Part shown: positions 1 to 64,000 of the stretch, piece after piece
Layout of the letters: each line of letters opens with the position of its first letter
Numbering within the stretch: position 1 is the first letter of the stretch
Source: Promethearchaeota archaeon
GTDB taxonomy: Archaea > Asgardarchaeota > Lokiarchaeia > Sigyniarchaeales > SOKP01
DNA length: 64,000 nucleotides
Reading direction: 5' to 3'
Assembly (NCBI GenBank): GCA_019058445.1
Contig: JAHPZA010000006.1
Coordinates: 64,001-128,000, forward strand
Position numbers and translations under genes: made by a program
The notes under the pieces: model-generated
Database searches by the model: none
The model's input: only the letters and a program-made list of their open reading frames with translations
Told to the model about the DNA's origin: nothing

Positions 1-1028
1 ATTACCCACAATTGAAAGATTTGGATCTTGTGAAAAAGAATTATATCGCAATGTATTCCGCTGATGGCCATATACTCGAACATAGTTTTGAAGAAACGGA
101 TGTTAATCCAATAGTTATAGATCGGTTAGAATTTGATAATTTAATTAGGAATATTGCTGTGGATGCTGGTGCAGAGCTGTTTGATAAAAATATTTCATAC
201 GATTTTATATACAAAGATCAAAAAAAAATTGGAATTAGAACTAAAACACCCTCAGGTACAAACGAATATCTTGCAAATATTATTGTTGTTGCTGATGGAA
301 TGAGCTCTAAATTAGCCCATAAATCGGGATTAAGAGAGAAGTGGAGCCCTCTGAATATTGGTATAGGGAAAGCAGAGATTTTAGAAGGAAAAAATAATCT
401 AAATGAGAAGGGTTCTTATTTCTTTTTTAAAAAATATGGATATGGTTGGATTTTTCCAATAGATAAACAGAAGTTCAACATTGGGACTATTACGTATTAC
501 GAAAATAATCTAAAGTATAATATTAGAAATCTTTTTGAAGAATTTCTTCACGAATCGCAAAATAGGAATTTTTTATCAAAAGAGGCTTATAAAGTAATAT
601 GGTCGGCTATTTTTCCGGAGCCTGCCACAGGAGTGTTAGAAAAAAGTCTCTATGATGACAATATCATCATCGTTGGTGATGCAGCGGGATTTGTAGGGCC
701 AATAAGTGGAGAAGGGATTCATGGTGCTATTATCTCCGGTCAGATTGCAGGAGAAACATCGGTAAATGCCTTGAAGAATGATGATTTCACTGCTAATTCT
801 CTGAAGGGTTTCAAAAAACATCCTAAAATTAAAAATTTAATTAGATTATTCAAATTTCAGCGAAATTTAGTAACCTTTTTTTATGAAAATGAGGGTGAAA
901 ACCTTAATAAGCTCTTTAAGATGGTGGAAGAAAGTAAAGAATTTAAACAGATTGTAATAAATACCTTTATCTTCGGTCAAAATCCCCCGAAAGATTTTAT
1001 TTCAAGAATAAAAGGAAGTAAAAATTAA
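1..1028 (+). CDS. Geranylgeranyl reductase-family flavoprotein (5' truncated by window start)
   Basis: Frame is open from the window edge (YPQLKDL, matching YPQLKEL of the next paralog); motifs DRLEFD, VADG, YGYGWIFP, GDAAG..PISGEGI. Confidence 0.9.
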   Translation, partial: YPQLKDLDLVKKNYIAMYSADGHILEHSFEETDVNPIVIDRLEFDNLIRNIAVDAGAELFDKNISYDFIYKDQKKIGIRTKTPSGTNEYLANIIVVADGMSSKLAHKSGLREKWSPLNIGIGKAEILEGKNNLNEKGSYFFFKKYGYGWIFPIDKQKFNIGTITYYENNLKYNIRNLFEEFLHESQNRNFLSKEAYKVIWSAIFPEPATGVLEKSLYDDNIIIVGDAAGFVGPISGEGIHGAIISGQIAGETSVNALKNDDFTANSLKGFKKHPKIKNLIRLFKFQRNLVTFFYENEGENLNKLFKMVEESKEFKQIVINTFIFGQNPPKDFISRIKGSKN

Positions 1029-1073
1029 TATCAATTAGTAGCAGTTAAATATTTTAAAAAATGTGGTAAAAAT

Positions 1074-2252
1074 ATGTATGATGTGGTAATTTCAGGAGCC
1101 GGTCCAGCAGGCTCCAGATGTGCTGAGATTTTAGCAAAGAATGGATTTAAAGTTGCCCTGATTGAAAAGAATGTAAATTGGAGGAAACCATGTGGTGGAG
1201 GTGTAAGCGCAAGGATAATGTCCAAATATTATCCTCAATTGAAAGAGTTGAATCCACTCCGATTAAATGGTGCGCTGATGTTTTCTGCAGAATATTATAA
1301 AATGGGATATAGTTGGGAAGAGCAAGGTACTGATTCAATAATAATGGATCGATTGGAATTCGATAATTTCATAAGAAACGTAGCAGTGGATGCCGGTGCG
1401 GAGCTTTTTGATAAAAATATCTCATTTGATTTCATAGTCAAAGATCAGAAAAAAGTAGGGATAAGAACTAAAACTCCAGATGGGGTAAAAGAGTATTTAG
1501 GTAAAATTATTATAATTGCTGATGGAATGAGCTCTAAATTGGCAGTAAAGTCTGGTTTACGAGAACGCTGGAAAATTGAAGATATAGGACTAGCCAAATG
1601 CTCGATTTTAGAGGGTGAAAATAATTTAGAGAAAAACAAAATGTATCTTTATTTTAGGCGATATAAAGGGTATGGATGGATTTTTCCAATAAGTGAGAAA
1701 AGGTTTAATATTGGGTGCGGTACATTCGCAGAAGATAATCTTAAGTACAATCTTAACCAGATTTTTGATGATTTTAAAAATGATCCTAATATTAAGCAGT
1801 ATTTTCCTCTATCTAAATATAAAGAGATATGGACAGGGTCTTATCCGCTATCCGCCATAGGAGTTTTGGAAAAATCATTAATAAAAGATAATATAATGAT
1901 CATTGGAGATGCCGCGGGATTCGTATCTCCGATTAGTGGGGAAGGCATTCATCCAAGTATCGTATCAGGCCAAATAGCCGCTGAAGCCGCAATACAAGCT
2001 CTCCAAAGTAATGATATTTCCAATCGAACCTTAAAATCTTATAAACAACATCCTTATATTAAGAAGATCCTTAGAAATTTCAAACTGAAACGTTCTATGG
2101 TCGAATTCTTTTACGAAAATAATGGGAAAAACCTTGATACAATGTTTAAATTAGCTAAAGATGACATTGATTTTAGAGATCAGGTTATTAAGATGTTCTT
2201 TTTCAATGCAGCTCCCTCAAAAGAGTTTTTTGCAAAAATCAGAGCTTCATAG
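1074..2252 (+). CDS. Geranylgeranyl reductase-family flavoprotein
   Basis: GAGPAG Rossmann motif, KPCGGG, IADG, GYGWIFP, GDAAGFVSPISGEGI. Confidence 0.92.
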   Translation: MYDVVISGAGPAGSRCAEILAKNGFKVALIEKNVNWRKPCGGGVSARIMSKYYPQLKELNPLRLNGALMFSAEYYKMGYSWEEQGTDSIIMDRLEFDNFIRNVAVDAGAELFDKNISFDFIVKDQKKVGIRTKTPDGVKEYLGKIIIIADGMSSKLAVKSGLRERWKIEDIGLAKCSILEGENNLEKNKMYLYFRRYKGYGWIFPISEKRFNIGCGTFAEDNLKYNLNQIFDDFKNDPNIKQYFPLSKYKEIWTGSYPLSAIGVLEKSLIKDNIMIIGDAAGFVSPISGEGIHPSIVSGQIAAEAAIQALQSNDISNRTLKSYKQHPYIKKILRNFKLKRSMVEFFYENNGKNLDTMFKLAKDDIDFRDQVIKMFFFNAAPSKEFFAKIRAS

Positions 2253-2436
2253 AGCACCTTTCTAAAGATACTTTGCATATAAATCAAAATATGTAGTGAT
2301 TCAAATTCCATTGATAATTGGCAAATTTGCTATAAGAGTATAATGAATAGTTAAATTAAAAAAGAAGTTATTATGAAATCCAAATAGTAAACAAATTTAA
2401 TAGTGATTTGTTTTTATCAAAACTGGAGAGAAAAAA

Positions 2437-3048
2437 ATGGTTGGACAACAACAAAATTATTGTTCTGAATGTGGTAGCCCCGTTAAAATTGGTGAAAATT
2501 ATTGTGCTTTCTGTGGTGTCAAGTTAAATGAAGTAAGTCCAATTGAACATTTCGCTAAAGCCTCATCAGAATTGCCAATAAAAGGTTGGGAAGTAACATC
2601 CGAAAAAATTAGTAAACATGAAAAATTAATAAATGAATTTCCTATAGGTAATTATATTATTACTTCGAGATGTAAACTTGATAAACATTTTGGTTATATC
2701 GTAGTGAGTGATAATGGTTTTGCTTGGAGGATAAAGGAGGGTTTTAGAACAGCATCGTGGAATTATGGAAAAAAGAAATGGGTAAGATGGTATGATGTAT
2801 ATAGTATCACTCCCAAAAAACTTGGTGAAATAGAGATAGTAGTAAAATTACGAAAGAATGGAGCTTTACAATTGGACAATAACGGGAATTATAAAACCAA
2901 AAAATGGAAACTCGCAATATACAAAAATACACGAGAGAATTCAGAGGATTGGAATAAACGATTAGAGAGTTTTAATGAAATTATACTAGAGATATATAAT
3001 CGGAATAAAGTAGATACAGATCCACATGTTAGTGATTCTGTAATTTGA
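2437..3048 (+). CDS. Zinc-ribbon protein with possible PH-like C-terminal domain
   Basis: N-terminal CSECG..YCAFCG; C-terminal beta-rich segment (GYIVVSDNGFAWR..VRWYDVYSI) followed by a terminal helix. Confidence 0.6.
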   Translation: MVGQQQNYCSECGSPVKIGENYCAFCGVKLNEVSPIEHFAKASSELPIKGWEVTSEKISKHEKLINEFPIGNYIITSRCKLDKHFGYIVVSDNGFAWRIKEGFRTASWNYGKKKWVRWYDVYSITPKKLGEIEIVVKLRKNGALQLDNNGNYKTKKWKLAIYKNTRENSEDWNKRLESFNEIILEIYNRNKVDTDPHVSDSVI

Positions 3049-3125
3049 TTGTTATTTTTTTAAAGCATAAAATCGAGCTTTCAATATCCATTTTTTAAAG
3101 GATGATAATTGAGTGAATTAAACTA

Positions 3126-4079
3126 TTAAGTATTCAAAATCCATTGATTATTGGCAACTTCAATAACTTTTCCTTGTTCTAACAGTTCACTAATATGACT
3201 CATAATCATATTGGTTTCAAAAAAATAGAGGATACCATCTCCTTCTCTGGTTTTTATATACTTTTCACTAAAAAACAAGCCTTTAAAGATTAAATCATCT
3301 AAACTGACAGGATTATCAGAATTGAGCATGTTTAGAATATTCTTATTAATATTATCCATTTTAATTAGTAGGTCATTAAAGATCGCAGGTTGTTTTTCGA
3401 ACAATATCGGACCATGCCCGCTTGTAATGATATAATCGTCATTTATGTAAATATTTTCAAGTTTTTTAATGGATTCTCTTACATCTTTTAAATTACTATA
3501 TTTAAAGCCGTACCAAGCACCCATTTTTGTCAAGCCAATATCTGAAACGAATAGGATCTTCCGATTATGTTCAGTTGTATCTTCAATCAAGAAAGCGGTT
3601 TGACCCGGTGAGTGCCCTGGTATATGAATTGTTTTAAGACGTATATTATCGAATTCAAATTCAGTTCCAGGAGTAAAACCTATTACTGAATGTAATTCCT
3701 TGAAATTTAATTGTTTAAAAGCAAAGTGCTTAAACTCATCACCAATTCCAAAATCGAGTGTACCATTTGCCTTAATAAACTTATTAAAATCCTTTAAAAA
3801 TTCATGTTCTGGATTTGGACAATAAATTTTAATGTTAGAATCATATTCTTCATAAAAATGTAAATTATATACGTGATCTAAATGGACATGAGACACGAAA
3901 TATGCTTCTATTTGATTTTTAGTTAATGTTTTAATCTCTTCTTTATAAAAGCAATTACAATCAATCAAGATATCTCCCAGACTCTTATTTTTGATTACAA
4001 TGCCATTGCATTTAAACCAAAATTGAGAATCAGAATATATAAGAAAGACTCCATCGACTATTTTTTCAAAAATCAACAT
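3126..4079 (-). CDS. Metallo-beta-lactamase-fold hydrolase
   Basis: SHVHLDH, PGHSPG, FVSD, SGHG. Confidence 0.88.
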   Translation of the reverse strand: MLIFEKIVDGVFLIYSDSQFWFKCNGIVIKNKSLGDILIDCNCFYKEEIKTLTKNQIEAYFVSHVHLDHVYNLHFYEEYDSNIKIYCPNPEHEFLKDFNKFIKANGTLDFGIGDEFKHFAFKQLNFKELHSVIGFTPGTEFEFDNIRLKTIHIPGHSPGQTAFLIEDTTEHNRKILFVSDIGLTKMGAWYGFKYSNLKDVRESIKKLENIYINDDYIITSGHGPILFEKQPAIFNDLLIKMDNINKNILNMLNSDNPVSLDDLIFKGLFFSEKYIKTREGDGILYFFETNMIMSHISELLEQGKVIEVANNQWILNT

Positions 4080-4282
4080 ATAAAGAAAATAAATTATAAA
4101 AAGAAATAAGATTTTTGATATGGGTGTATGGAAAAGAAATTTTAGTCTTTTAATTCAGATCATCAAAAACTCTATAAATTTTCTTGTAAATACATAATAA
4201 CTCGAATATATTTTAACAATCTTTTTCTCATGAAGTTATAAATTTAAAAAATGATGAAGTGTAGTTATACTTAGTGATATAA

Positions 4283-4972
4283 ATGAAGAGGTCAGAGATT
4301 AATAAAATAATGAGGAATGCAATAAAATTTTTTGAAGAACAAAAGTTTTACATGCCTAAATTTGCGTATTGGACAATTGAAGATTGGAAATCCAAGGGTG
4401 AAGAGATTCATGAAATTATTGCTAACCATTTAGGGTGGGATATTACTGATTATGGAAGGGGAGATTTCTCAAACATTGGTTTATTGCATTTTACTATTAG
4501 AAATGGTAATATAAAGGATCTCTTTAAAGGTGGGAAACCGTATTGCGAAAAAATTATGATTTTAGAAGAGGGTCAAGCTCTACCTATGCATTATCATTAT
4601 AGTAAAATTGAAGACATAATTAACAGAGGTGGCGGCGTTCTTATGATTCAATTATATAATTCCACTGAAGACAGTCAGCTTGCAAAGACTGATGTATCTG
4701 TTTCCGTTGATGGTGTAAGCAAAACATTTGAAGCAGGTACTATCGTTGAATTAACTCCAGGAGAATCCATAACATTACAAAATAAGATATATCACAATTT
4801 TAAAGCTAAGGAGGGACATGGCAAGATTCTCATCGGTGAAGTATCCAGTGTAAATGACGATTATAGCGATAATAAATTTTTTGAAACAACCAAAAGATTC
4901 GGTAAAATAGAAGAGGATGAGGATCCCTTATATTTGCTTTACGAGGATTATGAGGAATTTATTAATATTTAG
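4283..4972 (+). CDS. D-lyxose/D-mannose ketol-isomerase family (cupin)
   Basis: MKRSEIN start, LGWDITD, FTIRNG, YCEKIM, PMHYH..KIEDIINRGGG, GEVSSVNDD. Confidence 0.9.
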   Translation: MKRSEINKIMRNAIKFFEEQKFYMPKFAYWTIEDWKSKGEEIHEIIANHLGWDITDYGRGDFSNIGLLHFTIRNGNIKDLFKGGKPYCEKIMILEEGQALPMHYHYSKIEDIINRGGGVLMIQLYNSTEDSQLAKTDVSVSVDGVSKTFEAGTIVELTPGESITLQNKIYHNFKAKEGHGKILIGEVSSVNDDYSDNKFFETTKRFGKIEEDEDPLYLLYEDYEEFINI

Positions 4973-4984
4973 ATACTTAAAAAA

Positions 4985-5000
4985 GTTTAGATATCTAAAC
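4985..5000. terminator. Perfect 16-bp palindrome between convergent genes; possible bidirectional terminator or protein site
   Basis: GTTTAGATATCTAAAC is self-complementary and sits in the 40-bp gap between the stops at 4972 (+) and 5013 (-). Confidence 0.3.
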
Positions 5001-5012
5001 CTAATTTATAAA

Positions 5013-6437
5013 CTACTTTTTTAGATGGTTTTTATGTTTCTCTAAAAATTCGTTATAACTACACATTACATCTAAAGATTTAGCAGCTAATTCAATGGAT
5101 TCAAAAATGGGAACTTTAAGGTTAAAAAGTTCCCTTTTAAAAAGCAATTTCCCTGCATAATCACTTGTATCATCTACAACTTTGTAGGCTATACATATAA
5201 GAGGTTTTTTCATTTCATTATAAGCTTTTTTTATTGCTTTACGAAAGTCATGGCTATAATTATATACCTTAATAAATACTACAGCGGAAATGTTTGGATC
5301 TGAGTCAAGAGTAACCAATGTTTGATAAAAAACATTAGGTATATTGCCAGAAGCACCTAAATCTAATGGATTTCTTAATATAGTATTTACATCTGGTAAA
5401 AATTCTTTAAATTTATCAATAGTTTCGGGAGCTAATTTTGGTATTTTCAGATTATATTGCTCAAAAACATCAGTAGTTTCGATAGAAGCTCCACCTCCTA
5501 CAGTTGTAATAGCCATATTTCGATCCATTGGAAAATGTGAGATATGATTAAAAACCATAGCTATATTAATCAATTCATGAGAATTATTTACCAAACAAGC
5601 TCCAGTCTGTTTTGCTACAGCTTGCCAAATTTTTTTATTTCCTGCTAAACCACCTGTATGTGACATTATTGCTTCTTTTGTAGCCTCTCCAGTACCCACT
5701 TTCCAGAGAAGAACAGGTTTCCCGGCTAAACTTAATTTTTTGACAACATCAAGAAACTTTCGACCAATTTCAATGCTTTTTATATTTTCTAAATAAAGAG
5801 CAACAGATTGAGTCTCCTTATCATTTAAAAAATACTCGAGAAAATCAACAAAATTTAAGTCAATTTGATTTCCAATAGATAAAACTTTACTCGGATTAGT
5901 CCCATAGATTGATTGGGCCATCGCAGCAACATAAATTGCTAAACCTCCCGATTGAAAAATCATTCCCAAACTACCAGAATGCTCTCTAAGTAACCCCAAT
6001 GAAAAAGTAAGCCTTATCTTAGGAACATACACTCCAAGGCAATTTGGACCTATTATTCGAATATCATATTTATTTGCTATATCTAGCAGTGCTTCTTCTA
6101 AATAATCATTTCCAATTTCACTAAATCCAGATGTAAAGATTGTAACAAACGGAATATTTTTCTTTCCACATTCTTCTAAGATTTGGGGACATAATTTGGC
6201 TGGAACTGCGATTATTACATAATCGATCTCATGATCGTCCTCAACATCTAATATTGATCCATATACCGTATAACCATTGAGTTTTTCTCCTTTGAGTCGA
6301 GGATTAAATAGATATAATGGTTTCTCAAAACCTAAATTCACTAAACTTTTTAGAAAATAGCCCCCACCAAAGAGTTTATCATTAACTCCGATAATTCCTA
6401 CAGATCTAGGATTAAATAATTTTTCAAAATTCACCAT
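5013..6437 (-). CDS. Acyl-CoA synthetase (NDP-forming) alpha subunit / CoA-binding protein
   Basis: LFNPRSVGIIG, RIIGPNCLG, QSGG, SIGNQ, SHTGGLAG phospho-His, NPLDL. Confidence 0.9.
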   Translation of the reverse strand: MVNFEKLFNPRSVGIIGVNDKLFGGGYFLKSLVNLGFEKPLYLFNPRLKGEKLNGYTVYGSILDVEDDHEIDYVIIAVPAKLCPQILEECGKKNIPFVTIFTSGFSEIGNDYLEEALLDIANKYDIRIIGPNCLGVYVPKIRLTFSLGLLREHSGSLGMIFQSGGLAIYVAAMAQSIYGTNPSKVLSIGNQIDLNFVDFLEYFLNDKETQSVALYLENIKSIEIGRKFLDVVKKLSLAGKPVLLWKVGTGEATKEAIMSHTGGLAGNKKIWQAVAKQTGACLVNNSHELINIAMVFNHISHFPMDRNMAITTVGGGASIETTDVFEQYNLKIPKLAPETIDKFKEFLPDVNTILRNPLDLGASGNIPNVFYQTLVTLDSDPNISAVVFIKVYNYSHDFRKAIKKAYNEMKKPLICIAYKVVDDTSDYAGKLLFKRELFNLKVPIFESIELAAKSLDVMCSYNEFLEKHKNHLKK

Positions 6438-6609
6438 TATTTCAAAAAGTTATTGGAAAGATATAAAGCTAATCGAGATCTTAATGAGAAATAGTTTTTT
6501 ATATAATTATCGGAAATGCTATCAAATATAAATTAATTCTATAATAATTTTATACTAATATTTTATCAAATTAAGTTTAAGCTAATGAGTCAATGTGGTA
6601 TTAGTATAA

Positions 6610-7143
6610 TTAAGACTTTTTAGTCGTTGCTTTATCAATGAGCGTTTCCGTCATAACATCAAATGCCTTTTCTACGTTCTGTCCCGTTTTTGAAGATAAT
6701 TCTACAAAAGAAGTTAAGTTATATTTTTTCGCAGCAAGTATTCCATCTTCTCTTGGAACTGCTCGAAATCTTTCTAAATCAAGTTTAGAACCGATTAACA
6801 TAATTGGAACATCTCCAGCATGTTCCCTAATAATTTGGGTCCAATCGGGGAGGTGGTCTAAAGTGATGCGGTTAGTAATATCATAGAGAAAAAAAGCCCC
6901 ATTTGCTCCCTTGCAATATTGTGAAAGAAGAAATCTAAAACGCTCCTCCCCTCCAAAATCCCAAATTTGTAATTTTACCTTATTATTATTAAAATCGGAT
7001 GTTTTTGAATAAAAATCAACACCAATGGTTAATTTTAGATCTTCGAGAAAAAATCCACTAATATACCTCAGGGTGAGCGATGTCTTACCAACACTAGCGT
7101 CGCCAAGGAGCATAATTTTAAAAGTATAATCGTAATCAGTCAT
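6610..7143 (-). CDS. Rab-like small GTPase
   Basis: G1 GDASVGKTS, TIGVDF, KLQIWDFGGE, RFR, YDIT, G4 GSKLD, G5 SSK. Confidence 0.95.
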   Translation of the reverse strand: MTDYDYTFKIMLLGDASVGKTSLTLRYISGFFLEDLKLTIGVDFYSKTSDFNNNKVKLQIWDFGGEERFRFLLSQYCKGANGAFFLYDITNRITLDHLPDWTQIIREHAGDVPIMLIGSKLDLERFRAVPREDGILAAKKYNLTSFVELSSKTGQNVEKAFDVMTETLIDKATTKKS

Positions 7144-7313
7144 GTCTTTCTGGAATTTACTATAACAATATATTGTAGATATTTTTGCCGTGATTTTTTT
7201 TTTAATTTAAATAAAATTAAAACTTCAACCTTACCTAATTAACTTAATTATATGATCTTTCTATATTTAATTTTTCTCAAAATAAATCTTAGTATTATTC
7301 AATCAAATTTAAA

Positions 7314-7967
7314 TTAAAATATTAAAATCAATATATTAAACAGTCCATGGGCAATTACGCATGGAATAAGTGAATTGTTAAAGATTTTAAAAAGCGATGA
7401 TAATATAACTCCAAAAATAAAATAATATCCGAAATAAGTGACGATGGTTGAAACAGGAACTAAAATTGGAGGAATGTGGTAGAACGCAAAAAAAATTGAA
7501 GAGAATAAAATTGCAACGCCCGTTTTTATCTTCCTTTCAAATTTTTTAATTATAAATCCTCGAAAAAAAGCCTCTTCGCAGACACTTACAAATAATATAT
7601 GCATAATTATAATTATTATCAATTGAAATAGATTAGGGGCAATTGGGGTGGTGTTAATAGTCCCCTCTTCTGCTTTTTTGACAAACGCATTACCAAAAAT
7701 GTTTTTAACTACAATATTTTTAAAGATAAAAATAACATAACCACCAATTAAAAATAATATGAACCCAATACTGACCCCTGCTAAGACTTTCATTATATTA
7801 TTAAGTAGTGAGTCTTCATTTTTTTGAAAGCCCATAAATTTTAATTCCTCGTGAATTGAAGTGTTTTCGATTTTACTAGCGATTAAAGCGGGGATGAAAA
7901 TAAATAGTAACTCTAAAAACATTATTCCTATTAAAATCCAAGGATAACCGCCTAATTCTATTGCCAT
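7314..7967 (-). CDS. CPBP (Abi/CAAX type II) intramembrane protease
   Basis: EEAFFRG, FAFYH, HGLFN motifs; multiple hydrophobic segments. Confidence 0.9.
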   Translation of the reverse strand: MAIELGGYPWILIGIMFLELLFIFIPALIASKIENTSIHEELKFMGFQKNEDSLLNNIMKVLAGVSIGFILFLIGGYVIFIFKNIVVKNIFGNAFVKKAEEGTINTTPIAPNLFQLIIIIIMHILFVSVCEEAFFRGFIIKKFERKIKTGVAILFSSIFFAFYHIPPILVPVSTIVTYFGYYFIFGVILSSLFKIFNNSLIPCVIAHGLFNILILIF

Positions 7968-8059
7968 TTTTAATTAGTTTTTGTGTGCTGTAAAATTGCT
8001 AAAAAATCAAAAAATCGAATCTCTCATCATTATTATTATTAATCCTTTTTATAATTCTT

Positions 8060-9346
8060 TTGATGACATTAAGAACTAATTCCATTAAGACAAGTGAAAG
8101 ACAATCGAATGCTTTATTATTTAAAAAAACAAATAGTATAATTGGTTTAACAAAAGAACAACTTCTTGCTAATAACCTAAAAAATATTGCATATCAATGT
8201 GTCGAATTGGAAAAATTGAAACAAAAGTTTACTGATATTATTCTTAAAAATATTAAAAGCTTAGATTTTTCAGAATTTATAGAATATCCAAAATTTTATA
8301 TTAAAGAGATGTATTTAAAAAAAGAGGTTAAATCATCAGATATTAGCGGTTTAAATATAGTGAGTGTTGACGGAAGCTCAGTTATTAAGAATTTTATGAA
8401 TGTAGATTTTTCATTTTTAAAAGCTATCGCTGTACAATACCATTTCTATAAAAATCATGTTGCTGATATAAAGTATTACCCGGATTTAAGTGGTTTTAAT
8501 TATTATTCAGTACAAGGTAATTTTATTAATAGAGAAGAATCTCTCATTGAAAATAAAATCTCAATGGATATGAATTTTATGGAAATAAATCTTTTAAATA
8601 ATATGATTGAATATTCTAATGATATTAATATAGATCTTATAATAATTGATGGATCCATTGTAATAATGCCGATAAATTTGCTGTTCTCACAAGATCCAGA
8701 GATATCTAAAAAATATGACAGATTATTGAGAGAATATCATAAATTATATTTAAATTGCAAGGAAAAAGGGATTATTTTAATTGGTTCCATCAAAGATACC
8801 AGAACTTCAGCATTATGCCATTTATTAAGAGATTCAATTCAATTACTAAAACCAAATACTTCAAATTTAAACGATTTTATTAAAAATAATTACCGTCAAC
8901 TTATGGACTACTTTTCTGATTTAGAATTATTTAATAAGATATTAAACAGATCTGAGAGGAGTTGCATATTTAACTGTAAACGAGAGATTGAAAAAATACG
9001 AGATACAGGAATAAAAAAGGAAATTCCTTATTACTTTCCTTTATCATTTTATGCTTTTTACCTCAAAACTGCTAAATATGATACTCCATGCAGGATTGAA
9101 TTTTTTATGGACGAAAATCATTCACTTAAAAAAGCCTCAGAAAAAGCGGATTTAATTTCTTCGATAATATTACCTATTTCAAGTTTAAATAACCATTATG
9201 GTCTACCAATTCCTCAAATTGAAGCCCATAGGAGGGCAGTCTTCAAGCCAGACGAATTAAATCTTTTATTTAAAAGTTTAGTGAGGACTTTAAACGAGCA
9301 TGGTGTGAAGTTATTAGAAAAACGGAGAAATCGTAGACCTTTTTAA
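8060..9346 (+). CDS. nurA: DNA double-strand break repair nuclease NurA
   Basis: SVDGS, IIIDGSI, GSIKD, RIEF, YGLPIPQIEAHRRA. Confidence 0.88.
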   Translation: MMTLRTNSIKTSERQSNALLFKKTNSIIGLTKEQLLANNLKNIAYQCVELEKLKQKFTDIILKNIKSLDFSEFIEYPKFYIKEMYLKKEVKSSDISGLNIVSVDGSSVIKNFMNVDFSFLKAIAVQYHFYKNHVADIKYYPDLSGFNYYSVQGNFINREESLIENKISMDMNFMEINLLNNMIEYSNDINIDLIIIDGSIVIMPINLLFSQDPEISKKYDRLLREYHKLYLNCKEKGIILIGSIKDTRTSALCHLLRDSIQLLKPNTSNLNDFIKNNYRQLMDYFSDLELFNKILNRSERSCIFNCKREIEKIRDTGIKKEIPYYFPLSFYAFYLKTAKYDTPCRIEFFMDENHSLKKASEKADLISSIILPISSLNNHYGLPIPQIEAHRRAVFKPDELNLLFKSLVRTLNEHGVKLLEKRRNRRPF

Positions 9347-10038
9347 TTACACTTTAATTCTAAACGATATAAATAAATATCCTCAAGGAAAACATGAATT
9401 TTATTCAAATAAGTTCTTTCGTAACCCTTCTGGGATATTAAATCATTTAATAAGTTTAAATTAATTCTACTTGAACATACATAATAGATGCGCGAATTTG
9501 AGTTAAAATTAAGATATGATCTTGCTTCACTTAAGAACCTCAAAAAAGTTTCAAAACCTAATTCTCCACCATTCCAACTATAATCTATGTTCTTCTTATT
9601 ACCATCTTTTTGCATCATATTAAAAGATGGCAAATAAGGTGGATTAAATACAATAACATCAAATGAATGTTTAAGTGTTATTGGAAAAGAATTAAAGAGA
9701 TCTGAATTAATAAAGGTAATTTCTCTCTCAAAATTATTTAACTTTTCATTATGTTTAGAAAGATGAATGGCTTCTTCTAAAATATCTGATGCATAAATGT
9801 TTGGATTAAATTTTGGAATTTTAGCTTTCATAATTTGGAGGGATAACGCAATATAGCCTGTTCCTGTACCCATATCTAAAATATTTCTAATGGTCTCTAA
9901 AGGAATTCCATCAAAAAAGTCAGAATCTATATGAACTTTAAAATAATCTATAATTAAATATGTATCGTCTGCTGGTCGATAAACATTTTCAAAATCGTAG
10001 TCTATAATGGGATCTGGAAAAATTTTAATCTTACTCAC
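9343..10038 (-). CDS. HemK2/MTQ2-like protein methyltransferase
   Basis: VYRPADDTYL, LDMGTGTG, FNPPYLP; position in the conserved archaeal rsmA cluster. Confidence 0.9.
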   Translation of the reverse strand: MSKIKIFPDPIIDYDFENVYRPADDTYLIIDYFKVHIDSDFFDGIPLETIRNILDMGTGTGYIALSLQIMKAKIPKFNPNIYASDILEEAIHLSKHNEKLNNFEREITFINSDLFNSFPITLKHSFDVIVFNPPYLPSFNMMQKDGNKKNIDYSWNGGELGFETFLRFLSEARSYLNFNSNSRIYYVCSSRINLNLLNDLISQKGYERTYLNKIHVFLEDIYLYRLELKCN

Positions 10039-10048
10039 GTTTCTTTAT

Positions 10049-10894
10049 TTATCCAATTTTATTATAAAAAATTTTGCTAATTTCCAGAAAATTACTAACT
10101 TTATAGGTATTTACTTTATTATTTTCAATATTATTTTGCTCTAAAATGTTAAGTATATCTTTTTTATTCAGATTAAGCTTAAGTTTCTTTTTTGTATATA
10201 ATTCCAAGGCATTAGCAAGGTTTTTGTTCTTAAATGGCATGATTCCTTCAAGAATTTTTAAATAAAATCTTCTTTGATAATCGTTTATTAAGAATTTATC
10301 GATGCTTTCCCTTGGAGAGAGATTAACTAATGCGAGAGCAATGTTGGGAATCGGATAGAATGAGTTCCTTGAAATTTTGTACTTTTTTACAGGCTTCATA
10401 AAGGTGTTGACACTAATTGTAATCCGGGATGAAGTTTTATAAGTTTCATAAGAAAAAATTCTATCTGCTATAGCTTTTTCAATAGTCAAAATCCCTTGGG
10501 GAGGATTTTTATTAAAGAAAACTTTTTCTAAAATTGGACCTGTAATTTTATAGGGGATATTAGACACGACTTTATTATGATCTGGGATATTTATTTTTAG
10601 GATATCGCCATTAATTATTTTTAAATTTTGACAATCAGAAAATTTGTTAGTTAAAAATGAGGAAAGTCGAGAGTCTATTTCAACAGCATATACTTTTTTC
10701 GCTGTTTTAACAAGATTTTCGGTAAGAGCCCCTAACCCAGGCCCAATTTCTAAAATTATATCATCTTTCGAAATCTGTGCTTGTTTGATGATAACATCTT
10801 TAGTAGCATTATCAATTAGAAAATTTTGACCAAATCGTTTTTTAGGTACAATATTAAGTTCTTTTAAAATGAGTTGTATATCTTTTCTATTCAT
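10049..10894 (-). CDS. rsmA: 16S rRNA m6,2A dimethyltransferase KsgA/Dim1
   Basis: FGQNFL, LEIGPGLGALT, VSNIPY; ATG at 10894 preferred (ORF track 10912). Confidence 0.95.
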   Translation of the reverse strand: MNRKDIQLILKELNIVPKKRFGQNFLIDNATKDVIIKQAQISKDDIILEIGPGLGALTENLVKTAKKVYAVEIDSRLSSFLTNKFSDCQNLKIINGDILKINIPDHNKVVSNIPYKITGPILEKVFFNKNPPQGILTIEKAIADRIFSYETYKTSSRITISVNTFMKPVKKYKISRNSFYPIPNIALALVNLSPRESIDKFLINDYQRRFYLKILEGIMPFKNKNLANALELYTKKKLKLNLNKKDILNILEQNNIENNKVNTYKVSNFLEISKIFYNKIG

Positions 10895-10904
10895 GTTTAG
10901 GGTA

Positions 10905-11567
10905 TTACTCATATTTTTGAGTTTTTGAGAAGAGATAATACTTAATGCCTTCTCTTTGAAGCTCTTTAATTATTCTAAGCGCAATTTGTTTAGCGGGATT
11001 CGAAATTGAAGTTCTATCACTAATATCTTGAAACGTAACAAATTTTTGCCTTTCTCTTTCTTCAATTATTTCCCACATGTGTTTTTTCCCAATTCCCGGT
11101 AATAATTTGAGCGCATGCATTCTTGGTGTTATAGACGTTGAATTATTAAAAAAATTAATAAACTCTTCCTCATAATTCAAGATCTCCTTTTCTAATATGG
11201 GTTGAATTAATGCTTTAGAAGTGCTTGTTAATTCTTCATAATCAATTTTTTTCAAAACATCTCTCAATTTATTTTCTCTTATGAAATCTTCGTATAACTT
11301 CTTTTCTTCAGGTTTTAGTTTAAGATTTGGAGATTTATTTATTTTTACTTCATAAAGAACGAAATCTGGAAAAGTAAGTACTTGAGCTAAAGGGGTCTTT
11401 GTCCAACTGGGTTTATCTTCCTCAGGATGCCCATGTAATAGCACATCCAAAATAACTAGTTCTCGAGATTTTTTTATAAATTGTTTTTTCTTTCTCGAAC
11501 CCCGCTTTTGAAAATCTTTTCTGCGTGGGCGCCTTCTGTATTGATCTCTTCTTTCCATTACATCCAC
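10905..11567 (-). CDS. DUF655 putative nucleic-acid-binding protein
   Basis: FINFFN..ITPRMHALKLLPGIGKKHMWEIIEER; typical position between rpo4 and rsmA; Arg-rich N-terminal extension. Confidence 0.92.
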   Translation of the reverse strand: MDVMERRDQYRRRPRRKDFQKRGSRKKKQFIKKSRELVILDVLLHGHPEEDKPSWTKTPLAQVLTFPDFVLYEVKINKSPNLKLKPEEKKLYEDFIRENKLRDVLKKIDYEELTSTSKALIQPILEKEILNYEEEFINFFNNSTSITPRMHALKLLPGIGKKHMWEIIEERERQKFVTFQDISDRTSISNPAKQIALRIIKELQREGIKYYLFSKTQKYE

Positions 11568-11741
11568 CAGTTTTCTTCTTTTCTACTTTTCCAATAACCA
11601 TAATAATTTTTTTATTGAAAATATCCCTTTATTAATAAATTCAATACCGGATTACTCATTAAAATTAAAAACAATTTAACTTTATAAAGTCTTCTATGTC
11701 TTTTTCTAAATTAAAGCGATTACCAAGGGAATATTATTGGT

Positions 11742-12104
11742 TTATGATGTCTTTAAATCTTTTAATTGATATATAATTTCCTGAAGTTGCTCCTCATTTA
11801 ATGTTTTACCGGTATAGCTTTTTTCAAGAATAATTCGTAATTCTGGAACAGTTTGAGGGTCAATATTTACAATATTTATTGCATAAATCTCTTCTAGCTC
11901 ATAAGTATCCATAAGAAATTTCTTAATTTTCTTAGCATCCTTATCACTCATTTTGGCAAATTGATTAACATAGTTATAAGTAATATCTTGAAAGTGAGAC
12001 ATTCCTTCTTCATCAATTTCCATTACTCTTTCCTTGACAGTTTCCATTATCTTTTTAACTTCCGGTATAGAAACTGTTTTTTCGCTAATCTTTCTTCCAG
12101 ACAT
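11742..12104 (-). CDS. rpo4: DNA-directed RNA polymerase subunit Rpo4/RpoF
   Basis: YVNQFAK, AINIVNIDPQTVPELRIIL; synteny with rpl21e; ATG 12104 preferred. Confidence 0.9.
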   Translation of the reverse strand: MSGRKISEKTVSIPEVKKIMETVKERVMEIDEEGMSHFQDITYNYVNQFAKMSDKDAKKIKKFLMDTYELEEIYAINIVNIDPQTVPELRIILEKSYTGKTLNEEQLQEIIYQLKDLKTS

Positions 12105-12137
12105 TAGAATCACTTAATTTTTTTTTAAATATACACA

Positions 12138-12446
12138 CTAGGTTTTAATAGAAATAGGGTTTAACCTTAAGTGTTCTTTCCCGATAATCAAGACTTTTGT
12201 AGAATTCCCTAACTTAACGGCGACTTCATAGCATCGGCCTCTTACTCCTATGATAACTCCTGTTTTCCCATGATATCTTCTATGTGGCATTCCTCGCTTA
12301 TGTTGGGATGGATCTGTGATGATATCAACTTTGTCATTTATATTATAATCCTCTAAATATTTTTCGATTGAGCCTAAGCCTCTTGCTCTACAGTTTTTTT
12401 TATGTCTTTTGCGAGTTTTATTTCTGTAGCCTTTATGTAGGGTCAC
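12138..12446 (-). CDS. rpl21e: 50S ribosomal protein L21e
   Basis: KGYRNKTR, DPSQHKRGMPHRRYHGKTG, KEHLR; GTG start. Confidence 0.95.
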   Translation of the reverse strand: MTLHKGYRNKTRKRHKKNCRARGLGSIEKYLEDYNINDKVDIITDPSQHKRGMPHRRYHGKTGVIIGVRGRCYEVAVKLGNSTKVLIIGKEHLRLNPISIKT

Positions 12447-12572
12447 GTTTATCAGCTTTTGAGCAAATTACTATATTTTTAAATCGCGTAATTTAGTAGA
12501 AGTATGAAATATAATTTATTTATTTTTTGGTTTTAGTCAAATGAAATGACAGAATTATTTTAACTACTTATT

Positions 12573-13931
12573 TTATTCTTTTATATCAATTACATCTAAT
12601 TCTTTACAGATTAACGTATTACCAAACACTTCGGAAAAAGAAGGTGTAGTGCGCCCCTCATCCCCACTGATTAATTCTTTTATATATGTTCCTCCCTGAG
12701 TTTCAATAGTGAATTTAAATAAATTTGAAGTCAAGTATTCACTCTGTATTTTATAAACATATTTTTCTCTTATTAAATCGGCACGTCGATGAGAGACTCT
12801 AATTGGAGTTCGCTGATATATCTTATTATTTTCAATTATTTTTCTCAGAGAAGTGATATTAATTTCGAACTTCGTTTTATCTATTGCCTCTTCGGCTTCA
12901 ACAAGCGCCTTATATACTTTTTTAGTATTTTCAGCTTTAGATTTTAACGCAATAACCTCTCTTTTACTGCTATATTTTAAATTTGAAATTTCTACTTTTC
13001 TGGCTTGGAGTTTATTAACCTCCTGCATAATATGACTAAGATTAAAATTTCTTTTTTTTGGCTCTTTTAACTCAAGAATAAATGGTCTGCCAGTTCCTAA
13101 CATTCTTACATCAATGTCTTCCCTTCCAGCGCCATGAAATTTAGATCCAGTTGCCAGCGATTTTTCAATAAATAAGGGACTAATTAACTGCTCAACACTT
13201 GTATCATATTGGGTTCCCTTAAAATTACAATCACTACATCCTTTGCCTTGACATTTCCTACATGGCCATCGAGTTTGAGGAATACCTCTCATTAACTTAT
13301 TATATCTTCCCGAAATAAACAGAGATCTTATTAATAATTGAACATCAAACTCAACAAAATCTAGAGAAAATATGAACACAATATCTGGATTTTGAAAGTC
13401 GGGAGATTTATTTATTGCACTTGATAATAATTTCCCAACTTCTCGATTAAAATGATTCTTAAACGATTCAGATTCCAATAAATTAAATTCTGCTTTGAAT
13501 TTATCTTCCTGGTTTATTATTTTTGAAGAAGGACTTGTCCCGCACAAAAACGTATTAAATTCATAATTTTCAGTTTTATTAATGGCTTTATTAACGTATT
13601 TTTGTAAAGTTAGAAAGATATCATTACATAAGTAGCATGTTTTGGATGAATTTGTATCTATATATTCAAATCCTTCTTTTACCAAGACTTTTTGGGCTGG
13701 TGAAAATTTTGCATTCTCAGCAAGGATTTTTAAGTTTTGAATGGCTTTATTGTGAATATTTTTGCTGGTAAGTAAAAGTCTGTGATTTTCTAAAGTCAAT
13801 GAAAGAAGTAAGGACTTACCCCTATCATAATTAGTAGTCTCTGTTCCTAAAAGAGCGAACATCCGTCCGAGACAATACGGGCAAATATAGTACTTATGAT
13901 AAATCTCTAAAACTTTATCCAATAGAGTCAT
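12573..13931 (-). CDS. pus10: tRNA pseudouridine 54/55 synthase Pus10
   Basis: CPYCLGR, GRYNKL.RGIPQTRW, FHGAGREDIDVRMLGTGRPF, QRTPIRV, GGTYIKELISGDEGRT. Confidence 0.97.
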   Translation of the reverse strand: MTLLDKVLEIYHKYYICPYCLGRMFALLGTETTNYDRGKSLLLSLTLENHRLLLTSKNIHNKAIQNLKILAENAKFSPAQKVLVKEGFEYIDTNSSKTCYLCNDIFLTLQKYVNKAINKTENYEFNTFLCGTSPSSKIINQEDKFKAEFNLLESESFKNHFNREVGKLLSSAINKSPDFQNPDIVFIFSLDFVEFDVQLLIRSLFISGRYNKLMRGIPQTRWPCRKCQGKGCSDCNFKGTQYDTSVEQLISPLFIEKSLATGSKFHGAGREDIDVRMLGTGRPFILELKEPKKRNFNLSHIMQEVNKLQARKVEISNLKYSSKREVIALKSKAENTKKVYKALVEAEEAIDKTKFEINITSLRKIIENNKIYQRTPIRVSHRRADLIREKYVYKIQSEYLTSNLFKFTIETQGGTYIKELISGDEGRTTPSFSEVFGNTLICKELDVIDIKE

Positions 13932-14139
13932 TTTTTATTCCTCTCTTTAGTATTTAAAACTGAGAAATTATTTTAGTTTTGATTTATTGTGTTTGGTGTT
14001 TAATAGAGTGGACTATTAAAAAGATTTTAAAATAAAAATTTATTTTTTTCTATAAATATAATTAATAATCTTAGATTAAGATATTAAAAATTGAAATAAA
14101 ATCTAATGTATCGAAAATTTTTGAGAATGTGTTAAAAAG

Positions 14140-14394
14140 ATGGCAAGAAACAAGTCAACAGGGGAAGGTTTAACCGGTTGGGTAAAATGGTTTGATGCAA
14201 AAAAAGGGTATGGCTTTATATCTGTAGAGAACCATGAAGATATCTTTGTCCATTTTTCTAATATCGAAATGGATGGTTTTAAAAAATTGGAAATTGGAGA
14301 TTTTGTTGAATTCGAATTAAAGAATGATTCAAATAGTGGAAAAGGCCCAGAGGCATTAAAAGTTAAAATTCTTGCGAAGGATCGCCGCTATTAG
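14140..14394 (+). CDS. Cold-shock domain protein (CspA family)
   Basis: GWVKWFDAKKGYGFI (RNP1), DIFVHFS (RNP2). Confidence 0.95.
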   Translation: MARNKSTGEGLTGWVKWFDAKKGYGFISVENHEDIFVHFSNIEMDGFKKLEIGDFVEFELKNDSNSGKGPEALKVKILAKDRRY

Positions 14395-14497
14395 GCTTTT
14401 TTAAATTAGAAATTCTTTAAGCTACTTTTTATTTTATTTTAATTTAAGTTCTGAAAAAAGAGGTTTTTATTTAAATAAGTTCAGAAAAATTGAGTAA

Positions 14498-15499
14498 TTA
14501 CTCTTCTTCTTCCCAACCGAGATCTTTTAAAACAGAATCTAAAGCCTCTGATTCCTCTTCTAAAACAAATTCAGTATCATATTCAGCAGCACTCACCTCA
14601 AAATCAGGAGGTTTGAGTTCATCAAGAGAAGGAATTTGCTCGGGTGTGGGAAATTCTGTAGGTTGACTTACTTCTGGAGTTACGGTTTCGCTAACTGGAG
14701 TCGCTGTTTCTTGAGAGGATTGATCTTCAATTTCCATTGGAGTATAGTCTTCAAGTGGAACGGGAGGAACTTCATCCTCATATAGTTTAATTTGTGTTTT
14801 GTCTTCTTGTTGAACCTCCCTAATCACTTCTTCTGGGATAGTAACCGTTTCACTCTCTTTTGGAATTCCGATCGCCATTGTTTTGGGAATAGAGACGATA
14901 TTATCTGTTTCTAGATCCTCAAAATCCTCGACACCCATCGCCTCTTTCTCCTCTTTATCCCAATCGTCTAAAAATCCAAGTAATTCATCCATCGCCTGCT
15001 TATCTTGTTCAACAGAGGGTATTGTTATTTGAGATGCTTCAGTTTCTTCTTCTTTTTGTTTTTCTAATTTCTCTAATTCTTCCTCTTGTAAAGAGAGCGC
15101 CATTTCACTGATTTCACCGCCAGAAATGAGAATATTTAATTTTTTTACTAATTCCCTTAAATATCCCAGATAATATCCAATACGATAGATTGTTCTTAAG
15201 CCACCAAAAACAATATATTCTTCGTTAATTGCCATTAAAATACAATACCCTGTATTGTTATGTAAAACTATTTCTTTTAAAGCTCCGTGGTTTGTTGCCT
15301 CTGCAAGTCTTAATCCTAAATCGATTAAGGCGGTACTTGAGGCAGAGGTTGCATCAGCATCTAATTCTGTAGAATTTGCTGAAGCTACTTTCATGCCTAC
15401 TCTTGATATTACTGCAAGATTATCCAAGTCAGTCTGTGCTTCTTCTGCTTTTAAAATATTCATCATATTTTCTCGAATATCATTCGCAAGATCCGACAT
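14498..15499 (-). CDS. Roadblock/LC7 (MglB/LAMTOR-like) domain protein with long acidic tail
   Basis: N-terminal ~125 aa with roadblock pattern (AVISRVGMKVAS..DADATSASSTAL..GALKEIVL..GYCILM); ~200-aa E/D/P-rich C-terminus. Confidence 0.8.
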   Translation of the reverse strand: MSDLANDIRENMMNILKAEEAQTDLDNLAVISRVGMKVASANSTELDADATSASSTALIDLGLRLAEATNHGALKEIVLHNNTGYCILMAINEEYIVFGGLRTIYRIGYYLGYLRELVKKLNILISGGEISEMALSLQEEELEKLEKQKEEETEASQITIPSVEQDKQAMDELLGFLDDWDKEEKEAMGVEDFEDLETDNIVSIPKTMAIGIPKESETVTIPEEVIREVQQEDKTQIKLYEDEVPPVPLEDYTPMEIEDQSSQETATPVSETVTPEVSQPTEFPTPEQIPSLDELKPPDFEVSAAEYDTEFVLEEESEALDSVLKDLGWEEEE

Positions 15500-15615
15500 T
15501 TTTCCCTTCTACGTTAAATATTTTTTAGTAAAAATATAATCGAAATATACTATAATTACACTAAGTATAATTTAAAAAAATATCCTAATATATTTTATTA
15601 TCATTTCCATTTTTA

Positions 15616-16353
15616 TTATTTTAAAAACTTATTCAAACTCATTTGAGCGGTAGATGACGTAATAGCCTTTTTAAATGAATATCCAGACAATTTTTCAATT
15701 ATCAATTCAATCTTTTCTACCACTTCTTCTGGAGTCAGTAATTCTGTGTCAATAATAAAAATTTTATCTTTAATGTCTTCCGATGAGAGAAATTGGTTAT
15801 AATAAGAGAGAATTGTTAAGAGATATTTTTTTTCAGTTTCATTCCATTCTCTTCTTATTTTTTCTAATGATCCTCTTTGAATGATTCTTTTTAAAATCGT
15901 GTCTGGTTTAGCAGTCAAATAAATAATAAAATCTTCTTTCCATTCAATTGAGTTATAAGTATCGAGAATCAGTTGATAATCTTTTTCTTTTAAATTCAAA
16001 CTTTTTGAATAGATTAGGACACATAAAGGAGTACGGTCTAATATGAGTACCCTACCATTATATTTTTCATCAAATTTTAAAATGTTTCTATTTCTTCTTA
16101 TTAATTGTTGTAGAAAATGCAGCTCGCTTCTAAAAGCAGTTTGTTTATTTGAAGATCCGAAAGGAAATGGAGGTATTTTTTTATATCGCTCTGGAAAAAA
16201 TTTAAATTTGTTATTAACTTCCATTTGCTTCCTTAATTTATTATAAATTGTTGTTTTTCCGATACCATGTGCCCCAGCAATAGATAAAACGATGTTATCT
16301 TTACTTCCCTTATTCCTATAACGAGGTGTTTTACTCAAAGTATAGGTCTCCAA
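15616..16353 (-). CDS. Deoxynucleoside kinase / thymidylate kinase-like P-loop protein
   Basis: GAHGIGKTT, PER, ILDRT, IIYL, RIIQRG; C-terminal QMSLNKFL. Confidence 0.82.
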   Translation of the reverse strand: METYTLSKTPRYRNKGSKDNIVLSIAGAHGIGKTTIYNKLRKQMEVNNKFKFFPERYKKIPPFPFGSSNKQTAFRSELHFLQQLIRRNRNILKFDEKYNGRVLILDRTPLCVLIYSKSLNLKEKDYQLILDTYNSIEWKEDFIIYLTAKPDTILKRIIQRGSLEKIRREWNETEKKYLLTILSYYNQFLSSEDIKDKIFIIDTELLTPEEVVEKIELIIEKLSGYSFKKAITSSTAQMSLNKFLK

Positions 16354-16479
16354 ATGCGATGAATTATGTCGTATGAATTAGAACTTCTGAAGCTAATAAT
16401 AATTATAGAGATAGATTATTTTTCAAATTATTAAATTTATATATTTATTATTAAACATGAGATTATCGAAAAAAAAAAG

Positions 16480-17586
16480 TTAAAAATAAAGGATTAGGAT
16501 AATCAGAGCAATATCGTAAACAACACTTGCTATAATCGTATTATAAAGATTTCCATTAATTTCATAAAGAGCTCCAAGAAAGAGAAAAACCAAAAAATTG
16601 GAAACTAAGAAAAATATTCCTATTGGAAACGAAAATAACAAATATATTAATGAATAAGCTAAAGCAACAATCAACATCGTTAGTATTCTCCCATTAGCAT
16701 TTTCAGCTCCAAATTTTTCCTTTAAAGTGTTATGTAATACTCCTCTAAATAATATCTCAACCGAAATTGAGGTTATGATTAATTCCAATAATAATACAAA
16801 CACCAAAATCCCACCACTGCGAATAGCCTTAGTTTCCATCTCCATATATTCTTGGATATCGAAAAAATTTAATCCCAATTCATAGAATATCACATTTATG
16901 AAACTAGAAAAAATATTTATTGCGATCAACCCAAAGCCTCCTAATATCCCAATAATAACGGCTAATAAAATTTTCTTGTCTTTCGCAGGAAATCCTAATT
17001 TCTCAAATGAATGTTTATTGGTACTAATATACCATAATGGAAAAAGGCCTAATAGCATTCCTGGAATTTGACTTAAAAGGATTAAGTAAAAGGGTATTTC
17101 GGTTGTTGAGGACCCGTCACCTAGCCCTAATTGAAACCAAATAAACATGACTAAGAATAAATAAACTGTAATATAGACTAATATACTATTCATAAAAACA
17201 TTAAACCCTTCTCTTAAGTTCCATGAATCTTTTTTTAGAACATAACTTAACTCGGGTTCAAGTTTCTCTCTTGTAAAGACAAATCCCGTTCTTGCAGGTT
17301 TTACTTTTTGAGATTCTGGAATTGGTTCCAATATAGTACTACAAATAGGGCATTGTTCTAACACATTAGAGGTAATTATAGACCCGCAGTTAGGACATTT
17401 CCTTGAGATGCCCGTTGTTTTTAATGGTAATGATTTTTCTACTTTATGTTCATGTGGGATTGATTCTTTGGAAGATTTTATCTCTATAACTAATTTTCCG
17501 CATTTTGGACAATATACTTGCCCTTTTTCCACATTAGCTCCACAATGTACACAATATTTTACAATATTATCGTTTTTTTCAGACAT
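16480..17586 (-). CDS. Double zinc ribbon + degenerate CPBP-family membrane domain
   Basis: CVHC..CPKC and CPNC..CPIC; VEILFRG-like motif; multiple TM segments. Confidence 0.78.
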   Translation of the reverse strand: MSEKNDNIVKYCVHCGANVEKGQVYCPKCGKLVIEIKSSKESIPHEHKVEKSLPLKTTGISRKCPNCGSIITSNVLEQCPICSTILEPIPESQKVKPARTGFVFTREKLEPELSYVLKKDSWNLREGFNVFMNSILVYITVYLFLVMFIWFQLGLGDGSSTTEIPFYLILLSQIPGMLLGLFPLWYISTNKHSFEKLGFPAKDKKILLAVIIGILGGFGLIAINIFSSFINVIFYELGLNFFDIQEYMEMETKAIRSGGILVFVLLLELIITSISVEILFRGVLHNTLKEKFGAENANGRILTMLIVALAYSLIYLLFSFPIGIFFLVSNFLVFLFLGALYEINGNLYNTIIASVVYDIALIILILYF

Positions 17587-17720
17587 AACTAATTAAAAAT
17601 TAAGGTAATATCTATAAAAATAATTTATGATAAATAACTAGTACTTTTTTTTTTTATTTAGTATGTGATATAAAAATTATATAGTTTATGCTTGGTTTTT
17701 ATTTGTCGTAGTATTTTGTA

Positions 17721-19004
17721 TTAATCTACTTTTTTAATATGCTTTGTTTCATGTTTAAGGTTCTTCTTTGTAATAGTATAAAGTTCCATTAATAATAACC
17801 CATGATAGTAGGATATGGAATCAAAATCGGCATCTCCATCATCTTTACCAGCATGAACTAAAGCCATTTGAGCGTTTAAGGCTGCTTTTAATAGCAATTC
17901 TAATCCATTATAAATTAAATTAGGACTCCAAGTTCCATTCTGAGGATTTGCCCACCATATAGGGCAGGAATGAAGTCCTCTGTCATAAAACCATCTAGCG
18001 GTATTATAATAATTTTCTATCTCCCATTTCGCTGTTAAATCCAAATTATCAGCTAAATCCATTAAATCGTTCAAACTTTTAATAATTTTCCAGTAATATT
18101 TGTGAATGTTATTATCAGGGTGTTTCCATAAAGGATAAGGAATCTCATCTAACATATCTGAATAGGATGTACTCCAGCTTGATTCTTTTGGTGTAATCGC
18201 TTTTTTAACAATTGGGAAGTATTGATCCAAGTCAGATATGAAAACTGTTTTAATATCATCCTTTTCTGTTAGTAATTCTAAGGCTTTATCTAAAAATGCT
18301 TTCTCATAGTTCTTAATATGATGCCCAAATGTTTCCCCATCCATCGCGGTTAAAATATACGTGTCATTCTTGTAATCTTGCTTCTTATCTTTATATTTAA
18401 TCTTTATATCTTTTATAAATTCTTTTGCAGTTATTTTCTTGAAAGATATTTTATTACTTAGAATATCATCTCTAAAAAATAATTGGAGTCCATTTGGAGA
18501 ACAATAGATTTTATCATATGGCCAATCCACACCTTTTTCTTCAACCGGACACGCAATACCACTTTGAAGTATCCATTTATATCCAAGTTCATTTACAATT
18601 TCTACTACTCTAGAGGAAATCGCTAGTTCGGGAGGAAAAAATCCCTTTTTTTCCCAAATTTTCCCAAATTCACGTATATTAATCTCTTCATTCATTTGAA
18701 TTTGATGATAGATCTCCTTTTGAGGAATTACGGGAAGTATAGGATGAAACTTTGCTGTTCCCACTATTTCAATTTTACTTTCGGAGGCTAAATTTTTTAT
18801 TAACTCCATTGTATCGCCTAAATCGAATTCATACAACATTTCAATAAGTACACCGTTGATATTTAATGTAAATTTCACATTATCGTGTTGTTCAAGAACT
18901 GAAAATAAAGGTTTATAGCATTCTTTATTGATCTCCCTCAAAATTTTAATATCTTGAGTCGGAGGCTGATAAATATGAAGTAATGGAGCCCAATAAGTTG
19001 TCAT
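17721..19004 (-). CDS. Glycoside hydrolase family 57
   Basis: HIYQP, HPILP, GFFPPELA (nucleophile), AMDGETFGH (acid/base), SSWS. Confidence 0.92.
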   Translation of the reverse strand: MTTYWAPLLHIYQPPTQDIKILREINKECYKPLFSVLEQHDNVKFTLNINGVLIEMLYEFDLGDTMELIKNLASESKIEIVGTAKFHPILPVIPQKEIYHQIQMNEEINIREFGKIWEKKGFFPPELAISSRVVEIVNELGYKWILQSGIACPVEEKGVDWPYDKIYCSPNGLQLFFRDDILSNKISFKKITAKEFIKDIKIKYKDKKQDYKNDTYILTAMDGETFGHHIKNYEKAFLDKALELLTEKDDIKTVFISDLDQYFPIVKKAITPKESSWSTSYSDMLDEIPYPLWKHPDNNIHKYYWKIIKSLNDLMDLADNLDLTAKWEIENYYNTARWFYDRGLHSCPIWWANPQNGTWSPNLIYNGLELLLKAALNAQMALVHAGKDDGDADFDSISYYHGLLLMELYTITKKNLKHETKHIKKVD

Positions 19005-19192
19005 AATAAAATTAGTTATTAAAAATTATCCACATTATCTTTTATTCAATATTCTTATCTTTTATAGTTAATTTATGAATTTAATTTTATTGAAAAATCA
19101 AAATCCTCAAGTAAACCTCAATAAGTAATTATTTATACAACATTTAATCTATTTTTATTATAAACAAATTATAACGAAGGAATATGAAATAG

Positions 19193-20608
19193 ATGAATAA
19201 AGAAGATATTTGCTTTATGCCAGCTTCTCAAATGTTAAAAGCAATTAAAACACAAGAGCTTACATCTCTAGAAATAACTGAAACAATTATAGAAAGAATT
19301 GAAAGGATAAATTCAATAATCAATGCTTATTGTACTCCAACATTCGACCTGGCAAGAGAGATGGCAAAAAAAGCCGATGATGCCGTTAAGAAGGGGGAAA
19401 AATTAGGTTCTCTCCATGGTATTCCAACTTCAATAAAAGATTTGAACTTAACGAAAGGGATTAGAACGACGTTTGGGAGTAAAATATTTGAAAATTTTAT
19501 TCCAGGTGAAGATGGGATATGCGTGTCTCGATTAAAAGAAGCAGGTATTGTTATCTTAGGAAAAACTAATACTCCTGAGTTTGGATATGCTGGCATCACG
19601 GATAATAAGATTTTCGGACCAACGAAGAATCCTTGGAATTTAAGTAGGACTCCTGGAGGTTCTAGTGGGGGTGCCACTGCAGCTGTAGCGAGTGGAATTA
19701 GCCCATTAGCATTAGGAGGGGATGGAGGAGGATCAATTAGAGTTCCCTGCAATTTCTGTGGGATATATGGTATTAAACCCCAATATGGTCGAGTTCCAGA
19801 TTATCCCAAATCTGGAATGTCATTTTATTTTACACAAAGAGGTCCCATAGTTAGAAATGTTGAAGATGCGGCTCTAATGCTTGATGTATTAAAAGGACCA
19901 TATGATTTAGATCGAACTTGTTTACCAAAACAAGATATCAGCTACTATGAAAAAGTTAATGATGCTCCAGAAAAACTCAAAATTGGTTATTCCATAAATC
20001 TAGGCTATGCAAAAATAATTGATTCTGATGTGGAAAAATGTATTTTAGATTCGGTTCAAAAATTCGAAAATTTGGGATGGACTGTAGAGGCTGCCAATTT
20101 GAAAATAAGAAGCCCATTTTTAGCGTTTACTACACTCTATACGGCGGCCTTCGCTTACAATTATAGGCCCTATTTAAAAGAATGGAGGGATAAAATGGAT
20201 CCCGATTTCCTTAAGCTGATTGACGCAGGTATGACTTATTCCGGATTAAGCTTAATGAAAGCAATGGATAAACGTATTAAATTTTACGAAAAAATTAACG
20301 AATTGTTCAGAAGTTACGATATTCTGATAACACCTATGGCTGCAATTCCTGCATTCGAGTTAGGGATGATGTTTCCTCCTGAGATTAATGGGGAGGGTGT
20401 GGGTCCAACTGCATGGATGCCATTTTCCTTTCCATTTAATATGACAGGTAATCCTGCGGCATCAATTCCATGTGGATGGTCAAAAGATGGTTTACCAATT
20501 GGAATGCAGATCGTAGGTCCAAAATTTGATGAATTAACCGTATTACAAGTCTCAAAAGCTTTTGAAGAAATAGCTCCCTGGCAAGATAAAAAACCAAAAT
20601 TAGGTTAA
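19193..20608 (+). CDS. Amidase signature family protein
   Basis: SIKD, GKTNTPEF, PGGSSGG, DGGGSIRVP, GLPIGMQIVG. Confidence 0.95.
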   Translation: MNKEDICFMPASQMLKAIKTQELTSLEITETIIERIERINSIINAYCTPTFDLAREMAKKADDAVKKGEKLGSLHGIPTSIKDLNLTKGIRTTFGSKIFENFIPGEDGICVSRLKEAGIVILGKTNTPEFGYAGITDNKIFGPTKNPWNLSRTPGGSSGGATAAVASGISPLALGGDGGGSIRVPCNFCGIYGIKPQYGRVPDYPKSGMSFYFTQRGPIVRNVEDAALMLDVLKGPYDLDRTCLPKQDISYYEKVNDAPEKLKIGYSINLGYAKIIDSDVEKCILDSVQKFENLGWTVEAANLKIRSPFLAFTTLYTAAFAYNYRPYLKEWRDKMDPDFLKLIDAGMTYSGLSLMKAMDKRIKFYEKINELFRSYDILITPMAAIPAFELGMMFPPEINGEGVGPTAWMPFSFPFNMTGNPAASIPCGWSKDGLPIGMQIVGPKFDELTVLQVSKAFEEIAPWQDKKPKLG

Positions 20609-20652
20609 GCCTTTTCTAATATATTATTTATTTTTTTTACTTTCGTTGGTTT

Positions 20653-21765
20653 TTATTTTTCAATTATCGTTTCCTTAATTGCTGTTCCAAAATGGGTTGC
20701 GCCTGGGCCTATATGTACTAGAACCTCATCTCCCACTTTAATATCAACAACAGATTTAGCTTTACCACTAGGATCTACTAGTCTTATTGTTTCGGCATTT
20801 TGACAAATACAATTTATGGGAATTTTTTTATTACCTTTTATTGCTTCTAACTCAAACCTTAACATTGGTCGAGTCTCTATTTTCACACGTCCTACTGAAA
20901 CTATACGAGCTTCTCCTTTAAAATTGACCGCTAAAACCTTTTTACCCCCTTTTAATTCGCTCAAGTAATTTGTGCGATAAATTCTTTCTGGATCATCATC
21001 AGGAACTAGCACATAAGCAGATACATCCCCGGAATTAACACGAAATGGCCTAGAAGCTACAAATTGAGTTTCAAAAGTCTCAGAATGAATTAGACAGAAT
21101 CCTGCAGCCGTTGAACCAACGAGAAATCCTTCTCCTATATTTAGGAGAGATGTGGTATCAACACAAACTCTCTCGCTTTCAGGTATATTTTGGATGCTAA
21201 GTATCTTAGCCTTTGTTAATTCAATATGAAATCCGGTATGGATAAGTGTTTTTAATTCTACAATATCATTTGCATCTTTTGGAGTCATTAAAATTCCATC
21301 AACTCCTACTTCTAAAGTTTTGAGCATTAACTCAGCATCCTTAACATTATCTACTTCAGCGATCAAGTCTGTTTCATTTAAATGCATTTCTGCTATAAGA
21401 TTTTCAAAAGGAATTATTTTCCAATCTTTTGCTGAGACAATAATGAAATCTATATATCCCGTTTTCGAAAGTTCCACAATTTCTTGCTCATCTTCCTTTG
21501 TTTTTAATTCTTTATAGAATCCAATGTTGTTTTCAACTTTCTTTTCTTCTATTTTTCTTAATAAGTTATCCTTATTCTCAAAAACCTTAAATTGGAGAGG
21601 CAAATCCAAATCTTTAGAATAGATCTTTACACGTTCTACATTCTCAAACTCGGGATAAGTGTCCTTCGATACCATAAAACTGAGAATGTCTTTATTAAAC
21701 GCCTCTTGCACTAATTCCTTGAAATCACTGGATTTTTCCTCAAAATTTAAAATTATTCTTTTCAA
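20653..21765 (-). CDS. 3-dehydroquinate synthase II (archaeal oxidative type)
   Basis: DWKIIPFENLIA, LEVGVDG, RVCVDT, RPFRVNSG, VGRVKIETRP, QNAETIRLV, HFG..IKETIIEK. Confidence 0.95.
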   Translation of the reverse strand: MKRIILNFEEKSSDFKELVQEAFNKDILSFMVSKDTYPEFENVERVKIYSKDLDLPLQFKVFENKDNLLRKIEEKKVENNIGFYKELKTKEDEQEIVELSKTGYIDFIIVSAKDWKIIPFENLIAEMHLNETDLIAEVDNVKDAELMLKTLEVGVDGILMTPKDANDIVELKTLIHTGFHIELTKAKILSIQNIPESERVCVDTTSLLNIGEGFLVGSTAAGFCLIHSETFETQFVASRPFRVNSGDVSAYVLVPDDDPERIYRTNYLSELKGGKKVLAVNFKGEARIVSVGRVKIETRPMLRFELEAIKGNKKIPINCICQNAETIRLVDPSGKAKSVVDIKVGDEVLVHIGPGATHFGTAIKETIIEK

Positions 21766-21931
21766 CTTACATCATTCTCTAAAGTATTAATTTGAAAAAT
21801 TATATTTATTATAAGAATGTTAAATATAATACTCTTTTCAAGAAACTAGCGAAATCAAAAATTAGTTCAGTCAAAAACTTGTTATAAAATTAATGATTTT
21901 TCAATGTAAATTATAAAGTTAAGATCTTACT

Positions 21932-22336
21932 ATGGATGATATCAAAGATTCGCTTATCAAACACATTCCATTTTATAGTACTCTCGGATTTAGGCTCATT
22001 GAGATACAAGACGGACATGCTCACTTTGAGATAGATCTTAGAGAAGAACTCACTCAGAATGGAATGGTTCATGGTGGCGTCCTTGCATCTATGATCGATT
22101 CTACCTGTGCATGCGCGGCATATTCTCTTATTTATCCTAAGGGATGGGTTACTACAATAGATCTTCAAGTCTCCTACCTTAAACCTGTATCACAAGGTAC
22201 TTTAATTGCAAAAGCAGAATGTCTGAGAACTGGAAAGAATATCTCCTTTTGTGAATCTAAAATTTACAATGAAAAGGGAGAATTAATCTGAATCGGAACT
22301 TCTCAGCTTCTTAGAGTGGCTCCACTAACAAAATAA
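21932..22336 (+). CDS. PaaI-family (hotdog) thioesterase with in-frame TGA at 22289-22291
   Basis: NGMVHGGVLASMID, TTIDLQVSYLKPV; reading through the TGA adds IGTSQLLRVAPLTK-TAA, the expected last beta-strand. Confidence 0.8.
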
Positions 22337-22546
22337 AGTCTTAATTTCCTTATATTAGCATAGTAAAAATTTAATAATATAAAATTTGGACTACATAAAT
22401 TTTTAAATATTAAAAAAGCTTATTTTAGTAGGTTAAATTGATATTAAAACATAATAAATTTTATAATTATTTAGTTTATATTTAATATAAAAGAAAAGTA
22501 TTAAACATTTACATCTAAATACAAAAAAGTAGAGGAGAATAAAGCT

Positions 22547-23203
22547 ATGGCAAAAATTGGTAAGAAACTCTTCCCTAGGAAAGCCCAAGAAAAGGACAAG
22601 CTAGTTACTCAAGTGAAGAGATATACTCGTCAATTAGGTATTCGATCTAAAAATTATCAAAAGCGAGCCGAAGTAAGTAGAAAAAATGCCAAGATCGCTT
22701 TACAAAGGGGGGAAAAAGAACGTGCTAAAAGTTATTTAGTACAGTATAAACAGTATCAAATGAAAGTTGATAGAACCAATAACATCAGAACAAAATTTGA
22801 TAGACAAATTGAAGCCTTGGAAGAAGGGGCTGCAATTGCACAATCTGGAAATTTTATGGCAAAAATGCGAGATGAGTTAAAAACTATTGCTACTAAAGCC
22901 TCTCCTGAGGCAATTGCCGAAATTTCAGAAGATTCTGAGATGTATGTTTCTGAAATTGAAGAGGCTGGAGATATTCTTGCTGGTGATCTTGAGATTGATC
23001 TTGGAATAGATGTTTCAGATATGCTTGATCAACTTGAAACTGAAATGCTTTTAGATGCAAGTGGTTCAATGCCAGCTGTACCTGAAGGAGATTTTCCAGA
23101 GTACATTTCAGATATAGAACTCGAATCTGAGGAGGAAGAAATTAAGTCAAAAGCAAAACTTCAAGAAGAAATAGAAAAATTAAAAAAGGAATTAAGTGAA
23201 TAA
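22547..23203 (+). CDS. Snf7-family ESCRT-III protein
   Basis: Basic N-terminal helical hairpin (AKIALQRGEKERAKSYL), acidic C-terminal half, MPAVP and terminal KLQEEIEKLKKEL helix; GAGGAG RBS-like sequence upstream. Confidence 0.82.
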   Translation: MAKIGKKLFPRKAQEKDKLVTQVKRYTRQLGIRSKNYQKRAEVSRKNAKIALQRGEKERAKSYLVQYKQYQMKVDRTNNIRTKFDRQIEALEEGAAIAQSGNFMAKMRDELKTIATKASPEAIAEISEDSEMYVSEIEEAGDILAGDLEIDLGIDVSDMLDQLETEMLLDASGSMPAVPEGDFPEYISDIELESEEEEIKSKAKLQEEIEKLKKELSE

Positions 23204-23263
23204 CTTTTTTTGAAAAATTTATCTTCTTTTTAATGAGGTAGGATTTTTTTACAAACCTTTATT

Positions 23264-24289
23264 TTATTTAAGTTGTTTCGTTGCCAAGACCATATTCTTT
23301 AATTTTCTAACAGCTATTTGATATGCAAATTCTTCACTTTCAAAAGTCTTTTTCAATGCTCCAAACCCACAATCGCTTTTTATGAATAAATTATCTTTCC
23401 CATAAAGATCGATTCCTTTCTCAATATAATTTTTCAAGAAGTCAATCTTTTCCACATAATCATCTATGCCCGCGTCCTTTTTAGGAGACAAATTGGTTTG
23501 AACAGTTCCCATAGCTAAATATTTTTCATTATCCTCAAGATGTTTCTTCTCAAATACTTTAAAGTTAACCTCACTTGTGCGAAATTCGTGATCCATGATT
23601 TTTACATCAGTTTGTAAAAGGATATCACGTAAATAAGGACTTATTCTACCACAAACATGAATAGACGGCAAACCTTTTATGCCTGATAACGCTTTATTTA
23701 AGGTTTTAATGATAAAATCTTCTGTATGAAAAAATATTTTTCTCCCAACTAGTAAACCTAATATTGGCTCATCCATAGAGATGATATTGATGCCCATATC
23801 GTTGTAAGCTTTGCCAATTTCTTTCATAATCTCAGCAAATTTATCAACAATCCAACTAAGCATAATTGCCCTATGTTCATTAAATATTTTCAGTTCTATA
23901 CCCTTGGAAAGTTCTTCTCGAAGTAAAACCTCACTTGCCAAGGTAAAGGGTCCCGTCAAACATGCTTTAGTACCTTTAATTTGTTCATTAAGATCAGGGT
24001 GTTCATTTAAATAATTCACCATAAATTCTCCATATTCTAAAGCGACTGGCTTATCAGGAATTTTGAAGTCATCTCCCAAATAAAACACTTCAGGTTCAGT
24101 CTCTTCTAATGGTTCAATTATTTTAGACAACGGAGAGAGAAATTGGGGATTCATTGGTACCAGTTGTGCATAACATGGATAGTCAATCCCAATATGAATC
24201 ATGTCTTCAAATCCTCTTTGCATATTTTCTTCTGTGTTGCTAAGGGGAAGTGAACCAACACATGTAGTAAAAAACCCTTCTTTTTCCAT
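23264..24289 (-). CDS. Core cobalamin-independent methionine synthase (MetE C-terminal / methylcobamide-type)
   Basis: TTCVGSLP, TGPFTLA, SMDEP, Zn ligands HVC, E and DCG. Confidence 0.85.
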   Translation of the reverse strand: MEKEGFFTTCVGSLPLSNTEENMQRGFEDMIHIGIDYPCYAQLVPMNPQFLSPLSKIIEPLEETEPEVFYLGDDFKIPDKPVALEYGEFMVNYLNEHPDLNEQIKGTKACLTGPFTLASEVLLREELSKGIELKIFNEHRAIMLSWIVDKFAEIMKEIGKAYNDMGINIISMDEPILGLLVGRKIFFHTEDFIIKTLNKALSGIKGLPSIHVCGRISPYLRDILLQTDVKIMDHEFRTSEVNFKVFEKKHLEDNEKYLAMGTVQTNLSPKKDAGIDDYVEKIDFLKNYIEKGIDLYGKDNLFIKSDCGFGALKKTFESEEFAYQIAVRKLKNMVLATKQLK

Positions 24290-24351
24290 ATCTTAAATTA
24301 ATATTGTTGAAATTATAAAGGTTATTGAAATATGAAAAAGGATGAAGAATA

Positions 24352-26394
24352 TTAGAAAGTATATTTTTTTTTACTGTAATTCCTTCTTCGAAACATCTCA
24401 TCATCAAGCGCATCTTTTAGCTTTTCAATTTTTTTTTCGATTGAATAAATATCTTTCTGTAGTTTTTTGTAGGTCCTGAAATAATCAACATCTGAAATTA
24501 CACCACTTTCAAACTTAGTCTCAAGTTCTTTTATAGTTTTCTTAAGACTGTATTGCTCTCGTTTTAATATAATCATCCGTTTCTGGTCTTCTTTATTTTT
24601 TTCATTATAGGCTTTTCTCAAATTATTTGGATTTTGTAAGGAAGGATCATTGGGATCAAAGAATTCAGATAAATGGTTTTTTTGAAAGTCTTGAAAGAAA
24701 TAATTATTATAGGAATGATCTGAAGTATTCTGGGCACCAAACTGATTGATTGAATCATTGTTTACTTGATCCATGTAGGGCTGCATTTCTTGGTCAAATT
24801 TATGCATTTTTTCTAATCTTTTCATAAGAATATTTCTCTCATCAAGGTCTAAGTCCTTATCATGAGAATAGGTTGTTGGATATTGTTGGTGATGATTCAA
24901 ATTGAACTCATCATGAGGATGATAATTTTGGTATCTATGAGGTTGAGAATTATTTTGAGAGTAAAACCGACTATGCTCAAAGTTATAGGGCACTGAAGGG
25001 CTCATAGATCTGTAGTAATACTCCTCGGGACTTTGAAGCTGTGAAGCAGGATAGAAATGTTTTTGAGGCCAAACTGGTGGAGGATTACGATTTTGATAAA
25101 AAGGATGTTGAGATTTAAAATATTCTGAATTCAATTGAGTATTATCATTTCTTTCAAGCTCCTTTTTTTGCTTTAAATTCAGTTTTTTATTATATTTAAT
25201 TTTCAAACTAAAGAAAGAGTTTATTCCTTCTTCTATATATCTCATTAAATCATTTAAATCGATGTCAATTTCTTGAAGATTAGTAGCAATCTCATAGTTA
25301 TATAAATCATGTTCTTGAAATGATCTAGCCAAAACGATATAATCAATCACCTTCGAAATAATATTTGCTGGAAATGAAAATTCATATTTACCATAATCGA
25401 ATTGAACGAATAGTTTTTTAAAGATCTTACCCTTATCGGCAAGGTTTATTAAATCATTTATAGGAGCTTTAAAAATTAATTCCTGCTTTTTTTTAATCAT
25501 CCCATATTCATGAACAAAAGATAAATCAAAGTTGGTAATAAACAGGAGACCTTTATTTTTCTTTATAAATTTATTCTGATGATTCATTCCATTTATGAGA
25601 GTTGTTTTTACAGCATAGACCGGTTTTTCATCTTCTGCTAAATTGAGAAATCTTTTATAGGGTAGAAAGAGTTTTTTTATTTTTTCTATAAACTTAAGAT
25701 TTTTTTGAAATCCATCCAATTTTTCGTAAAGTTCCTTATTATTATCCGTGATAAATTTATTTATCGATTCATGACTTCTAAAAACATTATCCAGTATATT
25801 CTCTATGATTCTTATATTAGAATTAGGTTGATTGTATATTTCAAAAAAGAATTCTTTATTTAGTGCTAAATGACGAAAGTGAGTATTTATTTTTTCTAAC
25901 AATGTCTCTTTTATGTGAATAATTTGTCTAAAAAGAACTAATAATTCAGACTCCATTTTTGGATAATGAAAGCACTTTATCGGAGGACTTCTTGCTACTT
26001 TAATTTTATGCCTTAAAATATACAATTCATTTATTATATCACGTAAAGGTTGAATAAAGGAACGAGTATCTTTAATTAAATCTAAAAATTTCTGCTCTAA
26101 TTCCTCTTTTTTTTCATATATATTTAAAATTTTATGAGAATGACATTTTGGACACGATTTAAGGTGTTGAGTCACTTTATTTATATTTTCCGTACCACAG
26201 TCTTTGCAAACTTTCTTTCCATTTGAGTCAAAAAACTCAATATTTTTAGAATTACATTCTTGACATATAAAGTAATCAACTCTTTCATCATGTAAACAAT
26301 CAGAACAACAACTAACGCCACATTCTTCGCAGTAATAAGCGAGTTTCACATGTTTTTGACAAAAACGGCATAACTGTAAGTCTTTATCTGACAT
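24352..26394 (-). CDS. Multidomain protein: B-box-like Zn fingers, coiled coil, PH-like domain, Q/N/Y/P-rich region, putative steadiness box
   Basis: Six CxxC pairs at the N-terminus; GLLFITNFDLSF PH/GRAM-like strand; C-terminal TIKELETKFESGVISDVDYFRTYKKL; ATG 26394 preferred over TTG 26445. Confidence 0.7.
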   Translation of the reverse strand: MSDKDLQLCRFCQKHVKLAYYCEECGVSCCSDCLHDERVDYFICQECNSKNIEFFDSNGKKVCKDCGTENINKVTQHLKSCPKCHSHKILNIYEKKEELEQKFLDLIKDTRSFIQPLRDIINELYILRHKIKVARSPPIKCFHYPKMESELLVLFRQIIHIKETLLEKINTHFRHLALNKEFFFEIYNQPNSNIRIIENILDNVFRSHESINKFITDNNKELYEKLDGFQKNLKFIEKIKKLFLPYKRFLNLAEDEKPVYAVKTTLINGMNHQNKFIKKNKGLLFITNFDLSFVHEYGMIKKKQELIFKAPINDLINLADKGKIFKKLFVQFDYGKYEFSFPANIISKVIDYIVLARSFQEHDLYNYEIATNLQEIDIDLNDLMRYIEEGINSFFSLKIKYNKKLNLKQKKELERNDNTQLNSEYFKSQHPFYQNRNPPPVWPQKHFYPASQLQSPEEYYYRSMSPSVPYNFEHSRFYSQNNSQPHRYQNYHPHDEFNLNHHQQYPTTYSHDKDLDLDERNILMKRLEKMHKFDQEMQPYMDQVNNDSINQFGAQNTSDHSYNNYFFQDFQKNHLSEFFDPNDPSLQNPNNLRKAYNEKNKEDQKRMIILKREQYSLKKTIKELETKFESGVISDVDYFRTYKKLQKDIYSIEKKIEKLKDALDDEMFRRRNYSKKKYTF

Positions 26395-26604
26395 TTTCAA
26401 CCTTGTTTTTTTGATAATTAGAAGAATTAAATTTAATTTTATCAAGAATAGTAGAAGAGAATGGATAAAAAATGACTATGTTATTTGAATATTATCTTTT
26501 AAAATGGTAAAAAAAGAGGTTTTATGAGATTTTCTAAGGACTTTTAGAAATGAAATATGGAGTTATTTCTAATTTTAATATTTTAAAAAATGTGATTAAA
26601 TTCT

Positions 26605-27924
26605 TTATTCTAGTTGAATTTGAATGTATTCCGCCTGGGTCCTCAATAATTCATCTAATATTTTTTTCGCTTGCCAATAAGTTTCCACTACAGGATCGGC
26701 GAGTAAAGCTTGCAGTGCCAAATCTTTTGATTTTTTAAGAATTGCTTCCACAACAAGATCTTGAACTCCAGCTTCTGTTCTAATAAGAGCTGCAAGTCCT
26801 TTAGGATACTTTCCAAGTTCGATACCATTAACTCCGTTTTTATTTATTATTGCTGGACATTCTACGATTAAGTCTCGAGGTAAATTTGTAAAAACATTAT
26901 CATTTGGGATGTTCACTGAAGGTTCTTCATAATTTGCATCGTTCAAAATTCCTTCAATTATTTGAATTTCACGTTCTTCATTTGCTCTGATAATTTGGGC
27001 ACATTTTCCCTTTCTAATAAATCTTTTAAGCTTTTTAAACTCAAAGTCTAAAAAATTCTCATAATCTCTCACGAATTTCCGTATAGCAGAAATATCTGAT
27101 TTTTCCCATGCCCAATGGATGTACTCTCCATAATGGCTATCACTTGTATAAGGTAAATATTTATATGTTTCCAGTATGAAAGCAGTTAAATTATAACCAT
27201 TATCTAAATATGGTCCATGTTCAATAGATCTTAAGATTTCAGGACCTCGTTTATAAATATCGGGATAAGCATCTTGTCCAGTGTTTCGATATTTAATACT
27301 TAAAATGACACCAAAATGATTAAGACCACCTGCTTTAATCTCAAGATTTGAAACTGGAGTGTTAAGAATTTTTTCTAATATCGGCATAAAATGTTGATAT
27401 TCATGACAAAGTCCTACAAATTTTAAGAAAGGAAATTCCCTTTTGATCGCAAGGCATATTCGGCTTAAAGGATTTGAATAATTAATAATAAAAGCGTCTG
27501 GACAAATTTTTTTAATATCTTTACAGATTTCCAATATCGGAGGTATCACTCTCAAGGAATGAAAAAGTCCCCCTGGACCTCCATTTTCGCCAGTAACTTG
27601 TTTATTTCCAAATTCTTGAGGTATTCTATAATCCATGTCTAATAATTTAAATCTTGGTGGAATTTCTATTGAATTTATGATAAATGTAGCATTATTCAAT
27701 GCATCTGGTCTGGAAATTGTATATTCCAAACTAAAATCCAACTTTTTTTCATCAATTACAGATTGACAAGCTTGATAAGTTGATTCTAAAGTTTCTGCGT
27801 TTATGTCATGAAGACATATTCTTGATCCTTCCAGAATCTTGCTATTTAGTATATTCCCCATACAACTTAGACCAAATTGGAATGACCCAGCTCCTAATAA
27901 TACAATTTTTTGATTTCGCGGCAT
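26605..27924 (-). CDS. Glycoside hydrolase family 4 (NAD+/Mn-dependent alpha-galactosidase/glucosidase)
   Basis: GAGS, GENGGPGG, NYSNP, GLCH, GLNH, DSHYGEY, VECP. Confidence 0.93.
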   Translation of the reverse strand: MPRNQKIVLLGAGSFQFGLSCMGNILNSKILEGSRICLHDINAETLESTYQACQSVIDEKKLDFSLEYTISRPDALNNATFIINSIEIPPRFKLLDMDYRIPQEFGNKQVTGENGGPGGLFHSLRVIPPILEICKDIKKICPDAFIINYSNPLSRICLAIKREFPFLKFVGLCHEYQHFMPILEKILNTPVSNLEIKAGGLNHFGVILSIKYRNTGQDAYPDIYKRGPEILRSIEHGPYLDNGYNLTAFILETYKYLPYTSDSHYGEYIHWAWEKSDISAIRKFVRDYENFLDFEFKKLKRFIRKGKCAQIIRANEEREIQIIEGILNDANYEEPSVNIPNDNVFTNLPRDLIVECPAIINKNGVNGIELGKYPKGLAALIRTEAGVQDLVVEAILKKSKDLALQALLADPVVETYWQAKKILDELLRTQAEYIQIQLE

Positions 27925-28102
27925 TATTAATTTAACTTAATAGTTTTCTAAAATAAATATCAATATTTACATTCTTGTTAACATCATATTTATATTTTTA
28001 AAATAGAAAGAAAAAGCAATCTAATTGAAAGATATTAATAAATCGGATTTTTATTAAATTACAAAAAAAGAGTCATTAAGTATTAAAATCTGATTTTAGA
28101 TT

Positions 28103-29410
28103 TTATTCTAATTGGATTTGAATATAGTCTTCTTCTTGTTTTAGTAATTCTTCAAATATTTTTTTTGCCTGCCAATATGTCTCCACAACTGGATCCGCTA
28201 ATAAAGCCTGAATAGCGATATCTTTAGATTTTTTAAAAATTGCTTCTACTACGAGATCTTGAACGGATATCTGAGTTTGCAATAATGCAGTAATACTTTT
28301 GGGGTATTCCCCTAGTTTAACTCCATGTATCCCATTTCTGTTGATTAGTGCAGGGCATTCTATCACCGAATCTTTAGGGAGATTGGTGATAATATCATTA
28401 TTAGGAATATTCACGGAAGGTTCTATGTGATTTGAATCTGTTATGATCCCTTCTATTATTGGAATTGCACTTTCCTCATCGGGTTTTACAAGTCTAGCGC
28501 CTCTTCCTTTCTTTATCAAAGTTTTAGTTTTTTCCAATCCATGTGCCAAAAAATGTTCATATTGTCTCCAAAAACGTCGAACAGCGGGAATATCTGCATA
28601 TTCCCACGCCCAATGTACATATTCACCGTAATGACTATCCGTTGTATAAGGACAATATCCATAAGTTTCTAATAAAAACGCAATTAGTTTAAACCCATCG
28701 TAAGCAATTATATTACGTAAAAATTCAGGACCTTTTTTTCGAAGGTCTGGATAAGCATCTTTGCCCGTATTTTTATATTTAATATCTAAAATGTTGCCAA
28801 AATGATTTAATCCTGCACCAATGATTTCTAAATTTGACAAGGGTGTAGATAAAATTTTACTTACTAAAACAACAAAATGTTGAAATTCATGGCATAACCC
28901 AACGAATTTAAGCTTGGGATATTTTCGTTTAATTGCAAGACAGATTCTACTCATTGGATTTGAAAAATTAATGATAAAAGCGTTAGGACAGATTTTATTA
29001 ACGTCTTCGCAAATATCTAAGATAGGAGGTATTACTCTTAGTGAATGAAATAAACCCCCAGGTCCTCCGTTTTCTCCAGTAATTTGCTTGCATCCAAATT
29101 CTTGAGGTATTCTATAATCTAAATCTAATAATTTAAATCTCGGTGGAATTTCTATGGCATTAATAATGAAAGTAGCATTTTTTAAGGCATTTTGTCTATT
29201 AACAGTATATTCTAAACTAAAATCTAATTTTCTCTTATCTATAGCAGCTTGGCAAGCTTGATATGTTAGCTCTAAAGTCTCAGCATTAATATCATGTAAA
29301 CAAATAGTAGAGCCTTCCAAAGCTTTACATTCTAACATATTTCCAACGGAACCTAAACCAAATTGGAGCGAACCTGCCCCGATTAGTACAATTTTCTGAC
29401 TATTTGACAA
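28103..29410 (-). CDS. Glycoside hydrolase family 4, tandem paralog
   Basis: GAGS, GENGGPGG, NFSNP, GLCH, GLNH, DSHYGEY; TTG start. Confidence 0.93.
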   Translation of the reverse strand: MSNSQKIVLIGAGSLQFGLGSVGNMLECKALEGSTICLHDINAETLELTYQACQAAIDKRKLDFSLEYTVNRQNALKNATFIINAIEIPPRFKLLDLDYRIPQEFGCKQITGENGGPGGLFHSLRVIPPILDICEDVNKICPNAFIINFSNPMSRICLAIKRKYPKLKFVGLCHEFQHFVVLVSKILSTPLSNLEIIGAGLNHFGNILDIKYKNTGKDAYPDLRKKGPEFLRNIIAYDGFKLIAFLLETYGYCPYTTDSHYGEYVHWAWEYADIPAVRRFWRQYEHFLAHGLEKTKTLIKKGRGARLVKPDEESAIPIIEGIITDSNHIEPSVNIPNNDIITNLPKDSVIECPALINRNGIHGVKLGEYPKSITALLQTQISVQDLVVEAIFKKSKDIAIQALLADPVVETYWQAKKIFEELLKQEEDYIQIQLE

Positions 29411-29519
29411 ATAAATTCACCTAGAACATAATCTCGAAGTTATACAATAAGATTATATTAACTGGCTAAATTACTGAAGAAAATTTACCAAATAATAAAT
29501 AGCTTGTTTATTAAAAATA

Positions 29520-29813
29520 TTACTTTATAATCTTCACTTTTTGTCCAAGGGCTTGACCCGGTAAACCCGCCTTTTTAAAAAGAGCTCGTACTGCACCATT
29601 ATTACCGTGAGCACGGCTAATAACACCCTTCAATTCTTTTCCTGTAGGACTTGTCCAAACTACTGTTCTCCCGATCATTTTATTGGCTTCCTTCCTTGTT
29701 TTTATTTCTGAGAAAACAATAATACATTGTTTTGGATGAATTATATGGCGACCTCGTCTATAATTAGCAACTACTCCTTCCATTCCTAGGACCTTTAATT
29801 TAGTAGATGACAT
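29520..29813 (-). CDS. rpl35ae: 50S ribosomal protein L35Ae
   Basis: NYRRG, IGRTVVW, GVISRAHGNNGAVRALF..GLPGQALG. Confidence 0.93.
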   Translation of the reverse strand: MSSTKLKVLGMEGVVANYRRGRHIIHPKQCIIVFSEIKTRKEANKMIGRTVVWTSPTGKELKGVISRAHGNNGAVRALFKKAGLPGQALGQKVKIIK

Positions 29814-29963
29814 GAGAGAAAACTTTTGACAATGAGTTTTTATATCACTTAAGTAATGAGGTTAATATGGAAAAAAATAAAAAATTTTGGATTTTTAGAA
29901 ATTTATATTGTTTTAAGGGAAAATTGAAAATGAAATAGATTTCAATTTTAAGTTTAAACTAAA

Positions 29964-31262
29964 TTATCCTATATATTTATTTTTAATCTTAAAAATTTGC
30001 TTTCTTTTATAGATTAATACCAATGAAATTATTGTAATTAATACAAATACAAGGTAATAGTTTCCAAACGAAATAGGACTCTCGCCAAAATCAATATCTA
30101 ACTCATCATCGTCATCTTCCTCTTCGGTTGTAGCTGTCCAATGAAAAAGGTATACTTGATCATCTTCACTACCTACAGCAATATAATTTCCATTAGAAGA
30201 TATTGCAACATCAGTTATGCTTCCGTCTGCCATATAACTCCACAGAGGTACATTTCTAGATCGATCAAATAAAAAAGTCATATTATCATTACAACCGATA
30301 AGAATATGCTTACCATTGGAAGAAATTGCGACACTCCTCACTATATCACCGCATTCATAAGTCCACAGCAGTTCTTCTTTTACAACATCAAAAAGGTAGG
30401 TTTTGTTATCATTAGAGCCGGCAACAATATATTGACCATCAGATGAAATGGCTATTGTGTTTACATCTCCCCCAGTTTGATAACTTAATTGAGGAGTTTT
30501 ACTAAATTTATTAAAGATATAGATCTCATCATTATCACTACCCGCAACTATATAATAACCATCAGCAGAAATGTCAACGGTATTAATATCACCATCGGCT
30601 TGAAATTCCCATAAAGTATCATTGGAAGTTTTATAAAAAAGATATACCTTCCCATTCGCACAACCGGCAGTAATATATCTTCCATCGTCAGAGATAGCGA
30701 CGGAATAAATTAAATCTCCAGTAGTATAGTTCCATAAAGGTGCAGAAGAGGAATTCTTGAGGAAAGAAATTTGATCATTACTTCCAGAAGCTATATAATT
30801 ACCATCATTTGAAATTTTAACAGATAACACTTTATCTCCCATTGAATGGTTCCAAATAGGGGTAGAAATTGATTTATTAAATAAATATAAATGATGATCA
30901 TTAGAGCCGGAAACAATATAATTTATTTCGGAAGAAATCGCAACGGAACTTATCTCATCACCGGTAGTACGATTCCACTCTGGTACTTTTGAAATGGAAC
31001 TTGTTTTATTGAAAAGATATGTGTTATTATCAGCACTGCCTGCGACCACATAATTCCCATCTGCTGAAATTGAAACAGAGTTAACATCATCCCTCGTTGT
31101 ATAATTCCAGAGGAGTGTGGTTGCGGATGGGTGGAGAATAACGCAATTTTTATTATAAATTTCTTGGTTATAACTCTTGCTTGAAAAACAACTCAAGATG
31201 CTACTATTTAATATAAGTATAAATAACAGCATTGCCCAAGGTTTGTAAGGTCTTATTGGCAT
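29964..31262 (-). CDS. Secreted, membrane-anchored WD40/PQQ-like beta-propeller protein
   Basis: N-terminal signal-like segment; ~7-8 repeats of W.Y.T.D.V.SVAIS.DG.YIVAGS.D..VYLF; acidic linker, ISFGNYY, TM helix, KRK. Confidence 0.88.
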   Translation of the reverse strand: MPIRPYKPWAMLLFILILNSSILSCFSSKSYNQEIYNKNCVILHPSATTLLWNYTTRDDVNSVSISADGNYVVAGSADNNTYLFNKTSSISKVPEWNRTTGDEISSVAISSEINYIVSGSNDHHLYLFNKSISTPIWNHSMGDKVLSVKISNDGNYIASGSNDQISFLKNSSSAPLWNYTTGDLIYSVAISDDGRYITAGCANGKVYLFYKTSNDTLWEFQADGDINTVDISADGYYIVAGSDNDEIYIFNKFSKTPQLSYQTGGDVNTIAISSDGQYIVAGSNDNKTYLFDVVKEELLWTYECGDIVRSVAISSNGKHILIGCNDNMTFLFDRSRNVPLWSYMADGSITDVAISSNGNYIAVGSEDDQVYLFHWTATTEEEDDDDELDIDFGESPISFGNYYLVFVLITIISLVLIYKRKQIFKIKNKYIG

Positions 31263-31387
31263 AAGTTTTTTATTAACTTATTATATGATTTTAAAATCAA
31301 ATTTATAGGTTTAATTCTTAAATACTTCTTAGTTTTTATTTTTTTCATTTGGCAAAATGTTAAATAATGTTAGTTTATTAGCTTTTT

Positions 31388-32617
31388 ATGGAAATTATTG
31401 ATAACCTGAACAAATTGTTTAGAGAAAAGGAAAACAAATTATATCTGATTTTGTTAATTTATCTTTTAATAGCATATACGGTACTAAGAATTTTAACATT
31501 AATGAATTATGCTTTCATAGGGATTATTATTTATTTTCCAATTTTAGGATTTACAAGTTTCTTCTGGTTCCTCTCATTGTTTAACAAAAAGATAACAGAA
31601 TATTCAACTTCAAAAATTATTTTACTGCTAATTCTCGATTGTTTACTAATGATAATTATGTTGGTTGTGATTGTCGTAATCATAGTGATATCTATATTTT
31701 CTTATATCTTCTTTACTTCTCTTTTTTTGTTATATGGATGTTATAAAATGAGCAAAGATATTGATGAACGTATCTATTATAAACGAGGAGCTTGGATTTG
31801 GAGAGGATTAGAATTTTGGGGTGGATTGGCCCTTTCGCTGCTCTTTATTTATTTAGCATATATAGGAACTTTTGAAGCTATGAACATGACGAGCGCACCA
31901 CAAATTCTAAATGTAGCATATATTGCTGTAATTATCGTAATAATCGGCTTAGCTATTTATGGTTTACTGCAAAGTTTTGGCAAAAAATTTAATGCGTGGC
32001 TTGGTACTTACTTTATCCTTATTACTATTTATACCGCCTATTTGGTGTTAAAGGTCTTTTTAGGATTTACTAATGGGACTGGAGAACCTTCAATTTTTAC
32101 AATAATCGGATTGTTAGTTTTAGATCTATTTATTCTATTATATTCAATTAGCTCTATCATAGGTAAGCAAGGTGAGTTTCTAGCGGAACGTTTTAAACGC
32201 TTTAAGCAAGAGACTTTAATACTCTGGTTAATTTTTTCTAAAGCGGCATGGGAATTCGCAGTTTATTTTCCATACGGAACCCTGGGTGTTCCTCAGGCTC
32301 TTGGGATACCACCTCAAGCTTTTGGGGTTACATATTATACCCAATTAGGGACAATTGTAGTGACCGTGACCAATATAATGGTTTTAATAATTTTTATAAT
32401 TCTTATTGTAGTTTTTGGTTATATTGGAATACAGGGTTATGATGAAGAGAAGCTACGACTAAAAGCAGGTAAAATTGACGTATGGCTCTCTAGAAAATCC
32501 GGTGAAAGACCTGAACATGTTAGACATGTAAGTAAAGTACAGAAAATTGACAAAGAGATTGAAAATAAAATAGTTGAAACTGATACTTCTGAATCAAAAG
32601 ATGAATCTGATCAATAA
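31388..32617 (+). CDS. Hypothetical multi-pass membrane protein
   Basis: 409-aa ORF with roughly 9-10 hydrophobic segments and a charged C-terminal tail. Confidence 0.75.
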   Translation: MEIIDNLNKLFREKENKLYLILLIYLLIAYTVLRILTLMNYAFIGIIIYFPILGFTSFFWFLSLFNKKITEYSTSKIILLLILDCLLMIIMLVVIVVIIVISIFSYIFFTSLFLLYGCYKMSKDIDERIYYKRGAWIWRGLEFWGGLALSLLFIYLAYIGTFEAMNMTSAPQILNVAYIAVIIVIIGLAIYGLLQSFGKKFNAWLGTYFILITIYTAYLVLKVFLGFTNGTGEPSIFTIIGLLVLDLFILLYSISSIIGKQGEFLAERFKRFKQETLILWLIFSKAAWEFAVYFPYGTLGVPQALGIPPQAFGVTYYTQLGTIVVTVTNIMVLIIFIILIVVFGYIGIQGYDEEKLRLKAGKIDVWLSRKSGERPEHVRHVSKVQKIDKEIENKIVETDTSESKDESDQ

Positions 32618-32678
32618 AATAAGCTAAAAAAGGATTAAATTAATCACTCAATTTTTTTTCTTGCAAATTAGTGTATAA

Positions 32679-33890
32679 CTAATTGGATTTTAGACCTATT
32701 AACTCATGTGATTTCTCCCAAGAGTATGAATTGATTGATTTTATTTTATATTTGAAATCTTCTATTGAATAACTATTTTCATTTAATAAAATCTTATTCA
32801 CTTTAGTGATTATTTCGTTTTCGACAATTTCTAAATTTCTTAAATAGTTTTTCCTTTCAGATCCCATACCCCAACTTTTAAATGATGCGATAGCCAAAGA
32901 ATGTTGACACCAAAACCAGTTAGGATTAATTTTTGCATAAGGCCCGGGCTCAATTACTCTTTGATCTTCGATTGGAAAGGTATATGGTTTATATATACTT
33001 AGACATGGAAGAGTACTGCCCGTAAACCAATGAATCGATTTCTTTCCTTGTCTTAAATGAGAAACTTGAGATCCTGTAGATTCAAATCCTCCATGCATAC
33101 AAATTCCAGCATCATGCTCTCTTAAAAACTCCATCATCAATTTAGGAGTAATATTATCTTTATTATCTCGGAGTAATATCGTTGATTTACCCCCTCTAGA
33201 ATAGGGAGAAGGTTCTTCAGAATAGTAAGATCCTGTGAAAGTTGAGACAAAGTCAAATTCATTATCATTTTTACAATACCCTTGTTCTACTGCATGTTGA
33301 ATAATACCTTCTCTTCTGAGATCTCCTTTCCCTCTTATGGAGAGTTCATTCGAAATCGATCTTACATTTTGTACTTTTTCAGCAATCCACCAATCATCTA
33401 CAGTTTCTAAAACATAAGCTTCCCTAGGGTCAGCGATAATATATGAATTATGGTATGTCCAACTAGGATCATTATAAGCACAACCTCCTCCTTGATGATG
33501 TTCTTCTAATAATTCTGTCATTATTGTAAGTGCGTTCAACGCAGTTTTTCCCCTTTCTAATCCTAACCTTAATAAATCCATTCCTAACAGACCAATAGTT
33601 CTTAAAGGCTCATGGGAATAGACAGCTTCGTTTCCAATGGCAACTCCATATTCATTGCATCCCATTTCTGCACCCCATATCCACCAAGGTTGACTTAAAA
33701 GAATTTTAAAGGTTTCAGATACTTGTGGAATTGAAATATATGTACAATGTAATTCCTCTCCCTTAGAATATCTTCTTCTAGGAACATAGGTTATTAATTG
33801 AACTTCATTCTGAGGCCTGTCACTGTTCTTTCCAAAAATAACACTGTTATCTTTTGTTGAATTGGCCAATGCTACAAAAGTATCACACAA
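32679..33890 (-). CDS. Secernin-like peptidase C69 (Ntn hydrolase)
   Basis: MCDTFV N-terminal Cys, FGKNSDRP, WGAEMGCNEYGVAIGNEAV, GMDLLRLGLERG; TTG start abuts the upstream stop. Confidence 0.92.
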   Translation of the reverse strand: MCDTFVALANSTKDNSVIFGKNSDRPQNEVQLITYVPRRRYSKGEELHCTYISIPQVSETFKILLSQPWWIWGAEMGCNEYGVAIGNEAVYSHEPLRTIGLLGMDLLRLGLERGKTALNALTIMTELLEEHHQGGGCAYNDPSWTYHNSYIIADPREAYVLETVDDWWIAEKVQNVRSISNELSIRGKGDLRREGIIQHAVEQGYCKNDNEFDFVSTFTGSYYSEEPSPYSRGGKSTILLRDNKDNITPKLMMEFLREHDAGICMHGGFESTGSQVSHLRQGKKSIHWFTGSTLPCLSIYKPYTFPIEDQRVIEPGPYAKINPNWFWCQHSLAIASFKSWGMGSERKNYLRNLEIVENEIITKVNKILLNENSYSIEDFKYKIKSINSYSWEKSHELIGLKSN

Positions 33891-35093
33891 TTATTTAATC
33901 ATCTCTTCTGACTTTTTCCATGCGTCTGTATTTATCTCTTTAATTTTATTTATGAATTCCTCGTTAGATAAGGAATTTTCTTGTTGAATAACTTCATCAA
34001 CCCTCTTTAATATCTTATTTTCATAGTTTCTTAGCTTTTCATAATAGGAATTTCTCTCGGGTCTATCTATTTTAGGCTTTTTAGTGAGATCTTTTACAAA
34101 ATTATCATGCCGACTCCAAAACCAATCTGGATTTATATCTGTATAGGGGCCAGGTTTTAAGATCTTATCTTCATCTAATGGAAATACATATGGCTTAAAT
34201 ATACCAAGGCAAGGAATTGTGTTTCCTGTAAACCAATGAATTGATTTTTTCGCTTTTCTCAAATGGGATACTTGTGATCCTACAGAACGATCGCTTCGAC
34301 CATGCATACATATTCCAACTTTATGTTCTCTTAAAAAATTCATCATCATCCCAGGTCTAATATTACCTTTATTTTGAGCTAACTGATTTAATGAACATCC
34401 ATCTCTACTTTCTAAGGGAAATTCTTCAGGTAAAGGAGAAGGAGAGAATATTATTTTAAAGTTAAAATCATTATCATCCTTACAATAACCTTGTTCTATT
34501 GCATGTTGGATTATACCCTGCTTTCTCATATCACCTTTACCCCTAATAGAGATATTATTAGATATAGAGCGATAATCCCTAACATTTTCTACAATCCACC
34601 AATCTCCAGCAGTTTCTAAAACATAAGCTTCGACTGGATCCGTGATAATCATTGAATTGTGATAGTTTAATCCTTTTTTGTTATGAGCTCCCCCTTGTCC
34701 ATATTTTTCTAATAATCCAATGATAATTTCTAATGATTCTTTTGCTGTTTTACCTCTTTCTAATCCTAGCCTTAATAAATCCATTCCTAAAAGCCCAATT
34801 GGCTTGAGCGGTTCCTTAGTCGCTACTGCTTCATTACCAATGGCAACTCCATATTCATTGCATCCCATTTCACATCCATACATCCAATAGGGCTGACTCA
34901 TTATTATTGCGGCAGTTTCGTTAACTTGGGGGATCGAAATATGAGTACATTGAACTTCTTCTCCCTTTGGATACTTTATACGAGGAAGATAAGTAATTAA
35001 TTGAGCTTCATTGCTAAGTCTATCACTATTCTTTCCAAAAATTACACTTTTATCCTTAGAAGCAGAGGTTAAGCTAACAAATGTATCACACAT
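33891..35093 (-). CDS. Secernin-like peptidase C69, tandem paralog
   Basis: MCDTFV, FGKNSDR, EMGCNEYGVAIGNEA, GMDLLRLGLERG. Confidence 0.92.
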   Translation of the reverse strand: MCDTFVSLTSASKDKSVIFGKNSDRLSNEAQLITYLPRIKYPKGEEVQCTHISIPQVNETAAIIMSQPYWMYGCEMGCNEYGVAIGNEAVATKEPLKPIGLLGMDLLRLGLERGKTAKESLEIIIGLLEKYGQGGAHNKKGLNYHNSMIITDPVEAYVLETAGDWWIVENVRDYRSISNNISIRGKGDMRKQGIIQHAIEQGYCKDDNDFNFKIIFSPSPLPEEFPLESRDGCSLNQLAQNKGNIRPGMMMNFLREHKVGICMHGRSDRSVGSQVSHLRKAKKSIHWFTGNTIPCLGIFKPYVFPLDEDKILKPGPYTDINPDWFWSRHDNFVKDLTKKPKIDRPERNSYYEKLRNYENKILKRVDEVIQQENSLSNEEFINKIKEINTDAWKKSEEMIK

Positions 35094-35229
35094 AATTTTT
35101 ATCCTTAAATATCATTTTATTTTTTTATGTAATTCTTTAATTTCTTTTAGGTTAAATTGAAAAAAAATATTATTATTATTTAACTAACTTAACTATTGTT
35201 ATTTATTTTTCAAGATATACTGAAGGATA

Positions 35230-37026
35230 TTGACCAGAGAAAAAGTAAAGGTTTGGATATTTTCATTTGAATACGCTGGTATTGCCAAAGTGGGAGGTCT
35301 TGGCGAGGTTCCAGCTAACCAAGCAAAGTATTTAAAAAATGATTTTGAAGTAACTGTTTTTTTGCCCTCTCACGGTCAAATTGAACAATTAAAAGGTGTC
35401 ACTGAATTAGAAAAATTGCCTTTTACTAGTAAGCACCAAGTAGATTTTAACCAGGATGGAATAACAGAATTAAAATTTTCTTGTGAGATCTCCTATTTTA
35501 AATGTAAATTAAATGGAATAAATATCATATTGTTATCAGGGGAGAACTCTACTACAAGTAAATATATTGATGATCCTATTGTTTATAATCCCGAAACTTT
35601 ATCTTGTAAAATACTTATTTACAGCATTGGATTGCGATTATATGTAAGAAATATAGTTGAAAATGGAGGGAATACTTTACCAAGTATTGTTCATATGCAT
35701 GATTATCATGTAGTAATCCCTTTTATAAGTATAAAACAAGAATTAATGAAAAATGGTATGGATGTTGCTTCACTTATAACAATTCATCTTTTAACTTGGC
35801 CAAGATATGGTATTGACTTTTACTATGCATGTGGCATTAATAGAGCTCCCATAAAAACTCTTCTAAATGAAGGATTCAAATCATTAACTATACAAGAAAT
35901 TTTCGATCTATGTAAAGATTCTCAAAAAGCGGGGGAAGAATACAATCCGCCTTCAGTAGAAAAGATTGGTGCAATTTGCAGCGATTTGGTCACAACGGTA
36001 AGCAAATCATATTTATATTCAGATATTATACCTAATCTTGGAAAAAGCTTAATTGATTTTAAATCGGATTTTGTATGGGATGGATGTGATTGGGATTACG
36101 AGGAGACTTATAAAAATGTAATTGATAAACTAGGTAACGAGATTTGTGAAGTGCTACAAATTCCAAATAAGTCTTTAATAACTAAAACACACATGAAAGA
36201 TTATTTATTAACCTATAAAATCAATCATTTAAAGCAGAGTCCTCTAATCAAGTCAGAAAAGGTATTATCCGCAATTAATGAGATTTCTAATGGAGACCCT
36301 TTTATTAAAAATGGGGTGATTAAAGCTTTTGATAAATCCGGTCCATTGGTAATTGCTACTGGAAGGATCTCACATCAAAAAGGTTTTGAGACCATACTAG
36401 AAGCAATTCCAGAGGTTATACAAATTATTCCTAAAGCAAAATTCTTACTTCTCTTACTTCCAACTGAATATAGTTTGAATGAAATTAAAAAGTATGCTCA
36501 GTTTGTTAAAAAGTATCCTAAAAACCTTCGCATAGTTTTTGGAATCGCAGCAGAAATTTTTCAAATTGCCCATATTGGAGCAGATGCATATTGTGCATTA
36601 TCTCGATGGGAACCTTTTGGTATCATTGCATTAGAGGCAATGGCATCAAAGTTACCAGTAATCGCAACCAAAGTAGGAGGTTTACAAGAATCTGTTATCG
36701 ATATCCGAAAAGACCCTGAAAATGGTACAGGCATTCTAATTAATAAAGATAATCCATCTGAATTTGCAAAAATGCTAATTAATCTTTTATTATTAGCAGA
36801 ACTTTCTGAACGATTTAAGGATTCAAATGGTAATGAAGAGAGAGAAAAATTAAAAATAATTAATCTAATTCCAGATGAGTTATTAAAATCTTATGCAATA
36901 CGAGACATTGATTTTTATACTAAGATCAGAGAAAATTGCATTAAACGTGTAAATACTAATTTTAGATGGAATATTGTTACCAAAAAGCTTATTTCATTAT
37001 ATAAAAAGCTGCTAGAATTATTTTAA
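35230..37026 (+). CDS. glgA: Glycogen/starch synthase (GT5)
   Basis: KVGGLG, HMHDYH, TIH, TTVS, GRISHQKG, SRWEPFGIIALEAM. Confidence 0.88.
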   Translation: MTREKVKVWIFSFEYAGIAKVGGLGEVPANQAKYLKNDFEVTVFLPSHGQIEQLKGVTELEKLPFTSKHQVDFNQDGITELKFSCEISYFKCKLNGINIILLSGENSTTSKYIDDPIVYNPETLSCKILIYSIGLRLYVRNIVENGGNTLPSIVHMHDYHVVIPFISIKQELMKNGMDVASLITIHLLTWPRYGIDFYYACGINRAPIKTLLNEGFKSLTIQEIFDLCKDSQKAGEEYNPPSVEKIGAICSDLVTTVSKSYLYSDIIPNLGKSLIDFKSDFVWDGCDWDYEETYKNVIDKLGNEICEVLQIPNKSLITKTHMKDYLLTYKINHLKQSPLIKSEKVLSAINEISNGDPFIKNGVIKAFDKSGPLVIATGRISHQKGFETILEAIPEVIQIIPKAKFLLLLLPTEYSLNEIKKYAQFVKKYPKNLRIVFGIAAEIFQIAHIGADAYCALSRWEPFGIIALEAMASKLPVIATKVGGLQESVIDIRKDPENGTGILINKDNPSEFAKMLINLLLLAELSERFKDSNGNEEREKLKIINLIPDELLKSYAIRDIDFYTKIRENCIKRVNTNFRWNIVTKKLISLYKKLLELF

Positions 37027-37132
37027 TTAATTTTTATAAGATATTGAATTTATTACAAAAAATTTAAATAATTTAATTAAGACTTATTATTTACATTTTT
37101 AACCAGATTCATCAACAAAAAAAGGAGTTATT

Positions 37133-37858
37133 ATGGCATTATCAGATTTAACCGAATTCGAATTCTTAACAGGATTTTTTGCCTTAATTTTTGTATTAAT
37201 TTCTTTGATAATTGGACTTATGATTTTTTCAAAGTATTTCTCTACTAAACAAAAAACATTTATTACTGTTGGCCTCACTTGGATTTTCCTATCTACAGCG
37301 TATTTATCAAGATCTATTGATTTTATACTTGTCATTTTTTTCAATACCTATCTTGATGAGTTCATTTTCCTACTTTTAATGAACATATTTATTCCATTAG
37401 TGATAATATGCTGGAGTTATTCATTTTCCAGTCTAGTTTTCCCTCATTTACGAAAAAAAATTGTATTTATCTTCACTATAGTTGGTGCAGTTTATGAAAT
37501 TCTTCTAATTATATTTTTGTTAACAAACCCAAGACTTGTGGGTTTTGTGGAAGGTTTTTATGCTGAATTTGCACCATTTACAATTTCACTTCAATTGTTA
37601 GCAATTATTGTTTTCTTGATTGGAGGTATATTTATCATACGAAATTCTTTTAGATCAGATGATCAAAAAATTAGATGGAAGGGTAAGTTTTTGATGATAG
37701 CTTTTATCTCATTTACTTGTGCAACAGTATATGACTCTGCAGCACCCTTAACTCCTGTATTATTTACAATAATGAGGTTAGTATTGATATCAAGCAGCAT
37801 AGAATTTTATCTTGGATTTTTTCTCCCAGATTCTATTGCAAAAAGATTAGTTGAATAA
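37133..37858 (+). CDS. Hypothetical ~7-TM membrane protein
   Basis: About seven hydrophobic segments; IRWKGKFL and IEFYLGFFLP; GGAG RBS. Confidence 0.75.
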   Translation: MALSDLTEFEFLTGFFALIFVLISLIIGLMIFSKYFSTKQKTFITVGLTWIFLSTAYLSRSIDFILVIFFNTYLDEFIFLLLMNIFIPLVIICWSYSFSSLVFPHLRKKIVFIFTIVGAVYEILLIIFLLTNPRLVGFVEGFYAEFAPFTISLQLLAIIVFLIGGIFIIRNSFRSDDQKIRWKGKFLMIAFISFTCATVYDSAAPLTPVLFTIMRLVLISSSIEFYLGFFLPDSIAKRLVE

Positions 37859-38002
37859 TCAACTTTAGTTTAAAACAAAAATCTCTTTTTTTTTATTAAA
37901 ATATTTCTAATTGAAGTTTTTTTGCATTCTATTATCTAAGTTAAATCAAATATGAAATAATTGTTCTTATATATATTTATTAAAATAGATAGTCTTTAAA
38001 AT

Positions 38003-39385
38003 TCAATTATTAAGAATAAATTTCATTTTTTCTACCGGATTCCATAATTCCTCAGCTTTTTGCACCCATTCATTGAAATATTCAGGATTTTCTGGAAATT
38101 TTTCGTAATGCTTTCGAATTTTATCTGAAATTTTCATGTATTTTAGCATGGAATTTAATGTTGATCGAGAAAATTGCTGCGTAATCAAACCCCAAATAAA
38201 TACGGCTATGATTTTAATCATTCTTCCAAAATTGATGTGCAATTCGTGATACTGGTTCATATGCTCGAAATCTTTTCCACTAAAAATAATATTTTTTTTG
38301 AACAAGTATTCCATTTCCTTTTTAGTAGTGTTTGCTGCAACTGGAATTTGAGCAAGTAAAGCTGCTAATTTAGCTCCAATATCCCTATAATATCGGATAT
38401 TTATGTCCCATAATTCATTCTTAGATACATAATTGGGTGATTTTAATGCTTTAATAAATACATCAGTAGCAATTTTAGCAACAATCCAAGATAATGATAT
38501 ACCCTCACCATTAAATGGTTTAGTCATACATGCACTATCACCTATGCAAAAAAATCCATCTCCTACTAAAGAATAAGGTGAGCGTCGATACACTGTTGTA
38601 GCTTTATGTTCCTCTAAAATTTCATAGGGGGGAAAATGTATGTTCTCTAAGAAAATTTTATTTGCCTTTTCGACATTTTCATATCCTCCTGGTTGACCAT
38701 TCCCAAAGATATTGGCTTTAGATGCAAAGTGAGGGGCAATCCAATTTTTATAATACATCCAAGTGTTGGATTTCGCTTCCGTACCAGGGTGGGGTTCATC
38801 AGGTTTAAGCCATCGTATAACTCGTTGAATTACATACATTTTCTCATCATCATTTATATTAAATGTCTCTATTCCATAATTTTCTGGAAGAGAACTACGC
38901 ACAACCGCATTTGTACCAGAGGCATCTACAATAATCCTTCCAAAATATTCATATTCTTCATTAATTTTCTTAATAACAATACCAATTAATTTATTTTTAT
39001 CGAAGATTCCACATTTAAATCGACTTGAAAATTCAAACTGAAGCCCATCTGCTTCAGAAATTTTTATTAATCTTTGAATAAAAAAAGGAAATCTCATAGC
39101 AATCACGGGCCAATTCATTTTTTTGACTATCTTTCCAGAGGGAGAATAATGATTTGTAATATTGAATGACGTTATATATTCATCAGTCTCAGGACTAGGT
39201 GGGGGTACTCCAAATTCGTCAAAGGTATAGGCATCCATATGAAATTGGTCCATCTTTGATCCCACTTCAGTTCTTGAATCCCTTTCAAAAATTATTGTCC
39301 TTATACCCTTTTTTTCTAATTCCCATCCTAAATATATTCCAGCAGGTCCTGCACCTATAATTAGAACATCATATTTTTTATTCAT
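38003..39385 (-). CDS. FAD-dependent oxidoreductase (GGR/dehydrogenase superfamily)
   Basis: YDVLIIGAGPAG, VDASG, IGDSACMTKPFNGEGI; ATG 39385 preferred (ORF track start 39478 overlaps xpd). Confidence 0.85.
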   Translation of the reverse strand: MNKKYDVLIIGAGPAGIYLGWELEKKGIRTIIFERDSRTEVGSKMDQFHMDAYTFDEFGVPPPSPETDEYITSFNITNHYSPSGKIVKKMNWPVIAMRFPFFIQRLIKISEADGLQFEFSSRFKCGIFDKNKLIGIVIKKINEEYEYFGRIIVDASGTNAVVRSSLPENYGIETFNINDDEKMYVIQRVIRWLKPDEPHPGTEAKSNTWMYYKNWIAPHFASKANIFGNGQPGGYENVEKANKIFLENIHFPPYEILEEHKATTVYRRSPYSLVGDGFFCIGDSACMTKPFNGEGISLSWIVAKIATDVFIKALKSPNYVSKNELWDINIRYYRDIGAKLAALLAQIPVAANTTKKEMEYLFKKNIIFSGKDFEHMNQYHELHINFGRMIKIIAVFIWGLITQQFSRSTLNSMLKYMKISDKIRKHYEKFPENPEYFNEWVQKAEELWNPVEKMKFILNN

Positions 39386-39462
39386 AGTTGACGAAAAACT
39401 GAAATGAATAAAAAGATTGGTAAAATAATCAATAAAAATGAAAATGGTATACGTTTTAAAAT

Positions 39463-41649
39463 TTAATTCGAGTTCCAAAATGGATATAAATGTTGAATAA
39501 TGGCATTTTTTTTATCGGGAACAATTTCTAATTCATTCCTAATCCAATCAGATATCCATTTATACTTGTTTTTAAATCTAGAATCCATGAAAATGATTGC
39601 CCCTTTATCCACTATTTTTCTTATTGGTCGACCAGACGCTTGATTTGCCCGTTGAACAGCAGGATACAAATAAGCAAAATTCCAACCCTGCTTGTTAAAT
39701 ACTTTATCATAGTATTCTATTTTTGCAGTAACTCGAGGAGTTGGTAAGTGATATGGGAATCCAGCAATAATTACCGCATTCATAAAATCTCCGGGATAAT
39801 CTTCGCCTTCTGAATTTCTTCCCCCGCATACTCCTAATAAAACGGCTCCTTTTCCAGGATTGCTTGCCATAGATTTAAAATCATTTACTAAAAAAGCATT
39901 TTCTGAGGCAGATAGTCCCGGTTCTTCCACAAACAATTTTTTTCTGTTTTTTTCTGCGATAGCTTCAAGTCCATTATCACGTAAACCTTTTAGTATCTTA
40001 TAGGAAGCACAAAAAATACCTACATTCGCAGGAGTACAATATAAAACTTCATTTATTTTATTCAATATTTTTTTATACATTGAAGGTGTCCTATTTTCTC
40101 TTTTGGTATCCACACCTTCTGTTATAATTGCTTTAATATTTTGTTTTTTAAATGGAGAATCTGCAATAATTCCTTTATAACTTTTTCCACTTTCATGTAA
40201 ACCCATTAAATGATTAAAGACATATGGATTTACGGTTCCAGAAAGATTTAGAGATGTGTAACAATTTTTTAAAATAGGTACGGCAATTTCCCTAGGATCT
40301 AATGCCACAATTTCAAGAGCTATCGTTTTTCTTTCTTTTACTTTCTGAATATTATAACAAAAGAAATAATTTTCTAATGAATAAGTTTTAATCCACTTTA
40401 ACCAAAAATCTGCTAAAGCACCCACGAAATCTCTTGAAATTTCACCATTAGCTAGCTTTTCTTCATGGATTGCTGCACTAAATTCGTAAAGATCCTTAAT
40501 AAAATTTTCATATTCGTTTAAATCGGCAAATCCAAGCTTTTTATGAATTTTTTCCAAAAATATATCGGGAGCTATTGCCTTTTCTTCAGTTTTCAGTATC
40601 TGCTTTTTACGATCAAGATGATCATACAAAATATTAACAAAGCTTTGCATTAATATAGGTGATTGATACATTTCCAAGTCTTTCAAACAAATTCTTAATG
40701 AATATGGGGTTATTCTCTCCGAATTTACATCTGTTGCTACATCAATAATATTATGACATTCATCAATTACTAAGATACATTTATTAACTTCAGTGCCTAT
40801 AAATTTTAGAAATGACTCTCTTATGGAAGGATTAAAGATCCAATTATAATTACAAATTATAATTCGCATTTCTTCCAATAAGAATTTAGATAAAAAATAA
40901 GGGCATAACTTATTTTTAGTACAGAATTTTATAAGATCCTCAGCATCAATTGGTTTTTCGAATAGATTTGGAGCTATTAATATAGGTTTATCGAATTCAT
41001 CTCGTTTTTTTAATAAATTTAAGAAATGAGTACAATTTCTATTTTTTCTTAAGTCTCTACATACGGCCATTGATTCTCGAGGATTTAATTTCAAGGATAA
41101 TAATGTTTTATTAAGACACATTTCATTACGTCCCCGTATCGATATACCATTTATTTTAGCTCCTCCTTTAATGGAATTTATCTTTACAAATTCTGAAATT
41201 TTAATTAATTCCTTAATAACTCTCGTATTTTGAGAGTGGGTCCTGCAGAGATAAATCAATTTTAAGTTTTTTTCAATTACAATTGGAAGAAGGCTGCTTA
41301 AAGCCATAATTGTCTTACCAGTGCCATTTGGGGCGACTAATAAAACAATCTTTTTAGCCCTTGCGCTCTCTTCGATTTGTTTAATAATATCTTCTTGCGA
41401 CTCTCTAAATTGCTCATAAGGAAAAAAATGGAAATAATTAATTTTATTTGATAATTGCGACTTATTCAATATTTTAATTTTTTTTTTATGATTTAGCTCA
41501 TTAGAAATGTGTTTATCTTTTTTAATAATAAGATCAGCTTCAATTTTTAATTTTTCACCCCTCTTGCTCCAATAATTACCACAAACTTTACAATAAAAAC
41601 TCTCTTTCTTGGGATATAAGAGATTTCCACAATCGGGGCAAAATTTCAT
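39463..41649 (-). CDS. xpd: XPD/Rad3-family Fe-S DNA helicase with N-terminal zinc ribbon
   Basis: Q motif RESQ, APNGTGKT, four Fe-S Cys (NEMC, AVC, RNC, LCPY), DECHN, SGT, SEGEDY, QASGRPIR, DSRF. Confidence 0.92.
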   Translation of the reverse strand: MKFCPDCGNLLYPKKESFYCKVCGNYWSKRGEKLKIEADLIIKKDKHISNELNHKKKIKILNKSQLSNKINYFHFFPYEQFRESQEDIIKQIEESARAKKIVLLVAPNGTGKTIMALSSLLPIVIEKNLKLIYLCRTHSQNTRVIKELIKISEFVKINSIKGGAKINGISIRGRNEMCLNKTLLSLKLNPRESMAVCRDLRKNRNCTHFLNLLKKRDEFDKPILIAPNLFEKPIDAEDLIKFCTKNKLCPYFLSKFLLEEMRIIICNYNWIFNPSIRESFLKFIGTEVNKCILVIDECHNIIDVATDVNSERITPYSLRICLKDLEMYQSPILMQSFVNILYDHLDRKKQILKTEEKAIAPDIFLEKIHKKLGFADLNEYENFIKDLYEFSAAIHEEKLANGEISRDFVGALADFWLKWIKTYSLENYFFCYNIQKVKERKTIALEIVALDPREIAVPILKNCYTSLNLSGTVNPYVFNHLMGLHESGKSYKGIIADSPFKKQNIKAIITEGVDTKRENRTPSMYKKILNKINEVLYCTPANVGIFCASYKILKGLRDNGLEAIAEKNRKKLFVEEPGLSASENAFLVNDFKSMASNPGKGAVLLGVCGGRNSEGEDYPGDFMNAVIIAGFPYHLPTPRVTAKIEYYDKVFNKQGWNFAYLYPAVQRANQASGRPIRKIVDKGAIIFMDSRFKNKYKWISDWIRNELEIVPDKKNAIIQHLYPFWNSN

Positions 41650-41768
41650 AAATAATTTCCCTTAAATTTAAGTTTAATAGTTGAACTGATTGAACATTTA
41701 TATTTGTAAAGACTATAAAAGTTTAATTATTAAGATTATTTTTAAATAAAAACAAGTTATCTGTTAGT

Positions 41769-42968
41769 ATGAATGATAATTTCGATTTCGATGAATTTAT
41801 AAAAAAACTTTCTTTTCCTCGATTATCAGGTTCTGAGGGAGAGATAAAAGCCCAAGAACTTATCGAAACTGAACTTAAAAATCTAAAAATTGATCAATAT
41901 AATAAAGAATCATTTAGTTACACTACTTTTTTTATGAACTTCTTATTAAGAACCTATAGTTCCTTAATAGGACTGCAAATGATTCTTTTAATTATGATGT
42001 TATATTTAAATCTCGTTTATTATGTAATTCTATTTGCTTCTGTTTTATTAATAACAGCTCTCTTTAGTCGAGAGATCAGAGAAAAAATTCAGTTTAAATT
42101 TACAAAGATCGGAAAAAAGAGAACATCTGCAAATTATATTATAGAATTACCAGCCAAACATGAAGATAAAGATAAAAATCAAAATATCATAATTCTCGCC
42201 CATTATGATTCGATTAGTATGACTTTTCATCCAATTTTCGATGGAGTAATTTTCTTCTTTTCTTTAGTTGGTGGAGTAATATTTTCACTTCATATCTTTT
42301 TTATATCTACCTTATATCTTCTGAATATAATTCAATCTATTGAAATCATTCAATTTTTTTATGGATTTTTCTTAGCTGGTTTTTATTGTTTACAATTTTT
42401 TAATAAACGGCATAATAAATCTTTTGGAACAGCAGATAATGCTACAGCAGTAGCTAATAGTTTTTATTGCATTGATTACTTCAGTAAAAATCCACTAAAA
42501 AATACGAATTTATTTTTTGTCTTAACAGGTGCAGAAGAAATGGGGGATTATGGAGCAGATTCTTATATAAAAAAACACAATTCTGAGTTTAATAAGAGTA
42601 ATACGTTTTTTTTTATTCCAGATACAGTCGGAGCTAATGAAGAGACAAATCTTTATGCTTATGCTCAAGGATTCCCGAAAAAAATGTTTTCTCCTAAAAT
42701 TAAAGTTAATATTGAAGAGCTTGTAAAAACTAGCCAAGGATCTTATAAAATTAAACCATTTTATATTCCACCTTTAATTCACTTTAGTACAGATCATGCC
42801 CCTCTAAAACCATTTGGTTATGAATTTATGATCTTTCTATCGAATGCTCCAATTCATTCTGAAAAAGATAATATAAACAATTATCATCCTAATATGTTAG
42901 AAGACTTTAATTTATTTATGAGAGATTTAATAATTCTGATGGATAAAAACTTTAACTATAAAACTTAA
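41769..42968 (+). CDS. Membrane-embedded M28-family metallopeptidase
   Basis: PRLSGS, AHYDS, GTADNA, GAEEMG, TDH, HSEKD; two inserted TM hairpins. Confidence 0.85.
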   Translation: MNDNFDFDEFIKKLSFPRLSGSEGEIKAQELIETELKNLKIDQYNKESFSYTTFFMNFLLRTYSSLIGLQMILLIMMLYLNLVYYVILFASVLLITALFSREIREKIQFKFTKIGKKRTSANYIIELPAKHEDKDKNQNIIILAHYDSISMTFHPIFDGVIFFFSLVGGVIFSLHIFFISTLYLLNIIQSIEIIQFFYGFFLAGFYCLQFFNKRHNKSFGTADNATAVANSFYCIDYFSKNPLKNTNLFFVLTGAEEMGDYGADSYIKKHNSEFNKSNTFFFIPDTVGANEETNLYAYAQGFPKKMFSPKIKVNIEELVKTSQGSYKIKPFYIPPLIHFSTDHAPLKPFGYEFMIFLSNAPIHSEKDNINNYHPNMLEDFNLFMRDLIILMDKNFNYKT

Positions 42969-42995
42969 TTTAGTTGAATACTTTTATTAAAAAAA

Positions 42996-43874
42996 ATGAA
43001 TAATAAAAATAAGCCCCAGTTTAAACAATTGGTTTCTGAGAGTTTGATACGAGATTTGATTCTATTTTCATTTTTATATATTTTAGTCATTGCACAGGAT
43101 TGGGACAATATACTGCTCCTTTTATTTCCTTTGATAACATTCGTATATGCTCTATTTTTTAAAATAATCAATAATATAAGACAAAAAAGTAATACTTCCG
43201 ATTCTCTTATTATATATAATCCTTTAGGATCAGAAAAAATTTCCGCTCATAGATTGAATTTCAGCGCTTATATTCAATTAATTTTATTATTCTGGTTTGG
43301 AGCAGAGTCACTTTACCATCCCCAATTAATTGATAATTATTATATTTATTTCATTTCAATCTTTATATTTATGTATACGTTTGGTTTTTATATCCTATTC
43401 ATTGATTTATGGAAATATAGTAAAATTGAGATAAATTTAGAAGATAGTAATGCGAAATATTCTCAGAAAGAGCAGAATGATCTAGATACTGTGATCTCTT
43501 TTCTCAAAATGAAAAGTTTTAAAATAATTTCTATTATTAATTTGTTAGTCTTTATAATTTTAAATGCATTGAATATTATATTTGCTTTTTTAACCCTCAA
43601 CGAAATCATGCTGGGATTTGAATATTACTTACCTGGGACAGGATTTGAAAATTCAGAGCCAATTAAATTATCATTTATTATCTACGCGATTATTACTACA
43701 CCACCATTGATTTCTATAGCTTTTTTAGCTATTAATTATAAGGATATCAATAATTATAGCGAAGAAAAATTAAACAAAGTTCTCAGTGCATTGCCGAAAA
43801 GTACTCAAAGTAAAATTATGCAAAACCTTATATTACTAAATAAGAGTTTTAAAAATAGACTAAGATTGGAATAA
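42996..43874 (+). CDS. Hypothetical membrane protein
   Basis: 292-aa ORF with ~6 hydrophobic segments. Confidence 0.72.
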   Translation: MNNKNKPQFKQLVSESLIRDLILFSFLYILVIAQDWDNILLLLFPLITFVYALFFKIINNIRQKSNTSDSLIIYNPLGSEKISAHRLNFSAYIQLILLFWFGAESLYHPQLIDNYYIYFISIFIFMYTFGFYILFIDLWKYSKIEINLEDSNAKYSQKEQNDLDTVISFLKMKSFKIISIINLLVFIILNALNIIFAFLTLNEIMLGFEYYLPGTGFENSEPIKLSFIIYAIITTPPLISIAFLAINYKDINNYSEEKLNKVLSALPKSTQSKIMQNLILLNKSFKNRLRLE

Positions 43875-43920
43875 GAATTTTTTAATATAAAAAATAAATA
43901 AAATTATTGTTAAAAATAAG

Positions 43921-44451
43921 ATGAAAACAATGTCTCGACAATTGCTCTTTAAAGTAATTGTAGTCGGTGATGGTGGAGTTGGAAAATCGACAATGGTCAA
44001 ACGTTTAACAACAGGACTTTTTATCCCTCAAAAAATCACAATAGGAACAGATTTAGCTTCAATTCAAATTGATATGGGAGCTAAGGGCTCTGCTAAACTA
44101 CAGATATGGGATTTTGCTGGAGAGAAGCGTTTTCGATTTTTCTTACCAAATTATGCTCGAGGAGCACTGGGCTGTGTGTTATGCTACGATATTACAAGAT
44201 ATCAAAGTATCGAGAGTTTAATCGAATGGTACAAAATTGTTAAAGAAAATGCGGCCAATCCTGTGTTTGTCCTAGTTGGATGTAAGTCAGATTTAGTTGA
44301 AAAAAGAGTACTTGATTTTAACATTGGCAAACAATTTCAAGAAAAGTATAAAATTGATTATTTTTTTGAAAGTTCATCTAAATCCGGAGAAAATAATCAA
44401 CTTATTTTTCAAACTCTAACAGAGGGGATAATTGAAAAAAAACTTGCTTAA
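43921..44451 (+). CDS. Rab-like small GTPase
   Basis: GDGGVGKS, TIGTD, KLQIWDFAGE, RFR, YARGA, YDIT, CKSD, SSK. Confidence 0.93.
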   Translation: MKTMSRQLLFKVIVVGDGGVGKSTMVKRLTTGLFIPQKITIGTDLASIQIDMGAKGSAKLQIWDFAGEKRFRFFLPNYARGALGCVLCYDITRYQSIESLIEWYKIVKENAANPVFVLVGCKSDLVEKRVLDFNIGKQFQEKYKIDYFFESSSKSGENNQLIFQTLTEGIIEKKLA

Positions 44452-44615
44452 CATTTAATTATTAATCCTCAGTTCTCATCGTAACTATTTAATAACATAA
44501 AATATAGCCAAAATTCATTGGATTAAAAGATCAACTAATGGATTGATAATCAAACTTGAGTTTTGTATTCATTTCAGTTTAAAATAATAGAAAAAAGAAA
44601 AAAATTGTATGGTTT

Positions 44616-45554
44616 TTAGTCCTCAAGAAGTTCTCTAATTTCTTCAATATTGAGGCTTAAATATTTTGCAGTTACTAAATCTTTACCCATGAGATTCTTG
44701 AAGTTCTTCTTGCGCTTTTTATTAATAAATTTCTTCATTTCACTAAGATCTGGATTAGCATTTGTCACTTCAATTAATTTCATATCTTTAGCAGCGTCTA
44801 CAACCTTTTGACCAACATCAGTTCTAATAATCAGCAATGCCTCTCCCTTAGGAGCACCCCAAGGTGAATAAGAAATATCTGAAAATTCTCCTGAAAAATC
44901 AGTGCAATATTTACATCCTGCCATACCACCTGAAGAACATGCAAATGCTAATTTTAATGAAGTCCTTTCTGCACCTGTATTGAAATCACTAACTAGAATT
45001 TTCGCTAGACCTTGTAAATGACATGGATTTGCAATAATTCCAATATCTCTCTTTTTATCTAAATATGCTTTACCAATTCCCGTGATTAATGGCCCTGCAT
45101 TGTCCATGGTTGCCTTAGGTATCAGTGCTTTTGCCTTCTTTGCACTATCAACTACTTCTGGGAATGCTACAGGAGGTTTTTTACTTTTGTTTTTTCCCAC
45201 AACCAAATGCTTAATAATACCCTTTTCAAATGCTGCCAATGCCAAATTGTATAGGATTTCATCTTTATTACTTGATTTGACTTGTATAATATCTTTATAC
45301 ACTCCCACTGCTAAATCAGTCCGAGTTTGACCAAATAAGGCTTGTTCAATCTCACTAACAGGAAGAAAACTTCTTGGACATGCATTATAGCATAGACCTA
45401 CAGTTTCTGTACATTCATCAACCACATAAGCTTCGCCAGTTTCATGATTAAAGTCCATATGGGGACAAAAAGCGTTGCACGATCCACAATGAATACAAAG
45501 TCCCGAGTATATTACTTCATTTTCTAAATCTTGTGAACATTTTTCAACTTTCAA
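44616..45554 (-). CDS. Coenzyme F420 hydrogenase/dehydrogenase beta-subunit (FrhB)-like Fe-S protein, internally shortened
   Basis: CIHCGSCNAFCP and C..GLCYNACPR ferredoxin; NPCH, GCKYCTDFSGEFSDIS, IIRTDVG. Confidence 0.82.
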   Translation of the reverse strand: MKVEKCSQDLENEVIYSGLCIHCGSCNAFCPHMDFNHETGEAYVVDECTETVGLCYNACPRSFLPVSEIEQALFGQTRTDLAVGVYKDIIQVKSSNKDEILYNLALAAFEKGIIKHLVVGKNKSKKPPVAFPEVVDSAKKAKALIPKATMDNAGPLITGIGKAYLDKKRDIGIIANPCHLQGLAKILVSDFNTGAERTSLKLAFACSSGGMAGCKYCTDFSGEFSDISYSPWGAPKGEALLIIRTDVGQKVVDAAKDMKLIEVTNANPDLSEMKKFINKKRKKNFKNLMGKDLVTAKYLSLNIEEIRELLED

Positions 45555-45582
45555 CTTATTTCATGCTCCGATATTATGAATC

Positions 45583-45614
45583 AATCAAAAATTATTAGGA
45601 TAACTTTTTTGATT
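45583..45614. promoter_or_regulatory. Inverted repeat upstream of frhB-like gene (candidate operator)
   Basis: AATCAAAAA-N14-TTTTTGATT, 30-60 bp upstream of the TTG start. Confidence 0.3.
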
Positions 45615-45655
45615 ATTTTTGATAAGGAAAATTAAACATTGCTTTTAAAGGTAGT

Positions 45656-45703
45656 ATGAAGATTCGCACTCTTCACGATAGGAGTGAATAGGCAGAAGAC
45701 TTA
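45656..45703. ncRNA. Candidate small structured RNA (C/D-box-like spacing or cis-regulatory hairpin)
   Basis: 22/50 GC in 45651-45700 within an AT-rich spacer; ATGAAGA-N12-ACGA-TA-GGAGTGA-N12-CTTA; hairpin ATTC(GC)ACTC/GAGTGAAT. Confidence 0.3.
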
Positions 45704-45822
45704 AAAAATTAAGATGATACGTGAATTTACTTTTGTTTACCAAGATAATAATTTCATTTATAATGTAATATTTTAGAAAAAATAGAAAAACTAGCTTTTA
45801 ATTGATACTTGAACTAAATTTT

Positions 45823-47100
45823 TTATTTAATCTCGCTAAGTTCTATCCCTTTCGTCTCTCTCAAGCTTATATAGGATAAAGGAACAATTATATACATTGC
45901 TAATATGAAGATAATAAAAGTAATCCCTAAACCTAAGAATAGAATGAATATGCTGCTTAATAGTAGTCCAAGTGTAGTGCCAATAGCAAAAAATAACCAT
46001 CTAAGTCCTACGCCTGATGCCCTTCTGTCAGTTGGGAGATTTTCTATAGTTATAAGGCTAAGAATTGTCAATAATCCCCAAAAACATACATGCATTAAGG
46101 CGAAACCTAATTGTACGATAAGAAACGCATTTTGAGGGTCATGAGCTCCTATTACCCAAGTCAATACTCCTACTGGTAAGAGACCAGACCAGAGATACAC
46201 TAAAGGTTTCCGACCGATTCTATCTGCAAGTAAACCATTAACTAAGTAAGCAATCAAGACCGCAAAAACTGTCCAAATAAAAATAATACTTATTTGAGCT
46301 TGAGTCAACGTGCCTACATCTGTTATATATTTTTCAAATAAATTTCTCCAGATTGTTGCCGCTCCAAATACTAAACTTATAATTAAAAGAGAAATATAGG
46401 CTTTTCGTTGATCGGTTTTAAAAATCGCTTTTACATCCTCCTTGAACGTCCTTTTCTCAGCTAGTGAGGGTTCTTCCCTCATTATTTGAAATTTTGAGGT
46501 TTCTTTAAGTGTTAAAAGGATTATTATTGATAACGGAATACCTAAAATTATTGGGAATAATAGTAATGCCCTCCAGTCTGATCTTGTTTCGGTGATAAAG
46601 ATAGCGCGTAATACTATAGCTAATATTGGTCCGATTAGTCCTCCCATCAGTACTATATACTGATAAAAAGCGCGCTTTTCTTTCTTGGATTCTTCATTTA
46701 TGTAAATTGCCCACAGATCTGAACTGAAAAATAGATATAAAATTGCCCAGAAAAAAACGTATTGCCAAAAATTAGTAGACAAAATCATCATTATACATGC
46801 AAATGCTATACCGATGATAGTATAAGCTAAGACTTTTTTCCTTCCAATCCTATCGGCAAGATATAGATTTATAAAAATAAAATAGTAGCCCATACTTGCT
46901 ATACTTGCCCCAATAGCCATGAGAGCGTTTTGTTCGTTTGTTGTATAATCGCTTAAAAATTCTTCGGCGATCTTTGAAGGGAACATGCCGTTCACAATTG
47001 TAACATAGCTATCGATAATACTCGCCAGAATTAATATAAAAATCAAGTATCTGAAATACCCTTTGGATCTTGAAATTTCAGCATCCGTAGTTTCTGTCAT
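45823..47100 (-). CDS. MFS transporter
   Basis: Two motif-A copies LADRIGRK, LKETS, PTDRRAS, ETKG; ATG 47100 preferred. Confidence 0.92.
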   Translation of the reverse strand: MTETTDAEISRSKGYFRYLIFILILASIIDSYVTIVNGMFPSKIAEEFLSDYTTNEQNALMAIGASIASMGYYFIFINLYLADRIGRKKVLAYTIIGIAFACIMMILSTNFWQYVFFWAILYLFFSSDLWAIYINEESKKEKRAFYQYIVLMGGLIGPILAIVLRAIFITETRSDWRALLLFPIILGIPLSIIILLTLKETSKFQIMREEPSLAEKRTFKEDVKAIFKTDQRKAYISLLIISLVFGAATIWRNLFEKYITDVGTLTQAQISIIFIWTVFAVLIAYLVNGLLADRIGRKPLVYLWSGLLPVGVLTWVIGAHDPQNAFLIVQLGFALMHVCFWGLLTILSLITIENLPTDRRASGVGLRWLFFAIGTTLGLLLSSIFILFLGLGITFIIFILAMYIIVPLSYISLRETKGIELSEIK

Positions 47101-47170
47101 AAATTTACTATATGATAGTGTGGTATATAAACATTGAGGATATTTTTTAAAAATAATCAACTATACAGCA

Positions 47171-47464
47171 CTATTGTAAAAAACGAGAGCAAGTATCATC
47201 CATTTTTGGTAAAATTTTATCTCTATCTTTCCAAACAATCCATGTGTTCCCTGATTTTTCAAAATGAAAACCACAATATTCTGCCTCCTTCAACTTTTTT
47301 AGAGTTTTTTTAACGAAACTCCACGAAAATCCCGTTTTATCTACAACCTCTGCAATAGCGATTGGATGATTAGTTTCAAGATCATTATTGAAGAAATTTA
47401 TAATTTTCTCAAATCCGGTTTGTGGTGAAGTGTCTTGAGTTTTCGAAGGAATATTCCTTTCCAC
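47171..47464 (-). CDS. Small putative winged-helix DNA-binding protein
   Basis: IAIAEVVDKTGFSWSFVKKTLKKL followed by a beta-hairpin FEKSGNTWIVW. Confidence 0.6.
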   Translation of the reverse strand: MERNIPSKTQDTSPQTGFEKIINFFNNDLETNHPIAIAEVVDKTGFSWSFVKKTLKKLKEAEYCGFHFEKSGNTWIVWKDRDKILPKMDDTCSRFLQ

Positions 47465-47711
47465 CTATTCTAATTAAAATAGAATTTCTTTATTAATAAA
47501 ATAATTATTTCGATAATTTAATTATTTTATTTTCGCATTATAGGTAATTTAATCTCAAAATTAAATTTTTAAAAATTCAAGTTCGATGCATTTTAACCAT
47601 GATATCAAGTATTATTAGCTTAATAATGTTCATTTTCACATTAAACGGTAGAAAATAAAAATTGGGCTCCTTAAGCATTAAGTATTATACTCCTCGATTA
47701 ATTAAGTGTAC

Positions 47712-47731
47712 AATTTCAAATTATTGAAATT
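47712..47731. promoter_or_regulatory. Perfect 8-4-8 inverted repeat (candidate operator)
   Basis: AATTTCAA-ATTA-TTGAAATT, 42 bp upstream of the 47774 start. Confidence 0.4.
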
Positions 47732-47773
47732 ATAACTAAAAAGCAATTAATAATCAAGAATGGAGGTTAAAAA

Positions 47774-48172
47774 ATGGAAAAAATTTCTAATAATGCAATA
47801 GGTGCTATATTAGCATTGGAAGCTATCGTTTTGGGTATTTTTATTGGTCTAAAAATGGGTTTCTCATTTGAGCCCCCAAGTACTTTAAGTTATATCGCAA
47901 CATTTGGAGGTACTCGGCATGTTATAGGGACTATAGCTGCTTTAATTTTCATACCTTGTTTTGTAAAACAAATAAAATATGGTGTATTGGCAGCAATTAT
48001 ATTTATTTCAGTTACAATAGTACTTACTTCAATCAGTGTCATAGATTTGTTATTTATTACTCCCGGATTTACACACAAGGCGCCAGTTGCTATTATTATG
48101 CTAGTTTTTCAAATCACTGCAATAATATTTAGTTACAAGACAATAAAAGAAATATATAGCTCCACAAGCTGA
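47774..48172 (+). CDS. Small 4-TM hypothetical membrane protein
   Basis: Four hydrophobic segments; strong GGAGGT RBS. Confidence 0.75.
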   Translation: MEKISNNAIGAILALEAIVLGIFIGLKMGFSFEPPSTLSYIATFGGTRHVIGTIAALIFIPCFVKQIKYGVLAAIIFISVTIVLTSISVIDLLFITPGFTHKAPVAIIMLVFQITAIIFSYKTIKEIYSSTS

Positions 48173-48188
48173 GAAATAATAGATTAGT

Positions 48189-49385
48189 TCATTTTCGCAT
48201 TGTTCGAAATTCTCCAGTTTTCATTAATTCACAAGGTTTAAGATAATTCTTTCCGGTTTGTTCTACAATATCTTCTAACATTTTAGTCCATTTTTCAAAA
48301 TTATTTTTACCTGAACTAAACGGCCCCGGCATGGAAGTACCTTTTAACATGACGTCATCAATTATTTTATAGCCAGGAACCACCCCTTCTTCCAAAAGTC
48401 TACAACCCTCGTTAAGTTGGATAGCCATAAGCACTTCGGGATTAAGTAAACCAGCCTTTTTATTAAAATTTAGTTTTGGTCTTCCTTTTGTCCAATCATA
48501 AAATCCTTTTCCCGTTTTTTTTCCTAAATTCCCTTCCGTTATTAATTTGTTTAGGATTTTACCTGGTGAAAAATCAGGTGAGATATATTTTTCATAACTT
48601 TTCAGAACATTGAAAGAAGCATCTACGCCGAGATAATCGGTTAATTGACATGGTCCCATAGGGATTAATTCTCCCGCTCCGGCATCGGCATCGATTTGCT
48701 CCCATGGAATATTTTTTTCATATGCTTGATCTAATATATAATTAATATATATATTGGGAGGGATTAGTAATCTATTAGCAATAAATCCCGGACTCTCCTT
48801 TTCAATTCTAACTGAAAGCCGTTTTCCTCTAAGGCAAGGTAATCTTTTACCAATAGCTACACCAATATTTAATGCTTCATCAGAAGTCTTCTCACCTTTC
48901 ATAACTTCCACACAACATTGAAGAACCACTGGTAAGAAAAAATGCATTCCAATTATATACTCAGGCCTTTTTGACTCACTTGCGATATCTGTTATATAAT
49001 ATGATGAAGTATTTGAGGCAAAGATACAGTGAGGTGGAGTGTTTTCCATAACAGCATTACACACATTTCTTTTAATATCTAAGTTTTCAACAACTGCTTC
49101 AAATACAAAATCTGCTTCTTTAACCGCAGAGGGTAAATCAATAGATGTTTTACAGTTTGACATAAGATCAGCAATAGAACACCCTTCAGGTAATTTTCCT
49201 TTAGTCTTTGCTTTTCTTAATCCTTTTTCAATATTAGCAATACCATTATCAACATATTTTTGATTTATGTCAATTAATGTGACATTATAGCCGGCCATTA
49301 ATGAAACTTGGGCAATTCCATGACCCATCATACCCGCTCCAACAACAGAGATATTTTTTATATTATTTAAATCAACCATCTTCAA
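48189..49385 (-). CDS. 3-hydroxyacyl-CoA dehydrogenase
   Basis: GAGMMGHGIA, EAVVE, ASNTS, GMHFF, PGFIANR, PMGP, LGKKTGKGFY. Confidence 0.93.
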   Translation of the reverse strand: MKMVDLNNIKNISVVGAGMMGHGIAQVSLMAGYNVTLIDINQKYVDNGIANIEKGLRKAKTKGKLPEGCSIADLMSNCKTSIDLPSAVKEADFVFEAVVENLDIKRNVCNAVMENTPPHCIFASNTSSYYITDIASESKRPEYIIGMHFFLPVVLQCCVEVMKGEKTSDEALNIGVAIGKRLPCLRGKRLSVRIEKESPGFIANRLLIPPNIYINYILDQAYEKNIPWEQIDADAGAGELIPMGPCQLTDYLGVDASFNVLKSYEKYISPDFSPGKILNKLITEGNLGKKTGKGFYDWTKGRPKLNFNKKAGLLNPEVLMAIQLNEGCRLLEEGVVPGYKIIDDVMLKGTSMPGPFSSGKNNFEKWTKMLEDIVEQTGKNYLKPCELMKTGEFRTMRK

Positions 49386-49519
49386 TTATCCTCTTAAAGT
49401 AACAATGAATTTGAAGTCAGCAAGTACTTATAAATGGATTATCTATATTAATGATATTTTTATTAAAAATGTGTAGTAATATAGGTAACAATTTTAATGA
49501 AATATTAAGGAATATCCTA

Positions 49520-50710
49520 TTATTTTCTCATTTTAAGAAAACCACCTGAGGTCATCAATTTACATGGTTTGAAGTATTGTTTCCCTGTCTTTTCAACAAA
49601 TTCTTCTAATAGTTCAGACCATTTTTCATAATTTTTTTTCCCCGGTCCAAAAGGTCCGGGCATGTCCATTCCAGCGAACATAGTATCATCTATTACTTTG
49701 TAACCTGAAACAATACCTTCTTCTAATAATTTACATCCCTCATTTAATTGAAGTGCAAAAAATATGTCCATTTTAAGAATATTTGCCTTTTCTGTTGCGA
49801 CTGTTTTAAGCTTTCCATCTTTATTCCATTCAAATATTCCTTTTCCAGTTTTTTTTCCTAAATTTCCTTTATTAAAAAGAGTTGTAAGCACTTTTCCTGG
49901 AGCAAAATCAGGTGAGAGAACATCTTCAAAATACTTTAAAACATTATATACAACATCTAAACCTAAATAATCCCATTTCGCAAAAGGGCCTAATTCTTGT
50001 AAAGATCCCAGGTCAGCATCGATATTTTCAATTGGAATTCCTTTTTCCATAGCATAATCAAGAAGCCAATTAAAATACATTCCCCCCGAAATAGTCAATC
50101 TATTTACTATAAAGCCAGGACTTTCTTTTTCAATTCGAGCAATATATCTTTTTCCTTTAAGAGCTGGAAGTTTTTTACCAACAGTAATAGCGATATTCAT
50201 TGTCTCTTCAGATGTTTCCTCACCCTTTATTACCTCAATTAATCTAAGAACAACAACCGGAGTAAAAAAATGCATTCCAACTACTTTTTCGGATCTTCCC
50301 GATTTCGCTGCTATTTTAGTAATACTCATTGTAGATGTATTGCTTGCTAAAATTGCATGTGTTGGAGAATATTCTCCCAATTTTCTAAAAAGTTCCTGTT
50401 TAAGCTCCATTTTTTCTGGTATAGCTTCTACTATAAAATCTGCATCCCTAACAGCATCTTTTAAATTTATTTTTCTAATCAATTTTTTCATAAGAGCCTC
50501 TGATGTAGCATTTTCTCCCAGTAAACCTTTCATTTCAAGTTTTTTAAGATTCCCCTTAATTTTGTCTACTGCCTCATTAATGACTTCTTCTGAAAGATCA
50601 TTCAATACAACTTTTTCAAAACCAGCCATTAAGGCTACTTGGGCGATTTCATGTCCCATAGTTCCCGCTCCAATAACGGCAAATGTATTAATATTACTAA
50701 TATCCACCAT
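49520..50710 (-). CDS. 3-hydroxyacyl-CoA dehydrogenase, tandem paralog
   Basis: GAGTMGHEIA, EAIPE, ASNTS, GMHFF, PGFIVNR, LGKKTGKG. Confidence 0.93.
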   Translation of the reverse strand: MVDISNINTFAVIGAGTMGHEIAQVALMAGFEKVVLNDLSEEVINEAVDKIKGNLKKLEMKGLLGENATSEALMKKLIRKINLKDAVRDADFIVEAIPEKMELKQELFRKLGEYSPTHAILASNTSTMSITKIAAKSGRSEKVVGMHFFTPVVVLRLIEVIKGEETSEETMNIAITVGKKLPALKGKRYIARIEKESPGFIVNRLTISGGMYFNWLLDYAMEKGIPIENIDADLGSLQELGPFAKWDYLGLDVVYNVLKYFEDVLSPDFAPGKVLTTLFNKGNLGKKTGKGIFEWNKDGKLKTVATEKANILKMDIFFALQLNEGCKLLEEGIVSGYKVIDDTMFAGMDMPGPFGPGKKNYEKWSELLEEFVEKTGKQYFKPCKLMTSGGFLKMRK

Positions 50711-50798
50711 AATTATGTATTAAATTACATACATTAAAAATTTAATTTGCGAAGATCCATTTAGGGATTTATAAGAGCTTTACTGGTTTAGTTTCTAT

Positions 50799-51890
50799 TT
50801 AATAAAAAATAGACTCAAAAAAATAGACCATGAAATTAACATTGTATAAAATATACCACGAAAGAAGCATTGTCCCAATTCCCAAAAAAATTGAAATCGG
50901 GAGCCCTGGTAATATTTTATTCTTTTTTAACCCTTGAATCGTTATACCTGTACCAATAATTATAGCAATCGATGTTAAAATCATTATTATTATGCTTCCA
51001 GTCAATATAAGTGCACTAGAAGTGAGCATACTATAAAAAGCTAAATCACCTATGCCAATTTCTAATTTGGATGTATCATAAGCAATTTCTCCGCTTTCTA
51101 ATTTTTCTTTTAATTCTTCCTCTGATAATTTATCATCCAAGCTATCTTTAGAAGCAATATCAATCATATTTCTAATTGGACCCCTTTTAGCCTTTACTGC
51201 ATAGATATCCCAACAGGAAATTCCAATTAATACAGCTAATGTGGTCCAGAGAGGCATCATTACTCCAAGTAGAGCTCCAATTAATAAACCAATATAGAGA
51301 ACAATTAAGTTTTTTGTGAATAGGGAAAAAGTGGTAAAATATTTATAAATCATCAATGTCGTGAGGATCCCTGTTCCAATTAAAAGAATATAATAACTAA
51401 TATAATAGCTAGTGATAACAGCTTCCGTTTCTGGCTTATTATAGAAATATAGGTATAATAAGATCTGCCCAAAAAAGAGAGTTAAAAAGAATGATATAAA
51501 GCCAAAAACCCCGCCAAAAATATACTTTAATACGTCAATTCCTTTTCTTTTAACCACAAAAATAATAATGAAAGAAGAGATTGCAGCCATTGCTGTAAAA
51601 ATTAAGCCATTAATTAGTCCCGCAGTAGCGCCATATTCTGCTTCTGAGACATAACCTCCTTCAATTTGAATCCCAGCTATCACGTAAGTAGCATAAGCCA
51701 ATAAACCTGCGCATATAACAACTATTAGAATTGGAAGCGGATATAGTTTTCGGGAAATCCTATACGTTGGAAAAAAGTGTGGGATAAATTCTTTATCTAA
51801 AATTTCTTCTGATTTTGATTCATCCATCGTTTTCCTAAGGTTCTTACGTTCTACATTTATTTCATTAGGAGTATTTGGGATATCTGACAT
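50799..51890 (-). CDS. Presenilin-family (A22) intramembrane aspartyl protease
   Basis: ISCWDIYAV (first Asp), GPIR, IGIGDLAFYS (GxGD), LPGLPISI (PAL-type); ~9 TM segments. Confidence 0.92.
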   Translation of the reverse strand: MSDIPNTPNEINVERKNLRKTMDESKSEEILDKEFIPHFFPTYRISRKLYPLPILIVVICAGLLAYATYVIAGIQIEGGYVSEAEYGATAGLINGLIFTAMAAISSFIIIFVVKRKGIDVLKYIFGGVFGFISFFLTLFFGQILLYLYFYNKPETEAVITSYYISYYILLIGTGILTTLMIYKYFTTFSLFTKNLIVLYIGLLIGALLGVMMPLWTTLAVLIGISCWDIYAVKAKRGPIRNMIDIASKDSLDDKLSEEELKEKLESGEIAYDTSKLEIGIGDLAFYSMLTSSALILTGSIIIMILTSIAIIIGTGITIQGLKKNKILPGLPISIFLGIGTMLLSWYILYNVNFMVYFFESIFY

Positions 51891-52004
51891 GTTAATAGAA
51901 AAATTTGTCTTTAAAATATTTCATTTAAATTATAAAGTAAAACATAGCATAAAAACTATGAAATAATGAATTAAAAATTATGATAAGCTTTCAATTAAGG
52001 GAAG

Positions 52005-53243
52005 TTAAAAACTTACATTTGGTAATTGATGAATGAATTCTTTAACTAACTCAACTCGTCTCTTCCTTTTAACATCATGATATCGAAGAGGATATAAGTC
52101 ATTTATGACAAATTTATAGAGTTTTATCCAAGTTTCAGCAACCTTACTGATTCGATATTTTTCAGCTGCTAATTTTGCATTCTTACCGAAGTCTGCTCTA
52201 AGATCGTCGTCTTTTAACAATTTAACGACATGACTTTTAAATTCATCAAAGTTATTTGCCAGATATCCAGTTTCTCCGTGTTTTATTATATCTCGAATAC
52301 CATAGCCATTAGCACCGATATTTGGGGTTCCTTGAGCCATTGCTTCAATTAATACTAAACCTTCTGCTTCTATCCATGACCAAAGACAGGACAGATCAGC
52401 AGTGTTGAATAGTTTTAATAGATCATTAAAAGGAACCCTTCCGGCACAGCTAACATAATCAAATTTATTTGATAAGTTTTTTACAAATTCCGATGATGGT
52501 CCATCGCTTCCTACAATTAACAAATGGGAATCTGGCACTTGTTTATGAATTTGTTTAAAGTGTTTAATAATGCTAACCATGTGCTTCTCAGGGGACATTC
52601 TAGAGGCATAAAGCATTACTTTTTTATCTCCTAATCCATACTTCTCTCGTATTCCATTCTCCTTTAAGTCTTGATAGTAAAGCTCATGAACTCCATTTGA
52701 AAGTGTAATAATTGGTTCTTTAAACCAATGTTCCAGCAATAACTCTTTTTTGGATTTCGTTGCAACTGCAGATAAGTCATATTTCTCAAGCATATGACGC
52801 TCGTATTTCCATGCTAAAGGAAATTTTGTGAGAAATTTCCCTATTACTGGAACATATTGAGCCATGTAAAATTGTAAAGGAGAATTGTGAGTTCCTATCA
52901 ATGGGATTCCTAAGTATTTTGCCCAATTTAGTGCCAAACCCCCTATTGTTGCATGTGTCATTGTGTGGCAGAGATCGAGCTGGTTTTCTCGGCAGAAGAA
53001 ATACTTATGTATAGGAAAGGAAACTGGAAAACCAGTTTTGGAAGAGACTGTTCCTCCCCCTAAGTCATGAAAGTATAAGTTTTTGGGTTTAACATATCCA
53101 TTTTGAATTTTTGGAGCATATACGTGGACATTATGACCGAGCTTTGCTATTTCTTCGGAAAGGAATCGTACAGCATGAGCAGTACCGTTGGTTTGAGAGT
53201 ATAAATAGCTAAAAAATCCAATATCGAGTACTTGTTTGGCCAT
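52005..53243 (-). CDS. Glycosyltransferase family 4
   Basis: NGTA, GTHNS, NGV, SRMSPEK, EAEGLVLIEAMAQG. Confidence 0.9.
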   Translation of the reverse strand: MAKQVLDIGFFSYLYSQTNGTAHAVRFLSEEIAKLGHNVHVYAPKIQNGYVKPKNLYFHDLGGGTVSSKTGFPVSFPIHKYFFCRENQLDLCHTMTHATIGGLALNWAKYLGIPLIGTHNSPLQFYMAQYVPVIGKFLTKFPLAWKYERHMLEKYDLSAVATKSKKELLLEHWFKEPIITLSNGVHELYYQDLKENGIREKYGLGDKKVMLYASRMSPEKHMVSIIKHFKQIHKQVPDSHLLIVGSDGPSSEFVKNLSNKFDYVSCAGRVPFNDLLKLFNTADLSCLWSWIEAEGLVLIEAMAQGTPNIGANGYGIRDIIKHGETGYLANNFDEFKSHVVKLLKDDDLRADFGKNAKLAAEKYRISKVAETWIKLYKFVINDLYPLRYHDVKRKRRVELVKEFIHQLPNVSF

Positions 53244-53413
53244 AAAAATATCCCATTTTTAAAAATTTAGTGTTAATTTTACTTAAAGATTCGTTTAATT
53301 TAATAGTTATTCGTTTATTAAAAAATTCGGTGAATTTTAATAAGGAGAATTTATCTAAACATTAAAAAGAATTGGAGACCAAAAATTATAAAAAAAATTA
53401 TAATATCTCTATA

Positions 53414-54457
53414 CTATTTTTTAAGGGCCTTTACAAGGAATACTATAAAAAGCGCTGGTCCTATGACAAACAAGCTTAAAAAGATTAATATCGCAAAAAT
53501 TATGCCAATTATTGGTATTAAGCAAAATATTATAGTCAAGATCAATAGAAGCCCGAAAAGTTTAAAGAAGAAATTCGAATCATATGTTTCAATATCATCT
53601 ATTACTTCAATATTTGTCTCATCTATCGGCTTGCTAATTCGAAGCATGATCCCTACAAATATGTAAAATCCGATAATTATCAGAAATGGTAGTACTATTG
53701 TGGGAATTCTTTCGGGAAGTAAAATAAAAAAAGTTATTAGATAGAGCAATAATAAATAGATAATAACAATACCGAATCCTTTATTCCCTAGTTTTAGTGA
53801 ATAGATTGAGAAATTATTAGAATTTTTCTTACTTGAAATTTTAAAAAATAGAAATATTAAACCTATACTTCCCAATATCGCAATAGCAGCTACAAGGATG
53901 TTATATCCCGTATTCATTGATAAAAAAGCTGAACCAGCTAAAACCAGAAATAAGGCAAATATGAAAGTTTTCTTTTTCTTTTTATTCAAGTAAGGTAAAT
54001 GGCTAATAAATATCCTGCTTTCTAGTTTAAGGTTAGAATCTTGAGATTTGGCAAAGGACTCAAATACAAGAATAGGCATTACAAAGGCGAGAATCGGATG
54101 CCAAAAAAAAACTAAAGTGAAAAATTCTAAAATTGCAATCCCTCCAACCAATGCTATAGCGGGCCCCTCAGCTCCGGGATACCCGAACCAAAGTACTTTT
54201 GTAATCCAAGATTCATAAAGGCCAAATAATACACCCCATAAGTATAATTGTGGTATAGAAGTCCTCTTCGTTCGCATAGCAAGATTAAGAAACAATAGAA
54301 GATGTCCTAAATAAAGCCAATAAGTAACAATCAAGGACCAAGGATCGATGAACCACAATTGAGATGAACCAGCAAACACTTCTGCCATAAACATAGATAA
54401 ACATCCAATAAGAATGATAAGTGTCCATTTTTTCTCATTTGGTAATTCTTCGACCAC
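53414..54457 (-). CDS. Hypothetical multi-pass membrane protein
   Basis: ~10 hydrophobic segments; conserved-looking AEVFAGS, LFGLYESWITKVLW, FFWHP. Confidence 0.78.
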   Translation of the reverse strand: MVEELPNEKKWTLIILIGCLSMFMAEVFAGSSQLWFIDPWSLIVTYWLYLGHLLLFLNLAMRTKRTSIPQLYLWGVLFGLYESWITKVLWFGYPGAEGPAIALVGGIAILEFFTLVFFWHPILAFVMPILVFESFAKSQDSNLKLESRIFISHLPYLNKKKKKTFIFALFLVLAGSAFLSMNTGYNILVAAIAILGSIGLIFLFFKISSKKNSNNFSIYSLKLGNKGFGIVIIYLLLLYLITFFILLPERIPTIVLPFLIIIGFYIFVGIMLRISKPIDETNIEVIDDIETYDSNFFFKLFGLLLILTIIFCLIPIIGIIFAILIFLSLFVIGPALFIVFLVKALKK

Positions 54458-54597
54458 TGCTAATCACTAATTTAAGGGATTTATTAATGATATATGATTA
54501 ATGCTTACCTTATTTTAAATTTTTTTTTAAAATCATAAAACTTTTTTGGATAATTATATTATTCATCATTATAATTATTAATCGGAAAATATTAGAA

Positions 54598-54765
54598 ATG
54601 ACACCAGAAGAAGAGAAACAAATTGTAGAAGAAATAATAAAAAGAAGAAGATTACCATATTCAATTGAGCTTGTAGATGTTCAGGGAGATAGATTTACTG
54701 TTCGTAATAATTTTGGATCTACTACGGTTTATATTAAGAAAGGAGAAGATTTTATCCTAGAATAG
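54598..54765 (+). CDS. Small hypothetical protein (55 aa), below ORF-track cutoff
   Basis: ATG..TAG, MTPEEEKQIVEEIIKRRRLPYSIELVDVQGDRFTVRNNFGSTTVYIKKGEDFILE; purine-rich coding-like composition in a 530-bp gap. Confidence 0.72.
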   Translation: MTPEEEKQIVEEIIKRRRLPYSIELVDVQGDRFTVRNNFGSTTVYIKKGEDFILE

Positions 54766-54986
54766 TGAATAACAAATTGCAAGCAATCTCTTTTTTTAAA
54801 TAAAATTTGCTCTCTATTATAATAAAGGATTATTACAATTTTCTTTAATAATTTCTATTAAAAACTAAAATAATTCGATTTCTTTTAATATAGAAATTTA
54901 TAATATATTTTAGATAAAATTTTAAGACAAAATTTTTTTATTTTAAATAGCTATTAATGATTTTTATTTTATTTCTTAGTTGATAC

Positions 54987-56312
54987 ATGATGAGACGAAG
55001 AAGAACGAGATCTGATAGTTCTGAAAACAAGGAAAGCGATGGATTTAGAGCAGTAGTAAGTGAAAATACTTCTCTTTCAATGTATAAAAGGGGTGAAAGA
55101 GCTCTTTGTATCATTCGAAAAAATCTCGCTAAAGATTATGATATTGAGGTTGAGGCATCTGAAGCTCCGATATTAAATAAAGAATTAAAAGATCCTGAGC
55201 CCTATGAATCATCTATGGCCGATATTAAGATAATTGAAGAAGAGGTAGTTCCTATAAATGATGCCCTTAGAAATGTCTTTGGTAATGAAAAAGATCTAAA
55301 TTTATATAGTGTTAAAATAGGGATTGGGGGCAGTAAAAATGATTATGTTACAATTAATGAAAAGGATTTAGTCAAATTCGATGTAAAACCAACACTTAGT
55401 GGCTTAATAGAGTTTATTAAAGAAAATGATGAAAGTATACTTGGGTTCTTAGATCGCGAATATATTAATGAAGAAGGAAATGTAATTTATTTAAATTGTG
55501 GAAGGAAGAATGTTTCGGATAATATATTTTCAATAAAACTTAAAATTCTCGCATCTATGCAACAGAGAGGATTTTTTCTCCAACAAGAGCATAAATATTA
55601 TGGACTTCAATTATATATTACTATAGAATCAAAAACTGCTGATGATGATAAAATATTTGAGCTTTTAAAGGAGCTTGAAATTGACTGGGAAATGATTTTC
55701 TTTAGGAGAAGATTAGCAATTCATGATTGGACTCAAATTGAATGTGAAAGAAACACTGATAATCTCAAAAATTATTTAAGGTCTAAATATAAGAATCTAA
55801 ATTATTTTGATGTAAACAATATAACTAGAGTAGTAATGAAAAACCAATTAACTTTTATTGTCGCAGATAAAATGGCCTCACTATTATTCAAAATGAAAAC
55901 GGAGAGAATTTTACAGCTTCAAGAAGAGTATGAGCGTCAATATCAATTAGAGCAAGAACGTAAATCTCAAATTGAAGAAGAAAGAATAACCTTAATGGAA
56001 AAAATTAATGAGTTGAAACGAAAACAACAGCTAAAACCAACCAGAAAAATTTATATTGATATTGACTCATTAAATGATGAAAAATTACATTTAGAACAAG
56101 AAAAGAGGAAAATTTTAGAAAAACTTTCAACCTTGCGAGAAAAAATTAATGATCCAGGAGATGAATATTCAACATCCCTAAAAAAAGCAGAGATCGCAGC
56201 AGCAGCTAATCTTGCCTGTGCATATTTGGGAATCTCTCAAAAAATAGAATTTGATCGAGATGTTAGTATAGCTGAAATTTTAAAATATCAAGAAGAATTG
56301 ACAAATATTTAA
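54987..56312 (+). CDS. Hypothetical protein with C-terminal coiled coil
   Basis: 441-aa ORF; E/K/Q/L-rich helical stretch around aa 305-390. Confidence 0.75.
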   Translation: MMRRRRTRSDSSENKESDGFRAVVSENTSLSMYKRGERALCIIRKNLAKDYDIEVEASEAPILNKELKDPEPYESSMADIKIIEEEVVPINDALRNVFGNEKDLNLYSVKIGIGGSKNDYVTINEKDLVKFDVKPTLSGLIEFIKENDESILGFLDREYINEEGNVIYLNCGRKNVSDNIFSIKLKILASMQQRGFFLQQEHKYYGLQLYITIESKTADDDKIFELLKELEIDWEMIFFRRRLAIHDWTQIECERNTDNLKNYLRSKYKNLNYFDVNNITRVVMKNQLTFIVADKMASLLFKMKTERILQLQEEYERQYQLEQERKSQIEEERITLMEKINELKRKQQLKPTRKIYIDIDSLNDEKLHLEQEKRKILEKLSTLREKINDPGDEYSTSLKKAEIAAAANLACAYLGISQKIEFDRDVSIAEILKYQEELTNI

Positions 56313-56386
56313 TAGTCTTCACTAATATTAAATTATTTTTTAAAAAAATCTAAAAAAAATTAATTGATTTATTTAATTTTTGTGAG

Positions 56387-57388
56387 TTATAACTTAAAGG
56401 ACTCCTTTATTAGATTTTGATCGATTTTTCCTACAGAAATTGTTTTTCCAGTTTTTATATTATTTACCGTATAAATCGCAGGAGCAAATAAACCAGGATC
56501 AATTTTATAAAAATCATATTCGGCTTCTTTGAAAATAACATTAAAAGGTTGTCCATAGCTAGATGAGGTACTCGCAGGGGCTTTTTTTAACAGTTCAAAC
56601 AATTCCGCTTCTTGCTCCTTTTCTGCATTAATAGTATAGAAGGTTTTACCTGCAGCAAACATAGCATCATTCGGAGGACCCATTGCTGCAAAATCGTCTT
56701 TCGCCACAGGAGCCACTGGCACGGTTCCAAATCCTTCTTGAAGAACATCTAATGGAAAATGGATTTCATGCAATTTATGAATTCCAGTTTCAACAATTCG
56801 TGCGGCAACTTGAATTGAACCAACTAAACACGCAGTAGGGGCACATACTGCATAAGTATTCTCTGCTGCGACTTTGCATTTTTCAGTAACGATTGCCATC
56901 ACTTCTTCATTCGGCATATTACGTGTCTCAAATACTATGACTGCACAATCTGAGTCATCATTATAATCGATTTCTTTAAATAATTCCTCACCTTTATTTT
57001 TAGCTCTTGCTGGTCCAGAACCTAAAGATTGAAACACTACCTTTTTTTTAATTTTTCCCTCTTTTTCAACTTCTTTTTTTAATTTAACGCTCCAACCAGC
57101 TAATTGAGATGCCATACATGAAATTATTGGATGAGATGTATGTACAGTAACAGCAGGCAAATAATGATTATCTAAACTATAATTTGCAAAATCTACAGTG
57201 CCTAATCCTCCCATACAGATTTCACCGATAAGTTTTCCTCCTATCCATCCTGCCTTCGTCATATCTACAACTGTAGAACCATTACCTAAGGTAATTACTT
57301 CGGCCCCATAAATCTCTTTATTGCTAATAATTTGTTTTACAATTTCAAGAGCAAGTTCGTTAATTTTTAGATTTGAAATTTTTTTCAC
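56387..57388 (-). CDS. mch: Methenyltetrahydromethanopterin cyclohydrolase
   Basis: EICMGGLG, CMASQLAGW, LGSGPARA, APTACLVGSIQVAARIVETGIHK, DFYKIDPGLFAPA. Confidence 0.95.
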   Translation of the reverse strand: MKKISNLKINELALEIVKQIISNKEIYGAEVITLGNGSTVVDMTKAGWIGGKLIGEICMGGLGTVDFANYSLDNHYLPAVTVHTSHPIISCMASQLAGWSVKLKKEVEKEGKIKKKVVFQSLGSGPARAKNKGEELFKEIDYNDDSDCAVIVFETRNMPNEEVMAIVTEKCKVAAENTYAVCAPTACLVGSIQVAARIVETGIHKLHEIHFPLDVLQEGFGTVPVAPVAKDDFAAMGPPNDAMFAAGKTFYTINAEKEQEAELFELLKKAPASTSSSYGQPFNVIFKEAEYDFYKIDPGLFAPAIYTVNNIKTGKTISVGKIDQNLIKESFKL

Positions 57389-57676
57389 CTAATAATACGT
57401 TTTATAATTTTTTAGATACAATAATTATTAAATATTTACTTTGAATTGCCACTAGAACTTTTAAATTTTAACTAATAATAAAAATATTAAGAATAAATAT
57501 TTAGAATTTGTATATATCTCCAACCAAAATTTTTACGGAAATAACATACAATTTTATTATTTTATGGTTTCAAATATTTTTAGATTATTCATAACTTTTA
57601 ATTGAGTATTTATAATTATTTTCATATTTAAGAATAATACTTATTCACTAGTAGAATAATCTATAAATTAAGAGAA

Positions 57677-59182
57677 ATGAATGATACGAATACCAATTTC
57701 AAAGAATTTATCCAAGATATTGGGAATGCAAAAGATTATTTTTTTAAACATTTAAGAGCAAATAATTCTTCCCTTCGCATTTACACGCATTTAGATTCTG
57801 ACGGGTTGGCTGCGGGTGCAATTCTTGGCAAAGCATTATATAGAGAAAACATTTCCTTTCAGATGACCATTCTACGACAACTTGAAAAAGAAGAAATCTT
57901 AAAAATTGCAGAAAGTGAATTTAACAATTTTTTAATATTTTCTGATTTTGGGAGCGGCCAATATTTAGAACTTCAGAAAGAACTACTTTTGCATGGGTAT
58001 AAAAGCCATTTTATTATTTTAGATCATCATTTACCTCAGAAAATATCAGATAAAGACGAAATTCAAGCAATTGAGGAGATTCATATAGAAACTAGTCCTT
58101 GGCATATCAATCCATATTTTTATGGAATTGATGGAAGCACTGAAATATCAGGAGCAGGACTAAGCTACTATTTTGCTAAAAGTATAAATAGCAATAATAT
58201 TGACCTTTCATCAGTTGCAATTGTAGGAGCAGTGGGTGACATTCAAAATCAAGGTCCTCATAAATCATTTATTGGAATAAATTCCCTTATTTTAGATGAT
58301 GCAAAAAGCTTAGGATTAGTTGAAATCATTGATGATTTGAATTTTTCTCCAATAAAGCCCTTAAATGAAGCGATTGCTTATTCTCCGGATATAAAATTAC
58401 CGGGTTTAACTAACGATCCTAATAAAACTTTGAAATTTTTAAAAACATTAGGAATTTTAATGGAAGACTCGGAAGGAAAAGTACGAACCTTAAATGATAT
58501 AGATAAAGACGAAAAACAAAAAATTTCTAGTGCCATTATTGAATATGCGACTCTTAAATTAGATATAGAACCAAATAAAATAATCCAAAAATTAATCGTT
58601 AAGAGATATTTGTTAACGAACGAAAATAACTCTGAACTTCATGATGCGGAGGAATTTTCAAATCTGTTAAATGCTTGTGGAAGGACTAATAATGCATCAT
58701 TAGGTATAGCAATTGCAATGGGAGACAGGCAAAATTCATTCCAGCAAGCAAAAGAGAGTTTAGTTAATTATAAAAAATCCCTCAGTACAGCTCTTTCATG
58801 GATAAAAAAGGGAGATAAAATCCAACAAAAAAAAAATTTTCAATATTTCTTTGGAGAAGACGTAATAACAGAAAATATCGTTGGTACGGTTTCAACAATG
58901 CTAATTCTTGGTGAAAGTGTAATAATAGATAAGAATAAACCCATATTTGGATGTGCATTAAGGGAGAATGAAGATGTTTATAAAATATCGGGGAGAGCTC
59001 ACGAAAAAATTGTTAACAAAGGAATAAATCTTTCAGATGCGATTAGAGAAGCGCTTGAAATGTCTAATTTAGAAGCTTTAGGCGGAGGGCACCCTCCTGC
59101 TGCGGGTACAAAAGTACCAATCAATAAAATAGACCTTTTTTTAGAAAATTTAGATGAAGTTATTCAAGAACAAATTAAATAA
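57677..59182 (+). CDS. DHH-family RecJ-like / GAN (Cdc45-related) nuclease
   Basis: HLDSDG, SDFGSG, LDHH, INP..GIDG..EISGAG, GAVGD, LLNACGR, DHHA1 GGGH. Confidence 0.9.
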   Translation: MNDTNTNFKEFIQDIGNAKDYFFKHLRANNSSLRIYTHLDSDGLAAGAILGKALYRENISFQMTILRQLEKEEILKIAESEFNNFLIFSDFGSGQYLELQKELLLHGYKSHFIILDHHLPQKISDKDEIQAIEEIHIETSPWHINPYFYGIDGSTEISGAGLSYYFAKSINSNNIDLSSVAIVGAVGDIQNQGPHKSFIGINSLILDDAKSLGLVEIIDDLNFSPIKPLNEAIAYSPDIKLPGLTNDPNKTLKFLKTLGILMEDSEGKVRTLNDIDKDEKQKISSAIIEYATLKLDIEPNKIIQKLIVKRYLLTNENNSELHDAEEFSNLLNACGRTNNASLGIAIAMGDRQNSFQQAKESLVNYKKSLSTALSWIKKGDKIQQKKNFQYFFGEDVITENIVGTVSTMLILGESVIIDKNKPIFGCALRENEDVYKISGRAHEKIVNKGINLSDAIREALEMSNLEALGGGHPPAAGTKVPINKIDLFLENLDEVIQEQIK

Positions 59183-59219
59183 TAACATTTTTCTTCCTTA
59201 GAAGAATCATGATTAGTGT

Positions 59220-60530
59220 TTATATGTTATAAACTTCTCCGGTCTCTGGAGCAACTGCGTTGTAAGAATGCTTTGCTAATTCACTAGACAATTTTGTTGT
59301 CGCCTTAGGATCTCCATGAACACAAAATACATTATTAGATTGATTTTTAAATGTAAGAGTTGTTACAAATTTTCGTAATTGTGTACCATCTGCATGGCTC
59401 GAAAAGTCAAAATAATCGTAATCACATTTAGCTTTAATTTTAAAATTATATATTGAGTCCAACTTCTTTTTATTGTTAAACTCAAGATAACCACTATCTA
59501 AAAGAACTCTTCCAGGGCTTCCTTCAACTTGATATCCAACTAAATAAATCGCAGAAGCAGGATCAATTAAAAAGGATTTCACAAAATCAATAGCAGCGCC
59601 TCCTTTTAACATACCAGAAGGGGCAATTATTACACCATTGGAGTTTTTTGCTTGATTTCTACCCTTTTTTCCAGAAATGAATTTTGTTTTCTTAAGAGCC
59701 TTTTTATAGAAATTACCATTTTTTAATGATTCGGGATAATCCAAAAAAATATTTGAGATTTTTCTTGCTAAACCATCTACATAAATTTTCCCAAGATATT
59801 GGTATTTATGAAGAATTAATAGAGCTTCTTGCGAGCGGGCTACACCAAAAGCAGGGATAAGAACTTTGCCATTATTTTCAGTAATATTTATTATTCGATC
59901 TGTGAAGTCTTTTTCAAGTTGTTTTCTGGGAGGATGATCTCTTAAAGCATAAGTTGATTCGATAATTAACGCATCAATTTCTTGAATTTCTTTTAAAATA
60001 TTAAAATTCGAGGCCTCAACTAAGTTAGTTGCATTGGTGTTTATATCTCCAGTATATAAAATCTTCTTATTATCCACTTCAATTAAAATTGAAACACTTC
60101 CAGGAATATGTCCAGCGTTAAACATTGTTAAGAAAAAGTTGTCACTAATTCGTTTACGCTGTCTATTTTCAAGAAAATAGGAGTGTTTTATTAATTTATC
60201 TAGTTCTCGATATCCAAAGGGATAATTGAAATCTGAGATTCGAATCATATCTTTAACAAGGACTTTAGTTACTGCTAGTGTAACTGGATTTGTTAAAAGT
60301 GGTACGGATGAATTCTTATACAGATAAGGTAAAGCTCCGGAATGGTCGATATGACTATGAGTGAGAGCTATTGCTCTTAAGTTTTCCATATTAAATTCTT
60401 GTGGAAGTCTAGTTTTCTCTTTAAATCGCACTCCATAATCTAAAATGCATTTATCCCCGGTTTTAGATTCTATCAAGATAGCCGATCGTCCAACCTCTCT
60501 GCATCCACCTAAAAAAGTTATTTTTACCAT
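59220..60530 (-). CDS. Beta-CASP metallo-beta-lactamase ribonuclease (aCPSF2-like, no KH domains)
   Basis: FLGGCREVGRS, THSHIDH, AGHIPGS, YTGD, ESTY, SGML.GG, FSSHAD, VHGD. Confidence 0.92.
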   Translation of the reverse strand: MVKITFLGGCREVGRSAILIESKTGDKCILDYGVRFKEKTRLPQEFNMENLRAIALTHSHIDHSGALPYLYKNSSVPLLTNPVTLAVTKVLVKDMIRISDFNYPFGYRELDKLIKHSYFLENRQRKRISDNFFLTMFNAGHIPGSVSILIEVDNKKILYTGDINTNATNLVEASNFNILKEIQEIDALIIESTYALRDHPPRKQLEKDFTDRIINITENNGKVLIPAFGVARSQEALLILHKYQYLGKIYVDGLARKISNIFLDYPESLKNGNFYKKALKKTKFISGKKGRNQAKNSNGVIIAPSGMLKGGAAIDFVKSFLIDPASAIYLVGYQVEGSPGRVLLDSGYLEFNNKKKLDSIYNFKIKAKCDYDYFDFSSHADGTQLRKFVTTLTFKNQSNNVFCVHGDPKATTKLSSELAKHSYNAVAPETGEVYNI

Positions 60531-60715
60531 TTGTTAATAACTCAACAAAAATAAAGAACCGTATATATGAGATAAATAAGGAAGAAATTTCAATATTTTC
60601 AATTTTTATCACCTAAAAAACAATATTAAGGTCTGATTTATTTATTCATACAAATAATTATCTTACAATTTGAAAAAAAAAGAAAAATTAAAGGAGATTC
60701 AAACAATAAGAGAGA

Positions 60716-61477
60716 TTATTTTATTTTTTTTATTACATTTGTCAATAAAGCAATAACATTATTAACATTTTTACCAAATATTTCTAATATCTCTTCCCAA
60801 GTAACGGGAGCTTCATCTTCCTTCCAACAGTCATAATCAGTGGACATAGCTACTGCTGCGTATGGAATTCCAGCTTCGTTTGCTAAAATTGTCTCGGGCG
60901 CAATGCTCATGTTTATCACATCAGCCCCCCATATCCTAAACATTTCAGACTCTGCTCTTGTGGAAAACCGTGGCCCTTCGATAGTAAGCACTGTCCCTTT
61001 TTCATGATATTTAAGATTAAGTTCTTTTGCAGTTTCAATAAGAATGTTTCTTAATTGTTCAGAATAGGGATAGGCCATAGCAGTATGTTTCGCATCTCCA
61101 GGGGGAAATTCATCAAAAAAGCTTACTTTCCTGAGTCTTGTGAAATCAATAAATTGGTCAAGTATAACGAAATCACCTCTTCCAATTTCTTCTCTTAAAC
61201 TACCACAAGCTGTCGTAGCTAAAATATGAGTACAGCCTTGATCTTTCAACGCTTGTATGTTAGCCCGAAAATTAACTTGTGTTGGAGGGATTGTATGCTC
61301 TCTTCCGTGTCTTGCTATAAGAACTACATCTTTCCCGTGAATTTTTCCCAATTTTAGAGGAGAAGTTGGTTTTCCAAATGAAGTCTCAACTTCAATATCT
61401 TTAACTTCTTGTAAAATGTCCGGATTGTCCAACCCTGAACCACCAATTATACCAATTTTAACCATAACATTCACCAT
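60716..61477 (-). CDS. mtnP: S-methyl-5'-thioadenosine phosphorylase
   Basis: IGIIGGSG, ARHG..H, TACGSL, DQFID, IEGPRFSTRAES, TDYDCW. Confidence 0.93.
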   Translation of the reverse strand: MVNVMVKIGIIGGSGLDNPDILQEVKDIEVETSFGKPTSPLKLGKIHGKDVVLIARHGREHTIPPTQVNFRANIQALKDQGCTHILATTACGSLREEIGRGDFVILDQFIDFTRLRKVSFFDEFPPGDAKHTAMAYPYSEQLRNILIETAKELNLKYHEKGTVLTIEGPRFSTRAESEMFRIWGADVINMSIAPETILANEAGIPYAAVAMSTDYDCWKEDEAPVTWEEILEIFGKNVNNVIALLTNVIKKIK

Positions 61478-61597
61478 TTAGAATTTTTGAATTATAATAT
61501 TAAAAATATTATAAATTATTTTTTTTAAAAAAGGATTCATATTTGTTTTATAGTAATTTTTTTTAAATTTTATAACCAATAAAAAATATTTAGTGAA

Positions 61598-62467
61598 TTG
61601 AACATGAAATTAGAAGGAAATGCTGAGATTGGCATAATTGGAGGAACTGGATCAGATCTCGAATTAAAAAATACCGAAAATTTAAAAATTTATACCCCTT
61701 ATGGAGCTACTTCTGATTTTATAAAAGTGGGTGAATTTAACGGTAAAAAAGTTGCATTTCTTTCCAGACATGGTACTGGACACACAATACCACCCCATAA
61801 TTTGAATTTTCGAGCAAATATTTGGGCTATGAAAGAACTAGGAGTAAAATACATTATATCTCCATCTGCAGTAGGTTCACTTAAAAAAGAGCATAATAAA
61901 AGAAAATTTATTTTAGTAGATCAATATATTGATAGAACCAAAAAAAGATCGGAAACATTTTACGAAAAAGGACAAGTTTGTCATATTAACCAAGCGGATC
62001 CATACTGTGGATATTTGAGAAATCTATTGTACGAAAATGGAAAAAAAATGGGCAATTTAGAGATTCAAAATGGAGGCACATATGTATGTATTGAAGGGCC
62101 AAGGTTCTCCACAAGAGCAGAATCGAAAATGTTCAGATTATGGGGCGGTGATATTATAGGGATGACTACATTTCCAGAAGTTGTTCTTGCAGCCGAAAAA
62201 GAGATCTGTTATTGCTGTGTAGCAATGGTCACAGATCTTGATGTATGGGCTGCTGAATGCTCTAATTGTGGAATTGTAGAATATGGAGTGAATTGTCCCC
62301 AATGTGGAGGTAATCTACAAAAATTAGTTGTGACTATAGAAGAAGTATTAAAGACAATGGAAAGCAATGCATTAAATCTTAAAAAGCTCCTTGAAATGAG
62401 TATTCCACAGATTAATACTGAGAGAGATTGCTCCTGCCAACATTCATTAACTGGTGCAATTTTATAA
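61598..62467 (+). CDS. mtnP: S-methyl-5'-thioadenosine phosphorylase paralog with zinc-ribbon insertion
   Basis: IGIIGGTG, SRHG, SAVGSL, IEGPRFSTRAES, TDLDVW, inserted CSNC..CPQC, C-terminal CSC. Confidence 0.9.
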   Translation: MNMKLEGNAEIGIIGGTGSDLELKNTENLKIYTPYGATSDFIKVGEFNGKKVAFLSRHGTGHTIPPHNLNFRANIWAMKELGVKYIISPSAVGSLKKEHNKRKFILVDQYIDRTKKRSETFYEKGQVCHINQADPYCGYLRNLLYENGKKMGNLEIQNGGTYVCIEGPRFSTRAESKMFRLWGGDIIGMTTFPEVVLAAEKEICYCCVAMVTDLDVWAAECSNCGIVEYGVNCPQCGGNLQKLVVTIEEVLKTMESNALNLKKLLEMSIPQINTERDCSCQHSLTGAIL

Positions 62468-62525
62468 CTTAAAAAAAAAGATTTTGATAATTTTTACTTA
62501 CCTTTTTTTGAGTTTTTATCTTGAT

Positions 62526-63053
62526 TTATTCTTCTACAGGAATTTCTACTAAAGAGAGGATTTCATAACCTTTTAACTGATCTCTTCCATGTAAACTTCC
62601 CGTAAGCTCAATGACAAAAGCAACTCCTTCAACCTTTCCGCCTGATTTTTCTACTAAATTACAAGCAGCTTTTGCAGTACCTCCAGTTGCCAATAAATCA
62701 TCAAAAACCAGTACTTTATCCCCTTCTTCAATCGCATCAATATGCATATGTATAGAGTCAGTACCGTATTCGAGTTGATAACTTTCACTTATAGTCTTAT
62801 ATGGTAATTTTCCTGGTTTTCTAATTAAAACAAAACCAGCACCTAACTCATATGCGATTACTCCTCCAAATACATATCCTCTGGCTTCTATTGCCACAAC
62901 TTTATTAATCCCCCGATTTTTAAAATGATCTATAATTCTATCACATGCTTCTTTAAATGGAGCATGAGCTTTACAAAGAGTAGTTATATCTTTAAATTGA
63001 ATCCCTTCTTTCGGCCAATCTGGTACATTTCTTATATGTTGTAACAAATCCAT
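62526..63053 (-). CDS. apt: Adenine phosphoribosyltransferase
   Basis: DWPKEGIQFKDIT, EARGY, RKPGKLP, YQLEYG, VFDDLLATGGT. Confidence 0.96.
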   Translation of the reverse strand: MDLLQHIRNVPDWPKEGIQFKDITTLCKAHAPFKEACDRIIDHFKNRGINKVVAIEARGYVFGGVIAYELGAGFVLIRKPGKLPYKTISESYQLEYGTDSIHMHIDAIEEGDKVLVFDDLLATGGTAKAACNLVEKSGGKVEGVAFVIELTGSLHGRDQLKGYEILSLVEIPVEE

Positions 63054-63371
63054 TCTGAAATCAACATTAAATTTAATTAGTTTTAATTTAAGTAAATTAA
63101 AAATTCTATTTAAAATCCAATTATCTCATATCTTAAAAAGACGAAAACTTAGAAATATTAAGCTTTATTATTATTCTTTTTTAATTTAAGAGTAATTCTG
63201 AGTTTTTAATTAATTATGAGGTTTACTACAGATTAATTAACTAAAATTGAAAAAAAAAAGAATAATTGATATCTTCATCTTAATTAATTACAAAAAATTA
63301 AATAAAAATTAAGTCATAAGAAATATATTAGAATTATTATTATTATAAATACTATTTAGAGTTATACTCCT

Positions 63372-64000
63372 ATGAAAATTCTACTATTTGGTCCTCAGAA
63401 TGCTGGTAAGACTAGTTTAATGCGAACTACTTGCTTAGGATATAATTTCATGAAAGTTGCGAATTTAAAACCAACTAAGGGTATATCCAGAGAAAATTTT
63501 ATTTTCCGCGGGATAATGGAATTGAATGTATGGGATGCTGGTGGTCAAGAACGATATTTAGAGAGATACTTTTCCGAATCGCAAAGAGAATTAATCTTTT
63601 CGGAAGTTACAACCGCAATTTTTATGGTTGATTCTTCAGTAGTAGATTCAAGAGGGAGAGAAATCTTTAATAAATTTCTGGAATATATATACGAGTTTAG
63701 TCCTCATCTGGAAAAAGTGTATGTATTACTAAATAAAATTGATTTACTAGAATCAAAAGAAGATGATGTTTTTAAATTATTATCCACTGATTTAGCTGAT
63801 AATATTAGATATAAAATCGCATTTACTCCGGTCTCTGTTAAGGAAGGTAGTGCCCAACATAGATTAATTGAAATCTTAGATTACGAAATTCAGAAATCAA
63901 CTCTTTCTATGCAGAGATTAGGGAGAATTAGATTTTTACTCGATCAATTAAAAATGAGCACGTTATCAGAATATCTTTTATTTAATCAACCAGATGGGCT
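63372..64000 (+). CDS. RagA/Gtr1-like GTPase (3' truncated by window end; not in ORF track)
   Basis: Manual translation: MKILLFGPQNAGKTSLMRTTCLGY..LKPTKGISRENFIFRGIMELNVWDAGGQERYLERYFSESQRELIFSEVTTAIFMVDSS..LNKID..VSV; frame stays open to the end. Confidence 0.88.
   Translation, partial: MKILLFGPQNAGKTSLMRTTCLGYNFMKVANLKPTKGISRENFIFRGIMELNVWDAGGQERYLERYFSESQRELIFSEVTTAIFMVDSSVVDSRGREIFNKFLEYIYEFSPHLEKVYVLLNKIDLLESKEDDVFKLLSTDLADNIRYKIAFTPVSVKEGSAQHRLIEILDYEIQKSTLSMQRLGRIRFLLDQLKMSTLSEYLLFNQPDG

Follow-up and report, generated by a model that had tools for sequence, protein, structure and literature searches.

A Lokiarchaeial member of the Asgard Znr_CC_PH_SB family, a predicted ESCRT adaptor with a PH domain and a steadiness-box hairpin

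A published Asgard family and its member in this locus

The closest described system is a family of Asgard proteins that Makarova et al. 2024 (mBio; PMC10936438) named Znr_CC_PH_SB, also written Znr_PH_CC_SB, under the asCOG identifier cog.011556. That article describes cog.011556 as having three Zn ribbons, a PH domain, a coiled coil and SB, and refers to it as a 'likely ESCRT-I component'. A preprint (bioRxiv 10.1101/2023.07.25.550441) also uses this cluster, as a 'Steadiness/Vps23 box' family. The family constitutes a PH-domain plus steadiness-box adaptor without eukaryotic counterpart, for which an ancestral presence in Asgard archaea has been proposed, and Asgard ESCRT proteins bear on the origin of eukaryotic membrane trafficking. 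A search of the literature found no bench study of any Znr_CC_PH_SB member.

In the window, which is the whole 64,000-nucleotide stretch of DNA that was analysed, translation of the minus strand from 26394 to 24352 (24352..26394) gives a real open reading frame of 680 aa plus stop. All homologues begin at the MS[DE] encoded from the ATG at 26394; a longer frame from a TTG at 26445 also exists. At the N-terminus of the protein are three probable Cys4 zinc sites; a region of three helices, the PH domain, a flexible linker and, at the C-terminus, the steadiness-box hairpin follow in this order. Homologues form more than 260 protein clusters at E <= 1e-3, the best 120 of which align along most of the protein or all of it, and full-length homologues are 46-85% identical to it. 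Matches are present in 238 of the 301 genomes of the phylum, and in the source organism's own family 67 of 68 sampled genomes encode a relative that matches in full length.

The open frame, the full-length homologues and a gene order also found in Lokiarchaeum GC14_75 identify the coding sequence as a Znr_CC_PH_SB family protein. In the table of PMC10936438, the GC14_75 order is given as C69 dipeptidase, L35Ae, Znr_CC_PH_SB (650 aa), MetE, Vps20 and DHQS II, and this order is also seen in the window and in 70-odd loci. The two genes share the same modules, an Asgard-only distribution and the same locus (L35Ae, X, MetE, Vps20, DHQS). The protein described here is longer (680 aa versus 650 aa), with the difference residing in the variable linker, and nothing essential differs. 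Orthology to the GC14_75 gene is deduced from synteny, size and homology across the family, and we regard it as near certain that this gene is the Lokiarchaeial orthologue of the Asgard-specific family.

An initial annotation of this DNA had not recognised the architecture. The translation contains exactly the motifs that it cited, and each of the four modules that it described is there. Since the gene belongs to an Asgard-only family described in 2024, the ESCRT reading of that annotation holds and the architecture is not new; our analysis is a confirmation of what is already known. It adds independent statistics in favour of the steadiness box and of the PH fold, and it corrects two labels, B-box and prion-like. 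Two further features go beyond the published text consulted, namely a constant Snf7 neighbour and a long linker that was seen only in the protein's own and its sister family, and these could guide experiments.

Among eukaryotic proteins, Vps23/TSG101 has an adaptor-like layout in common with this protein, with N-terminal recognition modules and a C-terminal headpiece hairpin. However, there are several differences. The protein described here lacks both a UEV and a module for P(S/T)AP binding, where a PH domain and probable zinc ribbons are found instead. A second difference is that the helical region lies apart from the hairpin, with the PH domain and a linker of 170 aa in between, whereas in Vps23 the stalk lies directly before the hairpin. 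Searches for a UEV gave no match in the protein, nor in the genome at E <= 0.1, but the genome-wide negative is weak because the same scan found nothing in control genomes either. It had been proposed that a TRIM-like module and a possible lipid-binding domain replace the UEV; the TRIM-like label is not supported, as described below.

The steadiness-box hairpin and the PH domain

The steadiness-box helical hairpin spans residues 589-676 (24367..24630, minus strand), where AF2 places two helices (589-629 and 635-676; pLDDT 82-89). Its core motif, the stretch that had been quoted in the initial annotation, covers residues 612-652 (24439-24561, minus strand). When hairpin profile A5 was compared with the PDB (177,635 sequences), the yeast Vps23 core accounted for the top three matches (E 1.1e-4 to 6.7e-4), followed by the yeast Vps28 N-core (E 0.003-0.006), with TSG101 at E 0.23; the top six matches were all ESCRT-I headpiece hairpins. 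Alignment of A5 by hhalign with the Vps28 family of its own genome gave 89% (E 2.2e-6), with the match falling on the N-terminal hairpin of Vps28. The register in which HMMER aligned the hairpin with yeast Vps23 is that of the gap-free TSG101 alignment in the initial annotation. As judged from these profile comparisons, the C-terminal hairpin is a homologue of those that Vps23 and Vps28 contribute to the ESCRT-I headpiece, in keeping with the steadiness box first proposed for it.

The homology to Vps23 is visible only in profile-to-sequence comparison. Single-family hairpin profiles gave marginal values against the PDB (E 0.02-0.7) until distant orthologues were added, and a single-sequence phmmer search of the PDB returned nothing useful. 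Pfam Vps23_core (PF09454) had no match at E <= 10 to the whole protein or to its C-terminal piece. More broadly, Pfam and NCBIfam searches with the whole protein and five pieces yielded sub-threshold zinc-ribbon, B-box and PH_SLA1 matches only, with no Vps23_core and no SHOCT. A scan of the organism's own genome with Vps23_core returned only false positives, such as an acyl-CoA dehydrogenase.

The lack of a Pfam Vps23_core match is one of three observations that fit a non-ESCRT reading, in which this is a generic zinc-finger/coiled-coil protein whose C-terminus is a SHOCT-like or coiled-coil oligomerisation hairpin. The other two are that the 'G-hydrophobic-I...aromatic' turn is common in helical hairpins and that tektin and designed coiled coils occur among the weak PDB matches. 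We consider this reading highly improbable, given that the leading A5 matches are all ESCRT-I hairpins, that hhalign links the hairpin to Vps28, and that the gene is found among ESCRT genes repeatedly, in independent lineages. The initial annotation had itself set a SHOCT-like C-terminus and a central domain of some other fold against its proposal. SHOCT (PF09851) had no match at E <= 10 on the C-terminal piece, and none of its seven weak matches in the genome falls on this gene; the central domain does fold as a PH domain.

Specifically, the central domain (residues about 255-360; 25315..25632, minus strand) was modelled by AF2 as a 7-strand beta sandwich plus a C-terminal helix at residues 258-357, which bears out the PH/GRAM/GLUE-like character earlier ascribed to a beta-rich segment. 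VIA-align matched it to the Lam6 PH-like domain (Z 13.4), MTMR2 (Z 13.2) and the EAP45 GLUE domain (Z 12.3), with rmsd values of 2.3-2.8 A over about 100-107 residues, and Foldseek matched it to the PH domain of Vps36 (2cay_B; TMt 0.55, probability 1.0). In this model the domain is a PH fold whose nearest relatives are GRAM and GLUE domains. PH folds bind many ligands, and here three of the loops carry conserved basic residues (K278/K279, K301/K303 and K326/K327). A conserved helical segment follows at residues 361-418 (25141..25314, minus strand), with AF2 helices at 361-375 and 381-417.

The GLUE domain of Vps36/EAP45 is a PH fold of the same subgroup (rmsd 2.8 A over 105 of 129 residues for the Z 12.3 match), and zinc fingers are combined with a PH fold in yeast Vps36 as they are here. 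In contrast with Vps36/EAP45, the protein described here is without EAP30 or winged-helix domains, and its zinc fingers are N-terminal rather than inserted into the PH domain.

Zinc module, helical region and linker

The zinc module (residues 1-91; 26122..26394, minus strand) contains six CxxC pairs (C9/12, C22/25, C30/33, C44/47, C63/66 and C81/84) that are invariant in 25-26 orthologues, and seven distant Asgard orthologues likewise retain the 12 cysteines, with no co-loss of pairs among them. Six pairs suffice for three Cys4 zinc sites, and the cysteine pattern most likely represents three zinc ribbons. The structural model of the module is all-beta (pLDDT 83). Its Pfam matches are sub-threshold and comprise DZR (E 1e-4), which reads C30-C47 and C63-C84 as ribbons, zf-B_box (PF00643; E 0.009 on the isolated module), which scores less well than DZR, and Zn_Ribbon_TF. 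The best local matches in Foldseek are chains of RNA polymerase subunit B together with RPA, PriA and MCM N-domain chains, and we take the matched parts of these chains to be their zinc ribbons. A wide VIA-align search returned a mixture of RING, B-box and zinc-ribbon chains, all at Z <= 4.3 and within noise.

The initial annotation had labelled the module a B-box, as part of a TRIM-like arrangement. This corresponds to a reading of the protein as a TRIM-like B-box plus coiled-coil scaffold, or as a RING-type E3 ligase operating with the Asgard ubiquitin system. The spacing C-x2-C-x9-C-x2-C-x4-C-x2-C agrees with the first six ligands in the B-box type 1 consensus, but H35 is not conserved among orthologues and the last ligand pair is a CxxC ten residues later. 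Likewise, the zf-B_box match reaches 16.5 bits, below the Pfam cut-off of 24.1, and is surpassed by DZR, and the RING and B-box chains found by VIA-align (Z 3.0-3.9) are within noise. Profile A1 also matches the RNF4 RING (E 0.009), and 'B-box zinc finger protein' is the name that NCBI gives to some orthologues; the Foldseek matches favour zinc ribbons. We therefore find a TRIM or RING identity scarcely credible and do not retain the B-box label.

The helical ('coiled-coil') region that follows (residues 92-250; 25645..26121, minus strand) is conserved and consists of three long AF2 helices (92-134, 147-184 and 191-250; pLDDT about 80-93), as expected from the long helical stretch noted earlier behind the zinc module. 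A DH domain was considered for this region in combination with the PH domain, and was set aside; the matches to RhoGEF DH-PH proteins have rmsd values of 5-13 A and were read as PH-driven.

Between the post-PH helices and the hairpin lies a disordered linker (residues 419-588; 24631..25140, minus strand; pLDDT below 50). It corresponds to the tract of about 170 aa described as rich in Q/N/Y/H/P/S, and these residues indeed make up 56% of it, as compared with 23-29% in the other modules. The accompanying term 'prion-like' was an overstatement for a variable linker with 22% Q+N. Among orthologues the linker varies in length and sequence; it is about 30-60 aa in those from other Asgard families, and the long form was seen only in the protein's own and its sister family. 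Three conserved islands are present, at residues 477-493, in a helix at 517-532, and at 573-579. The helix at 517-532 was considered as a MIM1-type MIT-interacting motif, a reading that was dropped since orthologues differ at the position that corresponds to the key Arg.

Gene neighbourhood and proposed role

An ESCRT-III gene of the Snf7 family (22547..23203, plus strand; Pfam Snf7 E 6e-10) is convergent with the Znr_CC_PH_SB gene. Its syntenic counterpart in GC14_75 appears as cog.001938, Vps20 family, in PMC10936438. A Snf7 gene is found beside the Znr_CC_PH_SB gene in 72 of 80 loci, and the two are tail-to-tail in five Asgard families (f1, f14, f17, f21 and f9), in one of which (f9) the gene resides inside a cluster of EAP30, Vps25, Vps4 and Snf7. 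Neighbours other than Snf7 differ between Asgard families. A MetE-like gene is present between the two genes in 45 of the 80 loci, this window included. In tandem Snf7 pairs, the copy adjoining the Znr_CC_PH_SB gene is the best match to the window's Snf7, and beyond the latter this genome yields no Snf7 match at E <= 0.01. The genome also contains a Vps28 gene, located on the same contig about 0.96 Mb from the Znr_CC_PH_SB gene.

This gene context supports a tie between the protein and ESCRT genes. The Znr_CC_PH_SB/Snf7 pair is convergent and therefore not co-transcribed, and the Lokiarchaeial synteny block also holds the housekeeping genes L35Ae and DHQS, so that linkage within the protein's own family could be inherited gene order.

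The best overall explanation, which we consider likely, is that the gene is a Znr_CC_PH_SB orthologue acting as an upstream ESCRT adaptor. The mechanism by which it would do so is a prediction that we rate as somewhat better than even. Specifically, attachment to an anionic membrane would fall to the PH domain and its three basic loops, which are conserved, and the hairpin would pack against the Vps28 hairpin, and perhaps against other proteins with a steadiness box, in the manner of the ESCRT-I headpiece. Ligands of the zinc ribbons and the helical region would be cargo, ubiquitin or partners, and binding by the adaptor would feed membrane remodelling by ESCRT-III.

An alternative is that the protein is a direct recruiter similar to crenarchaeal CdvA, with its PH domain on the membrane, that recruits or nucleates the neighbouring Vps20-type ESCRT-III and thereby bypasses Vps28 and ESCRT-II. 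CdvA resembles the protein described here in being a membrane-binding adaptor (putatively so in this case), in having a steadiness-box-like hairpin, and in having an ESCRT-III gene next to its own; PMC10936438 reports that HHpred detects a similarity of the steadiness-box hairpin to CdvA. Direct recruitment would also be congruent with Snf7 as the only constant neighbour across the five Asgard families, always tail-to-tail, with the tandem copy that adjoins the gene, and with the single Snf7 match of this genome. However, the hairpin matches the Vps23 and Vps28 cores and the genome encodes Vps28, no ESCRT-III-binding motif was identified in the protein, and the convergent orientation provides no operon evidence. 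CdvA, moreover, combines a PRC barrel with a peptide for binding the CdvB winged-helix domain, whereas a PH domain and probable zinc ribbons are present here and no such peptide was identified. We judge direct recruitment to be unlikely. Its more elaborate form is more doubtful still, namely that the protein is a dedicated membrane-side nucleator of the tail-to-tail Vps20-type ESCRT-III across Asgard lineages, a CdvA-like shortcut in which membrane recognition by the PH domain would lead directly to ESCRT-III. In Lokiarchaeales, regulation or condensate formation would come in addition from the lineage-specific linker of 170-280 aa and its three short conserved motifs.

Finally, in regard to the locus itself, two GH4 glycosidase genes are inserted upstream of the Znr_CC_PH_SB gene here, unlike the GC14_75 locus.

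A conserved gene of a published family

The motifs quoted by the initial annotation were all found in the 680-aa open frame that is the translation of window 24352-26394 (-), and translation probably starts at the ATG at 26394 because an MS[DE] N-terminus is common to all homologues. The G+C content of the window is ~30%, the gene's neighbours include those for ribosomal protein L35Ae, a WD40 protein, DHQS II and Snf7, and its nearest relatives are labelled Promethearchaeota/Lokiarchaeia. Homologues form >260 protein clusters at E <= 1e-3, the best 120 of which align over most or all of the target's length with 46-85% identity, and a profile built from 25 homologues has matches in 238 of the 301 genomes sampled across the phylum, including 67 of the 68 genomes of its own family. 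The gene is genuine and conserved. In four sampled genomes from one genus of this family (G147, G180, G129 and G040) the C-terminal profile match contains one or two TAA stops, which could be explained by an overextended alignment, by a shifted frame or by a linker that is shorter there.

The architecture, which the initial annotation had regarded as unfamiliar, was published beforehand as cog.011556 Znr_CC_PH_SB. Specifically, the table entry of Makarova et al. (2024; PMC10936438) for Lokiarchaeum GC14_75 lists C69 dipeptidase, L35Ae, cog.011556 Znr_CC_PH_SB (1953 nt), MetE, Vps20 and DHQS II, and as listed there this gene order is the same as that of the window. Lu et al. had earlier used cog.011556 as the 'Steadiness/Vps23 box' asCOG (bioRxiv 10.1101/2023.07.25.550441). 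Our literature search found no experimental report on the Znr_CC_PH_SB family; the family, and with it our finding, is thus already known as a computational prediction.

Steadiness-box hairpin and PH domain

An AlphaFold2 model made from a 25-sequence alignment (mean pLDDT 69) opens with a zinc module composed entirely of beta structure (residues 1-91), followed by a set of three long helices (92-250) and a sandwich of seven strands with a helix cap (258-357). Additional helices (361-417) lead into a tract that is disordered (~419-588) apart from a single short helix (517-532), and the last element is a helical hairpin predicted with confidence (589-629 and 635-676, pLDDT 82-89). When searched against the PDB, the whole-protein profile matched the core of yeast Vps23 (E 0.048) in the same register as the alignment of the initial annotation, and a Lokiarchaeial C-terminal profile matched the yeast Vps28 N-core (E 0.02-0.04) and Vps23 (E 0.25-0.7). 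These matches reach significance once seven distant Asgard orthologues are added to the hairpin alignment. With this extended alignment, Vps23 core chains take the first three ranks among 177,635 PDB sequences (E 1.1e-4, 3.6e-4 and 6.7e-4), Vps28 N-core accounts for three of the next four matches (E 0.003-0.006), and TSG101 appears lower down (E 0.23). Profile-profile comparison also aligned it to the N-terminal hairpin of the Vps28 family of the same genome (89% probability, E 2.2e-6; 74% with a narrower hairpin profile). Together, the Vps23 and Vps28 matches bear out the proposal of a C-terminal steadiness box. A SHOCT domain, named initially as the alternative, gave no match on the C-terminal piece nor for the target in a genome scan. 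The Pfam Vps23_core model did not detect the target and found nothing convincing elsewhere in its genome.

The central segment had been correctly guessed to be PH/GRAM/GLUE-like. Foldseek with the full model returned PH-containing chains at probability 1.0, including the Lam6 PH-like and Vps36 PH domains, and re-alignment of the domain gave Z scores of 13.4 against Lam6 (107 residues at rmsd 2.8 A), 13.2 against MTMR2 (99 residues at 2.3 A) and 12.3 against the GLUE domain of human EAP45 (105 of 129 residues at 2.8 A). Lysines are conserved in three of its loops (K278/279, K301/303 and K326/327), a pattern compatible with binding of anionic membrane by the predicted PH domain.

Zinc module and linker

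The six CxxC pairs of the target (C9/12, C22/25, C30/33, C44/47, C63/66 and C81/84) are invariant both among Lokiarchaeial orthologues and in the seven distant Asgard orthologues, and supply enough ligands for three Cys4 sites. Pfam matches to the isolated module are all sub-threshold (DZR E 1e-4; Zn_Ribbon_TF E 3e-4; zf-B_box E 0.009, scoring 16.5 bits where the cut-off is 24.1). Foldseek with a model built separately for residues 1-100 (pLDDT 83) returned chains of RNA polymerase subunit B (41 residues at rmsd ~2 A) as well as RPA, PriA and MCM N-domain chains, the matched parts of which we take to be zinc ribbons. In an independent structural search Z did not exceed 4.3, and RING, B-box and ribbon chains were intermingled. 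We lean towards three sequential ribbons, in line with the published description; cross-bracing between the first two sites is less favoured. The B-box/TRIM-like label fares poorly, as the B-box match is sub-threshold, the proposed ligand H35 varies among orthologues and the TRIM-like reading has no positive support.

The disordered, low-complexity linker of 170 aa (residues 419-588; window 24631-25140 (-)) is 56% Q/N/Y/H/P/S and 22% Q+N, and is poorly conserved except for three islands that may be short binding motifs: residues 477-493 (F477..QN..R.QNY.P493), the 517-532 helix around L523/L527, and NHLS..F at 573-579. In other Asgard families the orthologues measure 498-532 aa, and a mere ~30-60 residues separate their PH region from their hairpin, so among the sampled genomes the long tract is confined to the target's family and a sister family of the same order, whose 754-aa protein has a still longer linker. 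The 'prion-like' label for this tract is not established.

Gene neighbourhood and predicted role

The order L35Ae, target, Snf7 on the opposite strand and DHQS II is seen in 72 of 80 fetched loci, with a MetE-like gene between target and Snf7 in 45 loci, and could be an inherited gene order. A Snf7-family gene (22547-23203 (+) in the window) is, however, also paired tail-to-tail with it in four further Asgard families, five in all (the window and loci L096-L101), although the remaining neighbours vary there (histidine biosynthesis and phosphoesterase; HerA; PmbA/TldD). At loci L098 and L099, from one such family, the pair stands at the end of an EAP30, Vps25, Vps4, Snf7 cluster. Where Snf7 genes occur as tandem pairs, the copy proximal to the target is the best match to the window's Snf7, which is the sole Snf7 match at E <= 0.01 in its own genome (92.6% completeness). 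The Vps28 gene of this genome is on the same contig, ~0.96 Mb from the target.

The best-supported reading casts the protein as an ESCRT adaptor that acts upstream. On this view its PH domain would rest on the membrane and its hairpin would form part of a headpiece together with Vps28 or further steadiness-box proteins. Cargo or partners would be bound by the zinc ribbons and helices, and all of these activities would feed ESCRT-III. The main functional rival is that the protein acts as a CdvA-like direct recruiter of the adjoining Vps20-type ESCRT-III. Overall, the steadiness box, PH domain and ESCRT link of the initial annotation stand, and its B-box/TRIM and prion-like labels are wrong or unproven.

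The EAP30 (Vps22/36-like) proteins encoded next to the target in another Asgard family, L099:4780-5517 (+) and L098:12939-13697 (-), match the N-terminal hairpin in the Vps28-family profile (E ~4e-4 to 7e-4), which agrees with the steadiness-box fusion already published for Asgard Vps22. A match to the Vps28 C-terminal domain (E 2.3e-7; locus L003, G000:C9:654709-655017), inside a long open frame of 793 aa, agrees with published Asgard multidomain proteins bearing Vps28_C. Between the target and L35Ae lie two tandem family-4 glycoside hydrolase paralogues (26605-27924 and 28103-29410 (-)); this pair looks like a recent insertion into the conserved block because, of 80 related loci, just L007 and L009 have such a gene at that spot, and both belong to close relatives (83-85% identity). 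A PaaI-type thioesterase gene between DHQS and Snf7 (21932-22291 (+)) is another insert, one that varies between loci: it occupies this position in only two of the 80 related loci (L006 and L009), and in a third (L015) it is found across the target from there.
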